The notes beneath the pieces were generated by a model. That model was not told the DNA's origin. It did not search any database and worked only from the letters and a program-made list of their open reading frames with translations. From Candidatus Babeliales bacterium (GTDB lineage: Bacteria; Babelota; Babeliae; Babelales; JACPOV01), in the NCBI GenBank assembly GCA_020054235.1, contig JAGVLQ010000026.1, forward strand, positions 505-64,504: a stretch of DNA of 64,000 bases, in the 5' to 3' direction. Position 1 is the stretch's first letter, and each line of letters starts with the position of its first letter. The translations under genes and the position numbers were made by a program. Of this stretch, positions 1 through 64,000 are shown piece by piece.

Positions 1-8364: not shown

Positions 8365-10812
8365 TTAACGAACTACAAAATTAATCAACCGATCAGGTAC
8401 AAAAATTACCTTGATAATATCTTTGCCCTCGAGCCATTTTTGAGCAAATTCTTTTGCTTGTTGGTGCACCATATGTTCTGAAGTGCCAGGAGCAATTTTG
8501 AATTGCGTTCGCGTTTTACCATTGATTTGTACAACCATATCAATTTCACTACGTTTAGCTAATTCAGGATCAAAGATTGGCCATGTACAATTTTGCAAAG
8601 CCATTCCAAACAGTTGTTGTAGTAATTGTGCTGTCATAAAGGGAATCATAATTGATAGCGCAATAATAAATTCTTGTGCTGTTTTTTGACTCAATTTCAT
8701 GTTCTGATCAGTTAAATCATTCAAATATTCCATAGCTGCTGAAATAGCTGTGTTTGGTTTAAAGTTATCAATTCGTTCTTGATATTCTTTCAAAAAGCGA
8801 TTAAAGCGTTTTGTAACTTCTATAGATTCTTTTTGATTTTTTGGCAAAATGTTGTCTGCATTAGTCAGATAATGCCACAAACGATTTAAAAAGCGTTTGA
8901 TACCTTCAAGACCTGTGTCTTGCCATTCAGCATCAAGTTCCGGTGGCCCCATGAATAGAATATACATGCGCAAAGCATCGGAGCCATAATGGACAATAAT
9001 GTCTTCTGGGTTGACCACGTTCCCTTTTGATTTTGACATTTTTTCAACAAAGCCAGTTTTTTCAGAATATTTGGTGATCATTCCTTGGTTGAACAAATGC
9101 GTAAATGGTTCATCAAAGGGAATATAGCCAAGGTCATATAAAACTTTGACCCAAAAACGTGCATATAACAAATGCAAAATAGCATGTTCAATGCCACCAA
9201 CATACAGATCAACGGGCAACCAATAGTCCATATCTTTTTTTGAAAAAGCAGCCGTTTTTAAATGAGGGTCTGGATAGCGCAAGAAATACCAGCATGAGCC
9301 AGCCCATTGTGGCATGGTGTTTGTTTCTCGTTTTGCAGGACCGCTGCATTGAGGACATTTGGTATTGACCCAATCAGTAATTGCAGCCAAAGGCGACTCA
9401 CCAGTGCCCGTTGGTTGATAGCTTTCAACATCCGGCAACTCAATTGGCAATTGATCTTCAGGTACAGGAACAACACCGCATTTTTGACAATGAACTAAAG
9501 GAATAGGCTCTCCCCAATAGCGTTGGCGAGAAAATACCCAATCCCGGAGTTTATAATTTATGGTGCGCTCAGCTAAACCTTTATCGACTAAAAAGTTGGT
9601 AATTTTGGTCTTTCCTAGGTTTTTGGCATCAAGGCCATCAAACTGTCCGCTGTTGATTAAAATGCCATCACCTTCATAAGCGCGCTTTAGATTTCCTTCA
9701 TCATCAAACTCAATAAGCGGTGATGAAATGACTTGCTGTAAAGGGATATTGTATTGTTGAGCAAAGTCAAAATCACGTTCGCAATGAGACGGAACGCCCA
9801 TAACAATGCCGGTACCATAATCTTTTAAAACATAGCTCGAAAGGTAAATTGGAATACGTTTATTATTGATAGGATTGATTGCATAGGATCCGGTAAAAAC
9901 GCCCGTTTTTTCTTTTTGTAATGTGCGCTCGAAGGGGCTCAAATGTTCTACTTCTTTGCGATATGCATCAACTTCTTGTTTGCGTTCAGGAATAACTATG
10001 TTTTCAGCCAGATGATGATCGGGTGCCATTACTAAAAAAGTGACCCCAAATATAGTATCAGCGCACGTAGTAAAAGCAGGTAAATCGATTGCTTGCCCCC
10101 GATTATTGCAAGCAGTGAAGATTATTCGTGCTCCTTCACTTTTGCCAATCCAATGACGTTGCATCATTTTAACTTTTTCAGGCCATTCAAGCTTTTCGAG
10201 GCCATCTAATAATTTTTCTGCATAGGCGGTAATACGCAACATCCATTGGCGAATATTTTTTTGTACTACTTGCGTGCCGCAGCGCTCGCAATTGCCATTG
10301 ACCACTTCTTCATTGGCAAGACCCGTCAAGCAAGAAGGGCACCAGTTAATCGCAACTTCATCTTGATATGCAAGATTGTTTTTAAACATTTGCAAAAAGA
10401 TCCATTGAGTCCATTTGTAATATTCAGGGTCTGTCGTGTTAACTTCTTTGGACCAATCATAGAGACAACCAGTTTCTACCAATTGTTTCTTAAAGGTGGC
10501 AATATTTTTTGCCGTATTAATTTTTGGGTGAATTCCTTTTTTTATGGCATCATTTTCTGCTGGTAAACCAAAAGCATCCCAGCCCATGGGGTGTAATATG
10601 TTGTAGCCTTGGAGGAGCTTTATGCGTGCATAAATATCAGAAAGGACATAACCACGCCAATGGCCAACATGGAGGCCGGAGCCAGAAGGATAGGGGAACA
10701 TATCAAGGCAATAATATTTTTTGCCAGAACCAGTAGGTTTTGTTTGGGCAACAGGTTTTTCTTGCCATTCTTTTTGCCAATTTTTTTCAATAGACTTGAA
10801 ATCATAACTCAT
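8365..10812 (-). CDS. leuS: Leucine--tRNA ligase
   Basis: MFPYPSGSGLHVGH (HIGH), GWDAFGLPAEN, DWVFSRQRYWGEPIP, KMSKSKGN. Start placed at MSYDFK. Confidence 0.97.
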   Translation of the reverse strand: MSYDFKSIEKNWQKEWQEKPVAQTKPTGSGKKYYCLDMFPYPSGSGLHVGHWRGYVLSDIYARIKLLQGYNILHPMGWDAFGLPAENDAIKKGIHPKINTAKNIATFKKQLVETGCLYDWSKEVNTTDPEYYKWTQWIFLQMFKNNLAYQDEVAINWCPSCLTGLANEEVVNGNCERCGTQVVQKNIRQWMLRITAYAEKLLDGLEKLEWPEKVKMMQRHWIGKSEGARIIFTACNNRGQAIDLPAFTTCADTIFGVTFLVMAPDHHLAENIVIPERKQEVDAYRKEVEHLSPFERTLQKEKTGVFTGSYAINPINNKRIPIYLSSYVLKDYGTGIVMGVPSHCERDFDFAQQYNIPLQQVISSPLIEFDDEGNLKRAYEGDGILINSGQFDGLDAKNLGKTKITNFLVDKGLAERTINYKLRDWVFSRQRYWGEPIPLVHCQKCGVVPVPEDQLPIELPDVESYQPTGTGESPLAAITDWVNTKCPQCSGPAKRETNTMPQWAGSCWYFLRYPDPHLKTAAFSKKDMDYWLPVDLYVGGIEHAILHLLYARFWVKVLYDLGYIPFDEPFTHLFNQGMITKYSEKTGFVEKMSKSKGNVVNPEDIIVHYGSDALRMYILFMGPPELDAEWQDTGLEGIKRFLNRLWHYLTNADNILPKNQKESIEVTKRFNRFLKEYQERIDNFKPNTAISAAMEYLNDLTDQNMKLSQKTAQEFIIALSIMIPFMTAQLLQQLFGMALQNCTWPIFDPELAKRSEIDMVVQINGKTRTQFKIAPGTSEHMVHQQAKEFAQKWLEGKDIIKVIFVPDRLINFVVR

Positions 10813-10907
10813 AAAAAAGACCCTTTGTGCTATGCTTTTGGTTGGCAATCAGTGTAGCACAAAAAGGTTATTTTTACGAAGTGTATCATGCATGTTTAAA
10901 AGTAATT

Positions 10908-11303
10908 TTATTTGAATAAATTATCGTAAATAATGCGATAGAAGTAATTACCAAAAAAGTAATGCATAATGAACGAGCCTAAGATTAGTGGTAAAAAAAC
11001 TTCAGGTTTTAAAAAAGGATGATCGTGATCTATCCAAGGGTTGGAGTTATTTTTTTTTGCCTTAGAATCCTGGTTGTTTTCAGGAGCTTGGAGTTGTAGA
11101 TGATTTTTTTCATCAGATTCTGTTTTTGGTTTTTCTATTAATGTGCTCATAATATAGAAGGTTACCAAGGCGCCCATAAAACCAGCGGTATTACGCCAGG
11201 TGAATATATCGTTGAGGTTTTCTTGAGCAGGAATATTCATAAAAATGGTAAATGTAAGAAAAGCTGAAAAAAAACGAACGTTTCTCATTGAAATAATCTC
11301 CAC
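10908..11303 (-). CDS. Hypothetical membrane protein
   Basis: 131-aa ORF with a signal-like N-terminus and two hydrophobic segments. Confidence 0.55.
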   Translation of the reverse strand: MEIISMRNVRFFSAFLTFTIFMNIPAQENLNDIFTWRNTAGFMGALVTFYIMSTLIEKPKTESDEKNHLQLQAPENNQDSKAKKNNSNPWIDHDHPFLKPEVFLPLILGSFIMHYFFGNYFYRIIYDNLFK

Positions 11304-11467
11304 AGAATTCCAAATTAATAATTTTCTATTAGAAACATTATAAAATTATTTTATAATTACTATTCATGATACACAATTTTTTTGATTTTGAAAAATGGGG
11401 TTGCGAAAGCCAATCATTTTATGCAGACTAACAAAGAAAGAAAATTTTAGAATAATAAAGGATTGAT

Positions 11468-12088
11468 ATGACGATGGCACAAGTACAAAATTCTCCGGTA
11501 ACAGCACCACAAGATGAAGAGATTTTGGTAGTCAAACGCGATGAACTCTTTAAAACAATGCCAGCATGGGCTGGGTTAAAAAAAGTTAACTTTGCTCAGT
11601 ATTTAAACTTGATTCAAGAGAAAAAAGAATTTTTACCACGTTCTTTGATGGAACAAGATCCAAATTATAAACAGATTATTCCTTATTTAGTTTTTAGTTA
11701 TAATGATCGTTATTTTTTAATGCAACGTACCGCACAAGCAACCGAGCAACGTTTGCAGAATAAATATTCATTAGGTATAGGTGGCCATATTAGAAAAGAA
11801 GATATGCAAACCGATTCTCTTTTTGATTGGGCACGGCGCGAGTTTCATGAAGAAGTAAACTATACTGATTCTTTTGAAATTGAGCCATTGGGCATGCTCA
11901 ATGATGATTCAAATGCGGTAGGGCAAGTGCATATCGGTTTTGTTTTTTTGCTTAAAGGAAGTTCATCAAATATTTCTGTTAAATCTGAACTTAAAAGTGG
12001 TCAATTAGTGGATATGCAAGAAATGCAGTACTATGTTGCTAAGATGGAATCTTGGAGCCAAATGGTATATGAGTTTTTGAAAAAATAA
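11468..12088 (+). CDS. NUDIX-family phosphoesterase (YmaB/COG4112-like)
   Basis: EQDPNYKQIIPY, RL..KYSLGIGGHI, ARREFHEEV (Nudix box), VGQVHIG. Confidence 0.85.
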   Translation: MTMAQVQNSPVTAPQDEEILVVKRDELFKTMPAWAGLKKVNFAQYLNLIQEKKEFLPRSLMEQDPNYKQIIPYLVFSYNDRYFLMQRTAQATEQRLQNKYSLGIGGHIRKEDMQTDSLFDWARREFHEEVNYTDSFEIEPLGMLNDDSNAVGQVHIGFVFLLKGSSSNISVKSELKSGQLVDMQEMQYYVAKMESWSQMVYEFLKK

Positions 12089-12143
12089 AAGGCAAGCTAA
12101 CCTTTTTTGATTTTTTCAAAAATCTAGCTTTAGAGTATGTTCC

Positions 12144-12893
12144 TTGGGTAAACTTAGCAAAAAGGTCAAAACTATGTATTTTTGGAATACTCAAGGTCTT
12201 GCTCATTATGTATCAGGTAGCAACCTGCGCATTTCTGATTTTATTGTCTATGTAACGCTTCTTTTTTTTATTCTTGCAACTGGCTTTGGTGTACCAACGT
12301 TATTGCCGAAGCTCTATTATTTGGTTTTTTCTTGTGCAAAAAATTATTTAGAAATACAAGTAAAACCTGCACCATTGGAAGTTGTAGTCTATACTAACAT
12401 GGATGATTTTTTTTTATTAATTAATCTTGTAATTGTCACTGCAGGTCTCTTTTTTTGTTTTTTGATCCATAAAGGAACATTTCGTGAATTTATTGGTCGC
12501 TCTGTAGCATTGTCTTGGCCAATTATGTTTCGTTTAATAGTAATAACTAGTATTCTTTTTGCAATTATTGTTGGTTTGATTGGTTTATATTTTTTATATA
12601 AATTGCTTTTGATTTCAAAAATGGAAGCACCAAAAGGTCCGGTTTTACTTCGACCTTTGAAATATATTTTAAAAGCAACAGGGACCTATTCAACTGCAAA
12701 ATTATTGTGGATTCAGGCGCATGCTTTACCAAAGGCGCAAATAATTTTTGATAAAATTAATAATGTTAGTTTTTATACTTATTGGGTTTGCCAGCTTGGA
12801 AGTGTATTTTCGACAATGTGGTGGATGTTGACCTTACAAGAAAATATTCGGTTAATTAACAAGAACAATAATCTAAAGAAAAATTTTCAATAA
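12144..12893 (+). CDS. Hypothetical multi-pass membrane protein
   Basis: About four hydrophobic helices. The start may be the later ATG (MYFWN). Confidence 0.6.
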   Translation: MGKLSKKVKTMYFWNTQGLAHYVSGSNLRISDFIVYVTLLFFILATGFGVPTLLPKLYYLVFSCAKNYLEIQVKPAPLEVVVYTNMDDFFLLINLVIVTAGLFFCFLIHKGTFREFIGRSVALSWPIMFRLIVITSILFAIIVGLIGLYFLYKLLLISKMEAPKGPVLLRPLKYILKATGTYSTAKLLWIQAHALPKAQIIFDKINNVSFYTYWVCQLGSVFSTMWWMLTLQENIRLINKNNNLKKNFQ

Positions 12894-12941
12894 TTTGTTG
12901 AGCATGGTTTAAAGGTAATTTAAATTTCATGAAATTTTCCC

Positions 12942-14315
12942 TTATTTTCCAACACAAAATTCTCTAAATACAGCATCCATTCCTTTTTCTGAAATTGTTT
13001 TTCCGGTAAATTCGGTAAGGCTTTCAAGGGTTTCTTTTATATGGAATGATAACAATACATATTCGATTTCAGCATTGAGCATAGCCATAATTTCTTGTAA
13101 ATTTTTTTCTAAGCCAAGCAAAAGCTTGTAATGTCGCTGATTGAGTAGAAATGGGCTTTCGAGAGTATTTAAAAGTTCAGAAATTTTGTGAAAAATTTCT
13201 TTTTCAAGAATGGTAATGCTTTCTTTTTTTATGCTCGAGCAAAGAACAGCATGATCGATAAAATTAACTGGTTGTGTAGGTAAATCAGATTTATTGGCAA
13301 TTACTAGTGTTTTATTTTTAAAGAGCTCGTAGAAATTTTTGTAAATGCTGTGTTCTTCAGAAGTCATTGGTCGCGATTGATCGTAAATCAGTAAAATTAT
13401 ATCTGCTTTTTGTGCTTCTTGGTGCGAACGAGCAATTCCTTCTTTTTCAATAAGATCATCCGTGTGGCGTAACCCTGCCGTATCAATCAGAGTAACATAG
13501 GTTCCTTGAGCATAAAATCCTGCTTCAATGACATCACGTGTAGTGCCAGGAATGTCTGTAACAATCGCACGCTGTTGGTTGAGTAATGCATTAAATAATG
13601 ATGATTTTCCTGCGTTGACAGAACCAATAAAAGCGATGCGCACACCTTGGCGAATTTGTTCTTGCTGATCAAAAGTTTTTTTAAGCGTGGCGATTTGTAT
13701 AAGATTTTTTTGTAATTCGTTTTTTATGGTATTACCAAACTCCATATGCTCTTCATCAATAAATTCAAAGCTTGCTTCTGAAAAAGCCAGACATTTGACT
13801 AAGGATTTTTCGATGTTTGCTAACCAATGAGAAAAACTTCCTTCTAGTTGTTCTAAGGATTGGCGTAATGCCACTTGATTTGAAGCATGAATGAGTTCAT
13901 TAATTGCTTCTGCTTGTAGTAAATCGATTTTATTATTTAAAAATGCACGTTGCGCAAACTCACCAGCTTGGGCATGACGAGCACCATGAGCTATTGTTAA
14001 TTCTATAATTTTTTCAATAATAAAAGGATTATTATGGCAGGTAATTTCAACCGTATCATCGCCAGTAAAAGAATGCGGTCCACGCATTAATAAAAACATG
14101 ACATGATCAACGGTTCTTTCATTATGGTCAATAACGCTGCCATAGTGAATAGTATGCGTTGGCAATTGATTAATTTGTTTATTGTTAGGTAATTTGCTTA
14201 TAAAACAAGCGATATTGAATGCATTTTCACCCGAAATGCGAATCAATGCAAGAGCACCGCTGCCCTGTGGTGTGCAGCGTGCAACTATAGTTTGTTTTTT
14301 TGAATCTCTGATCAT
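12942..14315 (-). CDS. mnmE: tRNA modification GTPase MnmE/TrmE
   Basis: TIVARCTPQGSGALALIRISG, GSVNAGKSSLFN, DIPGTTRD, DTAGLR, NKSD, C-terminal FCVGK. Confidence 0.97.
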   Translation of the reverse strand: MIRDSKKQTIVARCTPQGSGALALIRISGENAFNIACFISKLPNNKQINQLPTHTIHYGSVIDHNERTVDHVMFLLMRGPHSFTGDDTVEITCHNNPFIIEKIIELTIAHGARHAQAGEFAQRAFLNNKIDLLQAEAINELIHASNQVALRQSLEQLEGSFSHWLANIEKSLVKCLAFSEASFEFIDEEHMEFGNTIKNELQKNLIQIATLKKTFDQQEQIRQGVRIAFIGSVNAGKSSLFNALLNQQRAIVTDIPGTTRDVIEAGFYAQGTYVTLIDTAGLRHTDDLIEKEGIARSHQEAQKADIILLIYDQSRPMTSEEHSIYKNFYELFKNKTLVIANKSDLPTQPVNFIDHAVLCSSIKKESITILEKEIFHKISELLNTLESPFLLNQRHYKLLLGLEKNLQEIMAMLNAEIEYVLLSFHIKETLESLTEFTGKTISEKGMDAVFREFCVGK

Positions 14316-14318
14316 AGA

Positions 14319-14912
14319 TTATCGCGTGAGAACTACTTTGAAGCCGCGCAAAGGTCGTTTAAATTTGCGTTTTAATGCTTGCAACATTAAAAAAGAAAAA
14401 CTTCTAAATAAGTCACGTTCCTTTTCTTCTGATACAGCAAGAGGCTGTGTGAAAACAAAGCGAAGATAATAATTATTTACATCGGTGGTAAACGTTATAC
14501 TGGATTTTTCCATGGATTTTAGGGCTTCTTTAACCCATGTATTTGCTTCATGAATCATGTCATCGGTCCACATAATACGCTTTTGTACTTTTTGGGTATC
14601 GTGCAAAGGAGCATTTAAGGACGTTTTTGTTTCGAACTCTGGTTTTTTGTGAGGCGTTACAGGAATATGCTTTTTTTCTCCAGAAGGAGCTTTTCGCTTT
14701 ATTGCTTCACGACGTGGACGATCACCAGTTTTTAGTATTGACTCATCTTTGAAAAAGATCCCAATTTTTGCAGGTTTTGTGGTCATGCCAATAAAATTTT
14801 TTTCGGGATGCTCAAAGATTTTTACGGTAAATTCGTGTGGTTTCCCAGCGTTTAACCAAGCCTTTTCTACTGCTTTAACAATTGATGAAGCTTCTTGGAT
14901 TATTGATTTCAT
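14319..14912 (-). CDS. Jag/EloR(KhpB)-like protein with a Jag N-terminal domain; no R3H domain evident
   Basis: N-terminus MKSIIQEASSIVKAVEKA...KNFIGMTTKPAKI fits Jag_N, and the gene sits directly upstream of mnmE as jag usually does. Confidence 0.65.
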   Translation of the reverse strand: MKSIIQEASSIVKAVEKAWLNAGKPHEFTVKIFEHPEKNFIGMTTKPAKIGIFFKDESILKTGDRPRREAIKRKAPSGEKKHIPVTPHKKPEFETKTSLNAPLHDTQKVQKRIMWTDDMIHEANTWVKEALKSMEKSSITFTTDVNNYYLRFVFTQPLAVSEEKERDLFRSFSFLMLQALKRKFKRPLRGFKVVLTR

Positions 14913-15224
14913 GAAAATGAACCTTTGTGGATAAAATTTGACAATTTTTAACTATAATTTCTTAATTTTTTTATGGTGTGCCTGTGTTTCATTCAGAAGC
15001 GAGTAGTGTGCCAAGTAAGGTAGGGCTTGGAACTGTTCTAACCATTCTAGCATCAATCGCTGTGCTTAACAATGGCAATTGGAGGTTTTTTAGGTGTTTT
15101 TTGCGAGAAGTGGTTGGGGATAAAAACTGGCGTGTCATTAGTGTCTCGTAATATTTGCTTACCTTGGTGGGCAGCCTACTTCAATTTTTCTCTTAGTAGA
15201 GATTCCGAGTAAAGACCGGCTATT

Positions 15225-15308
15225 CCAGCCATTGCCTCTAGCGTAGGCGGACCGTCTTCACGATGTTTCGCCGTGTCATCGCGCCATAGCTCTTTGAGCG
15301 ACGGCGTA
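15225..15308. repeat. REP-like GC-rich palindromic units directly 3' of tRNA-Gly
   Basis: On the minus strand: CGCCGTCGCTCAAAGAGCTATGGCG and CCGCCTACGCTAGAGGCAATGGCTGG. Related to the unit at 28682-28712. Confidence 0.55.
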
Positions 15309-15384
15309 TGGAGCGGGAAACGGGACTCGAACCCGCAACCTTTGCCATGGCAAGGCAACGCTCTACCAATTGAGCTATTCCCGC
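15309..15384 (-). tRNA. tRNA-Gly(GCC)
   Basis: The reverse complement GCGGGAATAGCTCAATTGGTAGAGCGTTGCCTTGCCATGGCAAAGGTTGCGGGTTCGAGTCCCGTTTCCCGCTCCA forms a cloverleaf with anticodon GCC and an encoded CCA. Confidence 0.96.
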
Positions 15385-15447
15385 ATAAGGGTAAGAAAAA
15401 TGTAGCATAAAAAGCGTGTTTGTCAATAAGGAATTTATAACTAAATT

Positions 15448-16053
15448 TTATCCTATTTTATTAAGTTCCTCAGTGTGCTTTTTTTGTAATTCTAAATATT
15501 CAGCGTCTTTTTGATCTTGCCATTGCTTTACTCGATTGCGCACCGGTTCGTTTAGTTGTTCTAAATGCTGAATGATTAAAAAAGTTTCATCTATAATTGT
15601 ATCGGAGGATTTTTTTTCTTTTTCTCCAATATTTTTTATCTGATATGAGACATGCCAATACTTTGAATCATTTATGAAAAATTGCCAATCATTATCAGGA
15701 TTTGAGCAATAGGTGCATAATACTTCTTCTTTTAAGGTTTTTTCATCAAGTTTGCTAAAGTCATTATTCCAGTGTTGTGCGCAATAGAGATAAATTTTTA
15801 ACTTTTCACAGTGATAAGCATTTTCATTTTCGCTACAAAATTTTCTTACAAATGAATGCTGAGGTAATTGTTCAAAAGGATTTTTTGCAGCATATGAATT
15901 TTCAGATTCTTTTTCTGCGCAACAGCACATTTCGCAGACGCATTCAGTATTCTGTGCAACTTCTTGCTCAATGGCAATTTGAGGCTCTTGTATTGTTTCT
16001 TCAGCATGCAAGGTGCTGATGCTTAAACATAAAACCAAAAAATATTTTTTCAT
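15448..16053 (-). CDS. Hypothetical exported Cys-rich protein
   Basis: MKKYFLVLCLSISTLHA signal peptide, CVCEMCCC stretch, AAGGA RBS. Confidence 0.65.
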   Translation of the reverse strand: MKKYFLVLCLSISTLHAEETIQEPQIAIEQEVAQNTECVCEMCCCAEKESENSYAAKNPFEQLPQHSFVRKFCSENENAYHCEKLKIYLYCAQHWNNDFSKLDEKTLKEEVLCTYCSNPDNDWQFFINDSKYWHVSYQIKNIGEKEKKSSDTIIDETFLIIQHLEQLNEPVRNRVKQWQDQKDAEYLELQKKHTEELNKIG

Positions 16054-16238
16054 GATGTTTCCTTATAAAAATGATTAAATAAACGTGCATTAGAATACAT
16101 GAATTATTTTTTTTTAAAAGAAAGAAAAATTAATGTAACGATAAAATTCGAGAAATTTTAGCCCATTGTAAAAGAGAGCTTTTTTTGCCATCATTAGAAA
16201 GTAATGCACTTCTTTAAAAACCTTTAAAAAGGCTTATC

Positions 16239-16832
16239 GTGATTGGATTTATAAAGGGGAACATAAAACACATACAGGATGATGTGCTGTTGCTCATGAC
16301 AGAATCAATCGGTTATGAAGTTTTTGTTCCCAATGCTTTATCGTATAAAATAAATAGTTCCATTGAACTTTTTATTCACGCTCATTGGAATCAAGAGCAA
16401 GGACCAAGTTTATATGGTTTTGCGCAGCGTGAAGATAAAAAAGTTTTTCAACTTGCGCTTAAATGCCCAGGCATAGGGCCGCGGATTGCGCTTGGAATTA
16501 TAGAAAGTCTTGGTGCCAGTTCATTTATTCAAGCAATTGCAGCGGAAGATATTGTTGCCTTAAGTTCAATTTCAGGTATCGGCAAAAAAAAGGCTGAGCA
16601 ATTGATTGTCCAGTTAAAGCATCAGGTTGCAAAGCTCATTGAAAAAGGAATGACCTTCCAAGCTTCAAATCTTATAGAGTTGCAAAAAGTCTCTGAAGTA
16701 TTATCCTCTCTTAATTACTCAAGAACTGAAATTAATAGTGCGCTTGATCGCTTAAAAAAAGAAGAATTAGAAAATATATCATTTGATGTCTTATTGCGCA
16801 AAGCATTATCTTATTTATCAAAACGAGCATAA
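16239..16832 (+). CDS. ruvA: Holliday junction branch-migration protein RuvA
   Basis: MIGFIKG, GYEV, LYGF, two HhH motifs (PGIGPRIA, SGIGKKKAEQ), C-terminal LSSLNY domain. Confidence 0.93.
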   Translation: MIGFIKGNIKHIQDDVLLLMTESIGYEVFVPNALSYKINSSIELFIHAHWNQEQGPSLYGFAQREDKKVFQLALKCPGIGPRIALGIIESLGASSFIQAIAAEDIVALSSISGIGKKKAEQLIVQLKHQVAKLIEKGMTFQASNLIELQKVSEVLSSLNYSRTEINSALDRLKKEELENISFDVLLRKALSYLSKRA

Positions 16833-16839
16833 AAAAATT

Positions 16840-18147
16840 ATGGATTTACTAACATTTTTTACTATTTTAAATTATCGTTTGGCTATTCCCACGTCTTTTA
16901 TTTTATTTGGTACTGCTATCTACTTGACGTATGCTTTAAAGCTTATTCAGTTTCGTTCATTTTCTCGATTTCTTTCCTTGTTGATTGATGGCGTGAAAAC
17001 CCAAAAAAAATCTAATGTTAAAAATGCCATTTCGCCTATTGCAGCTATGTTTACAGCGATGTCAACATCGCTGGGCATTGGTACTATAATTGGGCCTTCC
17101 GTTGCCATTATTATGGGCGGCCCTGGCGCGCTTTTTTGGCTTATTTTTTATTGTGTTTTTGCTTCAGTCATTAAATTTGCAGAAGTTACTTTTGCGGTAC
17201 ATTTTCGTGATCGTACCAAAGAAGGGTTAATTCTTGGCGGTCCGATGGAATATTTAACGAAAGCGCAACCATGGTTAGGACAATGGTATGCCTATGCAAC
17301 CATTATTCTTTTTGCGGGATGGACGAGTGTACAAGCAAACGTGATTGCCGAAACTTTAGCCCAAGAGTATGTTCCTGAATGGTTAACAGGCATGCTTATT
17401 GCTGTTCTTGTTTTTATTATGCTCAATGGTGGCGCAAAGCGCGTCGGGGCCTTTAGTAGTAAAATTGTTCCTGTTATGTCAGTCCTTTATTTGATTGCAT
17501 GTTTAAGCATATTGTACCTTAATCGTTTTGGATTAAACGATGCTTTTGGATTGATATTCAATAATATTTTATCATCAACACCTGCCGTCGGTGGTTTTTT
17601 AGGGGCATCAATTTTTTCTGCTTTTAGATCAGGCATTTACAAGGGCGCATATATAACTGAATCCGGAGTTGGCACTGCGGCAATTCCCCATTCTATGGCT
17701 GACGTTGCACGTCCCAGTGATCAAGGAGTATTGGCAATGATTTCAGTGTTTGCTGATACATTTTTGTGTTTATTATCAGGTTTGTTAGTTTTAACGACAA
17801 ATGTATGGAAAATAAATTATCTTTCTAACATTTTGATGTATAAAATATTTGGGCAAACGATGCCTCTATTCGGTCGACCAATTTTGATCTTGACCATTAC
17901 GCTTTTTGCCCTTAGTACTATTATTGGCAATAGTTTTAATGGTCGTCAAAGTTTTGCATCAATTACGCAGTATAAATATTTGATGGTTTATTATATTTTT
18001 ATTTGCTTAGCAATATTTTTTGGTGCCGTGAGCAATGTGCCCTTGGTTTGGGCAATTATTGAAGTCCTACTTCCTTTTGTGGTGATTCCTAATGCGTTGA
18101 GCATTATTTATCTTGCAAAAAAATATCGGCATATTTTGCTGCAATAA
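16840..18147 (+). CDS. Alanine/glycine:cation symporter (AGCS family)
   Basis: GGPGALFW, GGPMEY, ESGVGTAAIPH, P..QG, many transmembrane helices. Start placed at ATG 16840. Confidence 0.9.
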   Translation: MDLLTFFTILNYRLAIPTSFILFGTAIYLTYALKLIQFRSFSRFLSLLIDGVKTQKKSNVKNAISPIAAMFTAMSTSLGIGTIIGPSVAIIMGGPGALFWLIFYCVFASVIKFAEVTFAVHFRDRTKEGLILGGPMEYLTKAQPWLGQWYAYATIILFAGWTSVQANVIAETLAQEYVPEWLTGMLIAVLVFIMLNGGAKRVGAFSSKIVPVMSVLYLIACLSILYLNRFGLNDAFGLIFNNILSSTPAVGGFLGASIFSAFRSGIYKGAYITESGVGTAAIPHSMADVARPSDQGVLAMISVFADTFLCLLSGLLVLTTNVWKINYLSNILMYKIFGQTMPLFGRPILILTITLFALSTIIGNSFNGRQSFASITQYKYLMVYYIFICLAIFFGAVSNVPLVWAIIEVLLPFVVIPNALSIIYLAKKYRHILLQ

Positions 18148-18771
18148 TTATGTTGTTAGTTTTTGGCTTAAAAATACGAGAATGCCGATTATGCTTCCGC
18201 TGCAAAAAGCGGTAATGACATGTGAAAAATAAGTATTGGTTGATAATTCCAAAAAGTTGTTTTTTGGGTTAACAGGTATAACAATATTTTGTTCGTTTTT
18301 TTTTTCTTTTTTTTGTTGTAAAAAAAGTCCTTTATAATGTTTATTAATTTTTTCTTTAAAAGTTGGCAGCAAAGGTTTGTATGCTGGTTCCCTATTATCA
18401 TCAGTCGTTAAAAGATTAAAAAGAGCTGTTTCAACTGCTTTTTGAAATTGTTCAAAAGGTTCAAAAAATTCATTTTTTTCTAGTGCCTGTAAGCCATTTT
18501 GGATTGTTTCTTGTTGTTTCAGCTTGATAAGTTCATCAAATTTTGATGAAATCCCTACAAAATTTTGGGCAACTACGGAAAGCTTAACCTTTTTTTTTGA
18601 GCTGCTAAGCTCCGGTAATTGTAATTGCTTAAAAGTTTCTTGATCTTTAGGTGAAAGATATTGATTGAGAGTATAAAGTTCTTTTTTAGGCTTAATTAAT
18701 TCTTGTGAAGAATAGTCAGGTGTTTCGCTATCTGCAGTAAACATAGATAAGAAAAAAAGAATTTTTTCCAT
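18148..18771 (-). CDS. Hypothetical protein with a C-terminal transmembrane helix
   Basis: AAGGAG RBS, a charged helical body and a hydrophobic tail (VITAFCSGSIIGILVFL). Confidence 0.6.
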   Translation of the reverse strand: MEKILFFLSMFTADSETPDYSSQELIKPKKELYTLNQYLSPKDQETFKQLQLPELSSSKKKVKLSVVAQNFVGISSKFDELIKLKQQETIQNGLQALEKNEFFEPFEQFQKAVETALFNLLTTDDNREPAYKPLLPTFKEKINKHYKGLFLQQKKEKKNEQNIVIPVNPKNNFLELSTNTYFSHVITAFCSGSIIGILVFLSQKLTT

Positions 18772-18853
18772 GTTACTCCTTTATAAGAGGAGAATCTATT
18801 TTCACTGTAATTGTTTCGGCTGATCATTGTCAATGCTAAAAGAAAAAATTAAA

Positions 18854-18987
18854 AATTCCGTTCGTGGTGAGGAGCCGAAGGCGTCTCGAACCATTCGAAC
18901 TCCAAAAAAATTATTGAAAAAAATTGAAAAGTTCGTATGGTTCGAGACACAAACTTAATAGTTTGCTCCTCACCACGAACGGGAATT
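18854..18987. repeat. REP-like inverted-repeat dyad (~134 bp)
   Basis: The left arm CCGTTCGTGGTGAGGAGC...GTCTCGAACCATTCGAAC is complementary to the right arm GTTCGTATGGTTCGAGAC...GCTCCTCACCACGAACGG, around an A-rich spacer. Confidence 0.8.
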
Positions 18988-19005
18988 ACTATTTAATTGC
19001 GCGCA

Positions 19006-20388
19006 TTACCTACTGAATCGTGCAATGGTATCAATCAAATATTGGGCTGAAGGGCGATAGTTTCTTTCTTGAGTTTCAAAATTTACTGCAAAAATACCAT
19101 GTTTGTTTGCATATCCTTTATTCCAAGAATAGCAATCCATTAAAGTCCAAAAGAAATAACCGCGGACATCATATCCTTCAGCGATGCAACGGGAGGCAAC
19201 ATATAAATGTTTTCTGATATATTCATCACGCAATGCAGTATTTTCAGTCGCAACACCATTTTCCGTGATATAAATAGGAATGCCGAGTTTTGAAGCGCGC
19301 ACAATTGAGCGGTAAAGTCCTTCGGGATACATAACTTTGGTGCGTTCTGGGCGCCCATCTGAATCATCAACAACAGGTTCATTAGGGCGTGGGCATGCTT
19401 CAATTTTGAAGGGATGAATTTGTTTGACTGTCGTATGGGTGTAATAGTTCACCCCAAAAAAATCAAGTGAGCCAGGGGCATCTTTATTTTCACCACGAAT
19501 CCATGGTGGTAGCCAACGAAATTTTCCTGTTTTGAAAAATTGTATTGTTGTTTCATTAATCAAATAGCTAAATGTTTTAGTTATGGTTTTTACCAAAGGA
19601 TTCCATTTCGTATAAGAATCTAAGGGCTGAGACATGTGGGCGATACCAATTTTGGCATTCGGATTGATTTTTCTAAATTCTTGTGCAGCAGCAACGTGAG
19701 CATTGAGTTGGTTTAGAATAACCAAGCCGGCCAATGCTAAACTTTTTTTTGCTGGAGGATATACACCTCTGAAATAGCCTTCAAAAGCATAGGCAACAGG
19801 CTCATTAAAAATGATCCATTTTTTTACTTTAGTATGCAAATGCAAAAATACATAGCGAGCATATTCAACAAAATATTTTATATTGTCAGCATGCTCAAAA
19901 CTTTCTTTATCAAAAAACCATAGCGGGCAGGTATGATGAAATAAGGTTAGAACTGGTTCAATGCCAAGAGCTAGTAATTCATCTACAACGTCAATATAAT
20001 GTTGCATTGCTTCTCGGTCAAAAGAACCTTGGTGTGGTTCAATTTTTGCCCATTCAACAGAAAAGCGATAGATATTCATACCTACTTGTTTTAAGAGTTT
20101 AAAATCCTCTTTATAGCGAGTCCAGCGTTCACAAGCATGGCCGACTTTTTCAAGATTTGGTTTTGTTTTTTCATGGGCCGTCCAGCTATTTTCTATCGTT
20201 CGGCCACCAGCGGTAACAATACCTTCAGTTTGCAGGGCAGAATCAGAACAACCCCATAAAAAAGTTGGAGGAAACCAAACCTGATTGTAATCTATAGTAG
20301 ACCAATCCCAATTTATTTCACGCGAAGTTGCAAAAAACGGTAAAAGAGAGAAAATAGAGAATATTAGAAATGAAAAAAAACGATACAT
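19006..20388 (-). CDS. Glycoside hydrolase family 1 (beta-glucosidase-like), exported
   Basis: FPPTFLWG, YRFSVEWAKIEP, acid/base IFNEP, nucleophile ITENG, GYFFWTLMD, and a signal peptide. Confidence 0.92.
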   Translation of the reverse strand: MYRFFSFLIFSIFSLLPFFATSREINWDWSTIDYNQVWFPPTFLWGCSDSALQTEGIVTAGGRTIENSWTAHEKTKPNLEKVGHACERWTRYKEDFKLLKQVGMNIYRFSVEWAKIEPHQGSFDREAMQHYIDVVDELLALGIEPVLTLFHHTCPLWFFDKESFEHADNIKYFVEYARYVFLHLHTKVKKWIIFNEPVAYAFEGYFRGVYPPAKKSLALAGLVILNQLNAHVAAAQEFRKINPNAKIGIAHMSQPLDSYTKWNPLVKTITKTFSYLINETTIQFFKTGKFRWLPPWIRGENKDAPGSLDFFGVNYYTHTTVKQIHPFKIEACPRPNEPVVDDSDGRPERTKVMYPEGLYRSIVRASKLGIPIYITENGVATENTALRDEYIRKHLYVASRCIAEGYDVRGYFFWTLMDCYSWNKGYANKHGIFAVNFETQERNYRPSAQYLIDTIARFSR

Positions 20389-20482
20389 ATTTATATTTAT
20401 CCTTTATTTTTTAATTATAAAAAAATAACAAATAGTCTATAATGATTACTATTCATGTATCGTATTAACTATAAAAGGTTAC

Positions 20483-21667
20483 TTGATGAAAGACAACTCT
20501 GTTGAACAGAATAAGCATGAACGGAGTGAGCAGAAAAAGATCATCATTTTTTCTTGCTATGGCGGGGGAGGGCACATGTCTGCTGCTAAAGCGATCGAAA
20601 ATTACTTGAGCAATTATCAAGTAAAAATAATCGATGCAATTGGAGGTCTTTTTGCTCAAATTGATCCGATATATTATTTGACTTTTAAATACTATACTGG
20701 TCAAGATTTCTATAATTATTTGTTGCGCCATAATAGAAAACGCATTACTAATCTATTTTTTTATTTTGGTGCTTTGATGTGCTCACTAAGAAAAAAATCT
20801 ATGTTTCGAATTCTTGAACAATCAATCATTGAAGAAAAAACAGATCTTATAATTTCTGTTATTCCGTTGGTAAATAATGTGTTGGCAGAAATTTCAAGAA
20901 AACATTCTATTCCTTATTTTTTAGTACCGACTGATTTAGATATTCAATCATTTATAAAAGAGGTTCAATTTGCTCACCAAAAAAACAGTATGCTATGTCT
21001 TGGTTATGATTATCCTGAAATAAAAAAATGTATTGATGAAAAATTTATTCCTGCAAGTCATATAAAAGTTACGGGATTTCCTATCCGTAATGCCTTTTTT
21101 GAAAAAAAGGATTGTGCGCAAATAAAAAAAGATCTTTCTATTGATTTTTCAAAGCCAGTTGTCATGTTGGTTATGGGAGCAACAGGATCAACAGCAACAT
21201 TGAGTTATTTACAGGAACTTATAAAAATAACGGTGCCATTTCATCTGATTATTTGTGTTGGCAGAAGTACAAGTTTATACAAGCCAATCGAAAAAACTAC
21301 ATTTCCTGACCATATAACGTATTCAATTTTTAATGGCAATCGTGATATTTCTGATGCTATGGCAATTTCAGATCTTTGTATTACCAAACCAGGTTCAGTA
21401 ACCTTTTCAGAGGTTTTGTATATGAATATTCCCGTAATCATTGATAATACAACGCCGGCATTAATATGGGAATGTATGAATTTAGATATGGTAAAAAATT
21501 ATGGCTTGGGAACAATTATTACCAGTTATCAACAAATAAAAAAAATAGTGACAACCTATTTGATTGATAAAGAACTACGAATAATGACTAAAAATAATAT
21601 TGTTGCAATAGCAAAAAAAGATTTTGGTAAAGAATTTAAAAAGCTAGTTGATGGTGTTTTTGAATAA
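20483..21667 (+). CDS. Diacylglycerol glycosyltransferase (MGDG synthase / UgtP-like, GT28)
   Basis: GGGGHMSAAKAI, VPTD, TGFPIR, ITKPGSVTFSE. Confidence 0.85.
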   Translation: MMKDNSVEQNKHERSEQKKIIIFSCYGGGGHMSAAKAIENYLSNYQVKIIDAIGGLFAQIDPIYYLTFKYYTGQDFYNYLLRHNRKRITNLFFYFGALMCSLRKKSMFRILEQSIIEEKTDLIISVIPLVNNVLAEISRKHSIPYFLVPTDLDIQSFIKEVQFAHQKNSMLCLGYDYPEIKKCIDEKFIPASHIKVTGFPIRNAFFEKKDCAQIKKDLSIDFSKPVVMLVMGATGSTATLSYLQELIKITVPFHLIICVGRSTSLYKPIEKTTFPDHITYSIFNGNRDISDAMAISDLCITKPGSVTFSEVLYMNIPVIIDNTTPALIWECMNLDMVKNYGLGTIITSYQQIKKIVTTYLIDKELRIMTKNNIVAIAKKDFGKEFKKLVDGVFE

Positions 21668-21670
21668 AAT

Positions 21671-23896
21671 TCAAATATTTTTTTGTAAAATAGTAGTCTT
21701 TTTGTGCATGTTTTTTAAGCCCGTAACTTCTTGTACTTTTTGTGATGATGAGCTATGGAATGCAAAACCAAGTTTTATTATTTCGTCAATAAAATCCATA
21801 GGTTTCAATCCAATTTCTGCAGCTTGATGAAAAATACATGTTGCAGGCGTTAGTCCTGGCAAAGTATTTATTTCCAAAATAACTACGCGTTCTTTTTTTG
21901 TTGGACTTTGTGCTGCTGTTTGATAAAAACAATCAATGCGGGCATATCCTTTACAGTCAACTGCTGTAAAAGCTTTTTCTATTGTTTTTTGGATAAATTC
22001 AAGAGTTTTTTTAGCTAAAGGGGCTGGGGTTTGGTTTTCTCCAGCACCAGGTAAAAATTTTTCTTGAATTGAGAGAATTCCCTTTTGTGCGATAGCTTGG
22101 CTTGGTGGTAAAGCCCTAGGTTTTTCGTTACCTAGAACCCCTACGGTTAATTCTATACCATGTATGAATTCTTCAACAAGCGCAAAATTTCTTTGCGCAG
22201 CAAAAATAGTTTCAAGGGCTATATTTAATTCTTGTTCATTGTTTGCCTTTGAAACCATAACGCTGCATCCATCATTATGTGGTTTTACAATGCATGGAAA
22301 TTTTAGTGTTGCAGCAATGTTTTTGGTAAGTGATTTTTTTTGTTCTTTCCATTGCGCGACACTAATTAACATTGCGCGAGGAACATCAAATCCTTGAGAA
22401 GCTAAAAATTGTGAAGTTTTAAATTTATCGATACAAAGTGCTGTTGAAAGGATTGAAGAACCATTATAGGGTAATTCAAGCATTTCTAAGGCCCCTTGAA
22501 CACAACCATTTTCACCTTCACCGCCATGGAGTGCAATAAAAACAAAATCTGCAATCGAAGGTAATTCATGCCAACCTAATTTCATGTCGGGGGTTATAAG
22601 ATCTTCTATTTCCTGGGTTGAATTTGACACCAGCATGCGCGTATTTAATCGGTAAAGCTCTAAAGATCGTGATAAAAAAAGAGGAATTGGTTCATATGTA
22701 TGTGGTGAAAGTTTATAGGTAACATTGCGTCCCGATTCTAATGAAATTTCTCGTTCATCAGAACGGCCACCCATGATTACTGCAACACGGATTTTTTTTT
22801 CTTGCAGATTGGTAGACATTTTTTGAAAGGCTTTCTTTTTTTGTATGCCATAAGCATGGAGTTCTGTTTCTATAAAATGATTGATCAATTGAGTATGATT
22901 CATATTGATCTGTGCTGCTTGTTTGAACAAAAAACTTGAGGGCGCAGCGCCAGAAAACGAATTGGGGTCAATAATAATAATTTCATTTTCAGATGTTAAA
23001 AAGCCATCAATACGGCCAAGATTTTTAAATTCTAAAATTTCCATTACCTTGACACATTCAGCTTGAATTTTTCTTATCAATGCAGCATTGCAGCGCGCCG
23101 GAGTATATTGCAAAGAACTTCCCGGCATGTATTTTTGATCATAATCAAAAAAATCTACATGTTTATTGATCACAATTTCTGTTGGCGGAAGAGGAAGAAG
23201 CATTTGGTTTTTGTAATCAGTAATGACAATGCAAGAAAATTCCATACCATCAATTTTTTTTTCAATAAGAACTGGTTGTGCTTTTTTATTGACGAAACGT
23301 GCATTTTGTATAGCTTTTAAAAGTTGATCTTTATGCTGAACAATGCTAGTGCCTAGACTAGAGCCTTCTTTTGCAGGTTTTACAATAACGGGAAATGGAA
23401 TATTTTCTTCATGAAGTTTTTGAGTAATTGCGGGAATATCATTGTGCTGTTGTTCTACTATAATACCTTTTGGAACTTTAATAGAATGTGCTTGTAAAAT
23501 TTTTTTCTGCATGATTTTGTCCATGCCCAATGCGCTTGCATATACTTTAGAGCCAAAATAAGGGATTTGTAAAAGTTCGAGCATGCCTTGCAGGGTGCCA
23601 TCTTCAGCAAACCGACCATGCATCGCAATGTACATAAAATCAATATACTTTTTTAGGCAATCCCACGTAATATGTTGCGCTTCGTTTTTTAAGCGATGAA
23701 CAAAATCAACTATTTTTCCACGATACAAAAATGCCCAAGGAAGAATATAAATTGTTCCGTCCAGAGTTTGAAATAAAGGAACTATTTCATAGCATGCAGT
23801 GTCGAGATGATCACAAATAGTGCGACCAGAATTGAGAGATACTTCGCATTCTTTTGATTTTCCTCCCATAAAAACACCGACGCGAATTTTTTGCAT
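21671..23896 (-). CDS. ddl: Tandem double D-alanine--D-alanine ligase (two ATP-grasp Ddl domains)
   Basis: Both halves have MGG.S.E.E.SL.SG, HG...E[DN]G..QG and VKP. The C-terminal half has ARID and EINTLPG. Confidence 0.85.
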   Translation of the reverse strand: MQKIRVGVFMGGKSKECEVSLNSGRTICDHLDTACYEIVPLFQTLDGTIYILPWAFLYRGKIVDFVHRLKNEAQHITWDCLKKYIDFMYIAMHGRFAEDGTLQGMLELLQIPYFGSKVYASALGMDKIMQKKILQAHSIKVPKGIIVEQQHNDIPAITQKLHEENIPFPVIVKPAKEGSSLGTSIVQHKDQLLKAIQNARFVNKKAQPVLIEKKIDGMEFSCIVITDYKNQMLLPLPPTEIVINKHVDFFDYDQKYMPGSSLQYTPARCNAALIRKIQAECVKVMEILEFKNLGRIDGFLTSENEIIIIDPNSFSGAAPSSFLFKQAAQINMNHTQLINHFIETELHAYGIQKKKAFQKMSTNLQEKKIRVAVIMGGRSDEREISLESGRNVTYKLSPHTYEPIPLFLSRSLELYRLNTRMLVSNSTQEIEDLITPDMKLGWHELPSIADFVFIALHGGEGENGCVQGALEMLELPYNGSSILSTALCIDKFKTSQFLASQGFDVPRAMLISVAQWKEQKKSLTKNIAATLKFPCIVKPHNDGCSVMVSKANNEQELNIALETIFAAQRNFALVEEFIHGIELTVGVLGNEKPRALPPSQAIAQKGILSIQEKFLPGAGENQTPAPLAKKTLEFIQKTIEKAFTAVDCKGYARIDCFYQTAAQSPTKKERVVILEINTLPGLTPATCIFHQAAEIGLKPMDFIDEIIKLGFAFHSSSSQKVQEVTGLKNMHKKTTILQKNI

Positions 23897-24161
23897 CTAT
23901 TTCCTTTAACTTCTCAATCAAAATCTATAGAATCAACATAAATAAGTAGACTAAAGTATAAAACAATATAAAAAAACCGGAAAATTCTTTATAGTAAAAC
24001 TAAGCATACTTCATAACGGTGAAAAATTTAATCCATTTACAGGTCAGCTTTAGTTTTTTTTCGTTCTAGCAATAAAGTTGGCAAGAATTATCATAAATTT
24101 GAGCTACAAATATATATTGAAAGAATAGATTAATGAAGGATTTTAATAACGATTTAAGACT

Positions 24162-24716
24162 ATGAAAAAAAAGAAAAAATTGGAAAATTTAATTTGGGTT
24201 GACCTTGAAATGACAGGGCTTGATCCGCATTCTGATGTAATTTTAGAAATTGCAACAATTATTACTGATCCACAATTAAATATTCTTGCTGAAGGCCCTG
24301 ATTATGTTATTCATCATGAAGATGATGTGTTAATGAACATGAATGACTGGTGTAAAGAACAACACGGACTTTCTGGCCTTACCCAAGCGGTTAGGGATTC
24401 TATTATAACAATTGAGCAAGCAGAGCAAGATACGTTTGAATTTATTAAAGAATTTTCTACTCAAGGCAAAAGTATGTTGGCTGGCAATACTGTTTGGGTT
24501 GATCGTATTTTTCTAAAAAAATATATGCCAAAAGTTGTTAACTATTTGCATTACAAATTAATTGATGTGACTTCAATTCAACAACTAGTACAAGCTTGGT
24601 ATCCTGATAATCCAAATAGAGAATTTAAAAAAGCAGATACGCATCGTGCTTTAGATGATATAAAAGAGTCAATTGCAGAATTACAGCATTATCGAAAGTA
24701 TTTCTTTATTCCATAA
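24162..24716 (+). CDS. orn: Oligoribonuclease
   Basis: LIWVDLEMTGLDP, ILEIATIITD, LAGNTVWVDR, HRALDDIKESIAEL. Confidence 0.96.
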   Translation: MKKKKKLENLIWVDLEMTGLDPHSDVILEIATIITDPQLNILAEGPDYVIHHEDDVLMNMNDWCKEQHGLSGLTQAVRDSIITIEQAEQDTFEFIKEFSTQGKSMLAGNTVWVDRIFLKKYMPKVVNYLHYKLIDVTSIQQLVQAWYPDNPNREFKKADTHRALDDIKESIAELQHYRKYFFIP

Positions 24717-24744
24717 ATCAGTTTTCAAAAAAAGGGTTATTGTA

Positions 24745-25602
24745 GTGAATAAAAAACTATTATTTTTATTTTTGTTATTTTTTTCAACGTATTGTTTTTG
24801 TCTTGGGCAAAAAGAGATTGATCTTTTTAATGCTGTAAACCAAAACAATCTGCCAAAAATCAAAGAATTAATTGCACAAAAAGCTGATGTAAATGCGCGA
24901 ACAAGAGAAGGTTTAACACCATTGCATTACGCTGAAGATATTCACATAGTTGATTTTCTTATAAAAGCTGGTGCTGATATCAATGCTACTACAAATGATA
25001 AAACTACCCCCTTATTTTCTGCTTTGTTTACCGAAAATAGAAAAAAAGCTGCTTTGTTGTTACAAGCAGGAGCAGCTGTAAATACTATTGTAAAAGCTGG
25101 TGGTCAAGATTATACACCCCTTCGTTGGGCAGTTGAAGTACATGATTATCCTCTGGTAAAACTGATGCTTAAAAAAGGAGCTGAAATTCCTTCATATTTG
25201 CAAGAACTTTTACAAGGAATTGGCAACGTTGAAATTGCACGATTATTGCAACTGGTTCAAGACTATAAAATCTTACATGCAAAAGACTCCAACCAATTAA
25301 ATCTAAAAGATAAAAAAGGTTTGACTCGTATGCATCAAGCTGTTATTGATAACGATCTGGTCAAAATTGATGCATTGCTTATTGCGGGAGCAGATATTAA
25401 TAAACAAGACATAAGTGGCAACACACCGTTGGATCTTGCATTTAAAAAAAATAAGGAAAATATAATAAAACGCTTAATGAGCAACGGTGCACAAGCTAAT
25501 ACTTATAGGGCTATGATTAATCTTAGCAATGCTTTACAAAACCTGCTTGTTGCCTTTAAAAATTTGCATATTGAAATAAAAGATATTTTACTTTATGATT
25601 AA
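24745..25602 (+). CDS. Secreted ankyrin-repeat protein
   Basis: Probable GTG start (VNKKLLFLFLL signal). Ankyrin motifs ADVNAR..GLTPLHYA, GADINA, GADINKQDISGNTPLDLA. Confidence 0.85.
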   Translation: MNKKLLFLFLLFFSTYCFCLGQKEIDLFNAVNQNNLPKIKELIAQKADVNARTREGLTPLHYAEDIHIVDFLIKAGADINATTNDKTTPLFSALFTENRKKAALLLQAGAAVNTIVKAGGQDYTPLRWAVEVHDYPLVKLMLKKGAEIPSYLQELLQGIGNVEIARLLQLVQDYKILHAKDSNQLNLKDKKGLTRMHQAVIDNDLVKIDALLIAGADINKQDISGNTPLDLAFKKNKENIIKRLMSNGAQANTYRAMINLSNALQNLLVAFKNLHIEIKDILLYD

Positions 25603-25619
25603 ATCTTTATCCATAAATA

Positions 25620-26075
25620 TCATTCATTAGATAAATTGGGTTCATCTACTGGCATTCTTGTTCCTACAATTTCAAGGGTCATTAGTTCTTCAGAATTATT
25701 TTTTGGAAATGTAATAAGAGATTGAAATACGGTATCATTTAAATTATACAATAGTTGTTTTATAGAAGGATTCTTTTTTTCAATAAGATTTAAAATTTTT
25801 TCTTCTAATAAATCATAGTGGTCTTTACTAAAAGCTTTTATTAAAATAGAGCATGGAGGAGTAACTTTTTCAATTTTTTTTTCTAATCTCTTTTCATCTT
25901 GTTCATTCATGATGTTATAAATATCGATTTTGAAAGATTTATGTCCAAATTCTTGTACGAATTCTATTCTATTGTTGCCCAGTATTTTAAAAAATTTTTT
26001 ATTTTCTATTTGTTGCATTGCTTGCAAGGGAATATAAGATATGAATATTATTAAATAATGGAGCTTTTTTTTCAT
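25620..26075 (-). CDS. Hypothetical exported protein
   Basis: MKKKLHYLIIFISYIPLQAMQ signal peptide. Confidence 0.6.
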   Translation of the reverse strand: MKKKLHYLIIFISYIPLQAMQQIENKKFFKILGNNRIEFVQEFGHKSFKIDIYNIMNEQDEKRLEKKIEKVTPPCSILIKAFSKDHYDLLEEKILNLIEKKNPSIKQLLYNLNDTVFQSLITFPKNNSEELMTLEIVGTRMPVDEPNLSNE

Positions 26076-26174
26076 AAAAAAATCCTTGTTAATGATTATT
26101 TTTATTGAACGGTCTAGTATCTTTTAAAATAATAAGAAATGTTATAAAAAATCAATAATAAAAAATTTTGGAAA

Positions 26175-28148
26175 TCAAAGAGGGTTAGGGGTAAAAAATA
26201 TGGAGCTTTTAAACTTTTTATGATCGATTATGCGTATAAGATCGATCAATTGACTAAAATTTTCAGCTTTCAGATAAATTTTGCGTAGGAAATAATTTTT
26301 GATTTTATATACAGGGGGAAGTGCCGGGCCAAGAAGAGTGATGTTAAATTTTTTGTTTTTTATTTGTATAGAAAGGAGTAGTGCTAAACTCCGTGCATCA
26401 TTGTTAATAATATTTTCATCATCAAATTTTAGCTCAAGCTCTGCCAATCGTATACAGGGTGGATATTGTGCGGCTTGTCGTGCTTGTAGTTCTTGATTAT
26501 AAAATTCCAGATAATTGACTTCATGTATGTAATCAAATATGCGATGATCCATCATTGTTTGTACAATAACTAAGCTATCAGCGCGCTCGCGTCCTGCGCG
26601 GCCAGCAACCTGAATTATTTGTTGTAATGTTGTTTCTGCAGCATTATAGAGAGGAAAATGCAAATTCAAATCAGCCCACAAAATGCCTACTAACGTTACA
26701 TTCGGAAAATGATAACCCTTGGTTATTGTTTGTGTGCCAACTAAAATATCAAGATTGCCGGAAGAGAAATCATCCATAGTTTTTTGCCAATTTTTTTTGT
26801 TGATTGTGCTATCAAGGTCAGCACGACCTATGCGTGCTGTTGGCAAGAGATTTTGTAAAAGTGAAACTAATTGTTGTGTGCCAATTCCTTTTTTTATAAA
26901 TTGCGAAGCTGATGCCTTGCAAGTTATGCATTCTTGAGGCAATTGTATAGTTACATCGCAATAATGACAGCGTAAAATATTGTCTTGATGCAATGTTAAG
27001 CTTACGGAGCAGCTTGAACAATTAAAAATAAAACTACATGCTTTACATTGTACAAAAAAACTAAACCCACGCCGGTTTAAAAAAATAATACTTTGCTCTT
27101 TCTTTGCAAGCCTATCTTTTAATGCTTGTTCTAAATCCCGCGTGATCCAGAAATTGCGTCGTTGTTTTTTGTCATTTAATAGTACTGTTTTTATAGTAGG
27201 AAAAGCACCAGCAAACCGTTTTTTTAATTGAAAAAAATGCCATTCTTTTGTTTTGACCTGATGCAATGTTTGTACAGATGGTGTCGCCGAACCAAGTACG
27301 ATAGGTATTTGGTAGCGTTGCGCACGCAGGAGAGCAGCTTCCTTACTATTAATTTTAGGGTGTTTTTTTTCTTGGTAGCCAGTTTCATGTTCTTCATCAA
27401 CTAAAATCAAACCAAGATGGGCAATGGGTAGCAAAATGGGCAAGTGCACACCAATAATAAGCATCGGTTCTTGTGCAAGTAATTTTTGCCACAATATTCT
27501 TTTTTCTTTAATGCTAGTTGCAGAATGAAAACTAAAAATAGGTACTTCTGAAGGCAATTGCTTTTTTAATAATTGGGTAAATTGAACGGCTAAGCTTACT
27601 TCTGGTAATAATAACAAGACTGCCTTTTTTTCTGCAATTGCCGTAGTTATGCATGCTTTATAAATTTCCGTTTTACCTGACCCAGTGACGCCATGCAATA
27701 CTGTTGGGACAAATTGTGGATGCTTAATATGCGGTATTAAAAAATCAACTACCTGCTGTTGTTCATCAGTTAAAATAATTTTTTTTTCTATTTTTTTGGT
27801 ATTAGAAGTTTTTTCTTTCTGTTCTCGTTTGAGTTCTTTTTGCACCATGAATTGGCGCATGCGTTTGATAAAATGCAAGGGTGAAACGCAATAGTATCCA
27901 GCGAGTTTATGAATAAATGCTTGATAATTGCTGTCAACAGGAAAGGCTTCTAGTTCAAGCGCTTTTTTTATGGCAAAAGGAACCTCTGGTTTTTGTAATA
28001 CAATGTTTTCTATCATTGCCGGTAATTTTGTGGTGCGAAAAGGCACTTTAACCGCTGCCCCAATAAAGACATGCTGTTGCCATTCCGGTGGAACTTCATA
28101 CCAGAGTGGCTCAGGAAATCCTTTTAAAAGGCGGACTTGAATGTACAT
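26175..28148 (-). CDS. priA: Primosomal protein N'
   Basis: LHGVTGSGKTEIY, DEEHE, LGSATPS, FLNRRG, four CxxC motifs, QVAGRAGR. Confidence 0.96.
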   Translation of the reverse strand: MYIQVRLLKGFPEPLWYEVPPEWQQHVFIGAAVKVPFRTTKLPAMIENIVLQKPEVPFAIKKALELEAFPVDSNYQAFIHKLAGYYCVSPLHFIKRMRQFMVQKELKREQKEKTSNTKKIEKKIILTDEQQQVVDFLIPHIKHPQFVPTVLHGVTGSGKTEIYKACITTAIAEKKAVLLLLPEVSLAVQFTQLLKKQLPSEVPIFSFHSATSIKEKRILWQKLLAQEPMLIIGVHLPILLPIAHLGLILVDEEHETGYQEKKHPKINSKEAALLRAQRYQIPIVLGSATPSVQTLHQVKTKEWHFFQLKKRFAGAFPTIKTVLLNDKKQRRNFWITRDLEQALKDRLAKKEQSIIFLNRRGFSFFVQCKACSFIFNCSSCSVSLTLHQDNILRCHYCDVTIQLPQECITCKASASQFIKKGIGTQQLVSLLQNLLPTARIGRADLDSTINKKNWQKTMDDFSSGNLDILVGTQTITKGYHFPNVTLVGILWADLNLHFPLYNAAETTLQQIIQVAGRAGRERADSLVIVQTMMDHRIFDYIHEVNYLEFYNQELQARQAAQYPPCIRLAELELKFDDENIINNDARSLALLLSIQIKNKKFNITLLGPALPPVYKIKNYFLRKIYLKAENFSQLIDLIRIIDHKKFKSSIFFTPNPL

Positions 28149-28329
28149 AAAAAATGCTTTTTTTTAAATTAATTTTTTTATTTAAGTGTAACAATTCTTG
28201 TTTTAAAAATCTTTTTTTCTTTGAAATTTGTATAAACTTCACCTGTTTATCTTTTTACTCTGTCTTACGGCTTTGCGGGCAGCATAAGGAGTGTTGTTTG
28301 GTCAACAGCCCTTAACCCTAGACCACATA

Positions 28330-28750
28330 ATCCTTCGACAAGCTCAGGATGAACGGAGTGAAGAGTGAGCGCAGCGTTTACTACTGAGTTGATCGAAGTA
28401 TCAGGATGAGCGGAGAAAAAAATTCCGAGCATACTGAGTGATTTACGTAGTAAATTGTATCGAAGTATCTACGCTTATAACTCGCCTCTAATTTTTACCA
28501 GTAAAAATTCAGAGTCTCATACAGATAAGCTAATTAGGTTAAAATATCTAATTTAACTATTTTTTTATTTTGAAGCGCTCGAATGGGAAGTTTTCTTACG
28601 AAAACTTTGCTCTCGCGAGTCAAAATTATTTTTTCTACGAAAAAAAATTAATTTAATTCTGCGAGAGATGAGCGATAGCAGCCTGCCCGCCGAAGCTTTA
28701 TGCGAAGGCAGGGTACAAGCAAAAAAATATTGGTCCCCCGGAAGGGGCGT
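28330..28750. repeat. Cluster of REP-like palindromes and hairpins in the priA upstream spacer
   Basis: TCCTTCGACAAGCTCAGGATGAACGG; two ACTGAGT...TCGAAGTATC units; TCAGGATGAGCGG; CCTGCCCGCCGAAGCTTTATGCGAAGGCAGG; nested stems at 28576-28674. Confidence 0.65.
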
Positions 28751-28904
28751 GAGATAGATATAGGAGAGAAGTTAGTGGCCATGAAAATTTTTTTTGCATT
28801 TTATAAATGCATTTAAAAAAAACTATAGAAATAAAAATCATTGAATTTCAAACAGTAGTCTTCTTACAGTTAAAGAAAGAAAATTTTTTTAAAAAAAGAA
28901 AACT

Positions 28905-29843
28905 ATGATAAAAAAAAACTATCTAATTTTTTTCCTATTTTTCTCCAACATACAAGCAATTAGCTTAGTATATAACTTGAAACTACGAAGAACCTTTCCT
29001 GATTTGCATGACATTTTAAAGAAAAAAGATTCGCCCATATGGATTGCTACCAGCGTTCCGATTGCCTATACCAGAGATAGAACAATTAATAATACTTTTT
29101 TTGGCATTAATGCTCAAGAAAATCGTTGGCTCGTTGGATCACTTTTTAATATTCGTGTTTCACCGCGCAGATCATGGTGGCTTGAGCTTACAACGGGGCT
29201 TGAGCATGAAAAAGCGCGTTCCCGCGGAACGCCAAATTTTACGGTCTCACGCACAGGTCTTGATGATATTGTTCTTTCGGGTGGTTATAATTTGTTTTTT
29301 TCAAAAAAGTGGCAGGCTGTTGTGTTTGGGCTTGTCGGTGCGCCAACAACGAGAAAAATTTCGCCCTTTGAAGCACAAGATACCTTAGTTGGAACGCGTT
29401 TTTATGGTGCAGGAATTGGCTCTGAAATTTCTTATGCGTTTATGCAAAATTTAAAGCATGGATTACTGATGTTTCTGCAAAATCGTTTTTTACATTTTTT
29501 TGATCGAAAATTTCAACCAATTTTACCAGCAGATGCTAAAATTAAACCTGGCAATGTAACCGATATTTTATTAGCATTGCGTTATCGCTATTTAAAGAAT
29601 AATATTGAAGTTGGTTTTAACCCAACTTTTTTTACTAACCAAGCTTTAGTATTTCCAGCACATAGTATAGAATCTAAGGCCTTTGTTCGTCACAGTTTTT
29701 TTATGCGGCTTAATCATATTTCTCCAAAACTTCCATTTTTTGAAAAGCCAGGTCAGCTTGGCACAGGCTTTTTAATAAGCCGTGCAAAAAAATTTAATAC
29801 AAAAATTGCATCATGGTGGGTTAGTGGTAGTGTTGTCTTTTAA
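28905..29843 (+). CDS. Putative outer-membrane beta-barrel protein
   Basis: Signal peptide, alternating beta-strand pattern, C-terminal WVSGSVVF. Confidence 0.55.
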   Translation: MIKKNYLIFFLFFSNIQAISLVYNLKLRRTFPDLHDILKKKDSPIWIATSVPIAYTRDRTINNTFFGINAQENRWLVGSLFNIRVSPRRSWWLELTTGLEHEKARSRGTPNFTVSRTGLDDIVLSGGYNLFFSKKWQAVVFGLVGAPTTRKISPFEAQDTLVGTRFYGAGIGSEISYAFMQNLKHGLLMFLQNRFLHFFDRKFQPILPADAKIKPGNVTDILLALRYRYLKNNIEVGFNPTFFTNQALVFPAHSIESKAFVRHSFFMRLNHISPKLPFFEKPGQLGTGFLISRAKKFNTKIASWWVSGSVVF

Positions 29844-29863
29844 TTTTAAAAAAGGAGAAGGTT

Positions 29864-30487
29864 ATGTGTTTTTCTGCTTCTGCAAGCTTTAGTGCAGCGG
29901 GAATTCTTGCAATTATCGGAATGATTACCGTGCAAAAAGCAAAAGAACGTTATCGTATGTTTTCATGTATTCCTATGATTTTTGCCTTACAGCAAATCAC
30001 TGAGGGGCTTTTGTGGCTTTCTTTTGAAAATTCCATGCTTATGAAGTATGAATCATTTTTTACGTATAGTTTTCTTTTTTTTGCATTTATTCTCTGGCCC
30101 ATATGGGTTCCATTGTCAGTGTATAGAATTGAACCCAGAAGTAGTAAAAAATTGTGGCTAGGCCTTTGTAGTTTAAGTGGTATTTTTATTGCCTTTTCAT
30201 TATTTTCTTATTTATATACCTATGGAGCGAATGCCTCGGTTCTTGATCATCATATTATTTATACCATGTTTTATCCTGAAGTTTTAGTAATGCCTGGTAC
30301 GGCTCTGTATTTGATTGCAACCATTATTCCTTTTTTTATTTCAAGTATGCGCTGGGGTTGGTTGTTTGGTGTGACTCTTTTTCTTTCGTATCTAGTAACC
30401 ATTTATTTTTATTACCAAGCTTTTGTTTCGGTTTGGTGTTTTTTTGCAGCGCTTTTGAGTATTTTGGTTTTGCTTATTCTCCCATAA
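29864..30487 (+). CDS. DUF6629-like integral membrane protein
   Basis: MCFSASASF N-terminus, IP.IFALQQ..EG..W, C-terminal SVWCFFAA. Confidence 0.75.
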   Translation: MCFSASASFSAAGILAIIGMITVQKAKERYRMFSCIPMIFALQQITEGLLWLSFENSMLMKYESFFTYSFLFFAFILWPIWVPLSVYRIEPRSSKKLWLGLCSLSGIFIAFSLFSYLYTYGANASVLDHHIIYTMFYPEVLVMPGTALYLIATIIPFFISSMRWGWLFGVTLFLSYLVTIYFYYQAFVSVWCFFAALLSILVLLILP

Positions 30488-30603
30488 CATTGTGTTGTTT
30501 ATTTAAATTGAGTAGGGTGCATAGGTTATCTTTGCACTCTGCATTTTTTTTAAATATCAGTTTTTGTAATCATTTGTTACAATAGTAAGGTCTTAACTGT
30601 TCG

Positions 30604-31779
30604 ATGTTCTATTCGGATTGTATGCAAAAAATTAACAAAAATTTATTATCTATTTTACATCTAACTAATAATTATCGCCCCTATTGCTCTGGTGTTGCCA
30701 ATTCTCTTGATCAATTGCATAGGCAGCTTTTGGCAATTGGGCATAAATCGAATATTGTTACCTTAGATTTTTTGGGCAATAATGAAACGGAAAAAAATGT
30801 AATACGGTTATTTTCACCGATTCGCTTTACGTATAATAAAAATCCGATGGCAATTCCTTTATTGCCTTATCGCGAAGTAAAAAATATTATTCAACATTCT
30901 AAACCAGATTTAGTTCATGTGCATCATCCTTTTTTGCTTGGTAAGATTGGCTTAGATGTTGCTCAAAAATATCAGATTCCAGTTGTTTTTACTTACCATA
31001 CGCAGTATGAAAAATATGTGCACTATATTCCTTTGCCTGAAATGATTACGCAGCCGATTGTCCTTAAATTAGTGCATGATTTTTGCAATAAAGTTGATGG
31101 TATAATAGCACCAAGCCAAACAATAAAAGAGGCTATTGAAAAATATTCTGCAAAACCTATTCAAGTTATACCGAGTGGCATTGATCAGATTTTTTTTGGA
31201 AACGTATCAAAAAAAATTGGTAAAAAGCCGTTGCAATTGTTATCGGTAAGTCGTTTTGTAAAAGAAAAGAATATCGAATTTTTATTGCATGTTATGCAAA
31301 GTCTTTCGGTAGAAAGTTCCTTGACATTAGTTGGTTATGGTGCCCATGAAGAATTTTTACGCTTTTATGCCTTTCAAAAACTTGGCTTAAAGGAAACTCA
31401 AATTAAATTTTGTATTAAACCTACAAAAGATGAATTACAAGAGCAGTACAAGCAAGCAGATTTTTTTATTTTTGCTTCAACAACCGAAACGCAAGGATTA
31501 GTTTTAGCCGAAGCAATGGCATGTGGTACGCCCGTTATTGCCGTGGATGCCATAGGATCTCGTGATATTATTAAGAATGGCCATAATGGTTTTTTAGTAA
31601 CGCATGAAGAAGAAATGTGTAAAGCAATAGCTTACCTTAATGAGCATCACGATGAATATCAAAATTTTTCAAAAAACGCTTGGTATACAGCGCAAAACTA
31701 TAGAGCAGAAATTTTGGCAAAAAAAGTTACCGCTTTTTATGAAGCTATTATTGCTAATCGGAAGTCTGAATTAATTTAA
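30604..31779 (+). CDS. GT4 glycosyltransferase (alpha-monoglucosyl-diacylglycerol synthase-like)
   Basis: Y.P..SGVA, HVHHPF, FTYHTQYEKY.HY, STTETQGLVLAEAMACGTPVI. Confidence 0.88.
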   Translation: MFYSDCMQKINKNLLSILHLTNNYRPYCSGVANSLDQLHRQLLAIGHKSNIVTLDFLGNNETEKNVIRLFSPIRFTYNKNPMAIPLLPYREVKNIIQHSKPDLVHVHHPFLLGKIGLDVAQKYQIPVVFTYHTQYEKYVHYIPLPEMITQPIVLKLVHDFCNKVDGIIAPSQTIKEAIEKYSAKPIQVIPSGIDQIFFGNVSKKIGKKPLQLLSVSRFVKEKNIEFLLHVMQSLSVESSLTLVGYGAHEEFLRFYAFQKLGLKETQIKFCIKPTKDELQEQYKQADFFIFASTTETQGLVLAEAMACGTPVIAVDAIGSRDIIKNGHNGFLVTHEEEMCKAIAYLNEHHDEYQNFSKNAWYTAQNYRAEILAKKVTAFYEAIIANRKSELI

Positions 31780-32074
31780 AACGTGGCTCCAATTTGCCAT
31801 CAAATTCTATTGTTTCAAGGAACTTTGTAAGAGAGCGTGTAAAAATCGGATTTTTTCCAAGTTTAGGATCTTCGTAAAGCCCTTGGTAGACAACCCACTC
31901 TTCAAGCTCATTAGCTTCACTGTTCCAAACAACCATTAAAATTTTATAGCGCATTCCTTTATAATGTTGATAAAGGCTGTTTGGGATGATCTGTTTAGGA
32001 TTTTCTAATTGCATAGCACTGAGTCCTTTTTCTAGAGAAAGAAAAAAAATTAACGTTAAAATTAGTTTTTTCAT
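31754..32074 (-). CDS. DUF1653-domain protein with a signal peptide
   Basis: LYQHYKGMRY, EWVVYQGLY, F.R....F.E......PRF. Start placed at MKKLIL. Confidence 0.75.
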   Translation of the reverse strand: MKKLILTLIFFLSLEKGLSAMQLENPKQIIPNSLYQHYKGMRYKILMVVWNSEANELEEWVVYQGLYEDPKLGKNPIFTRSLTKFLETIEFDGKLEPRFKLIQTSD

Positions 32075-32218
32075 GATTATTTTTTTCTTTATCATAATAT
32101 TTTTAGATCAATTTTTTATATTTTAAAATAGATAATATTACGTTGCAAATTTGAGATGTATTGTTATCATGCAAATAACATGATTGTTAGTTTAAATAAA
32201 TCTAAAGAAAGGAGCATT

Positions 32219-32581
32219 ATGAAAAAAAGTTTTTTATTATTATTTCCCTTGATAGCTGGCGGTTTGTCTTTATATGCAAAGGAGCTATCATCTCCTTCAG
32301 AGAGCATTGAAATTATTATTCGTATAAACAGACCGTGCCCTGAAGATGATTGTAATCGTGAAGTATGGGACAAAATGGTTGAAGATGTATGTTCTGTCGC
32401 AAGTTCTTGCCAGGGATGTACGTCAAGAACTTTTGAACCCATGGTTGATGCACTTTCTAGCTGTATTAAAGCTGTCGGAAAAATTATGAATACTGATCCT
32501 GACGTTCGTGGAGAAATTAGCATTACTGTTAAAGATGACTTACAGCAAGGGTTTATGGGTCAAATACGTCGTGATAATTAA
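32219..32581 (+). CDS. Hypothetical exported Cys-containing protein
   Basis: AAGGAG RBS before ATG 32219 (MKKSFLLLFPLIAGG signal). Confidence 0.6.
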   Translation: MKKSFLLLFPLIAGGLSLYAKELSSPSESIEIIIRINRPCPEDDCNREVWDKMVEDVCSVASSCQGCTSRTFEPMVDALSSCIKAVGKIMNTDPDVRGEISITVKDDLQQGFMGQIRRDN

Positions 32582-32711
32582 TTAAAATTAAAAAATGGCT
32601 CGAGTTTTTCGGGCTGGTGCCATTTTTTCTTGCGCTGGTTTTTTAAAAAAAGAGCTTCTAGCTAGCACATAGCAGGTGTTCAAACCTTTGAAAACATGCT
32701 ACAATAGAAGC

Positions 32712-34667
32712 ATGAAAACCTTTACTTTAAAAGCACCGTTTCCGCCTTCTGGGAGCCAACCTGAAGCAATAAAAAAGCTTACTGCAGGTAGGCCAGGCAA
32801 ATCGACTCTGATCGGGGTGACCGGGTCAGGAAAAACCTACACCATGGCAAACGTTATTGCCAACCAGAATAAACCGGTTTTGGTGCTTTCTCCTAACAAA
32901 ACATTAGCGGCGCAGCTTTATGAAGAGTTCACCTTATTTTTTCCTGAAAATAAGGTGTGTTACTTTGTTAGCTATTATGATTATTACCAACCGGAATCTT
33001 ATTTGCCGGCGCAGGATATTTATATTGCTAAGGAAACCAAGGTTAATAGTGAAATTGAGCGTCTGCGCATTGAAGCTACCGCTTCTTTGATTAATCGCAA
33101 CGACACCATTATTATTTCTTCAGTTTCCAGTATTTATTCGTTGGGTAACCCGCATGATTATCGTGCCTTGAGTTTGCATCTTAAAAAGGGACAATTTTTC
33201 AAGCGCTCTGATCTGATTCGTCAACTGTTGTTTATTCAATATGAGCGCAATGATGTACAAAAATTGCCAGGAACCTTTCAAGTCCTTGGGAATACGATTG
33301 AAGTCAATTTGCCGTATCAAAAAGAAAAATTGCGTATTGAGCTCTTTGGCGAAACTATCGACGGTCTGTATTGGGTTGATAAAATGAACAACTCAGTTCT
33401 GATGGAGCTTGATAACACTATTGTATTTCCAGCAAAACATTTTGTCACCACCCAAGAAAAAAAAGATGCTGCAATTGCCAGCATTCAAGAAGAACTTGAT
33501 GCTTGGTTGCCACAGATGCCAAATCCATTGTATCAAGAGCGAATCAAACAGCGTGTTTCGCATGATCTTGAAATGCTCCAAGAAATGGGCTATTGCTCAG
33601 GTATTGAAAATTATTCAACGCACTTTGATGGGAGAAAATCGGGTGAAGCGCCATTCTGTTTATTTGATTTCTTTCCTAAAGATTTTTTACTTATTATTGA
33701 TGAATCTCATATTACGGTGCCGCAATTGCGCGGCATGTATCATGGTGATCGTTCACGCAAGCAAGCATTGATTGATTATGGTTTTCGTTTACCTTCAGCG
33801 CGTGATAATCGTCCTTTAAAATTTGAAGAAATTGAAAACTATTTCAATGATGTGGTATTTGTTTCTGCAACGCCGGGTGATTATGAATTACAACAATCCA
33901 AACAAATAGTCGAGCAGCTTATTCGACCTACTGGTCTTGTTGATCCAATAGTTGAAGTCAAGCCGCGTGAAAATCAGATGCAGCATTTGATTGAACAAAT
34001 TAAAGAAACGAAGAAAAAAGGATATCGTTCCTTGATCATGGTGATGACCAAAAAGTTGGCAGAGCAACTTGCTACGTATTTGGAAGAGCAGCAAATAAAA
34101 GTCTGTTATTTGCACAGTGAACTGAAAACACCAAAGCGTACGGAACTGTTGCAAAAGTTGCGCCTCGGTATTTTTGATTGCCTTGTTGGCGTGAACTTGT
34201 TGCGTGAAGGTATTGATTTGCCAGAAGTTGCGCTCGTAGCAATTATGGATGCAGATGTTGAGAGCTTTTTGCGGGACTACCGCTCACTTATTCAGATTAT
34301 GGGTCGCGCAGCACGTAATACCGAATCAAAAGTGTTATTGTATGCTGACAAAATTACCAAATCAATGCGTGCAGCTATTGATGAAACAAAACGCCGCCGT
34401 GCAATGCAAGAAAAATATAATGCTGAGCATAATATTACGCCTGCAACCGTTAAGCGTGAAGTTGGTAAAACAATTACCAATTTACAAGCAGCGATTGCAC
34501 AGGCATCTGCGCGTAAACGAAAAAATGTGCAGCAGTTGGCAGCTAAAGAACTACAATCAGAAATTCTGCGCATTGAAGCCGAAATGCATGAAGCAGCAGA
34601 AATGCTTGATTTTGAAAAAGCTATTGCGTTACGTGAACAGTGGCATGAAATGAAAAAGCAACTTTAG
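32712..34667 (+). CDS. uvrB: Excinuclease ABC subunit B
   Basis: GVTGSGKT, YFVSYYDYYQPE, DESH, VSATPG, QIMGRAAR, C-terminal UVR motif LDFEKAIALR. Confidence 0.97.
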   Translation: MKTFTLKAPFPPSGSQPEAIKKLTAGRPGKSTLIGVTGSGKTYTMANVIANQNKPVLVLSPNKTLAAQLYEEFTLFFPENKVCYFVSYYDYYQPESYLPAQDIYIAKETKVNSEIERLRIEATASLINRNDTIIISSVSSIYSLGNPHDYRALSLHLKKGQFFKRSDLIRQLLFIQYERNDVQKLPGTFQVLGNTIEVNLPYQKEKLRIELFGETIDGLYWVDKMNNSVLMELDNTIVFPAKHFVTTQEKKDAAIASIQEELDAWLPQMPNPLYQERIKQRVSHDLEMLQEMGYCSGIENYSTHFDGRKSGEAPFCLFDFFPKDFLLIIDESHITVPQLRGMYHGDRSRKQALIDYGFRLPSARDNRPLKFEEIENYFNDVVFVSATPGDYELQQSKQIVEQLIRPTGLVDPIVEVKPRENQMQHLIEQIKETKKKGYRSLIMVMTKKLAEQLATYLEEQQIKVCYLHSELKTPKRTELLQKLRLGIFDCLVGVNLLREGIDLPEVALVAIMDADVESFLRDYRSLIQIMGRAARNTESKVLLYADKITKSMRAAIDETKRRRAMQEKYNAEHNITPATVKREVGKTITNLQAAIAQASARKRKNVQQLAAKELQSEILRIEAEMHEAAEMLDFEKAIALREQWHEMKKQL

Positions 34668-34765
34668 CTTTTCCATTGTTGAGAAAAGGACTTAGAATTG
34701 AAAAAGTAGGTAAATAGATTAAGGTTGAAAGGTGAAAAGAAAAAATAATCTTAAAAGAGGGTTTT

Positions 34766-36853
34766 ATGAATTCAAAATTTATTTTACTTATTCTAGGTAT
34801 TATTGGGCTTACCTTAATTGGAGGTGGGTGCTTCGGGTATATTCGTCAAAAAGGTTTTTCTATGAATTATGATGAGATTAATACTGCACAAGAAGTGATT
34901 GATTTATTTCCAAAAAATTCTGCGCATGTTGATGCTTTAGTTGATCATGCAAAAAAAGAAGCAACTAAAAGTATAAAAGCAATTATTGCTGTACCAGACA
35001 ATCAGCGCACCTTTGCAAATACTATTGATGCACTTGATATGGCAGGTGGCTATTATTTTTCTATTTCTGATGCTATCGTTTCTGTTTTGCACAATGTAAG
35101 TCCTGATGATGCATTGCGAAACGCTTCAAATCAAGCGGTTGTAGAATTAAGTAAATTTGCCATCGAGAATTTTGGCCAAAACATTGCACTCTACAATGCG
35201 GTGAAAGCATATGCTAATGGTAATGCTCTCAAAGAAAAGCTTACATCAGAGCAACAATATTTTCTTAAAGAAACAATGGAAGATTACAAGCGTGCTGGTT
35301 TAGAGTTGCCTGAAGAGCAACGTAATAAAGTAAAAGAGTTGCAAAATAAGTTGTCTGAACTTAGTGTTAAATTTTCAAATAATATCAATGAAGATAAAAG
35401 TTCTGTTACGGTAACGCTTGAAGAACTTGATGGTCTTGAAGAAGATTTTATCAAAGGACTTAAAAAGACTGACGATGGCAACTATATTCTTACCACCGAT
35501 TATCCTACGTATGTTCCGGTTATTGAGTATGGCAAAGTGCCGGCTACCAGAAAAAGAATGTACCACGCTTTTCAGAATCGTGCGTATCCTGCAAATAAAG
35601 AAGTTTTTGCTGACATTATTGCAAACCGTGATGAACTTGCAAAAACATTAGGCTTTGAGAGTTTTGCCGCACTCAATATTGATTCTGAAATGGCAAAAAA
35701 GCCTGAAATTGCTCAAGCTTTTATTGAAAATTTAATTGCCAAGGCTCAAGAAAAAGCACAAAAAGAGTTTCAAGAATTGCTGACCGATTTGCCTGAATCC
35801 GTAAAACTTGAGAACAATAAATTAAATCCGTGGGACGGTGCTTTTGCCAAAGAAGCCTTCAAAAAGAAACATTATGACATTGATGATCGTGAAATTAAAC
35901 AATATTTCCCAACGGAAAAAACGGTACAAGGGTTATTGAAAATTTATGAAAAGTTTTTCAACATAACCCTCAAAAAAGTGCAAGTTTCAGGACTTTGGGA
36001 TAACGAAGCAGAAATGATTGAAGCTTATAAGGGCGATACGCTCCTTGGTTATCTGATTATTGACCTCTATCCGCGCCCGAACAAATATAGCCATGCCTGC
36101 ATGATGCAAGTAGCACCGGCATTAAAAACAAAAGAAGGAATCAAGCCGGCCGTTATTGTTGTTCTTGCCAATTTCCCTAAATCAACGCCAGAAAAACCTT
36201 CATTATTAGAGCTTTCAAACGTACGGACTTTTTTCCATGAGTTTGGTCACGCAATCCATGGTATTTTAGGCGCTACTTCATTAGCTTCAACTTCAGGCAC
36301 GCGCGTAAAAACCGATTTTGTTGAAATGCCGTCTCAAATGCTTGAAGAATGGTTATGGGATGCGGGAATTTTGAAAATGCTCAGCAGCCATTACAAAACC
36401 GGTGAGCAGTTGCCTGATGAACTGATAAAAAAAATTATCGCAGCTAAAAACTTTTCTACCGGTGCATGGGTCTTGAATCAATCCTTGTATTCCTTAATGT
36501 CACTTAATTATTATACATCGGGCAAAAATAAAGATGTTTTGGGTATCATGTTTAAATTGCAAGAACAGATTTTACCAAACATTAATATTTATAAAGAAAG
36601 CCGCATGCCGTATTCTTTTGGTCATTTGACCGACTATGGCGCAAAATATTACGGTTATCTTTGGTCTAAAGTGTTTGCGCTTGATCTGTTTGACCATATC
36701 AAAAAGTTTGGGCTTTTAAACCCTGAAATTGGTGAAGTTTACGGGCAAAAAGTAATTGGCAAGGGCGGCTCTCAAGATCCGAATGAATTGCTTGAAGATT
36801 TCTTGGGCCGCAAACCGAATGACGAGGCATTTTTCAAGGATATGGGATTATAA
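34766..36853 (+). CDS. M3A zinc oligopeptidase (thimet oligopeptidase/neurolysin-like) with an N-terminal membrane anchor
   Basis: DLYPRPNKYSHA, FFHEFGH (HExxH), DFVEMPSQMLEEW, FGHL..Y.A.YYGYLWS. Confidence 0.92.
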   Translation: MNSKFILLILGIIGLTLIGGGCFGYIRQKGFSMNYDEINTAQEVIDLFPKNSAHVDALVDHAKKEATKSIKAIIAVPDNQRTFANTIDALDMAGGYYFSISDAIVSVLHNVSPDDALRNASNQAVVELSKFAIENFGQNIALYNAVKAYANGNALKEKLTSEQQYFLKETMEDYKRAGLELPEEQRNKVKELQNKLSELSVKFSNNINEDKSSVTVTLEELDGLEEDFIKGLKKTDDGNYILTTDYPTYVPVIEYGKVPATRKRMYHAFQNRAYPANKEVFADIIANRDELAKTLGFESFAALNIDSEMAKKPEIAQAFIENLIAKAQEKAQKEFQELLTDLPESVKLENNKLNPWDGAFAKEAFKKKHYDIDDREIKQYFPTEKTVQGLLKIYEKFFNITLKKVQVSGLWDNEAEMIEAYKGDTLLGYLIIDLYPRPNKYSHACMMQVAPALKTKEGIKPAVIVVLANFPKSTPEKPSLLELSNVRTFFHEFGHAIHGILGATSLASTSGTRVKTDFVEMPSQMLEEWLWDAGILKMLSSHYKTGEQLPDELIKKIIAAKNFSTGAWVLNQSLYSLMSLNYYTSGKNKDVLGIMFKLQEQILPNINIYKESRMPYSFGHLTDYGAKYYGYLWSKVFALDLFDHIKKFGLLNPEIGEVYGQKVIGKGGSQDPNELLEDFLGRKPNDEAFFKDMGL

Positions 36854-36859
36854 AATAGT

Positions 36860-36892
36860 AAAGGGCGCCTGGTGTCGGAGCCGGCGCCCTTT
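36860..36892. terminator. Hairpin between convergent genes, probable terminator
   Basis: AAAGGGCGCC...GGCGCCCTTT stem. Confidence 0.65.
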
Positions 36893-36918
36893 GTGAGAGT
36901 GACCAGAATTTATCGGGT

Positions 36919-37620
36919 TTATTGTTCCTGCTGTAATTCTAATGCTTTCATTTTTAATGTAGCTTCTTCTTCTTGAGTAACTTGAGCTGTAGGCTTAATG
37001 AAGATATAGCACCATTCGCCAGAACCTGGTTTTCCTGTATAGTTTGGATTTTTATATTTTACAATCCATTTTAGTTGGCTTATATTTGTGCCACCAGCAC
37101 ACATTACGCCTAATGCCTTATTATTTTCTACAAATTTTTGAAAATGTTGATGCATATTGACCATATGCTGTTTTTGACCACTCGGTGTTAAACGTATTGG
37201 TTCTCCAGTAGAGCGTTCATGCATATAACCAAAAGCATGTGCTTCGGATGATATTCCTGGATGGTGATATTCTACAATAGAAGGAGCGCCAGATATTGGT
37301 TGATTAGAGTGACCAATATTAGGATTTTGTTTAAGAATTGTATCTATGGCCTTTTTTAAATGTTCCATAATGATCGGTTGTTTTTTCATGTTATATTCAA
37401 AAGCTTTTTGACCTTCAGTTACTACCATATGTTTTTCTTCTAAGGTAGCTATAGGTTCTTCAGCTGCTTTAGTTACAACAGCTGTAGCAGGTTGTTTTTG
37501 GATTGTCATCATCTTTTGTTGTGTGACTACTGTCCCCGTATTATTATTGTTGCGCATTCCGGCTTCAACGTTGGCACCGAATGCTAGAACAAGTAAACTG
37601 AGGATTAATTTATTATTCAT
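36919..37620 (-). CDS. Hypothetical exported protein
   Basis: MNNKLILSLLVLAFGANVEA signal peptide and AAGGA RBS. Confidence 0.65.
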   Translation of the reverse strand: MNNKLILSLLVLAFGANVEAGMRNNNNTGTVVTQQKMMTIQKQPATAVVTKAAEEPIATLEEKHMVVTEGQKAFEYNMKKQPIIMEHLKKAIDTILKQNPNIGHSNQPISGAPSIVEYHHPGISSEAHAFGYMHERSTGEPIRLTPSGQKQHMVNMHQHFQKFVENNKALGVMCAGGTNISQLKWIVKYKNPNYTGKPGSGEWCYIFIKPTAQVTQEEEATLKMKALELQQEQ

Positions 37621-37649
37621 AGGAAATTCCTTTTTTAATTAATTATTAA

Positions 37650-38084
37650 TTATTGTTTTTCTTCTATTTGATCATAACTAAGATCAAAACAAATCATATT
37701 GTCTTGGTAAGTAGGTTTACCAGATGTTAATGGCCCCCAACCTTTATCTTGTAAGCCACCAGGAAGGAATCTTTTTCTCTCAAGGCAAAGAGTGAATTTA
37801 ACTTGATTATTTTCATCAGTACCTTGTTTGATTTCCCACCCATCACCACTCATTTTTTTGGTGATATCGAATTTCAACATTTTCCCTGAACGATCCTTTT
37901 TTATATTGGTTGCTTTTTCTATCCAGCTTAAGCCAGGTTGTTCAAGTATTCCCCCTTTAGCTTCTATTTTTTCATTACCAGTTTGTAAAGCATTTGGGGT
38001 ATAATAGGTCCCTTGATATTGTGCAGCCTCGAGCTGCCCGAAAAGCAATGCTCCCGCGAGCACGGTAAGTAATATACGCTTCAT
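37650..38084 (-). CDS. Hypothetical exported protein
   Basis: AAGGAG RBS before MKRILLTVLAGALLFGQLEA. Confidence 0.65.
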   Translation of the reverse strand: MKRILLTVLAGALLFGQLEAAQYQGTYYTPNALQTGNEKIEAKGGILEQPGLSWIEKATNIKKDRSGKMLKFDITKKMSGDGWEIKQGTDENNQVKFTLCLERKRFLPGGLQDKGWGPLTSGKPTYQDNMICFDLSYDQIEEKQ

Positions 38085-38284
38085 TACACTCTCCTTTTTT
38101 AGAGATTTAACTATATTCCATTTAGGCACTATGCCTTTTTTATACTTCCTAATTAAATATTACAATTTGTAATTATTATAAATCAATAGTTTATTAAAAT
38201 TTTCTCTAGATATTTTTTCCTGGGCGCGTTAGAATGGCAAAAAATGCGTAAAATACAAGAATTTTTTTAAAAAAAAAGAAAAGT

Positions 38285-38872
38285 ATGTTGATCAGACATG
38301 AAGGCATTGTGTTAAAAAATTATCAACCAAAAAAAGAAAAAGTTGCCGTACTTGATGTGCATGCTGGCAAAATAGAATGTTTTATGCCTGCGCAACCAAA
38401 AGAAGTGCATGTCGGTAGCTTGTTGCATTATTTTCCAACAAAAGTTGGCGCTTTATATGCATTACAAAATGTTGAAGTTATTCACGTTCCTTTAGCGTTA
38501 GCGCGGCATGATTTATATTTTTTTCATACAATTTTAGAGCTTTGTTATTATTTTTTGCCACTTGATGCGCCAACGGATTCACTTTTTTCTTTGATCTATT
38601 TTTTGTTATATAACTATGAAAATGTGCGGACGGCAGAGCAAAAAAAAATCTTTTTGTTGCGGTTTTTTGTGCAGGTAGGAATGTATCCGGAACAAGAATA
38701 TGGGCTTGATGAATGTATGCATTATTTGCTTTCCGGACCCGTTGAGGTTATCTTTAAAATGAATGTGCGTATTCCGGAACAAGAGCTTGAGCGATGGTTA
38801 GAATCGTGTATTGAAACGCATCCGCAAAAAGCCAAATTTAAAACTATGGTCTTAGGGTGTGATAATGTTTAA
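38285..38872 (+). CDS. recO: Divergent RecO-like DNA repair protein
   Basis: N-terminal EGIVLK...V.VLD...GKI OB-fold pattern, then a helical LEL...LP...LF..L and LLRF...G..P domain. Confidence 0.55.
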   Translation: MLIRHEGIVLKNYQPKKEKVAVLDVHAGKIECFMPAQPKEVHVGSLLHYFPTKVGALYALQNVEVIHVPLALARHDLYFFHTILELCYYFLPLDAPTDSLFSLIYFLLYNYENVRTAEQKKIFLLRFFVQVGMYPEQEYGLDECMHYLLSGPVEVIFKMNVRIPEQELERWLESCIETHPQKAKFKTMVLGCDNV

Positions 38873-41800
38873 GGTTAGATTTTTTTATACAATTTTGAGT
38901 TTTTTTTCTCTTATTGGTAGTCAGCCTCTTGTGGGCGTAAATATTTTTGATCCTACAAAGTTATTTACGCCAGAAAAAGATGAGCGTGAAGTACAATTAA
39001 AGCATTTAAAGGAAGATTATCAAAAAATAAAAGAACAAACTCTTGGAAAATTAAAAACATTACAAGAAAATATTACGCATGTTGATCGCACGATCAATGA
39101 AGTTAAAAATCAGCTTAAAGACGCGGCATCAACTGATCAAGAATTTTTACAAAAAAAGCTTTCATTATTGAATGAAACATATCAAACGAAACTTGATATT
39201 CAATTTACGCTCAAAGAAATTCCCGTTACGGTTGAGCAACAGATTAAAATATTAGAAGAATATATAAAAGACCCTGAATTTAAAGGGCTTGTTCTTGAAC
39301 CCCGCTCATTTTATCCCTATGAAGTAGTACAAAGTGCTATTAAAAAAGTTTTGGATCAAGAAGAACGCATTAATAATTTAGTTCGTCAAAAAAATGATTT
39401 AGCAGCGGAGCTTGAAAACAAAAAAAAGAAACTTGCTGCAGCAGTCAAAGATTACCAAGAAAAGAAAAAAGAGCAGGAAGAATTTAGTCTAAAAGAGCCG
39501 GAAACAAAAACGGAAAGTGAATTAACGTTTAAGCAGCGAGGTGAGCTTGTTGATTTAGAAGAAAAATTAGATGGCTATGAGCAACAATTAGCGGAACTTC
39601 AAGAGCAAGCAACTGCGCGCAAGGTTGCTCTTATAAATACCACAATCTTTATTGAGCAAGAAAAGCAAAAAATACTCAAAAATAATTTAGCGCGAACAAA
39701 ATCAGGTTTGCGTATAGCCGAAACTGAAGTGCAAGAGGCAAAAGAAAAGCTTGATAAGCGCAAACAGCAAGCTTTGACTATAAAAGATGCTCGTTACGAA
39801 GAAATAAAAAAATTATCAGCAGCACGTGAAAAGCTCAAAAAAGAATTGGAAGTTTTGAGCAAGCGTCTTAATGCTCCTATTTTAGAAAAAGAAGAACTGA
39901 GTGCTTGGAGTGTAGAGCAGCCATCCGTTGAGGCATATATTGCATTATGCGAGTTAGGTTTTAAAAATACACAGATTCAAGCAATTGAACGCAAAATAGA
40001 TTATTTACATGAAGAAATTCAGTTAGAAAATGCAAAGCTACAAAGTCATGAAATCAAATATGTTATTTTGATGACTTGGTATGATTTGGCACATCACAAG
40101 TATAAAGATAATGATGAAATTTTAGGTGAATTAAAAAAATTCAAGGAACGAGAATCTGAAATTAATAGAGAAATCAATTCATTTCAGGACAAACGTAATG
40201 CCGCAATTAATAAATTGAATTTTCAAAATAAAGAGCTTACTAATCTTCGTAATTTTGCATTGGAGATTCAAAAAGAAAAAGATACTATTTTCAAGCGTTA
40301 TCCAATGCGCTATCAAACATGTTGGGCTAGACTTGGTGATGCAGAAAAGATGATTGGTGAACAAATTGATGTTAACGGAAAATTAATTGAAATTTATTCC
40401 AATATTATTACCGTTTTGCAAGGTACCAATAAAGAAATAAACAATATTACTGCGGAACTTGAAACAAAAAGTATTTGGCAGCGTTCTCAATATGCTATTT
40501 CTTGGCAGGGTTTAAAGAATATTGGTCCCGATTTAGTGTATTTTGTTGCAGATCTTTTTCAAATTGGTAAATCTTTTCTAGTAAATCTCAGTTGGCGGAA
40601 TTTGGCGGGTGCGTTTTCTCAATTGCTTCGTTCTCCTGCTAAAATTTTGCTTTGGATTATTGTATTTATTATTATTATTTCATTTTTCTTGTTATTGCGT
40701 CGCCGTTTGCCGGAATTTGCAGAATATCTTCTTGAGTTTCGTCCTACAAATCCTTTAGGGTTAATGGCTCTTAAGACTATTGGTTGTTTTGTATTTTTTC
40801 TTCAACGTAATTTAGCATGGCTCTATGGTTGGGTAGTGCTTTTTTATATGATTCACGTTGATGTTATTACAGAACTTTTTACGCAGATTTTGTTTTATGT
40901 GTGTTCCATTCCTTTTTTGATTTATTTTGCGCGTAAATTTACCTATTTTTTTGTTTCATGTAATCGTAAAAATAAATTTTCAATTTTTAGTGAGACCTTT
41001 GAGCGACGTTTTATTGTTGTTTTTTCAATATTTGCCTATTTGACTATTTTTGTTTTATTTTTCAGAGAAGCATTCATGTTGGCGACGGTACACAAATCTG
41101 AGCTTCCGCGTATTTTGCTTGCAGGTTATTCGATTTTCTTACGTACTTTATTGATTTTTTCTATAGGCAAGGAAGAAATTCTTGCATTAATTTCTAAGCG
41201 CGGTGCAATTGGCGCATGGTTGGCATACATAATTGATGATTACTATTATCCACTTATGATTGGCATTATAGTCTTTATGATTATGAGTGACCCCTATGTT
41301 GGCGGTTATGGCAGCCTTGTTTCTTATATCGTTTGGGGTTCAATTGGTACTATAATTTTGGCGCGGCTTTTGTATCTTGGTCATACTTATTTGAAAAAAT
41401 ATTCAGAGCAAATATTTTTTTCAACGGATGAAGAAGTCAAACGGGAGCGGTTTGGTTATGCAAAAACATGGTATGGAGTTTTTGCTATATTCCTATTTGT
41501 TGTTTTTGTGCTTTTAGGAGTAACGCTCATTACTAAAATTTGGGGTATTCCGCTCTTTTTTGAAGATATGCTTAAAGTTTTGGATTACGGAATTTTTTCT
41601 ACAGGGATCGAAAAAGGGCAACCTATTTGGTTTACGCCGCGAAAACTGTTATTTGTATTAGGGTTTATTGTTACCGGCTTTCTTGTGTCAGCTGCTTTTA
41701 ATAGGTTTGTCCTGCATCGCATTTTTGATATTTTACCCGTTGATGTAGGCATTCAAAATACCGTTCAAAGTATTATTCGTTATTTGGTCATTGTTATTGC

Positions 41801-42440
41801 AGTTTATATTGGTTTTCAATGGGCCAATCTCGGTAATCTTTTAATAGCGCTTGGTATCGTTTTTGGTTCTATTGGTTATATTGTCAAAGAACCGTTGGGT
41901 GACTTTATTTCCTACTTTATTATTCTGGTACAACGTCCAATTCAGATTGGCGACTTTATTATGCTTGATGAAAACACACAGGGTGTGGTTCGTAAAATTA
42001 CGCCGCGCTCAGTTATTTTGCGCAGAAAAAATAGTTATACCATTATTTTGCCAAATTCAACGATTCTTACGCATCCGGTTAGCAATTGGAGTTATGGCAG
42101 AAATTTTATGGCCTTTGATGATATTTATATGACTATTAATTATTCCGCAGATCCATTTCAAGTACGAAAGATTATTTTAGAAGTGCTTGATCAAAATACT
42201 GATGTGTTAAAAAGTCCTGCACCGGTTATTCGTTTACATGAATTTGGCGAATATGGTTTTGTGTTTTTGATTCGTGCTTTCGTTAGCAACATTAACGTTT
42301 TGCGCCGGTGGGATATTGCCAGTGATGTACGTTTTGCTCTTGTAGCAGAGCTTCGTAAAAACAATATTAAAATTGCTATTCCAGCTCGTTTGGTCTACCA
42401 AGATGAAAAAACGCACCAAAAACCACCTATTGACGGCTAA
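38859..42440 (+). CDS. Large MscS-family mechanosensitive channel (MscK-like) with a long coiled-coil N-terminal domain
   Basis: Signal peptide, ~520-aa coiled coil, transmembrane region, then RPIQIGDFI, G.V..I..RS, IILPNS, NWS. Confidence 0.88.
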   Translation: MIMFKVRFFYTILSFFSLIGSQPLVGVNIFDPTKLFTPEKDEREVQLKHLKEDYQKIKEQTLGKLKTLQENITHVDRTINEVKNQLKDAASTDQEFLQKKLSLLNETYQTKLDIQFTLKEIPVTVEQQIKILEEYIKDPEFKGLVLEPRSFYPYEVVQSAIKKVLDQEERINNLVRQKNDLAAELENKKKKLAAAVKDYQEKKKEQEEFSLKEPETKTESELTFKQRGELVDLEEKLDGYEQQLAELQEQATARKVALINTTIFIEQEKQKILKNNLARTKSGLRIAETEVQEAKEKLDKRKQQALTIKDARYEEIKKLSAAREKLKKELEVLSKRLNAPILEKEELSAWSVEQPSVEAYIALCELGFKNTQIQAIERKIDYLHEEIQLENAKLQSHEIKYVILMTWYDLAHHKYKDNDEILGELKKFKERESEINREINSFQDKRNAAINKLNFQNKELTNLRNFALEIQKEKDTIFKRYPMRYQTCWARLGDAEKMIGEQIDVNGKLIEIYSNIITVLQGTNKEINNITAELETKSIWQRSQYAISWQGLKNIGPDLVYFVADLFQIGKSFLVNLSWRNLAGAFSQLLRSPAKILLWIIVFIIIISFFLLLRRRLPEFAEYLLEFRPTNPLGLMALKTIGCFVFFLQRNLAWLYGWVVLFYMIHVDVITELFTQILFYVCSIPFLIYFARKFTYFFVSCNRKNKFSIFSETFERRFIVVFSIFAYLTIFVLFFREAFMLATVHKSELPRILLAGYSIFLRTLLIFSIGKEEILALISKRGAIGAWLAYIIDDYYYPLMIGIIVFMIMSDPYVGGYGSLVSYIVWGSIGTIILARLLYLGHTYLKKYSEQIFFSTDEEVKRERFGYAKTWYGVFAIFLFVVFVLLGVTLITKIWGIPLFFEDMLKVLDYGIFSTGIEKGQPIWFTPRKLLFVLGFIVTGFLVSAAFNRFVLHRIFDILPVDVGIQNTVQSIIRYLVIVIAVYIGFQWANLGNLLIALGIVFGSIGYIVKEPLGDFISYFIILVQRPIQIGDFIMLDENTQGVVRKITPRSVILRRKNSYTIILPNSTILTHPVSNWSYGRNFMAFDDIYMTINYSADPFQVRKIILEVLDQNTDVLKSPAPVIRLHEFGEYGFVFLIRAFVSNINVLRRWDIASDVRFALVAELRKNNIKIAIPARLVYQDEKTHQKPPIDG

Positions 42441-42656
42441 TTAATTATTTTTTCTTTTTATGGTAGCAATTAATTTGCTCCATAGGCCTGAGAGCATAAA
42501 GCCGTAAATTATCATGGAAAGTGCGGTGAGCACTAAGATCCAATTGAGCCATTTTTCTAGAATACCCAAGGTATGCAGCAATAAAATACTGCCGCCTACA
42601 ATGAGCACCGTGCCACGGAATTGAGCGCTGAAATCATCCCAATTAATACCAAACAT
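42441..42656 (-). CDS. Small two-helix membrane protein
   Basis: 71 aa, two hydrophobic helices and a basic C-terminus. Confidence 0.6.
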   Translation of the reverse strand: MFGINWDDFSAQFRGTVLIVGGSILLLHTLGILEKWLNWILVLTALSMIIYGFMLSGLWSKLIATIKRKNN

Positions 42657-42711
42657 TCCTACCCCTTTTTTTCTTTAAAGGTAGCAGGAATGGCTGGATT
42701 AAAGCAATAGT

Positions 42712-42963
42712 TTATAATTTTGATTTTAATTTTATATCGGGGAACTTTTTATCAAACTCTTGTTGAGATGGTTTTTGCTCTAAGAGGTTTGTAGCCTGTA
42801 TGCTAGATTCTTGAGGTTTTTGTGCATTATGTTGGCTATTTTTTTGGAGAGCTTCGATTTGTTTTTGCTGTTTTTCAATTTCTTCTTCTAAATCTATTAT
42901 ATTGAGCATAGTTGGAAGGTGGCTAAACAGAAGCGTAAAGGCTAGTAAGTAAACTTCAAACAT
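42712..42963 (-). CDS. Small protein with a hydrophobic N-terminus, ending in PTS1-like -KSKL
   Basis: AAGGA RBS. MFEVYLLAFTLLF...FPDIKLKSKL*. Confidence 0.7.
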   Translation of the reverse strand: MFEVYLLAFTLLFSHLPTMLNIIDLEEEIEKQQKQIEALQKNSQHNAQKPQESSIQATNLLEQKPSQQEFDKKFPDIKLKSKL

Positions 42964-42975
42964 TTTTTTCCTTTA

Positions 42976-43248
42976 TTATAATTTTGATTTTGGAGGTATG
43001 TTGTCTTCAAGGAAATTCTTATACAAAACTTCTTTTCTTTTGCCTCGAGTCATTTTGAGTAGATCTTGGATAGTCAATGGTTTTTTTTCGTCAGACTTAG
43101 GTGCAATATTATTTGTAGAATTATTATTTTTCGCTTTCGTTTCTTCCTGAGATTGTTTAGGTTGCTTTTGTGGAACATCATCATTAGATTTGATACCAAA
43201 AGATAACGAAGTTGCTAAAAAAAGAGAAATATGAAAAATAGTACGCAT
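42976..43248 (-). CDS. Small signal-peptide protein ending in PTS1-like -KSKL
   Basis: CAGGAG RBS before ATG 43248. MRTIFHISLFLATSLSFG...DNIPPKSKL*. Confidence 0.7.
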   Translation of the reverse strand: MRTIFHISLFLATSLSFGIKSNDDVPQKQPKQSQEETKAKNNNSTNNIAPKSDEKKPLTIQDLLKMTRGKRKEVLYKNFLEDNIPPKSKL

Positions 43249-43267
43249 TGGGTTATGAGCTCCTGTA

Positions 43268-43522
43268 TTATAATTTAGATTTGATATTTTGCAACATTCT
43301 TTCGAGTTCTTCTTTTGTTGGAGAATTCGGTTCTTTTTTTTGTTCATGTATTGTTAATAATATTTTACTTGGTTCTTTGCTCTCTTTTTTCTGGCAAGGA
43401 GATTTTTCCTGCGCTTGCTCTAATCTTTTTTTATTCTCTTGTTCAATTTTTTCACTTTTAATGTAAAAATCAGCTGCAATAAACATTGATAATAGGCTGA
43501 GCATAATTCCTTCAATGATCAT
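43268..43522 (-). CDS. Small protein with a hydrophobic N-terminus, ending in PTS1-like -KSKL
   Basis: AAGGAG RBS at the end of the upstream gene. MIIEGIMLSLLSMFIAA...MLQNIKSKL*. Confidence 0.7.
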   Translation of the reverse strand: MIIEGIMLSLLSMFIAADFYIKSEKIEQENKKRLEQAQEKSPCQKKESKEPSKILLTIHEQKKEPNSPTKEELERMLQNIKSKL

Positions 43523-43526
43523 TACT

Positions 43527-44126
43527 TTACTCCTTTAAAAAACCCTCAAGGGGCCATGGTTTAGAAAAATCAATATGATAATCGATTAATGGCTGGTGAT
43601 GGACCAAGAGTTGGATTGATTTTAGTGTAATTTTATTTTTTCGCAAGGTTTTTAAAAGGCTTTCTATCCATAACCATTTATCAAAAGCTATATTTTTTTT
43701 TTCAAAAGGATTGCGGTCAAACGAAATATAAGCCTCCTGTCCTGAAGGACCTATGGCAACAGATTGGAGTGAAATTTTTTTGTTATTAGTTTTTTCTTCA
43801 TCAAGAAAGGCAAGCCAGGCAATAAGCACGTATTCCAGTGTTTTTATGAGATTGTCTGACCATATAATTTCCACGATTTCATGTTTCCATGCCTCTTGAT
43901 CCCAGACGTATAAGGTTACCTTTTTTTTAGAAACTATGGAACTTGGTTTTTCAAAAATTTGGGTGGCGAATGGTTTGAGAAAAATTACATACTGGTGGGC
44001 CAAGTACAAAAAAATGCCAAGTAAGAAGGTTAAGCAACTGATAAGGATGCAATGTAGTTGTTTCATGAAAATAAATTTTACCTTATTGGCCGATTGATTT
44101 AAAGAATTTTTTATTGCGTTCCTCAT
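43527..44126 (-). CDS. Membrane-anchored protein, GerMN-like
   Basis: N-terminal transmembrane helix, VTLY, AYISF, W.WIESL.KTL...IQLLV pattern reminiscent of GerMN. Start uncertain. Confidence 0.45.
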   Translation of the reverse strand: MRNAIKNSLNQSANKVKFIFMKQLHCILISCLTFLLGIFLYLAHQYVIFLKPFATQIFEKPSSIVSKKKVTLYVWDQEAWKHEIVEIIWSDNLIKTLEYVLIAWLAFLDEEKTNNKKISLQSVAIGPSGQEAYISFDRNPFEKKNIAFDKWLWIESLLKTLRKNKITLKSIQLLVHHQPLIDYHIDFSKPWPLEGFLKE

Positions 44127-44351
44127 AATTCAGTATGGGCGTACATAGATTTTTTTTGGTGTGCCTACATTAACTATACTCTTAAAAAGTAAAACGTAAA
44201 AATTTAAAAAATTTTATTTTAAACAAAAAAAACCTTTTTTTAAAATAAAAAACGTTCTTTTGTATCATTTAGTAAGATTTTCAAATCTTGTCAGGTTGAT
44301 TTTTTCTGGCATACTAGGACCAGGTTTTTTACATAAAGTTTTTGGAATCCT

Positions 44352-46517
44352 ATGCACCAACTGTTTTTTATCCTATTTCTGTTTTCGCAAATACTAATCC
44401 CGTATGCCGTTTCACTTGAACAATATAAATATGAAACGGTTAAACATAAACCAAGAGCGGTTGAACTTCCTGAAGCTCAAAGGTTGCATAAATCATTTTT
44501 TGCAATTGGTGCGGCACTGAATCATCAGCCAAATTCATACAATGGTCTGAGTGCCAAGGATTTTGCGTATTATCACAATAAAGATAGGCAAACGTATTAT
44601 GTATGCTTGGTGCAAAATCTTTTTTTACTTAACAACGGCAATGAGCTTGAACGCGCAAAAGTATTTAATGCCATCGCATTTGGCAATCATCCGGCACAAT
44701 ATCATGATGTGCTATCTGCGTTGCTCAAAGTGTTACAAGCAAAATGTGATGATACGGGCAAACTGGTAAATCTTGAGCGCGATCCGTATTTAACTGCCTG
44801 TATTTACCAAGCGCTCAAAGATGCATTGCCACACAAAGTTTACCTTGATGTGCTCAAAGCTATGAATGACACAACGAGCGTTGAGTTGTTAGAAGCCGAA
44901 CAATCGTATACTTTTTTTGGCTACTATTGGACCAAGTTTTGGGAATCACTGAATCGCTTATTAAATGACTACACAAAACGCTCTTCCTGCTCATGGAACC
45001 AAATTATCAACCATCCGTATAATCTGAAATTGAAAGAACTTTTTTACCATATTGATCATAAAAATTTATTCGATGCGCAAGAAATTGCCAAGCAAGATCC
45101 GCTGTATGCGCAGATGTTTTCATGGTGCTGTAATGATTTTATTGCACAGCAAAAACAGGCGCAGGCGATCGCCAACCAAGAAACAGAAAAACTTGCACTC
45201 ATTGAAGATTCATGCCCCTTTTCTTTAGACAATGCAACGCATGAGCTTGAACGTGCACAAGCACTTAATGAAGCATTAGCAGAGCCAATGTTTGCACACA
45301 AAACTTTTTTACTGAGCAAACAAAGTGAAACATTGCTTAATGCAGTTGGCATAAACCCAAACCATTTTAAACAGTGCTATGGCAACCAAGTGCAACAAGC
45401 GTTGCATACTGAACACCTGCAAATCATTGAAGCTTCTGCAGGCATCTATTTTGTGCCCAATCAACGGCAAATGATCAAGGATATCATCGAGCACACGGTG
45501 CACTTTGTAGACAGTGCGCGCCAATACAACAAAGTTGGTTACGTACAAAAAGCTATCACGGGTACCGATTGCTGCTGGGCATTTTTAGAATGTGCACAAA
45601 GCATTGCCAAAGGAGTTGGCAAAGGAGTGTACCAAGGCACTAAAAATTTTGTTGATTATGCGGTGGACCATCCTGTTGAAGCGCTTGCACGGCCCTTGGT
45701 TGGTAACTTTATTTTAGCGTATCGCCTTGGCCACCTGACAGCACAGCTCATTAACGCCGGCCGCATCGGCGTGAGTGCTTGGCGCGGTGATGAAAATGCG
45801 CAACAAGAATGGGACCAAATCTGCACCAATATTACTGCAGTAAAAGATGCGTTAGCACAAAAATGCAAAACGTTGTCACTCGAAGAAAGCGTGCAGCATG
45901 CCACGGCGTTTGTGACCGAAACATTCCTTGATTATAAATGCGCCAACATGCTCAATAAATTCTACCAAACCGGTGAGCGCAAAACCCTAGAACTGATTGA
46001 CCAACTCAAAAACAATATTCCACCACCACCGCTTCATGCCGTTGCTCTGACTCCAGAAGGCTTTCCGATCGGCATTGCGGGCCAGGCCGCAGCAGTTGCA
46101 ACGGGCAACACAAACTCAGTGCTTAAAAAACTTGAAGACTTCGGTGGTGGTAATAGTTTATTTGCTTCGATGGAAAAAACTGGTAGAGGAAAATCTGGTG
46201 GGGATAAAACAGAGCTAGATAAAAATCAGCCAAGTGACAATGAACCAAGGTTTATTAAAGAGAAAGATGTACCAAAAGATAAGGAAACCATTTTAGCAGA
46301 TCCTTCATTTAAAAAAACAAATAAGTTTTTTGACGATGCGCGTATTTATGTGAAAAATGGCTTTTATTATTATAGGGATCAAATGCACAAAGGGAAAAGA
46401 GCTCACTTGGAAGTTTTTAATAAGCGAGGAAAGCATTTAGGTGAAGCAGATCCTTTGACAGGAATATTAATTCCTAATACTGCCGATAAAACTAAATCAA
46501 TAAAAAATTTAATATAA
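44352..46517 (+). CDS. Polymorphic toxin: signal peptide, uncharacterised body, C-terminal colicin E3-like (Cytotoxic) RNase domain
   Basis: C-terminal YYYRDQMHKGKRAHLEVFNKRGKHLGEADPLTG matches the colicin E3/cloacin pattern D-x-x-H...LE...G.HLG..DP.TG. Followed by a run of small genes. Confidence 0.8.
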   Translation: MHQLFFILFLFSQILIPYAVSLEQYKYETVKHKPRAVELPEAQRLHKSFFAIGAALNHQPNSYNGLSAKDFAYYHNKDRQTYYVCLVQNLFLLNNGNELERAKVFNAIAFGNHPAQYHDVLSALLKVLQAKCDDTGKLVNLERDPYLTACIYQALKDALPHKVYLDVLKAMNDTTSVELLEAEQSYTFFGYYWTKFWESLNRLLNDYTKRSSCSWNQIINHPYNLKLKELFYHIDHKNLFDAQEIAKQDPLYAQMFSWCCNDFIAQQKQAQAIANQETEKLALIEDSCPFSLDNATHELERAQALNEALAEPMFAHKTFLLSKQSETLLNAVGINPNHFKQCYGNQVQQALHTEHLQIIEASAGIYFVPNQRQMIKDIIEHTVHFVDSARQYNKVGYVQKAITGTDCCWAFLECAQSIAKGVGKGVYQGTKNFVDYAVDHPVEALARPLVGNFILAYRLGHLTAQLINAGRIGVSAWRGDENAQQEWDQICTNITAVKDALAQKCKTLSLEESVQHATAFVTETFLDYKCANMLNKFYQTGERKTLELIDQLKNNIPPPPLHAVALTPEGFPIGIAGQAAAVATGNTNSVLKKLEDFGGGNSLFASMEKTGRGKSGGDKTELDKNQPSDNEPRFIKEKDVPKDKETILADPSFKKTNKFFDDARIYVKNGFYYYRDQMHKGKRAHLEVFNKRGKHLGEADPLTGILIPNTADKTKSIKNLI

Positions 46518-46532
46518 AGAGCCAGGGACGTT

Positions 46533-47339
46533 ATGTTTTTAAAAAAACTTAAGATTTTAAAAATTCCTAATGGGATATGCTTTTTAGAAATTGTAGATAA
46601 TAAAGTTATTGTAAAAAATGAAAATGATGGATTATTTGTTTTTGATCAAGAATTAAATTTCAAAAAAAATTTAAATATTTTAAATCAATTAGCTATCTAT
46701 CGGGCATATAAAAACGACAATCAGTTATTACTTTATTGTGTAGAAAATTCATGCTTAATATACGTTAACTTACAAGATTATCGCCATAAAATTATTTCTT
46801 TGGCGCCAGAGCTATTTGAGGATATAACTTTTTCAAAACTATATATATGGAAAAATAATGAAATTGTTTTAACAACTTATAAAGATGAGTTATTTAAGGT
46901 TTCTATAAATGAAGGCATAATAGAAAAAGTAACTTTCGAGCAAATAAAGCATATAAGTGAAAAATTTAATGTCATTTTTTTAGATTCAAGCAATAGGCCT
47001 ATTTCTTACTATAATCAAAAGGAATCGGTTGTTCTTTCAGATGATTATGACACTCAAATTTTAACTATTTTTGATTATCAAAACGAACTAGAGAAAACGA
47101 TCCTTTTTACATTAAAAGATACGCATGACTTTATGTATCAAAATGGGAATGTTTTACTGGTGCATGAAGATCAACTGGAATTAGTAACGGCAGCAGGAGC
47201 AAGATTTATAGAAAAAATGGATAAACCAACATGGATTTTTTTAAGAGCTCAATTTTTAAGTGATAACTCTTCATTTGTAACGTTACTCAAAGATCAATCA
47301 AATCCAGAAATGCATGAATTACGAATTTATGAATTTTAA
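46533..47339 (+). CDS. Candidate cognate immunity protein (beta-rich)
   Basis: Starts 15 bp after the toxin stop, very AT-rich, no signal peptide. Assigned by position. Confidence 0.55.
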   Translation: MFLKKLKILKIPNGICFLEIVDNKVIVKNENDGLFVFDQELNFKKNLNILNQLAIYRAYKNDNQLLLYCVENSCLIYVNLQDYRHKIISLAPELFEDITFSKLYIWKNNEIVLTTYKDELFKVSINEGIIEKVTFEQIKHISEKFNVIFLDSSNRPISYYNQKESVVLSDDYDTQILTIFDYQNELEKTILFTLKDTHDFMYQNGNVLLVHEDQLELVTAAGARFIEKMDKPTWIFLRAQFLSDNSSFVTLLKDQSNPEMHELRIYEF

Positions 47340-47357
47340 AAAGGAATTTAAATAAAT

Positions 47358-47939
47358 ATGCACTATATAGATTTTTCTATTTCAAAAAACAATAAGCTAT
47401 CTATTTATATTCCACCTTTCCCGGAAAAAACGAATTTATATTATAAACCTTCTAGCGAATTACAGAGATTTGATGAGGTTAAAATTTTTTATGTTGATAA
47501 AAATAAAAAAATTTTGCTTTTGTTTGATATTGTTTATGAAATATTGTTTAGGTTATCTATTTGTTTAGAAAGAGCACTAAAAAATAACTTAACTCTTCCA
47601 TGTTCTGTTAAAGAAGGTTTATTAGGAAAAAAATTTAATATAATTACTTTTAATGAAATAGAGAATGACGAATCAAGTGACACTGATGATTTCTTTTCAA
47701 AGTATTGGCTTTTTTCAGACAAAGAAATACAAACGTGGATTTATAATGTTGAAGAAAAAATATGCATAGAAATTAGCCCAAGCTATAAATGGTTTTATCA
47801 AGACCCTAAGCCAAATGAAAAGTTTATTTCTTTTCAAAGTTTTATGGAAAATTATAAGACTTTTGCTTTTTTTTGTATCGATAAAGAGACTGCAAAAAAA
47901 TGGAAACAGCAGTACGATAGCATTTTAAAAGAGTTATAG
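47358..47939 (+). CDS. Putative orphan immunity protein
   Basis: AAGGA RBS, aromatic-rich cytoplasmic protein (YWLFS, TWIY, IEISPSYKW) within the toxin-following array. Confidence 0.5.
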   Translation: MHYIDFSISKNNKLSIYIPPFPEKTNLYYKPSSELQRFDEVKIFYVDKNKKILLLFDIVYEILFRLSICLERALKNNLTLPCSVKEGLLGKKFNIITFNEIENDESSDTDDFFSKYWLFSDKEIQTWIYNVEEKICIEISPSYKWFYQDPKPNEKFISFQSFMENYKTFAFFCIDKETAKKWKQQYDSILKEL

Positions 47940-47973
47940 AAAAAATGGGCTTTAAAGTAGACAAAAAATAGCT

Positions 47974-48501
47974 ATGAATCTTGAACTAAAAGTAATGCGT
48001 GAACATAACATTCCTTATTCTTGGGAAACTATTTATGTTGGTAGAAAGATGAATCTTTTGAAACCAGAAGTTGTTGAGCACTATGCATTAGAGTATTTAG
48101 AAAATAATCCAAAATGTACAGATCCTTATATTGCGGAACTGGCATTTGGGGCGCAAGATACAGAAATTAATGATATTTTAGAAAAAATTTTTAAAGATTT
48201 AAATCTCAAATTACCAAAACCTGGGGATATAATTTGGAATATTGAAAAAAGAAAATGGCGATATTTGGTTTTAAATGATCTACTAGAAAAATATCAAGAA
48301 AAAATAGAAGAGTTTTTAAGAAAATTTGACGAAGTTTATTGTGATTTTGATCATTCAGAAGATATGGAACCATATGTGAGCACAGCTCCTGTCAGTGAAC
48401 TTTACAATGATGTTAAAACTGAAAAGGAATATTTAGAAACAAGATTAAATGAAATAAAAAAATTCATTGAAGATGAAAGAGAAAGCATTCGAGCAGTTTG
48501 A
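47974..48501 (+). CDS. DUF2247-like immunity protein
   Basis: SWETIYVG, RKWRYLVL, EVYCDFDHSEDMEPY resemble the DUF2247 pattern. Confidence 0.65.
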   Translation: MNLELKVMREHNIPYSWETIYVGRKMNLLKPEVVEHYALEYLENNPKCTDPYIAELAFGAQDTEINDILEKIFKDLNLKLPKPGDIIWNIEKRKWRYLVLNDLLEKYQEKIEEFLRKFDEVYCDFDHSEDMEPYVSTAPVSELYNDVKTEKEYLETRLNEIKKFIEDERESIRAV

Positions 48502-48808
48502 TTTTAAAGATGGAAAAATTACCTATGACGAATTTCATATAGATTTTTCTAGGCCATTATCAGAGCAATTGTATTTTTTGAAAGAAGATTTACTACAAGT
48601 AGAATATATGATTAATGAAGATAATTATATTCTTGATGTAGGCTGGTATTCAGAGATGGACCCTAACGGAACATTTAAAATAAGAGTTATCAAAAACTTT
48701 AATTGGCTAAATCCACTATATTTGAAAAAATGCAAAAAAGAAAAAGACTTTTTTGATTCTCTAAAGAATGCAATTGAAGTTATACAAAAAAACAAAGTAG
48801 GCTATTGA
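48473..48808 (+). CDS. Putative immunity protein (EDLLQ...DVGWY family), copy 1
   Basis: LKEDLLQVEY...LDVGWY...G.F.I.VIKNFNW..P. Paralogue of 49140-49490. Confidence 0.6.
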   Translation: MKEKAFEQFDFKDGKITYDEFHIDFSRPLSEQLYFLKEDLLQVEYMINEDNYILDVGWYSEMDPNGTFKIRVIKNFNWLNPLYLKKCKKEKDFFDSLKNAIEVIQKNKVGY

Positions 48809-48822
48809 TTTAAAAACTAATA

Positions 48823-49143
48823 GTGGATAATGCATTTATGGAAGAATTGTTACTAAAAATTAATAAAATTCTAAAAGAAATAAGTAATAATTTTTTAAAG
48901 AATAAAATAAGTAAAAATCTGTTTTTAGACCAAAATGAAAATTTAAGAAGCTTTAAATCAGCCTATGATGATTTAACTACGATTATAAATGAATTGGATA
49001 AAAATGATCTTCAAGATAAAAATATTGTTGAAGAAAAATTGGTTTATTTGTTAATGAATTTTTCGACAATTATCTCTTGTCTTGATCAATTTGATGATTT
49101 TATACGATTAATATTGCAAAAAATTCCGGATAAAGAAACATGA
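48823..49143 (+). CDS. Small helical protein, putative immunity
   Basis: 106-aa acidic ORF, ATGA-coupled to the next gene. Confidence 0.45.
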   Translation: MDNAFMEELLLKINKILKEISNNFLKNKISKNLFLDQNENLRSFKSAYDDLTTIINELDKNDLQDKNIVEEKLVYLLMNFSTIISCLDQFDDFIRLILQKIPDKET

Positions 49144-49490
49144 GTCTTTTAATGGGAATGTTAACAAATATTGATTTTAAAGGTGGAGAAATTCTTTTTG
49201 ATGATTTCGATATAGATTTTTCTAAGCCCTTTTCAGAGCAATTGTATTCTTTAAAAGAAGATTTATTTCAGGTTAATTATTCTAATGGAGATACATTTAC
49301 TATTGACATTGGTTGGTATCCAGAAATGGAAATTGAAGGAAACTTTATTACTTATGTAATTAAAAATTTTAATTGGGAAAAACCGTTATTCAAAGAAAAA
49401 TCAAAAAATCATAACAAACTTGTGCAAGATTTAAAAAACGCGATTGAAGTTGTTGAAAAAATTAAAAAAAGTAAAATAAAATCACTATAA
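49140..49490 (+). CDS. Putative immunity protein (EDLFQ...DIGWY family), copy 2
   Basis: IDFSKPFSEQLYSLKEDLFQV...IDIGWYPE...VIKNFNW. Clear paralogue of 48473-48808. Confidence 0.6.
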   Translation: MSLLMGMLTNIDFKGGEILFDDFDIDFSKPFSEQLYSLKEDLFQVNYSNGDTFTIDIGWYPEMEIEGNFITYVIKNFNWEKPLFKEKSKNHNKLVQDLKNAIEVVEKIKKSKIKSL

Positions 49491-49548
49491 ATTTCAAAAG
49501 ATGCTTGATAGAAGAAAATATAAACATTTTTAAAACAAGGATTTACCA

Positions 49549-50211
49549 ATGAAGGTATTGAATAAATTATCTTTTGGATTGCTTATAACAAGCTCTGTTA
49601 TCAATGCTCAAACCCAAAATACTCAAAATGAAAAATTTTCCAAATTAAAAAATACCTATGTTGCTCCATGCCAGAAACTTTATGGTAGTGCTTTAGTTGA
49701 TTGCATGGATTCTTTAAATGATGAAACGTTTTTAATACAATTGTATCTTTTAAAAGATGATAATAATCAAAGGAAACTGTTTTTTGAAAAAAAACTTACA
49801 AGTCCTGAAGAATATGAAAAGTTTTACAAGAGATTTAAAAGTGATGAAGAATGGCAGTCTATCGAAGATCAGTTTTCTCCGGAAGAACGGGCATTTTTTC
49901 CAAATATACACACAAAAAAACAACAAGAAGATGATGTGTATAGCCGAAAAGTTTGGCGTGCTGGGAAATATGTTGGTTATGGAGTTGGTGCCCTAGCAGT
50001 GATTGGCACAGGAGGTTATGGTGCTGTGTTGCTTTATAATTATATCTATGCTGCGGGAGCAGCTGCAAAGGTCGCTGAACTTGCATTAGCAGCAAAACTT
50101 GCAGCAGGAGGAATAACAGCTGAACAAGCTGCAGCAGGTGGGGCAACAATTATTGCAGGGGCACTTTGTGGAGGTAATCCCCAAAATCAACAGGAAAAGA
50201 TACCAAGTTAA
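49549..50211 (+). CDS. Secreted/membrane protein: PC-x10-CM domain plus a Gly/Ala-rich hydrophobic tail
   Basis: Signal peptide, APCQKLYGSALVDCM, tail VGYGVGALAVIGTGG...AAAGGATIIAG. Confidence 0.65.
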   Translation: MKVLNKLSFGLLITSSVINAQTQNTQNEKFSKLKNTYVAPCQKLYGSALVDCMDSLNDETFLIQLYLLKDDNNQRKLFFEKKLTSPEEYEKFYKRFKSDEEWQSIEDQFSPEERAFFPNIHTKKQQEDDVYSRKVWRAGKYVGYGVGALAVIGTGGYGAVLLYNYIYAAGAAAKVAELALAAKLAAGGITAEQAAAGGATIIAGALCGGNPQNQQEKIPS

Positions 50212-50254
50212 ATTCTACAATTTTTTAATTCAACAAATATTAGAAAGTCTAAAG

Positions 50255-51031
50255 ATGATTTTTAAAAATAGAATAACTTTTTCTAGTGTTCTCATTGGTA
50301 ATATTTTAATTAATGTCTCGTTTTTAGAGGGTGTTGTTCGACAACCTACCAAAGAAGAATTATTAAATTTAAATTTTAAAAGAGGCGATACTTTTCAAGA
50401 ATTTTTACAAAATAATCTAGAATTTCATAAAAAAAGAACATTACAAACACGTGGAATAGAGCCAACTCCCGAGAATTTGGATAAAGTTGAAGAAATTGTT
50501 AAGAAAGAGCAAGAAAAGACGTCAGAAATCCTATTACAAACTAGATCTTTTTTTGATTATAGCGCTGAAGAATTCCTATGTGAAGCTAAATATCCTCTAA
50601 TTGCTGCTGGAGCAACTCTTAGCATTTATAGTTATTTGCTACTTAAACTCTATAACGCTAAAAACTATGTCAATAAAACAACAACCTGGGCATGCTTTAA
50701 TAAAAATATTCCCATCGAGTCGTTGTATGAAATTCCACAAGAAAAGTTTTTGGCAGACCTAGAAGTGGTGATTTATCGTACCTTTTCAGAAGATGAAGAT
50801 AAGCCAAATTATCAAGATACGGAGCCGTTGTATTTGTTTGTGAAAGCGGCACAAAAAGAAATTAAGCGGTTAGAGAAATTTGTAAACTTGTATTGGTATT
50901 GCAAATTGCCTTTGATTTCATTCTTATTTCCTAATTATGATGATGAACTGATTTTGGCTCAGGAAAAAATTGAGCGGCTTTCGTATATGCAGGAATTAGT
51001 AACTAAAAAATTGTGTGAAATGCATTCATAA
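50255..51031 (+). CDS. Membrane protein with a C-terminal domain shared with 51046-51888
   Basis: Probable start MIFKNR. A transmembrane helix is followed by SIYSYL.LKLYNAKNYVNKTTTWA...LVTKKL.E.HS. Confidence 0.65.
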   Translation: MIFKNRITFSSVLIGNILINVSFLEGVVRQPTKEELLNLNFKRGDTFQEFLQNNLEFHKKRTLQTRGIEPTPENLDKVEEIVKKEQEKTSEILLQTRSFFDYSAEEFLCEAKYPLIAAGATLSIYSYLLLKLYNAKNYVNKTTTWACFNKNIPIESLYEIPQEKFLADLEVVIYRTFSEDEDKPNYQDTEPLYLFVKAAQKEIKRLEKFVNLYWYCKLPLISFLFPNYDDELILAQEKIERLSYMQELVTKKLCEMHS

Positions 51032-51045
51032 CCTTTGGGTAATTT

Positions 51046-51888
51046 ATGAAACTAAAATTTGCTTATATTTTTTTCTTCTGTTTTTTTACTGTATCTAATT
51101 TTTGTAATGAGATATCTGATGAAGATATGAAAAAAATTCTAGAAAATGAACTCAAAAACATAGAAGCGCCTTGTAGAAAATATTGGGGAGAAAGTCTTAT
51201 TAATTGTATGGAAGCAAAATATATTTATGAAGAAGCATTTAAGAAAAATATGCTTTATTTGGATGACTTTGGACAAAGAGAATATTTTTTTGAAAATACG
51301 CTCAAAGGTGTTTCTGATTACAAGAGACTTGAAATAATTTACGAAAATGACCAAGAATGGCAAAATCTTTGGGAAAAGTTTCGTGAAGATGAAAAGATAA
51401 GATTCATAAAGAAGAAAAACTACGTATTTTTAAAGCATAAATATGGCAAAATATTATTATATGGTGGTTTAGCTATAAGTATTTACAGTTACTTAATGCT
51501 CAAACTTTACAATGCTAAAAACTATGTAAACAAAACAACAACGTGGGCGAATTTCAACAAAAACATTCCTATAGAATCATTATATGAAATTCCCCATGAA
51601 AAGTTTTTGGCAGACCTAGAAGTGGTGATTTATCGTACCTTTTCAGACGATGAAGATAAGCCAAATTATCAAGATACGGAACCGTTGTATTTGTTTGTGA
51701 AAGCTGCGCAAAAAGAAATCAAACGACTGGAGAAATTTGTGAATTTATATTGGTACTGCAAACTACCACTTATTGCATTCTTGTTCCCCAATTATGAGGA
51801 TGAACTTATTTTAGCGCAAGAAAAGATCGAGCGGCTTGCATACATGCAGGAGCTGGTAACCAAAAAATTGTATGAATTGCATTCATAA
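51046..51888 (+). CDS. Membrane protein: PC-x10-CM domain fused to the shared C-terminal domain
   Basis: Signal peptide, APCRKYWGESLINCM, then a C-terminal ~135 aa nearly identical to the preceding gene. Confidence 0.7.
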   Translation: MKLKFAYIFFFCFFTVSNFCNEISDEDMKKILENELKNIEAPCRKYWGESLINCMEAKYIYEEAFKKNMLYLDDFGQREYFFENTLKGVSDYKRLEIIYENDQEWQNLWEKFREDEKIRFIKKKNYVFLKHKYGKILLYGGLAISIYSYLMLKLYNAKNYVNKTTTWANFNKNIPIESLYEIPHEKFLADLEVVIYRTFSDDEDKPNYQDTEPLYLFVKAAQKEIKRLEKFVNLYWYCKLPLIAFLFPNYEDELILAQEKIERLAYMQELVTKKLYELHS

Positions 51889-51912
51889 TACGTAAATCAA
51901 AAGGATAAATTT

Positions 51913-52359
51913 ATGAAATTAAAAAACATGTTTGTTGTGGTTTTTATACTTTCTTTTAACAGCTATGGTGCTTTAGTTGAAGGGACATGGAAAAGAAGGC
52001 TCTACACTGAATCAGAAAAAGATGAAATGTCCCCTTGCCGAAAATTTTGGGGGAAATCTCTCAAAGAATGTATGGAAAAGAAATTAAAAAATAATGAAAT
52101 ATTTATTAGAAATTTGCTTTTCTTGCATGAAGATCAAAGAGAAAATTATTTCGAGCAAACTTTAAAAACTTCTCAAGATTATAAAAAACTTGAAAGTATA
52201 TTCAATGAAACTTATTGGGAAAGCCTTTGGCAGGTTATGAGCGAACAAGAAAAAAATAAATTTTTTACTTTTCCCGTTAGCGCAGTTTTCTATGATCAAG
52301 CTTCAAGTAAACAAAAGCTAAAAGAATTAATAGCCTTTAGAGAATTATCAGAAAACTAA
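51913..52359 (+). CDS. Secreted protein consisting of the PC-x10-CM domain only
   Basis: AAGGA RBS, signal peptide, SPCRKFWGKSLKECM...QRENYFEQTLK...DYKKLE. Confidence 0.65.
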   Translation: MKLKNMFVVVFILSFNSYGALVEGTWKRRLYTESEKDEMSPCRKFWGKSLKECMEKKLKNNEIFIRNLLFLHEDQRENYFEQTLKTSQDYKKLESIFNETYWESLWQVMSEQEKNKFFTFPVSAVFYDQASSKQKLKELIAFRELSEN

Positions 52360-52398
52360 ATAGATCAACTTTGATTTTAAAAAGAATAAATTCATAAA

Positions 52399-53088
52399 CT
52401 AACTTCTATAAGCTTTCAATTCCTGTTCAATAATAGCTTTTAAAGCAGAGACGATTGGTTCAACTAACATGAGCCAATCGTTCTTTTTTTTAAGACCAAA
52501 TTCAAAGCCCAATGCTGGGCATTTAATGCCAATCAATGGTTTGAAGGGCATAGCAAAAAAACCTTTGACTTCAAATAGTTTCAGATACTGGTTTTCTTGA
52601 AGTGCTGCAATAACAAGTTCTCCATACATCTTTGAAATTTTTGCATACGCTCGATGTGCTTGATCATAACGAATAAATTGTAAGCCTTCTGTTGGATAAT
52701 CCCAAAAGTCAGTTATGGGGTCATAGATAAACTGATACAAGTACAGTTTTGTTTTTTCTTCTTGTTCTTGGTAAACATGAAAACTTAGATATAAATCTAC
52801 TCCTAAACGGTTAGCAAAATGTGCGTTTTGTAATGGTTCAATTATTTCTGCCGGTGAACGCGATAACACTACTCGAATGTTTGCAAATTCTGTCTCCAAT
52901 TTTTTTTTTAATTTTTCTGCATACTGTAAAGTAATGCCGCGTTCAAATGAATCATCAATTTCGCGTCCAGTATGCTTTGCATCACCAGCCGGTTCTAGCA
53001 TAATAGTGTAGGGTTTAGTGCGAAAATTGGGCACTATGGTGCCAAACACTGTACAGCAATAGAAAAGGATTAATTTTTTTATCGGCAT
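52399..53088 (-). CDS. N-acetylmuramoyl-L-alanine amidase (Amidase_3) homologue, divergent
   Basis: TIMLEPAG, ERGITLQYA..LK..L, V.LSR, ANRLGVDLYLSFH, PALGFEFG. Confidence 0.7.
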   Translation of the reverse strand: MPIKKLILFYCCTVFGTIVPNFRTKPYTIMLEPAGDAKHTGREIDDSFERGITLQYAEKLKKKLETEFANIRVVLSRSPAEIIEPLQNAHFANRLGVDLYLSFHVYQEQEEKTKLYLYQFIYDPITDFWDYPTEGLQFIRYDQAHRAYAKISKMYGELVIAALQENQYLKLFEVKGFFAMPFKPLIGIKCPALGFEFGLKKKNDWLMLVEPIVSALKAIIEQELKAYRS

Positions 53089-55265
53089 GTTAAATCGGTG
53101 GTTAAAAACTCTTGTAAAAATGTTTTGCGTACAATCGTTTTGTTATTTTTAACAGCCATAGCAAGTGCTTTTGGTTGTCCAATAAAGACGCATAGCTTTT
53201 TTGCGCGTGTGATGGCAGTGTAAATGAGATTGCGTTGCAAGAGCATAAAGTGCTGCATAAATACCGGAATGATTGCAATATCATATTCTGAGCCCTGACT
53301 TTTGTGAATAGAAATAGCATATGCCAACACTAATTCATTGAGTTCATCAAAGCCATATTCCACAGGATGGTTATCAAAAAGCACGTGTACCGTTTTGCCT
53401 TCAACGTCAATATCTTGAATCGTACCGATATCACCGTTAAAAACGGCTTTGTCATAATTGTTACGAATTTGCATCACTTTATCATTAATTTTATACAACG
53501 TGCTGCCAAACATTATTTGTTTATCTGTTGCGTGCGGATTGATAATCTGCTGCAAATCTTGATTTAGTTTAATAGTACCGACAATGCCCCGGTTCATAGG
53601 AACTAAAACCATGCTGTCAGAGCTTTCAAGCCGACAACGTGGATGTTGATAGGTATACATTTTTTTCAAGTGATCAAAAACATTTTCGGGTTTTTCTTCT
53701 TTAATAAAAATGAAATCTCTTTTTGTATCCGGCAACTGTGAAACAGGAAATTCACCGCGATTTATTTTATGGGCATTAATTATAATTAAACTATCTTGCG
53801 CTTGGCGAAAAATATGTTTTAAACGGATACTAGCAATTTTTTTGCTTTCAATCATATCCTTTAATACATTACCTGCACCAACAGAAGGTAATTGGTCAAC
53901 ATCGCCAATAAAAATTAAATGACTTTGCAAGGGAAGAGCTTTGACTAATGCATGAGCCAAAAAGGTATCGATCATCGAAGCTTCATCAACAATTAAAAAA
54001 TCTAATTTTAATGCGTTCTGTTCATTATGGACAAAACTCATGCTGCTTGGATCAAACTCTAATAATCGATGCAAGGTTGAGGCATGTCGGCGGGTGCCTT
54101 CCATCATACGTTTTGCAGCACGGCCTGTTGGTGCAGCCAAACGATACATTACGTTTTGTTGATCAAGAATGTGTAATAATTTTTTGATTAAGGTTGTTTT
54201 ACCTGTCCCAGGGCCACCGGTAATAACACTAACTTTATGTTGCAAGCAGGTCATGATCGCATGTTGTTGATCTTCATTAAGGCTAATAGCTTCGGTGCTG
54301 TCAGCACGAAGCGTTTGATAAATCTGATCAAGGTCAAAAGTATGTTTTGATGGTTGTGCCATAAGCGCAAGAAGCTTATTGGCAAGACCTTTTTCTGAAT
54401 AATAATATTGAGCAAGGCTTATAAAATGATGGTTATGATGCGAAATTAATTTTATTTTTTCACTATTATACAGTTCATGGAGCCCTACTTTGAGTGTTGC
54501 TTCTATATCAGTATCACTGAGTTCAAGAATTTCAATAGTTTGTTTTTTCAATTCTTCCAGTTCAACATACAAATGGCCGCTATTGGTTGCTTGGGAAATA
54601 GTATGAATAATACCGGCCTTAATTCGTTTAATAGAATCTTTTTGAAACCCAAGATTTTGAGCAACTTTGTCGGCAGATTTAAACCCGATGCCCCAAATAT
54701 CCTCAGCTAAGCGGTAGGGATTTTCTTGTAATAATGCTATAGATTCTTGACGATATTGTTTGTAAATTTTTGTTGCAAAAACTGGCGATATGCCTTTATC
54801 TTGCAAAAAAACCATAATTGTTGAAATTTCTTTTTGATCATGCCAGGCTGTTGTAATTTGTTCAATCCGTTTTGGACCGATTCCTTCAATTTCAGCAAGT
54901 CGCTCGGGAGTTTTATCTATAATATCAAGAATAGCTACACCAAAATGATCAACCATTTTTTGTGCGTAGACTTTTCCAATTCCTTTAATAAGACCCGATC
55001 CAAGATATTTTTTTAAGCCAAGAATGCTTGAGGGTAACTGTTTTTTGCATTCAGTTGCCTGAAATTGTCGACCAAATTTTGTATGCATGATCCATGAGCC
55101 GCGCAGGATTACTTGTTCACCAGGATTTATTGAAGGAATATGCCCCGTTACTACGGTTGTATCATTTGGTGATAGTTGAAGGACAAAAACACAATAGCCA
55201 GAATCAGCACTTTGAAATAAAAATTTATCAACAATTCCCTGAATTTCTTGCTGAGCTTGACTCAT
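53079..55265 (-). CDS. recD2: ATP-dependent RecD2 helicase
   Basis: KYLGSGLIKGIG, ENPYRL, GIGFKSAD, TGGPGTGKT, VDEASM, GDVDQLPSVGAG, AYAISIHKSQGSE, YTAITRAK. Confidence 0.94.
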   Translation of the reverse strand: MSQAQQEIQGIVDKFLFQSADSGYCVFVLQLSPNDTTVVTGHIPSINPGEQVILRGSWIMHTKFGRQFQATECKKQLPSSILGLKKYLGSGLIKGIGKVYAQKMVDHFGVAILDIIDKTPERLAEIEGIGPKRIEQITTAWHDQKEISTIMVFLQDKGISPVFATKIYKQYRQESIALLQENPYRLAEDIWGIGFKSADKVAQNLGFQKDSIKRIKAGIIHTISQATNSGHLYVELEELKKQTIEILELSDTDIEATLKVGLHELYNSEKIKLISHHNHHFISLAQYYYSEKGLANKLLALMAQPSKHTFDLDQIYQTLRADSTEAISLNEDQQHAIMTCLQHKVSVITGGPGTGKTTLIKKLLHILDQQNVMYRLAAPTGRAAKRMMEGTRRHASTLHRLLEFDPSSMSFVHNEQNALKLDFLIVDEASMIDTFLAHALVKALPLQSHLIFIGDVDQLPSVGAGNVLKDMIESKKIASIRLKHIFRQAQDSLIIINAHKINRGEFPVSQLPDTKRDFIFIKEEKPENVFDHLKKMYTYQHPRCRLESSDSMVLVPMNRGIVGTIKLNQDLQQIINPHATDKQIMFGSTLYKINDKVMQIRNNYDKAVFNGDIGTIQDIDVEGKTVHVLFDNHPVEYGFDELNELVLAYAISIHKSQGSEYDIAIIPVFMQHFMLLQRNLIYTAITRAKKLCVFIGQPKALAMAVKNNKTIVRKTFLQEFLTTDLTCR

Positions 55266-55271
55266 ATTTTC

Positions 55272-55943
55272 TTATTTTTTCTTTTTTTGCAACTCTAAAA
55301 ATTGTTGCCATGCACGAGGGCAGCTTTGAATCAGATCAGAAAGAAAACCTGTTAAGTCTTGGCAGAACTGATATAAATTTTCAAAACTATCGATATCGCG
55401 TCTAAAACTGTCAAACTCATGGCCATCTTTTTCTTTTGTCCAATTCAATATTAAGCTATTTTCACGATGGTGCTTTTCAGACCATTCTTTCATAAAGCCG
55501 AGAGTAATAGTTTTAACCCCACGAGCTTGTTCAATAAATGGTGTAGCAATTTTTATAAATTCATCGGTAATATGTTTTAAGAGCAATTTTAATTCTTGTT
55601 TATCTTCTTTTGCTATATAATGTGATTCGATTTCAAATTCAGCTAATGAAGCGACACAATGATGCATGTTTTGGAATTTATATTTTCCTATTTTTACTTT
55701 TGTTATAGGGTCTGGGACACCAAACATTAATTTTTCGACTTCACGTAAAATAAAAATTAATTTTCTAATTTCATGACCATTAATACCAAAAGGCGTACCA
55801 TCAACAATCGAAGGAACATTTATGGGTGGTGAACTATGATGATGAATTGGTTCTTGATGCGAATCATTTGAAGGCAATGTTGTTTGGGTACTCACAGTAA
55901 TTACAACCAGCATTGCCAATGTTTTTTTTGTATGAATCTTCAT
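55272..55943 (-). CDS. Hypothetical exported protein
   Basis: AAGGAG RBS before MKIHTKKTLAMLVVITV; helical body. Confidence 0.6.
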   Translation of the reverse strand: MKIHTKKTLAMLVVITVSTQTTLPSNDSHQEPIHHHSSPPINVPSIVDGTPFGINGHEIRKLIFILREVEKLMFGVPDPITKVKIGKYKFQNMHHCVASLAEFEIESHYIAKEDKQELKLLLKHITDEFIKIATPFIEQARGVKTITLGFMKEWSEKHHRENSLILNWTKEKDGHEFDSFRRDIDSFENLYQFCQDLTGFLSDLIQSCPRAWQQFLELQKKKK

Positions 55944-55962
55944 AAAAATCTCCTTAAATTTC

Positions 55963-57600
55963 TTAAAGAAATAGTTCAAACCGTAAACCTAAATTAAAAT
56001 CTTTACCTATACCGGAACGTAAGAACGTTTTGTCCCCATAGAACTTAACATACCAATCATATTTTCTTCCGCGTCTGAAATATGATACTGCACCAAAAAT
56101 TTTACTTTGATAGGCAGACGGTCGTTTTGCGATATCAGTACGCAATCGTTCTCGTTCTAAAGATGGTGCTGCTATTTTACCGAATTGCTCAGCTTGTTGC
56201 CACCATAAATCATAGCCAACTTGTACGTGTACTTTATTTTTTGCTAAAGATCCATTCAGTGCTGTTGATAATTTAAAAATAAACCCTGGAAAAACAAGCG
56301 TATTGAATCCTGAAGGGAAAAAAGTTTCTACAATCTGTTTTTCTAAAAAGTGTAATTGTTCTAGGGTGTTTGGCTGGTTAGGATCTAAACGAGCAAAATC
56401 TTCTGGATTTTTTTTAAAAATAAAAAATCTCCTCTCCCATGCCGGCATAAGATATTCTAAATTAGCATGAGTTCTAAATTCGAGTTTTGGTGTTACAAAG
56501 TTTCGATATTCAATAACCGGTCCAAGACCAATGTGTCCGTTATTTCCTAAACTAGTTTCAAGTAAAATGCGCGATAAACGGTCAAGAGATTGAACCAAAA
56601 AATTTGTCAAAATTTCTTCAACTTCAACCACATCACCATTGGTGATTAAATTGCATAACTGACAAAGATCAATAGTTGGTGTTGCCGCATTTTTAGAAAA
56701 ATGATTGCCATATAAACCTTTTTTGACTGCATAGGCAGTAGGAAGGGTCATTTCACCACCAAAAATAACAGAAGTATTAGGCCGATTGATGCCGAAATAG
56801 CCAAAATTTAAACGCGTATCACCAACACCAATGCGATCTGAAATAAGATGTTCACGTGCAAATATTTCTACTTCTTTTTCATCATCAGTAGTAGGATTGG
56901 TGTCATTAAATAAGGGATCAGCTTGTATTTTTTTTACTTCATCAGGGCTTAAGTAAAAATTGCGAATGAGATATTCTAGGGGCGTTCTGAAAGAAAAATA
57001 CCAACAATTTTTAAAAAGATATGATGCGCCAAGCATGATACCAGCTCTGCGTTCTTGGATTTTTAAATCTTTGAATAAATCAAGAACGCGCATGGTGTTA
57101 ATATTAGCAAAGCCGAACTGTTCAAGGTTTGGAATGTTTTCAAATGCTAAATAGGAGCTTATACCTGTTTTGCTGCGCGTAAAGTTACCTTTGTGTGTTT
57201 CATTATAGAAAAAATGAACAAAAGGGAGCCATTTTTTTTCTTGTGCCCAGCAAGGCAAGTATGAAAAAGGTCCATAATAAAATTGTGGATTATCTTGAAT
57301 GGATCGTTGATTTATAGGATGAGTAAATTGGTATAAGTCACGTTCAAAAATATTTTGTGCTTCAAGAATGCCCTCGCAATCATCTTCGCATGAGCGTGTA
57401 AATGCCCGCAATGTCCTTTCTGGTGTATACTCTTCATTTTTATAGTCCATATCATCGGGAGAAAATAAATCATCTTGGCTTTCATCTTCTACAGAGCCTA
57501 TAAGAGAGAAAAGATCATTGACTTGAAATGATTTTAGTGGAAAATTTAGAAAAAAAAATGGAAATAAAAGAATTGATAGGGATTTAAATTGTTTTATCAT
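55963..57600 (-). CDS. Hypothetical exported protein, probable outer-membrane beta-barrel
   Basis: Signal peptide, G.GDTRLN.G motif, amphipathic strands, C-terminal FNLGLRFELFL. Confidence 0.55.
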   Translation of the reverse strand: MIKQFKSLSILLFPFFFLNFPLKSFQVNDLFSLIGSVEDESQDDLFSPDDMDYKNEEYTPERTLRAFTRSCEDDCEGILEAQNIFERDLYQFTHPINQRSIQDNPQFYYGPFSYLPCWAQEKKWLPFVHFFYNETHKGNFTRSKTGISSYLAFENIPNLEQFGFANINTMRVLDLFKDLKIQERRAGIMLGASYLFKNCWYFSFRTPLEYLIRNFYLSPDEVKKIQADPLFNDTNPTTDDEKEVEIFAREHLISDRIGVGDTRLNFGYFGINRPNTSVIFGGEMTLPTAYAVKKGLYGNHFSKNAATPTIDLCQLCNLITNGDVVEVEEILTNFLVQSLDRLSRILLETSLGNNGHIGLGPVIEYRNFVTPKLEFRTHANLEYLMPAWERRFFIFKKNPEDFARLDPNQPNTLEQLHFLEKQIVETFFPSGFNTLVFPGFIFKLSTALNGSLAKNKVHVQVGYDLWWQQAEQFGKIAAPSLERERLRTDIAKRPSAYQSKIFGAVSYFRRGRKYDWYVKFYGDKTFLRSGIGKDFNLGLRFELFL

Positions 57601-57817
57601 GTTTTTATTCCAATGAAATTTATATTTTAGGGGTTTACAGGCTGAATAATAGTTAAAATTTTGTTAATATCTATTGATCTTTGTAATTTTTAAAAAATCA
57701 CTATTACATTACCAAATTTTAAATAAGACCGCAAAATATACTATTTATTTCGCCTTTTATTTTTAAGCGCGTTAAACTAAAGGATACATGTAACTATTAT
57801 GCTAAAAGGTTTTCATC

Positions 57818-58540
57818 ATGTCTAAAAAAAAAACAATGTTAACAATTTCTGTTGAAGGAAATATTGGTGCGGGAAAATCTACATTCTTGTCTCTTATTGA
57901 GCAATGGCTCGATGTTCAAATAGTTTATGAACCGCATAAAAAATGGCAAGAAGTTGGTGGAGAAAACTTGCTTGATAAGTTCTATAAAGATACTTCTCGG
58001 TGGGCCTATACTTTTCAAACGTATGCTTTTGTTTCAAGAGTAGTTGAACAAGAATTCTATGCTCGTAATGCAACGCACGCAGTACAGATTTTGGAGCGTT
58101 CTATTTATTCAGATCGCTATTGTTTTGCAAAAAACTGTTTTGATATGGCAAGCATGACAGCGTTGGAATGGAAACTTTATCAGGAATGGTTTTCATGGCT
58201 AACTGAGTCATATGTGCCAAGCTTAAAGGGTTTTATTTATTTACAAACTGACCCGAAAATTTGTTATAACCGATTGAAAAAGAGAAATAGAACAGAAGAA
58301 AAATCTGTTTCTTTGGACTATTTGACTATGATTCATGAAAAGCATGAGTCTTGGTTAATCGGCCAAAAAGACCTTGAAAAAAGCATTCAAAATGTACCTG
58401 TTTTGGTCTTAGGCTGTGATAAGGATTTTGAAAATGATCATGATGAACAACTAAAGCATATGCAAAAAATTAGTGAATTTTTTGCGATACCATTTAAAAC
58501 TTATTGTATGAAAGAAAATAATCGTTCAATCTGCTTGTAA
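57818..58540 (+). CDS. Deoxynucleoside kinase
   Basis: ISVEGNIGAGKST, YEP..KW, RWAYTFQ, ERSIYSDRYCFA, R.R.EE. Confidence 0.93.
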   Translation: MSKKKTMLTISVEGNIGAGKSTFLSLIEQWLDVQIVYEPHKKWQEVGGENLLDKFYKDTSRWAYTFQTYAFVSRVVEQEFYARNATHAVQILERSIYSDRYCFAKNCFDMASMTALEWKLYQEWFSWLTESYVPSLKGFIYLQTDPKICYNRLKKRNRTEEKSVSLDYLTMIHEKHESWLIGQKDLEKSIQNVPVLVLGCDKDFENDHDEQLKHMQKISEFFAIPFKTYCMKENNRSICL

Positions 58541-58614
58541 AAAAGCATTTTTTTGCAGTAGAATAAAATTAATAAAAATAACCGTTTATCCACTGTTTTT
58601 TGAAAGGGGTATCT

Positions 58615-58863
58615 ATGGAAGGTGTGTATATAGCAAAGGCCGCAGCGGCCATCGCAGCAGCTTTGGCTATGGGGATAGGAAGTTTGATGCCTGCATATGG
58701 CCAAGGAATAGTTGGTGCTAAAGCATGTGAAAATATTGGTAAATATCCAGAAAGTGCCCGTGATATTAGAAATGCTATGATGATGGCTATGGGTATGATC
58801 GAAACATCAGCTATTTATGCCTTATTAATTTCCGGTGCACTTATAGTTTTTGGGTTACGCTAA
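58615..58863 (+). CDS. atpE: F0F1 ATP synthase subunit c
   Basis: Two hydrophobic helices, PAYGQG, loop IGKYPE, IETSAIY. Confidence 0.92.
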   Translation: MEGVYIAKAAAAIAAALAMGIGSLMPAYGQGIVGAKACENIGKYPESARDIRNAMMMAMGMIETSAIYALLISGALIVFGLR

Positions 58864-58881
58864 AAAAGGTATGTTTGGTAC

Positions 58882-59253
58882 ATGACGCTCAATGCTACGG
58901 TTATTGTACAAATTTTTCATTTTATAATTGCATATTTTATTATTGATCGTTTATTTTTATCAAAAGCGGTTGCTCTTATTCAAAAAGAGAAATCAGAGCA
59001 AGAAACTCTGATGCGTGCTATTCAGAAAGAGAGAGATGCCGTTGCTCGTAAGCAGCATGAAAAAAACTTAGCGTGGCAAGAATTTCAGCGTCAATTTCAG
59101 CATACAGCACCAAGTCTTTTAGAGCGGCCCCTATATGCTCAGTATGAAAAAAAAGTTCCTCAATGTACGAAGGTAACCGAGCATGAGATCAATGAATATG
59201 TTGCAAGATTACAAAAACTTTTGATGGAAAAGGTTATTGATGATTGCACATGA
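58882..59253 (+). CDS. ATP synthase subunit b'-like
   Basis: LNATVIVQIFHF N-terminal transmembrane helix, then a coiled coil; lies between atpE and atpF. Confidence 0.65.
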   Translation: MTLNATVIVQIFHFIIAYFIIDRLFLSKAVALIQKEKSEQETLMRAIQKERDAVARKQHEKNLAWQEFQRQFQHTAPSLLERPLYAQYEKKVPQCTKVTEHEINEYVARLQKLLMEKVIDDCT

Positions 59254-59734
59254 TGTTATAGCGTTTATTTTTAAAGTTATTAACTTTGGGGCTCTTTTTG
59301 GTTTAGGTGCCTATTTTTTTTGCAAAAAATTTAAAAAACAAATCAAGGCAAAGATAGAAGAAAAAGAAGTTTTTTGGCACAATTTAAAAACGAATAAAAT
59401 AAATCTTATTAATCAACAAAACGTTTTGACCACTGAAATTTCTATTCAGCAACAGTATGCGCAAGAATTGCTAAAAAAAATTGCACAATGGAAGAGTGTT
59501 TCTTTAAAAAATCAGGAATTGCTTTCCAAAGACTTTCAAGAAAATGCTGATCGAGCGTATAAAAGAGCTCTTAAGGTTCAGGATTTTCGTAAGCAGCGAG
59601 AATTATTTGAACATGTTGCACCAAGAGTTTTGAAAAGCTCCCATGAAGAATTGGATCATTATTATGGTCAAGACTATCATTCAGAAAAATATTTAGGGCA
59701 TATTATCAATTTTATGGAAAAAGAGAAACCATGA
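59237..59734 (+). CDS. atpF: ATP synthase subunit b
   Basis: FKVINFGALF transmembrane helix, coiled coil, operon position. Confidence 0.7.
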   Translation: MMIAHDVIAFIFKVINFGALFGLGAYFFCKKFKKQIKAKIEEKEVFWHNLKTNKINLINQQNVLTTEISIQQQYAQELLKKIAQWKSVSLKNQELLSKDFQENADRAYKRALKVQDFRKQRELFEHVAPRVLKSSHEELDHYYGQDYHSEKYLGHIINFMEKEKP

Positions 59735-60282
59735 ATATACAAGAAAATATGCTTGCACGTCGCTATGCATTAGCCTTCTTAAATATTTATGGGAATACAT
59801 TTTCTTTAGATAATTATTATGCGGTAAAAAAAGCATACCAGTTTTTAAAGAATAATCGTGACATTAAATCGCTTTTTAAGCTTCCTGATGTGGAAAGTGC
59901 CAAAAAAGAATGTATAAAAAAAATTATTGAAGAGTTTTCTTTGCCAGTATCTTTGTATGCCCTTGTAGATCTTTTATTAAAGAATCAGAGACTATTTTTG
60001 TTAACTGAAATTTTTGGGTATATTCTCGAGTGCTATGCTAATAGTCATAATATTTTAGAGTTTTCTTTTGAAAGTTCTCATCAGCTTACAGCAGATCAAC
60101 TTTCATGTATAAAAAAATTTCTTGAGAAAAAGACTAAAAAAACTATCTTATACAAAGAGACAATAAACAAGAAATTGATTGCTGGTATTCGCCTGTTAAG
60201 TAATTCCTTGCTTTGGGAGCACTCAGTTGCACAGCAATTGCAAAAAGCAGGACAACTTTTACGTTCCAAGGAACGACGATGA
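59731..60282 (+). CDS. atpH: ATP synthase subunit delta
   Basis: LARRYALAF, LL.N.RL.LL.EI, LIAGI...SV..QL. Confidence 0.85.
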   Translation: MNIQENMLARRYALAFLNIYGNTFSLDNYYAVKKAYQFLKNNRDIKSLFKLPDVESAKKECIKKIIEEFSLPVSLYALVDLLLKNQRLFLLTEIFGYILECYANSHNILEFSFESSHQLTADQLSCIKKFLEKKTKKTILYKETINKKLIAGIRLLSNSLLWEHSVAQQLQKAGQLLRSKERR

Positions 60283-61781
60283 TGTTAAAAAGTTCAGATC
60301 TTATTTCTTTATTTCAAAAGTCCCTAGGGCAAGGTATGCCAGAAAAATTAGATGAAATTGGCATTGTTATACAAGTTGGGGATAATATTTGCCGTGTGCA
60401 TGGCCTAAAAAATGTTGTCTTTGGGGAACTTGTTGATTTTGAAGGCGGTAATAAAGGAATAGTTCTTAATCTTGACGAAGATTATGTTTCAATTTTTTTG
60501 CTTGATATTCATTTACCTGTTAATGAGCTTGAAGTTGCTAAAAGAACCGGTAGCGTTTTTAAAGCGCCGGTTGGAATGAGTTTATTGGGACGCGTTATAG
60601 ACGCCACAGGAAAACCGCTTGATGGGTTAGGGGAGCTCAATCCAGAACGTATGCAACCAGTTGAGCAAGTTGCACCAGGAATTATTGAACGAAGCCCTGT
60701 TAATGAATCATTAGAAACTGGCATGATGGTGATTGATGCTTTAGTTCCTATTGGCCGTGGTCAACGCGAGTTGATTATTGGTAATCGTAATTCAGGAAAA
60801 AGTTCTATAGTGCTTGACACAATTTTGCATCAAAAAGGCAAAGGTGTATATTGCATCTATGTTTCTATAGGTCAGCGCGGTGCAAGTCTTGCAAAAATAA
60901 TTAATACTCTTCAAGAATATGGGGCTCTTGAATATACGGTGATTGTTAGTGCTGACGCTTCTGAAGCAGTTCTTAAACAATATTTAGCACCATATGTTGG
61001 TTGTGTTATTGGTGAATATTTCATGAATAAAGGACAGAATGCATTGATTGTTTATGATGATTTAAGTAATCATGCTATTGCATATCGCGAAATGTCATTA
61101 TTAATGAGGCGTGCACCAGGGCGCGAAGCGTATCCGGGTGATGTTTTCTACTTACATTCACGCCTTTTAGAGCGTGCAGGGAAATTGGCAAATGGTGGTT
61201 CACTTACTGCATTGCCAATTGTTCAAATCCAGGGCGATGATATTACCTCTTATATTCCGACAAATTTAATTTCCATTACTGATGGACAGATTTTTTTAGA
61301 TTCCCATTTATTTAATGAAGGTATTAGGCCTGCTGTGAACGTGGAGCTTTCAGTTTCGCGTGTTGGAGGCGCAGCACAAACAAAAGCTATTAAAAAGATG
61401 ACGCGTGCCTTACGCTTAGAGTTAGCGCAATATCATGAATTGCTCGATTTTGCTCAATTTGGTACCGAGCTTGATGTGGTAGCGCAAAAGAAACTAGAGC
61501 GTGGTGCTATTGCTGTAGAGCTCTTAAAGCAACCACAATTTGTTGGGTATTCTTTTGTTGATCAAGTTTTAATGCTCTTTTTATTAAAAGAAAACTTTTT
61601 GGATAGTATAGGCAAAGAGCAGGTAAATAACTTTGCCTTGCAGTTTGTTAGCTATGTAAAGGCTGTTTATCCAGAAGTGTATGAAACTATTTTAGAAACC
61701 AAGGACTTTTCTCAAGAGGTTGATGGCAAGGTCAAAGAAATTGCCAAAGAGTTTACTAAGATTTTTGTAACAAAATCATAA
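60279..61781 (+). CDS. atpA: ATP synthase subunit alpha
   Basis: PIGRGQRELIIG, YDDLS.HA.AYR, PGREAYPGDVFYLHSRLLERA, ISITDGQIFL. Confidence 0.97.
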   Translation: MMLKSSDLISLFQKSLGQGMPEKLDEIGIVIQVGDNICRVHGLKNVVFGELVDFEGGNKGIVLNLDEDYVSIFLLDIHLPVNELEVAKRTGSVFKAPVGMSLLGRVIDATGKPLDGLGELNPERMQPVEQVAPGIIERSPVNESLETGMMVIDALVPIGRGQRELIIGNRNSGKSSIVLDTILHQKGKGVYCIYVSIGQRGASLAKIINTLQEYGALEYTVIVSADASEAVLKQYLAPYVGCVIGEYFMNKGQNALIVYDDLSNHAIAYREMSLLMRRAPGREAYPGDVFYLHSRLLERAGKLANGGSLTALPIVQIQGDDITSYIPTNLISITDGQIFLDSHLFNEGIRPAVNVELSVSRVGGAAQTKAIKKMTRALRLELAQYHELLDFAQFGTELDVVAQKKLERGAIAVELLKQPQFVGYSFVDQVLMLFLLKENFLDSIGKEQVNNFALQFVSYVKAVYPEVYETILETKDFSQEVDGKVKEIAKEFTKIFVTKS

Positions 61782-61857
61782 GATCGATTTTGCGCTAAGC
61801 TTAAATTTGCCCTATACTTAGGGGTACTTGTCTTAATTATTCTTCAAAATTTTATGC

Positions 61858-61934
61858 GTGCCCGTAGCTCAGCTGGATAGAGCAACGGATTTCTAATCCG
61901 TAGGTCGTAGGTTCGAATCCTACCGGGCACACCA
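61858..61934 (+). tRNA. tRNA-Arg(TCT)
   Basis: GTGCCCG-TAGCTCAGCTGGATAGAGCA-ACGGA-TTTCTAA-TCCGT-AGGTC-GTAGG-TTCGAAT-CCTAC-CGGGCAC-ACCA cloverleaf. Confidence 0.96.
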
Positions 61935-63380
61935 CTCTTGGCAATCCGCTGTTTTTAGTATTACATCAAAGGGCTTATGCGCGTCGTAGAGCATCTTTTC
62001 GTCTTTTAGGCGTACGTTCGAAAGTACCAGCTTGATAAGCTGTCGTTTTTCCTCAACTTCAGAACTCACAAAAAGTTCATGAGCACGGGATGCTAGATCT
62101 ACTAAGAGTTTTGCCGTGATTGTGTAGTTGTCGTGAGCCTCGTCAATTTGTTCGAGTTTAATGGTTAAGGTAGTCAGTTCATCCTTCAGACTTTGATGAA
62201 ATCTGACATACTCGCTCTCAGTAATTCTCCCTTTTAATTTATCAAGGTATAAATTATCAAGCATGGTGCGGGTTTGCGTTTGTTTCTTTTTGAGCACGCT
62301 GACGTGATTGTCATAAAAATCTTGTTTCTCTTTTTCAAGCTCATTGAGCGTGGCAATAATTTGCTCAACAATATCCGGTGGCATTTGTAAGTTTTTAAAA
62401 ACAGCTTCAAATTGCCGGGTGAGCTCTTCTTCTCGTAACCACGGTGCATTATGTTTGCCGTTGTATTGGGTGCAATGGTAATAGACAAATCCTTTATGTT
62501 TTTCTGGTGTTATGGCTAAATCGCACTCTGCGCAGCGGATAAGGCCGCGGTAAATGTAGGGTTTGCCGGCGTATTTGATGGGTTTTTTATTAAAGTTCAT
62601 TTTGATTGCCTGCACTTGTTCAAAGAGGGTTTTGGTTATGATGGGTGGGTACTTGTGGGGATATTCTTTTTCATTCCACCTCATGATGCCACAATAAAAC
62701 TTTTGCTTCAAAAGATAATCGATGTAGCCTCGTGACCAATTGAGACGATATTCTTTCTTGAGTTTATCGCACAACAGTTGCATGGAATAACTGCCGGTTG
62801 CATAAAGCTCATACACAAGTTTGACTAATTGCGCTTCATACTCTTCTACAATAATGTCTGCTTTGCGGTTTTCCCTGCGTATGTTGCGGTAGCCGTAGGG
62901 TGCTTTTGCGGGCCATTCGCCAGCGCGTAATTTTTGTTCAAGCGCGCGACTTACGTTGTCACTAATGGCGTCTGAGTAATATTTTGCTAACCCCAAGCTG
63001 ATACCAAAGTGGAACTTTTCTGCTGCTGAAATGCCGCTGTTGATTACTTGACCGTCGGAAATAAAATGGAGTTCAACTTCATCCTTCAATGCTTTGTCAT
63101 AAAGATATGAAATGCGCTTATCAAACATGTTGCGCGAAAGGCGGTCAACTTTATCACAACACAATGCTATCTTTTCTTTTTGCATGTTTATGAATGCCAA
63201 GATTTGATCAAACTGCCCGCGTTCGTCAGTGTAGGCACTTTCATCAAAACTAAAACTTTGTATGATAGTAAAGTTTTTACTTTCGCAATAGTTTTTAAGC
63301 CGTGTGATCTGTGCGGGCAATGACAACCCGGCCTCTTTTTGTTCTTCGGTACTGACGCGTGCAATAATGATGGCATTCAT
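61920..63380 (-). CDS. Large serine recombinase (resolvase + recombinase + zinc-ribbon domains)
   Basis: ARVSTEEQ (catalytic Ser), [20 protein letters not shown]...YYHC, coiled coil. Start placed at [10 protein letters not shown]. The stop codon lies inside tRNA-Arg. Confidence 0.92.
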
Positions 63381-63793
63381 TGTGTAGGTCTTTCTTATTA
63401 CATGTTCGATAGTATTTGCAAATAAAGCTAAAAAGAGTGTACTGGAAAATTGTTTTTTTGATGAGTTTTTACTTTGTTCTTGCAATAGCCAATAAAATGT
63501 ATAAACTACAAAGCCATCTAAATGTTTACTAACAGGAGAAACCCATGAGTTGCGATATCATATTCTTTGCGCACTGCTCAACTATGCATGCCGAGTGCAT
63601 GTATGGCATTGGGATGGGTTCTACTTTAAAAAAAGTTCTAAATACTTTTCTTGCTAGAATCTAGCGCACTAGATTGCCCATCGGCAATTTAGAATTATCC
63701 CTTTTTACTTATTATTGTTTAAGTTCAAAAAAATTAGATAAAGCTTTTTAAGCTTTATATGAAAGATTGTTTTGTATGTTAAGAAACCGAACA

Positions 63794-64000
63794 ATGAGTT
63801 TGGTTTTGTCTTTTGATGAGCGTAAAAGGCTTGCAACATTATTTGTTTTGTTGGTTAAAGTTCATAAAAGAGTTGATGCTAATAAGAAAAGAAGCAAGAA
63901 ATCAAAAAAAGCACAAACTAAACACCAAGAAAAAGGCCCGTACATTCGCGGGCCTTTATTTTTTTTGCCTACTCCTGTACTCTTGGGAAAAAACATCAGC
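63794..64000 (+). CDS. 3'-partial basic hypothetical protein of the element
   Basis: Open frame MSLVLSFDERKRLATLFVLLVKVHKRVDANKKRSKK... running to the window end. Confidence 0.4.
   Translation, partial: MSLVLSFDERKRLATLFVLLVKVHKRVDANKKRSKKSKKAQTKHQEKGPYIRGPLFFLPTPVLLGKNIS

Follow-up and report, generated by a model that had tools for sequence, protein, structure and literature searches.

The question raised by this locus is why three consecutive small genes of a Candidatus Babeliales bacterium should all close on the residues Lys-Ser-Lys-Leu (KSKL), a terminus known as a peroxisomal import signal. The genes occupy positions 42712-43522, minus strand, of the 64,000-nucleotide stretch of DNA analysed here (the window). 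ORF3 (43268-43522) encodes 84 aa with a hydrophobic N-terminus, a K/E/Q-rich body and the tail ...QNIKSKL (tail codons 43271-43282, stop codon 43268-43270). ORF2 (42976-43248) encodes 90 aa from an internal ATG and has a low-complexity body and the tail ...IPPKSKL (tail codons 42979-42990), and ORF1 (42712-42963) encodes 83 aa in which a hydrophobic N-terminus is followed by a long helix and a disordered tail ending ...IKLKSKL (tail codons 42715-42726). The longest frame of ORF2 starts at 43347 and would give 123 aa overlapping ORF3; public gene callers return exactly 84, 90 and 83 aa for ORF3, ORF2 and ORF1. Each gene is preceded by a ribosome-binding site, namely AAGGAG at 43530-43535 for ORF3 (7 nt 5′ of the ATG and within the end of the upstream gene), CAGGAG at 43260-43265 for ORF2 (11 nt 5′ of the ATG) and AAGGA at 42969-42973 for ORF1 (5 nt 5′ of the ATG). 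The best 15-residue Kyte-Doolittle windows of the three N-termini score 1.6-2.2 and begin at residues 1-6, the tails are spelled AAA TCA/TCT AAA TTA TAA, and no further ORF ending in SKL was found among the ORFs of the window. The original prediction, which had described the three co-oriented frames with these sizes, binding sites, hydrophobic N-termini, tail codons and the uniqueness of SKL in the window, was borne out on all of these points. ORF1-3 are real, tandemly arranged genes; the idea that they are pieces of one broken gene was rejected, since none of the three lacks a ribosome-binding site, start, hydrophobic N-terminus or tail of its own.

One syntenic orthologue, of 69 aa and ending ...TPKSKL, was found in a sister species (genome G001). 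The four founder proteins, ORF1-3 and this orthologue, align at 21-28% identity with M1 and K-S-K-L as the only invariant columns, and no pair among them was found by BLASTP at E<0.1, in line with the claim that the ORFs are otherwise dissimilar. The probability of keeping four residues in three further sequences at 25% identity per site is about 6e-8. Counting from the C-terminus, Lys -4 is present in all four proteins, and residue -5 is L in ORF1, P in ORF2, I in ORF3 and P in the orthologue. Loss of the terminal SKL among orthologues and a motif residing in the DNA only had both been named beforehand as grounds for abandoning the idea of a functional tail. The single orthologue (1/1) retains KSKL, and it is encoded there as AAA TCC AAG CTC TAA with no TATAAT following, so that the tail is kept as protein, and a -10 box or other pure DNA motif was rejected as its explanation. 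In this alignment the KSKL tail is evidently the only element of the founder proteins kept by selection, and it is probably the functional part of these proteins.

The founder bodies are fast-evolving, largely disordered and K/Q/E-rich. In the AlphaFold2 model of ORF1, helices at residues 2-13 and 16-47 make up a long helix (2-47), residues 48-65 have pLDDT <50 and the last block has a mean of 46; being modelled as disordered, the ORF1 tail is predicted to be accessible. For ORF1-3, no match above threshold came from Pfam, NCBIfam or the ESM Atlas. An FtsB/DivIC divisome protein was considered and rejected, as Pfam DivIC (PF04977) matched ORF1 only, at E 0.013 and 15.7 bits (cut-off 28.9), and the ORF1-3 genes are missing from most relatives. 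An exhaustive hmmsearch of 1.84 billion representatives returned only four family members, all of them singleton clusters, and a word-indexed search of 5.8 billion proteins again returned just these four. Among 201 genomes of the order, matches beyond the family had E 0.003 or worse and ended short of the tail, and a single-protein search of genome contigs gave one irrelevant match. The KSKL founders, carried by two genomes only, are a genus-restricted orphan family. The same sequence is present in other metagenomes (four sequencing runs examined), and no RNA run was among the listed runs matching the locus. A metagenome contig diverged by about 5% covers the body of ORF2 with 6/7 changed codons non-synonymous; it begins inside the ORF2 tail at low depth, which places the tail outside its usable range.

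The N-terminus of ORF2 is signal-peptide-like, with one Arg, a hydrophobic core and then S-F-G (cleavage site judged by eye). All founders have a hydrophobic core; in 3/4 of them (ORF1, ORF3 and the 69-aa orthologue) the basic n-region is absent and an acidic residue, with no basic residue, stands ahead of the core. Judged from their residues, these three N-termini could be membrane anchors retaining the protein in the bacterium.

The first gene of the operon (43527-44126, minus strand) encodes a membrane-anchored protein of 199 aa with a GerMN-like fold, which is conserved across the order and matched in 28/31 related genomes. It has no Pfam or NCBIfam match; its model (pLDDT 87.9) retrieved the GerMN domains of B. 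subtilis GerM (6gzb, 6gz8) and 5j7r in Foldseek at E 9e-6 to 3e-3. The last operon gene (42441-42656, minus strand) encodes 71 aa with two hydrophobic segments, directly adjoins the GerMN gene in five relatives (G002, G004, G010, G023 and G030) and lies about 340 nt beyond it in G025. Since these two genes are neighbours in relatives, the KSKL genes have been inserted between them, into a conserved envelope operon of a GerMN-like protein followed by a two-helix membrane protein. Two related loci were found in metagenomes: in the first, the small membrane protein directly follows GerMN with no insert, and in the second, a decayed GerMN fragment is followed by a K-rich ORF of 62 aa without KSKL, which at 1.1 bits is not recognised by the family profile. 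The divergent intergenic region (44127-44351) should hold the operon promoter, and promoter-like hexamers, consensus matches only, occur on its minus strand at 44244-44216 and 44200-44173. The convergent neighbour (38859-42440, plus strand) encodes an MscS-type mechanosensitive channel of 1,193 aa (MS_channel_2nd 3.8e-14, MS_channel_3rd 5.5e-11 in Pfam) and is syntenic in relatives.

In the genome carrying ORF1-3 (G000), KSKL is the commonest C-terminal 4-mer and ends 4 of 2,639 ORFs of at least 60 aa, 0.07-0.13 being expected, and three of the four are adjacent. The exact tail 15-mer has three copies in the genome, each at the end of one of ORF1-3. Some C-terminal 4-mer reached four copies in 88 of 2,000 shuffles (4.4%), and the argument therefore rests on adjacency and the orthologue and not on the bare count. 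A comparison of SKL-type termini with expectation had been suggested; an excess was found for KSKL itself, but not for the broad consensus of peroxisomal targeting signal 1 (PTS1), as 3 of 1,298 non-overlapping ORFs had endings of the form [SAC][KRH][LM] (2.5 expected), all three being KSKL. CaaX endings were at expectation (3 against 2.6) and KDEL-type endings were absent from this genome, so that eukaryotic C-terminal motifs are not in evidence as a general feature.

All K-S-K-L-stop sites in the 10 genomes that make up its GTDB family here were then listed and checked. KSKL-ending ORFs of at least 60 aa numbered four in G000, two in G001 and one each in G006 and G009, with none in the six other genomes. 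About five independent cases against 0.71 expected correspond to a Poisson p of 8e-4 (6e-3 when the founding family is left out); both the motif set and what counted as an 'independent case' were fixed after the data were seen. Apart from one hydrolase (C18), the other carriers are small, N-terminally hydrophobic ORFs without detectable similarity to the cluster. Hydrophobic or signal-like N-termini were present on 8/8 KSKL-ending ORFs; the hydrolase, the G001 158-aa ORF and the G006 ORF were assessed by eye and the remaining ones from hydropathy scores. L or I occupies position -5 in all four non-founder cases (p 0.0012); L, I, V or M precedes only 3/12 internal KSKL occurrences. The related RSKL, RAKL and KAKL end an ORF of at least 60 aa at 1/45 sites in the family. 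PEX5 accepts many variants, and near-exclusive use of KSKL may therefore indicate a more specific reader, or common descent. In five control genomes of other families, 1/11 KSKL-stop sites closes an ORF of at least 60 aa (82 aa, TTG start, no hydrophobic N-terminus), which makes the family-level excess modest. Across the order, the K-S-K-L-stop DNA pattern (778 matches) is about as frequent as its reversed control, and no further tandem KSKL cluster was seen among the 150 of these 778 matches that were listed.

Another KSKL protein, of 94 aa in G006, ends QKLKSKL, while its 57%-identical orthologue in G005 ends QKLRAKL. Both tail changes stay within the PTS1 consensus, and there are 3 identities in the 11 residues before the tail. 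This pair, like ORF2 and the G001 158-aa protein, has ordinary cleavable-looking signal peptides. Among homologues of the 158-aa protein, [SA]KL is found in 2/5, and most are without the tail. The KSKL of the C18 hydrolase, which comes straight after a hydrophobic C-terminal helix and is not retained by the relatives of this protein, may be chance.

The original prediction had assumed a protist parasite, and this fits the genome, which is that of an intracellular energy parasite. The orthologue carries the NCBI label Babeliales, and G000 encodes three ATP/ADP translocases (0/14 control genomes) and about 18 ankyrin ORFs, with signal-like N-termini in 14/18 of the latter against 44% genome-wide (p 0.004). 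The ankyrin share has a parallel in Chromulinavorax destructans, where signal peptides were reported on 78% of ankyrin proteins and on 44% of coding sequences (PMC6561590). Two secretins and one S41 protease with a signal peptide are also encoded; secretins were reported for all TM6 genomes (PMC4776705), and Legionella provides a precedent for type II secretion substrates in the host cytosol (PMC5478897). No match to the type III marker FHIPEP or the type IV marker VirB4/CagE was found in this genome (95% complete), and with them no injection machine of the kind that type III/IV effectors require.

In eukaryotes this terminus is the classic label of proteins bound for the peroxisome. KSKL has been used in the peroxisome field as a 'prototypic PTS1' for reporters (PMC3084667), and the S-K-L-stop of ORF1-3 and the G001 orthologue agrees with the PTS1 tripeptide consensus (S/A/C)(K/R/H)(L/M) quoted in PMC11811301. 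Conservation of this terminus between orthologues is seen in the founding family (1/1 orthologue) and, as KSKL and RAKL, in a second family. The KSKL proteins may accordingly be viewed, with a confidence somewhat short of even, as a Sec-exported PTS1 mimic read by host PEX5. They would be exported by Sec and leave the cell via the type II secretin pathway or vesicles, as assumed for other signal-peptide-bearing Dependentiae effectors. In the host cytosol the exposed KSKL would mimic PTS1 and be bound by the TPR domain of PEX5. As the proteins are without an enzyme domain, the effect would be one of occupancy, import or tethering: PEX5 could be occupied and matrix-protein import competitively slowed, the proteins could be carried into peroxisomes, or, with the N-terminus anchored in the parasite or vacuole surface, PEX5 or peroxisomes could be tethered to the parasite.

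This PTS1 mimicry is supported by a tail kept at the protein level with differing codons on unalignable bodies, by the recurrence of KSKL in the family with hydrophobic N-termini and L/I at -5, and by the G006 KLKSKL and G005 KLRAKL changes, which stay within the PTS1 consensus. It also fits the lifestyle (ATP/ADP translocases, secretins, signal-bearing ankyrin ORFs), the Legionella type II precedent and the disordered ORF1 tail. It is weakened by PTS1-type endings in general not being enriched, by the missing basic n-region in 3/4 founders, by the C18 relatives and most 158-aa homologues being without the tail, by the type III/IV markers not being found, by the KSKL-ending ORF in the control genomes and by the post hoc motif set. 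Put more broadly, and a shade more tentatively, [L/I]-K-S-K-L-COOH might be a host-directed address tag of one Babeliales family, exported by Sec and type II, with PEX5 flooded or tethered and the hydrolase (lipase-like) perhaps included.

The main alternative, only somewhat less probable than PTS1 mimicry, is a bacterial address or docking tag, in which hydrophobic-K-S-K-L-COOH would be read in the envelope after Sec export and the match to PTS1 would be coincidental. The reader might be the PDZ domain of an S41 C-terminal processing protease, an HtrA- or RseP-type protease or a lineage-specific receptor, and it would dock, process or regulate the proteins. The position of the KSKL genes in an envelope operon, between those of the GerMN-fold and small membrane proteins, suits such a reader, as do the presence of the one signal-bearing S41 protease, the enrichment of KSKL alone and not of the wider PTS1 set, which suits a narrow reader, and the alternation of positions -5 (L/I), -3 (small) and -1 (L), which would resemble strand-addition ligands. 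Against it, no candidate among these stands out as the reader. Tail-specific proteases prefer non-polar ends, and the KSKL end is not non-polar. An arbitrary conserved tail would moreover equal a PTS1 tripeptide by chance, in an obligate intracellular bacterium, at only about 0.2%, as calculated from G000 residue frequencies with L, K and S counted and the other residues estimated.

An improbable alternative is that these are inner-membrane proteins with the N-terminus out and the body cytoplasmic, the tail then marking the protein for degradation by an AAA+ protease or making contact with membrane or partner. The acidic, non-basic residues before the core in 3/4 founder N-termini point this way, the long helix of ORF1 (2-47 in the model) and its sub-threshold DivIC match would be compatible with it, and the C18 tail would face the cytoplasm if the preceding hydrophobic helix spans the inner membrane. 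The cleavable-looking signal peptides of ORF2, the G001 158-aa protein and the G005/G006 pair place the tail outside the cytoplasm, however, and the residues flanking the hydrophobic cores do not follow the positive-inside rule consistently.

That the tail has no selected protein function is very improbable, a reading already weakened by the orthologue. The genes would in that case be recent tandem duplicates with 3′ ends kept as DNA through overlap with signals for the next gene (stop codon, -10-like TATAAT, ribosome-binding site), and KSKL endings elsewhere in related genomes would reflect chance, the proteome being rich in K, L and S. Two junctions, ORF3/ORF2 and ORF2/ORF1, are indeed alike at 20/22 nt with non-coding bases included (family D3), a perfect -10 hexamer lies within AAATTATAAT, one junction scores 10/12 as a promoter, TTA plus TAA in all three copies is somewhat above the prediction from codon usage, and the shuffles that give four copies of some 4-mer belong on the same side. 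Against this, the same residues are encoded by TCC, AAG and CTC without TATAAT in G001, the third junction (ORF1) is not conserved past the stop, the bodies have diverged beyond recognition with the tail intact, and where the tail recurs in other genes behind L/I at -5, the codons differ (AGT for the tail Ser of C18, TCC/CTC in G001). Some injected effectors of enteric pathogens bear C-terminal PDZ ligands, and S-K-L matches the class I pattern (S/T-x-hydrophobic-COOH), but such a host-directed PDZ-binding motif in place of PTS1 is hardly credible, since the Ala for Ser in G005 drops the class I hydroxyl while being allowed in PTS1, and the invariant Lys at -2 is unneeded by PDZ domains and part of PTS1.

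With PTS1 mimicry as the preferred reading, the closest comparison is with PTS1 cargo of PEX5 itself, which shares the identical extreme C-terminus, while the basic residue at -4 and the tail modelled as flexible in ORF1 may be further parallels; the Babeliales proteins differ in being bacterial, in standing behind an N-terminal signal-like segment and in having no enzyme domain. The original prediction knew of no described bacterial PTS1 operon, and this holds for an operon with the qualification that Salmonella SseI (SrfH), with the PTS1-like GKM, was published as what its authors call the first functional bacterial PTS1-like signal (PMC11811301). SseI is likewise a bacterial protein directed to host peroxisomes by its C-terminal tripeptide, but it is a 37-kDa enzyme-like effector with a non-canonical tripeptide and type III (SPI-2) delivery, whereas the Babeliales proteins have a canonical tail, are of 7-10 kDa, disordered and in a tandem family, and come from a genome in which no type III marker was found. 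SseI is the only bacterial PTS1-like signal known to be in print. Legionella MavP recruits peroxisomes via PMP70 (PMC12042894) and is a further case of an intracellular, amoeba-adapted bacterium exploiting them, although it is a type IV effector acting on a membrane protein, and in that paper PTS1 serves only as a reporter tag. The ankyrin putative effectors of Chromulinavorax destructans belong to the same phylum, carry signal peptides and presumably take the same route, but are defined by repeat domains and not by a C-terminal linear motif. No link between peroxisomes and Dependentiae was found in the accessible portions of the published literature.

Dependentiae are widespread, nearly uncultured protist parasites with hundreds of signal-peptide 'effectors' without known host targets, and a conserved tail that exactly matches the prototypic signal for peroxisomal import offers a precise and cheap hypothesis that is testable without culture. 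If true, bacteria would have their first canonical PTS1 system, and Dependentiae the first named host target of any of their effectors. A canonical PTS1 on disordered mini-proteins would show another strategy than enzyme delivery, one in which the receptor is occupied or tethered. Should the reader instead be bacterial, the tail would still be new, as a C-terminal tag for sorting or docking that is specific to this lineage.

Five closely packed genes were found on the minus strand of the window, which spans positions 505-64504 of contig C5 in a genome (G000) of 1.25 Mb with 35% G+C in 29 contigs. In order of transcription they encode a 199-aa GerMN-like protein (43527-44126), the three KSKL proteins ORF3 (43268-43522, 84 aa, ending QNIKSKL), ORF2 (42976-43248, 90 aa, ending IPPKSKL; 123 aa in the longer frame that starts at 43347) and ORF1 (42712-42963, 83 aa, ending IKLKSKL), and a protein of 71 aa (42441-42656) that has two hydrophobic segments. 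The group is convergent with the gene of a 1,193-aa MscS-type channel, identified by Pfam matches. As read from the DNA, a Shine-Dalgarno-like sequence lies 5-11 nt upstream of the ATG in each of ORF1-3; the AAGGAG of ORF3 falls within the 3′ end of the 199-aa gene, whose stop codon is 4 nt from the ORF3 start. The public NCBI, JGI and Logan pipelines call proteins of precisely 84, 90 and 83 aa, and the original prediction described the three ORFs accurately in all details checked. Transcribed divergently from the operon is a 721-aa ORF (44352-46517, plus strand), the last ~30 residues of which weakly match the colicin-type 'Cytotoxic' domain of Pfam, below threshold (17.5 bits, cut-off 22; E = 0.0053); downstream on the same strand lie several ORFs, 106-268 aa in length, without assigned family, and together these may form a polymorphic-toxin-like module.

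ORF1-3 and a 69-aa orthologue in the sister species G001 of the same genus all have a hydrophobic start, with a best 15-residue Kyte-Doolittle mean of 1.6-2.5 from residues 1-6. By eye, ORF2 begins with what resembles an ordinary cleavable signal peptide, and the N-termini of ORF1, ORF3 and the G001 protein, which lack a basic n-region, could be signal peptides or anchors. The AlphaFold2 model of ORF1 (4-row alignment, mean pLDDT 65) has a long helix at residues 2-47 and a C-terminal half of low confidence, mostly coil, up to the tail. The 199-aa neighbour has no match in Pfam or NCBIfam; its model (pLDDT 87.9) gives matches, at E = 9e-6 to 3e-3, to a clostridial lipoprotein and the GerMN domains of B. 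subtilis GerM. The protein models as a membrane-anchored GerMN-like domain, and the match gives the operon a cell-envelope context. In several relatives the 199-aa gene is preceded by an amidase-like gene, as read from N-termini.

The 199-aa neighbour was matched in 28 of 31 related genomes, and the DNA downstream was read at all 28 loci. Small ORFs with an end of the type of peroxisomal targeting signal 1 (PTS1, consensus (S/A/C)(K/R/H)(L/M)) occur there in G000 and G001 only; two further such ends, in ORFs of 31 and 36 aa, were taken as noise. In G001 (NCBI label of the orthologue, 'Candidatus Babeliales bacterium') the slot holds a single 69-aa ORF with its own GGAG, a P/K/Q-rich body after the hydrophobic N-terminus, and the tail TPKSKL. 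The sole syntenic orthologue thus keeps KSKL; the GerMN proteins of the two species are only 43% identical. The gene for the small two-helix protein directly follows the 199-aa gene in G002, G004, G010, G023 and G030, and follows it after a gap of ~340 nt in G025. Since the two genes directly adjoin in relatives, the KSKL genes are evidently a genus-level insertion that grew to three copies in G000. The four proteins share 21-28% aligned identity with M1 and K-S-K-L as the only invariant columns, and BLASTP with and without the tail gave no pair at E<0.1. A four-sequence profile found only its own members among 5.8 billion clustered proteins, in an exhaustive reading of 1.84 billion representatives and in 201 genomes of the order, and by these searches the family is an orphan. 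A ~5% diverged contig from another metagenome (a single contig, depth ~3) spans part of the ORF2 body with seven codon changes, six of them non-synonymous and mostly charge swaps. Taken together, the homology results, the G001 tail and this contig indicate that the body is free to drift or diversify and the tail is held. Two related loci were also noted: metagenome contig L103 has a decayed GerMN-like gene fragment beside short repeats matching many G000 contigs, followed by a 62-aa K-rich ORF without KSKL, and locus L023 (G011:C1:230025-235570) has a 409-aa GerMN-like gene followed by three tandem copies of the small two-helix membrane protein.

Among the 2,639 ORFs of at least 60 aa in G000, five end in SKL and four in KSKL, the latter being ORF1-3 and a 320-aa alpha/beta-hydrolase-like protein (L049:2078-3040; G000:C18:61077-62039) with a signal peptide, a C-terminal hydrophobic helix and the end LKSKL, its Ser codon being AGT. 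Among C-terminal 4-mers in the genome KSKL ranks first by count, and 0.07-0.13 such ends were expected from the internal frequency of the 4-mer. The bare count is weak because four copies of some C-terminal 4-mer were also reached in 88 of 2,000 per-position shuffles, and it is the adjacency of three of the four that counts instead. Ends of the form [SAC][KRH][LM] were not enriched (3 observed versus 2.5 expected in 1,298 non-overlapping ORFs, all three being KSKL). The end FILS is shared by three G000 ORFs, 73-76 aa long and each on its own contig (C5:65062-65283, just beyond the window; C6:25065-25286; C17:115291-115521); a dispersed family of small ORFs or repeats is a possible explanation.

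All K-S-K-L-stop sites were enumerated across the GTDB family (ten genomes), and each was checked for an ORF. Of the 29 sites outside G000, four form the end of an ORF of at least 60 aa: in G001 the syntenic gene and one for a signal-peptide protein of 158 aa (LIKSKL), in G006 one for an orphan 94-aa signal-peptide protein (L087:1231-1515, QKLKSKL), and in G009 one for an 82-aa protein (contig C38, L155:1-249, minus strand, KRLKSKL). None was found in G002, G003, G004, G005, G007 or G008. The G001 proteins, the G000 hydrolase and the G009 protein (as hypothetical) are annotated genes. The G009 protein is built like the window's family, its N-terminus being hydrophobic and its body rich in Q, K and S, and its gene has a strong ribosome-binding site; the gene lies at a different locus and the protein was not detected by the family profile. 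With the founding family counted once there are ~5 independent cases versus 0.71 expected (p = 8e-4), the expectation being built on G000 frequencies and the motif classes chosen after the data were seen; should the G009 protein be a diverged member of that family, the cases number four (p = 6e-3, equal to the figure without the founding family). All four non-founder cases have L or I at residue −5, a position outside the search pattern (p = 0.0012); of 12 internal KSKL occurrences, only three are preceded by L, I, V or M. In G005 the orthologue of the G006 protein (57% identity; L106:1501-1785) ends QKLRAKL, and both changes, S to A and K to R, stay within the PTS1 consensus; only 3 of the 11 residues preceding the tail are identical, and the pair is confined to these two genomes, species of another genus, among 201 searched. 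In G003, six near-identical matches to [AC]G[AC]TCCAAGTTTTGG lie on one strand (C12:182520-187471) at a spacing of ~520-2,400 nt, which suggests a tandem gene array.

Other results tell against a PTS1 tail. RSKL, RAKL and KAKL close an ORF of at least 60 aa at 1 of 45 family sites, the G005 case; the difference from KSKL sites is not significant (Fisher p = 0.07). The tail is not kept in relatives of the hydrolase, a multi-copy Babeliales family whose other members keep the C-terminal helix and have other tails, and only 2 of 5 homologues of the G001 158-aa protein end in [SA]KL. In five control genomes from other families 1 of 11 KSKL-stop sites closes an ORF; this ORF starts with TTG, is 82 aa long, lacks a hydrophobic N-terminus and has K at −5. 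Order-wide, the K-S-K-L-stop DNA pattern was no commoner than its reversed control among the matches listed.

G000 has three ATP/ADP translocase genes, versus none in 14 control genomes, as well as 45 ankyrin-repeat matches in ~18 ORFs, two secretins and one S41 C-terminal processing protease; FHIPEP and VirB4 gave no match. Secretins are reported in all TM6 genomes (PMC4776705). A crude hydropathy rule assigns a signal-like N-terminus to 14 of 18 ankyrin ORFs versus 44% of all ORFs (p = 0.004), mirroring Chromulinavorax destructans, for which signal peptides are reported on 78% of ankyrin proteins and 44% of coding sequences (PMC6561590). From this parallel, presumed host-directed proteins of the phylum would exit through Sec, and a precedent for type II secretion substrates in the host cytosol is described in Legionella (PMC5478897).

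The tail has the properties of a short linear motif, placed at the free C-terminus of small, disordered, putatively exported proteins made by an obligate intracellular bacterium. It is identical, letter for letter, to the KSKL appended to reporters in peroxisome biology as the 'prototypic PTS1' (PMC3084667), and an arbitrary conserved tripeptide would fit the PTS1 consensus with a chance of ~0.2% (L, K and S frequencies from G000, other residues estimated). Mimicry of PTS1, read by the TPR domain of host PEX5, is therefore tentatively favoured as the single most likely mechanism. As there is no enzyme domain, the likely effect would be receptor occupation or tethering and not delivery of an activity. 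Free-living amoebae are described as having peroxisomes and PEX5 (PMC7549135), and long disordered proteins as accepted by peroxisomal import (PMC13167868). Salmonella SseI has a PTS1-like GKM and is the first protein from a bacterium, according to its authors, in which such a signal functions (PMC11811301), and Legionella MavP is reported to recruit peroxisomes via PMP70, not PTS1 (PMC12042894); a full-text search, judged by titles and the starts of abstracts, returned no literature linking Dependentiae to peroxisomes.

The main rival, in which an envelope protein of the bacterium itself reads the tail, is only somewhat less likely, and draws on the envelope operon context and the near-exclusive use of KSKL. 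That the tail is the cytoplasmic end of N-out membrane proteins is improbable, and that it is a ligand of host PDZ domains is very unlikely. Equally hard to credit is a tail without selected function: the ORF3/ORF2 and ORF2/ORF1 junctions have 20 of 22 nt in common, among them the stop codon and the ribosome-binding site of the gene that follows, and AAATTATAAT contains a perfect −10 hexamer, but the third junction is unconserved, so DNA-level conservation cannot account for it, and the G001 tail (AAA TCC AAG CTC TAA) differs from the G000 copies at four nucleotide positions, all synonymous, with no TATAAT following. A DNA-level motif alone therefore fails to account for the G001 tail. Nor is the tail 15-mer, AAATC[AT]AAATTATAA, a dispersed DNA repeat, since its three genome-wide occurrences are all at the ends of ORF1-3; the shared junction sequence may contribute some conservation at the DNA level within G000.

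PTS1 mimicry, the effector role originally proposed, is plausible and has withstood two possible refutations, as the tail is kept in the orthologue and a DNA motif does not suffice. The reading is cheap to test. Judged from sequence, the KSKL system of these bacteria is plausibly, if as yet unproven, a case of host-signal mimicry or a C-terminal address tag.

Follow-up and report, generated by a model that had tools for sequence, protein, structure and literature searches.

MafB of Neisseria, in which MafB-N (DUF1020) is paired with the immunity protein MafI, has a constant domain behind a Sec signal peptide and swappable C-terminal toxins; immunity genes lie downstream, a genome holds several copies, and export is MafA-dependent (PMC7738311). 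Zhang et al. 2012 (PMC3482391) list EndoU, Ntox17, Ntox21 and Ntox35 toxins with 'T2SS (MafBN)', describe lineage-specific constant domains that stand behind a signal peptide (MafB-N, Microscilla-N, APD1/2) and predict that such domains occur more widely. Microscilla-N and the APD1/APD2 domains of Amoebophilus, an amoeba endosymbiont, precede highly polymorphic C-termini; APD1/2 follow a lipobox, and the authors read them as effectors aimed at the host that are deployed side by side and lack immunity genes. Colicin E3 and cloacin DF13 (PF09000, Tox-ColE3) carry an RNase with an Asp-x-x-His...Glu set and have the gene for their immunity protein Im3 immediately downstream, and CdiA-CT of Enterobacter cloacae (PDB 4ntq) is a polymorphic-toxin tip of contact-dependent inhibition with a dedicated immunity protein.

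The gene analysed here, at 44352..46517 of the window (the whole stretch of DNA under study, 64,000 nucleotides), resembles each of these systems in part. With MafB it has in common the layout and copy number described above as well as the tip families EndoU, Ntox17, Ntox21 and Ntox35, but its conserved module lies directly before the tip, whereas the MafB domain lies directly after the signal peptide. The MafB family PF06255 had no match in the genome at E≤10 and none in 147 homologues at E≤1e-3, and, when 55 members were searched at E≤10, did not rank within the 25 most-matched of 56 matching families; in 18 loci, with flanks of only ~1-1.5 kb, no recurrent MafA-like or other non-immunity neighbour was seen. 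The gene shares with colicin E3 the predicted fold of the tip and an immunity gene immediately downstream, and its tip has a conserved Asp-x-x-His...Glu pattern; in contrast, its carrier has a signal peptide and lacks colicin T or R domains (Pfam E≤1), and its immunity protein is 268 aa long and unrelated to Im3, with a predicted interface that covers the D-x-x-H segment. A colicin proper, which would be plasmid-borne, lack a signal peptide and bring T and R domains and a lysis gene, was rejected because of the signal-peptide-like N-terminus and the chromosomal context. The CdiA-CT tip is the second-best structural match, but the carrier lacks a TPS domain, FHA repeats and a VENN motif; CDI, Rhs and T6SS/T7SS cargo were rejected because their signature domains are absent (Pfam E≤1, NCBIfam). 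Judged by the published descriptions, the lack of a lipobox cysteine and the presence of immunity genes set the protein apart from APD1/2.

Organisation of the gene and its product

The ORF at 44352..46517, on the + strand like all features described below, encodes a modular protein of 721 aa. A Sec-type N-terminus had been proposed from the sequence alone, and residues 1-21 (MHQLFFILFLFSQILIPYAVS; 44352..44414) do form a signal-peptide-like segment without a lipobox cysteine, followed by an inferred cleavage site. This segment is the top Kyte-Doolittle window of the whole protein (2.19), a second TM-like segment is absent, and of 139 family members whose N-terminus is complete, 113 have a similar hydrophobic start by a crude heuristic. 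Residues 22-289 (44415..45218) constitute a variable, helical and family-restricted region: only P0002, P0008 (the genome's own paralogue) and P0125 matched it in an exhaustive HMMER search, it aligns with a paralogue on contig 9 at low identity, and no Pfam match was obtained. The conserved pre-toxin module (residues 290-570; 45219..46061) comes next and is followed by a Gly/Lys-rich linker (residues 571-615; 46062..46196), which closes the stretch common to P0002 and the paralogue, and by the toxin tip (residues 616-721; 46197..46517). Identity to P0002, a 63%-identical homologue, collapses past 'GKS' at residue 615, and the tip has a lower GC content (31.5%) than the body (42.3%). Contigs from four runs attest the presence of the DNA; one of them, from run X5, is alike up to 46203, the body/tip junction, and its 19 unlike letters beyond are too few to draw on.

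Every motif listed in the sequence-only reading was located: the Gly-rich stretch AKGVGKGVYQGTKNF at residues 419-433, ALTPEG at 565-570, the G/K-rich linker starting at GGGNSLF 598, and the D-x-x-H...E...HLG..DP.TG pattern as RDQMH 675-679 (D676, H679), HLEVF 685-689 (E687) and HLGEADPLTG 695-704. At E≤1, the sole Pfam match of the whole protein is a sub-threshold PF09000 'Cytotoxic' hit in the tip, with no Rhs/YD, haemagglutinin, LXG, PAAR, VgrG or MafB match, and nothing matched in NCBIfam. These features are not due to chance, because the body has 727 homologues and tip residues are invariant in 36 tips. A promoter and terminator scan stayed at chance level (30 promoter-like sites against 30.5 expected from shuffles).

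A conserved module ahead of the tip

The exhaustive HMMER search gave 727 relatives at E≤1e-3, 250 of them at E≤1e-10, for residues ~290-600, most covering only ~300-580. Conserved motifs comprise R301, G344-N-Q-x-Q348..H352-x-E354, Y392-N393, D406-x-C408-W409, G425, G429, H440-P441, K529 and T567-P-E-G570; across 136 members, G425 is found in 100%, P441 in 99%, Q348, E354 and D406 in 93%, C408 in 92%, H352 and N393 in 90% and H440 in 80%. The AF2 model has a pLDDT >90 at residues 290-420 and <50 at 423-460.

The module is a previously undescribed, helical and family-specific region of ~280 aa. A helical body without recognised hallmark was what the sequence had suggested, and the searches agree, as no known delivery domain was matched in Pfam, NCBIfam, PDB sequences or fold libraries. 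The best Foldseek hits (lowest E 0.088) were GPCRs and designed helical proteins, and VIA-align gave a best Z of 9.6 with 18 chains at Z≥8, all generic helical bundles; neither led to an assignment. A protein-language-model atlas placed a MafB cluster third at 0.86 and PT-TG at 0.84, leads that Pfam searches did not confirm. Because the fold resembles no known one and the model is poor at residues 423-460, we infer a delivery role for the module from its position alone.

Alternative tails and distribution of the module

Recognisable toxin domains of seven Pfam families (E≤1e-3) were found in 36 of the 147 body homologues scanned. EndoU_bacteria was the most frequent (12), followed by Ntox17 (7), Ntox21 and Ntox35 (5 each), Cytotoxic (4) and Ribonuclease (1); two DUF4258 tails were below cut-off. 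BLAST grouped 125 tails of at least 60 aa into 26 clusters, so that at least 26 tail types exist, and the tails carried by the module include EndoU, Ntox17, Ntox21, Ntox35, barnase-type and colicin-E3-like domains. Within the same genome, the contig-9 paralogue aligns over residues 1-610 and then continues into an unrelated tip. A locus search of genome contigs with the single protein returned no relatives. A common N-terminal and central region thus joined to unrelated C-terminal toxins is the hallmark of polymorphic toxins; across relatives, a whole range of RNase tips stands behind this one module. No family is assigned to more than a dozen of the tail clusters, which are candidate new toxin domains.

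The module is present in 117 of 261 Dependentiae (TM6) genomes, with up to ~ten copies per genome, some in tandem arrays. In the samples searched, it was not found in any of the 201 genomes of an order containing Rickettsiaceae or in five miscellaneous genomes.

The sequence-only reading had inferred a new class of polymorphic toxin and asked whether homologues carry different C-terminal toxins. They do, and a polymorphic toxin with an undescribed module stands; 'new class' is overstated, because lineage-specific constant domains behind a signal peptide, and hence the principle, are already described by Zhang et al. 2012 (PMC3482391).

A colicin E3-like tip

The AF2 model of residues 616-721 has a pLDDT of 90. 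Foldseek ranks 1-5 were all colicin E3 RNase with a probability of 1.00 and TM scores of 0.51-0.58, at E-values of 3.9e-3 to 6.8e-2, none of them below 1e-3. VIA-align likewise placed colicin E3 in front (1jch_A, Z 8.8, rmsd 3.3, 80 residues aligned; 1e44_B, Z 8.3, 81 of 96 aligned; 4v5k_AY, Z 7.7), in a Z range near 8 where common arrangements also occur. CdiA-CT of Enterobacter cloacae, which is 16S-specific, came behind it (4ntq_A, Z 5.5, rmsd 3.0, 66 of 76 aligned), and the next row scored 3.3. The likeness to colicin E3 spans residues ~636-721, with 79-81 residues aligned of 96-97 and an identity of 18-26% in the structural alignments.

The sequence itself gives less. PF09000 matched residues 682-710 with 17.5 bits (E 0.0053), under the cut-off of 22; tips of the same cluster or profile family exceeded it (P0049 23.8, P0101 23.9 and P0095 28.4 bits). 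Colicin E3 was not found at E≤10 among PDB sequences, either by phmmer with the whole protein or the tip alone or with two profiles, one of them tip-only. The predicted fold bears out the colicin E3-like tip that had been read from the sequence, with a sub-threshold family score: a tip of this fold is supported by the predicted structure, and weakly by sequence.

The residues of interest are D676, H679, H685, E687, H695 and G697. D676, H679, E687 and G697 are invariant across 36 aligned tips, and D676, H679, H685 and E687 across 13 tips. H695 is missing from one subclade of E3-like tips and kept in the subclade to which this tip belongs; relative to the sister subclade, the tip has a 4-residue insertion between H679 and E687. 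We take the acidic/His/acidic set D676, H679 and E687, by its pattern, to be the probable equivalent of the colicin E3 residues D55, H58 and E62. Zhang et al. 2012 (PMC3482391) give H72 of colicin E3 as conserved throughout the fold and describe the true catalytic histidine of this fold as uncertain; H695 is probably the equivalent of H72.

Candidate immunity gene and downstream array

Immediately downstream, at 46533..47339, lies a gene for a cytoplasmic protein of 268 aa without signal peptide (ORF268), a candidate cognate immunity protein on the basis of neighbourhood and complex model. Of the 10 E3-like tip genes that rank best in the 261 genomes (tip E≤1e-20), 8 have a homologue of ORF268 directly downstream on the same strand (seven intact, one degenerate); none of 45 weaker E3-like tip places has one adjacent. 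The immunity gene thus co-varies with the tip, as in polymorphic toxin systems, and the family of the next gene follows such tips. This coupling has exceptions, namely the 45 weaker places and the contig-9 paralogue. The modelled complex of tip and ORF268 reached a median score of 0.79, the best of three controls 0.00, with contact agreement between runs of at least 76% and a partner pLDDT of at least 85; 116 of 157 solved complexes and 2 of 215 mismatched pairs come up to the mark of 0.79, counts that hold only roughly because the model was built on alignments made for this analysis. The predicted interface takes in tip residues 62-65 (677-680 of the protein), including H679. The model supports binding of ORF268 to its own tip, and ORF268, which the sequence-only reading had proposed to co-express with the tip, behaves as the cognate immunity gene.

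ORF268 matched neither Pfam nor NCBIfam and represents a new immunity family, possibly beta-propeller-like: its atlas neighbours, a lead only, are DUF4915, DUF5050 and propeller clusters. The Im3 family PF03513 is absent from the locus, and the genome yielded a noise match only (E 0.27). Homologues of ORF268 also sit in arrays that follow toxins with a different tip or that have no toxin gene within 3 kb.

Further genes follow in the same direction. An ORF of 193 aa (47358..47939), 18 nt behind the preceding ORF and with a GC content of 25.4%, is immunity-like by position only and has no Pfam or NCBIfam match. The next gene (47974..48501) encodes a 175-aa protein of the DUF2247 (Imm38) immunity family (PF10004, E 9.2e-20) and is an orphan immunity gene here; according to Zhang et al. 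2012 (PMC3482391), Imm38 pairs with Ntox19 and NGO1392-like HNH toxins and occurs in heterogeneous polyimmunity loci. Three small ORFs (48467-48808, 48823-49143 and 49140-49490; together 48467..49490, GC 24.3%) have no significant Pfam or NCBIfam match. Judged by eye, the first and third of these resemble paralogues.

Lineage, proposed mechanism and alternatives

AtpA of this genome is 65-77% identical to that of TM6, Dependentiae and Babeliales MAGs, which places it in Dependentiae/TM6 and confirms the intracellular lineage assumed at the outset. Dependentiae are obligate intracellular parasites, and their genomes measure 0.7-1.9 Mb. The toxin gene sits in a chromosomal context among housekeeping genes, and two secretins and two T2SS ATPases are encoded in the genome. 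The type II system is the only secretion system reported in TM6 (PMC4776705, PMC4378268). No paper tying Dependentiae or TM6 to polymorphic toxins was encountered in the literature searched, and where endoU comes up in a genome paper, it is solely as a cytoplasmic nuclease.

We think it probable that the gene encodes a Sec/T2SS-exported polymorphic toxin of Dependentiae, with an E3-like tip aimed at neighbouring bacteria and its cognate immunity gene next door. Sec would export the toxin, the type II secretion machinery would release it, and the body would carry the tip into a bacterium nearby. In that cell, the tip may cleave 16S rRNA near the decoding centre by means of D676, H679 and E687 and so stop translation. 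In kin, the 268-aa cytoplasmic immunity protein would block the tip by covering the D-x-x-H segment, and the immunity-type genes further downstream could protect against the toxins of other strains.

A target in the host rather than in other bacteria would make the protein an effector whose tip cuts cytosolic or mitochondrial small-subunit rRNA of the protist, the immunity protein only shielding the producer before export. The phylum is known from intracellular parasites of protists alone, the window contains genes for ankyrin and WD40 proteins, of a kind typical for host manipulation, no co-directional immunity-like ORF was seen downstream of the contig-9 paralogue, and Zhang et al. 2012 (PMC3482391) argue that constant-N/variable-C effectors of Amoebophilus act on the host. 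We nevertheless regard this target as unlikely. The recognised tips all belong to families known from inter-bacterial conflict, and orphan immunity genes (Imm38, and the ORF268 homologues in arrays) speak for bacteria attacking bacteria. Moreover, Sec substrates cross the membrane unfolded, and for this reason re-entry of the toxin into the bacterial cytoplasm would account best for a cytoplasmic immunity protein. A tip of colicin E3 fold that acts on another substrate (tRNA or another rRNA site), or by altered catalysis, appears quite unlikely given that the acidic-His-acidic set is invariant and that the two solved matches, from colicin E3 and from CdiA-CT of E. cloacae, are ascribed a ribosomal action by their depositors or in the literature; the low identity to colicin E3 (18-26%), the insertion between H679 and E687, the variation of the H695 position between subclades and the uncertain catalytic histidine of the fold (Zhang et al. 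2012, PMC3482391) would fit such a change.

Another question concerns what the module does. It might be a processing or release enzyme, such as a peptidase of the cysteine or histidine type by which the tip is freed, or a domain that anchors or clusters the toxin on the producer surface. Its highly conserved polar residues and the TPEG motif just ahead of the junction agree with this, as does the description of releasing peptidases and 'constant' clustering domains for polymorphic toxins by Zhang et al. 2012 (PMC3482391); but no peptidase family was matched by 55 members in Pfam (E≤10) or in fold searches, and the conserved cysteines could simply form disulfides of an exported protein. We hold such a role to be rather unlikely; it is compatible with export of an antibacterial toxin and not exclusive of it. 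Very unlikely, though more far-reaching, is that the module works as a new kind of entry device, sufficient in itself, with which a Sec/T2SS-released toxin would cross the envelope of neighbouring Dependentiae or of the host mitochondria found around such parasites. Were this so, genome-reduced intracellular bacteria would wage strain-level ribosome warfare, or control organelles, within one protist cell.

Conclusions

Three things are defined here: a pre-toxin module not described before, which has hundreds of members and near-invariant polar residues; a new family of immunity proteins for colicin E3-like RNases, of ~270 aa, probably propeller-like and predicted to cover the catalytic segment; and the unassigned tail clusters as candidate toxin domains. 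Since 117 of 261 genomes carry the module, some of them with about ten copies in tandem arrays despite their small size, strong conflict within protist hosts is implied, be it among co-infecting strains or against the host.

Molecular structure of the proposed toxin gene

The putative toxin gene is a single long ORF (44352-46517, + strand) coding for 721 amino acids. Its hydrophobic N-terminus (residues 1-21), the sole strongly hydrophobic segment, is followed by the motifs AKGVGKGVYQGTKNF (residues 419-433) and ALTPEG (residues 565-570), a linker rich in Gly and Lys (residue 598 onwards) and, in the tip, RDQMH (residues 675-679), HLEVF (residues 685-689) and HLGEADPLTG (residues 695-704). All features listed in a sequence-only reading of this DNA, which had proposed a colicin E3-like rRNase tip on an unrecognised signal-peptide-bearing body, were located at these residues. 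The absence of known delivery hallmarks noted there was also borne out, Pfam at E<=1 revealing no Rhs, haemagglutinin, LXG, PAAR, VgrG or MafB domain and NCBIfam no match at all. The only relevant Pfam match at E<=1 was PF09000 'Cytotoxic', the colicin E3 RNase domain (residues 682-710, E 0.0053), with 17.5 bits against a cut-off of 22 bits.

A word-based search returned one close homologue (P0002, 63% identity), with identity high up to residue 615 and collapsing beyond. An exhaustive HMMER search with both proteins as query retrieved 727 proteins at E<=1e-3, 250 of them at E<=1e-10; most of the 727 matches span query positions ~300-580 only. This conserved pre-toxin module (residues ~290-600) is present in 152 of 156 collected proteins, 32 of which carry an E3-like tip, and a crude hydrophobicity rule found a signal-peptide-like start in 113 of the 139 members with a complete N-terminus. 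Pfam was run on 147 of the 150 listed matches (P0133 and P0154 were left out and P0002 was scanned separately), which allowed C-terminal toxin domains to be attributed to 36 of them at E<=1e-3: EndoU_bacteria (12, one below the cut-off), Ntox17 (7), Ntox21 (5), Ntox35 (5), Cytotoxic (4, one below the cut-off), DUF4258 (2, both below the cut-off) and Ribonuclease PF00545 (1). One of the 36 additionally carries a PT-HINT domain. With these seven families, and 26 BLAST clusters among 125 tails of at least 60 aa, many without a family name, the homologues carry differing C-terminal toxins, as expected of a polymorphic toxin.

A second full copy lies on contig 9 of the same genome (locus L002, 976-3108) and a fragment on contig 25. 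The contig-9 paralogue is alignable, signal peptide included, as far as residue ~610 (27% identity), beyond which its tip is unrelated; its tail belongs to a 10-member cluster without Pfam name. No co-directional ORF resembling an immunity gene lies downstream of it, and the neighbouring gene is convergent and codes for a secreted 235-aa protein. By eye, the ~110-aa tip of the paralogue looks like that of the toxin at locus L100.

Conservation, fold and distribution of the module

Among 136 members, positions R301, G344, Q348, H352, E354, N393, D406, C408, G425 (100%), G429 and P441 (99%) are near-invariant, and a T-P-E-G motif follows them right ahead of the junction with the tip. An AlphaFold2 model (55 sequences, mean pLDDT 75.5) is helical, with pLDDT >90 at residues 290-420 and <50 in the Gly-rich and His-Pro stretch 423-460. 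Foldseek gave no specific match to known folds (best E 0.088), and an independent aligner placed its best match (Z 9.6) among generic helical bundles. Language-model atlas neighbours included MafB (0.86) and PT-TG (0.84) clusters; the Pfam MafB model has no match in the whole genome at E<=10, and in a scan of 55 members (E<=10) neither MafB nor PT-TG ranks within the top 25 Pfam families by number of matches. Because sequence, fold and Pfam comparisons yield no specific match, the module is an undescribed family, and the body is as unrecognised as first read.

At E<=1e-5, 117 of 261 Dependentiae genomes contain the module (88 of the 189 of high quality; 77 of 145 genera); several of them carry many copies, including tandem arrays as in genome G233. 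In contig 1 of that ~1.1-Mb genome, four module-bearing toxin genes stand in tandem within 10 kb (1007044-1016614). Neither 201 genomes from the order to which a Rickettsiaceae MAG belongs nor 5 further genomes yielded the module, and both matches bearing NCBI names come from 'Candidatus Babeliales bacterium'.

The tip and colicin E3

Relatives of the tip (residues 616-721) with 49-57% identity are found on proteins of 234-863 aa. Its model (36 sequences, pLDDT 90) matched colicin E3 RNase at all of the first five Foldseek ranks in the PDB (probability 1.00, TM 0.51-0.58, 79-91 columns, ~21% identity, E 3.9e-3 to 6.8e-2), with CdiA-CT of Enterobacter cloacae at rank 8. The independent aligner also placed colicin E3 first among 48,161 chains (4v5k_AY: Z 7.7, rmsd 2.9, 79/97 aligned) and CdiA-CT second (Z 5.5), all remaining chains reaching at most 3.3; a second look gave Z 8.2-8.8 for further colicin E3 entries. 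HMMER searches of PDB sequences with the toxin, the tip and profiles missed colicin E3 at E<=10, and the PF09000 cut-off is exceeded by three related tips, not by the toxin's own. The proposed colicin E3-like tip is upheld by its predicted fold and more weakly by sequence.

In a 13-sequence alignment, D676, H679, H685 and E687 are invariant and H695 is retained in the toxin's own subclade only. By pattern, tip residues may correspond to the candidate active-site residues D55, H58, E62 and H72 of colicin E3 named in Zhang et al. (2012; PMC3482391).

A candidate immunity gene and the downstream array

ORF268 (46533-47339, + strand, 268 aa) begins 15 nt past the toxin stop codon; it lacks a signal peptide and matches no family in Pfam or NCBIfam. 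The canonical Im3 family is absent from the locus, with only a noise-level Pfam match in the genome. When the 261 genomes were scanned with profiles, 38 of them gave a total of 55 E3-like tip places, and 17 gave 19 places with a relative of ORF268. Ten tip places reach E<=1e-20, and 8 of these are followed on the same strand by such a relative, intact in seven (G000, the genome studied here, G253, G220, G250, G003, G215 and G256) and degenerate in G251; the remaining two (G254 and G061) lack one, and so do all 45 places with weaker tips. Seven of 12 full-length relatives directly follow an E3-like tip gene, two belong to arrays that follow a module toxin whose tip is of a different kind, two have no toxin within ~3 kb upstream and one is on a 1.7-kb contig. 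Some candidates of the family (L007 2763-3905, L100 92-1237, L103 3073-3999) have an extra ~120-aa helical N-terminal extension.

Complex prediction of the tip with ORF268 gave a median score of 0.79 (best of 3 controls 0.00), a mark that 116 of 157 solved complexes attained, as against 2 of 215 mismatched pairs, counts which are only a rough calibration here because the alignments were in-house. With at least 76% contact agreement between runs and partner pLDDT of at least 85, the model supports binding of ORF268 to the tip; the predicted interface takes in tip residues 62-65 (677-680), H679 among them. Modelled contacts recurring over the full length of ORF268, together with low-recognition atlas neighbours (DUF4915, DUF5050 and propeller clusters, 0.95), hint at a propeller-like fold.

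Five further closely spaced same-strand ORFs lie behind ORF268. One codes for DUF2247 (Pfam, E 9e-20), that is Imm38, listed with Ntox19 and HNH toxins and heterogeneous polyimmunity loci in Zhang et al. (2012; PMC3482391). It is an orphan immunity gene, because no Ntox19 or HNH toxin is encoded at the locus. GC content falls sharply along the locus (44352-50211; window mean 34.4%), the body having 42.3% (module 45.3%), the tip 31.5% and the ORFs behind it 24-29%, which would fit tip and immunity genes being swapped as a cassette. The last member of the array is a secreted protein of 220 aa whose C-terminus is rich in Gly and Ala (49549-50211); by eye, a secreted ORF of 115 aa close to the contig-9 toxin (L002 4121-4468) has a similar cysteine-containing N-part.

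Genomic setting

The genome (1.25 Mb, 29 contigs, 95% complete) encodes an ATP synthase alpha subunit with 65-77% identity to those of MAGs titled candidate division TM6, Candidatus Dependentiae or Candidatus Babeliales and ~50% to other phyla. The lineage was rightly called intracellular, since Dependentiae are known, in the accounts drawn on here, solely as intracellular parasites of protists.

The window also codes for ankyrin-repeat and WD40 proteins, a fused tandem Ddl of 741 aa with two complete D-Ala-D-Ala ligase units (21671-23896, - strand; both the N-terminal and the C-terminal domain matched twice) and, near its end, a large serine recombinase with Resolvase, Recombinase and zinc-ribbon domains (61920-63485, - strand). 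On the - strand at 42712-43522, three small ORFs in tandem (83, 123 and 84 aa), whose N-termini each include a hydrophobic segment, terminate in K-S-K-L; they account for three of the only 4 SKL endings among 1550 genome ORFs of at least 70 aa. Such an SKL terminus is similar to the eukaryotic peroxisomal targeting signal.

Discussion

The toxin would be exported by Sec and released from the cell, its body would mediate entry into neighbouring bacteria, the tip would cleave 16S rRNA and the cytoplasmic 268-aa protein would neutralise the tip in kin. Type II secretion is the sole secretion system reported in the relevant parts of two TM6 genome papers (PMC4776705, PMC4378268), and the genome encodes two secretin and two T2SS-type ATPase genes. 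In Zhang et al. (2012; PMC3482391), polymorphic toxins with only a signal peptide are grouped as 'T2SS/Sec', and MafB-N, Microscilla-N, APD1 and APD2 are given as lineage-specific constant domains. In Neisseria, MafB export requires MafA according to an abstract (PMC7738311); among 18 loci with short flanks, no recurrent MafA-like neighbour was seen. From its position alone, the module may act in delivery, release or anchoring; it could instead be a processing enzyme and not an entry device.

The cytoplasmic location of the immunity protein and the existence of orphan immunity genes speak for bacterial targets. A host-directed toxin is improbable on the same two grounds, although the contig-9 paralogue, having no adjacent immunity gene, would agree with one. 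The substrate of the tip, even with bacterial targets, could differ from that of colicin E3.

To speak of a 'new class' of polymorphic toxin, as first proposed, goes too far, the strategy being already known; we rate the system as a known polymorphic-toxin strategy on a new carrier module with a new immunity family. Dependentiae and EndoU are joined in a paper and its preprint, of which the published version treats endoU, in the part concerned, as a cytoplasmic nuclease; papers mentioning both 'Babeliales' and 'toxin' are surveys of microbiomes or communities, judging from their titles and the first lines of their abstracts. In the main texts of openly accessible papers, none was found joining Dependentiae or TM6 with 'polymorphic toxin', and within that scope our findings bring the strategy to a phylum from which it was previously unreported.
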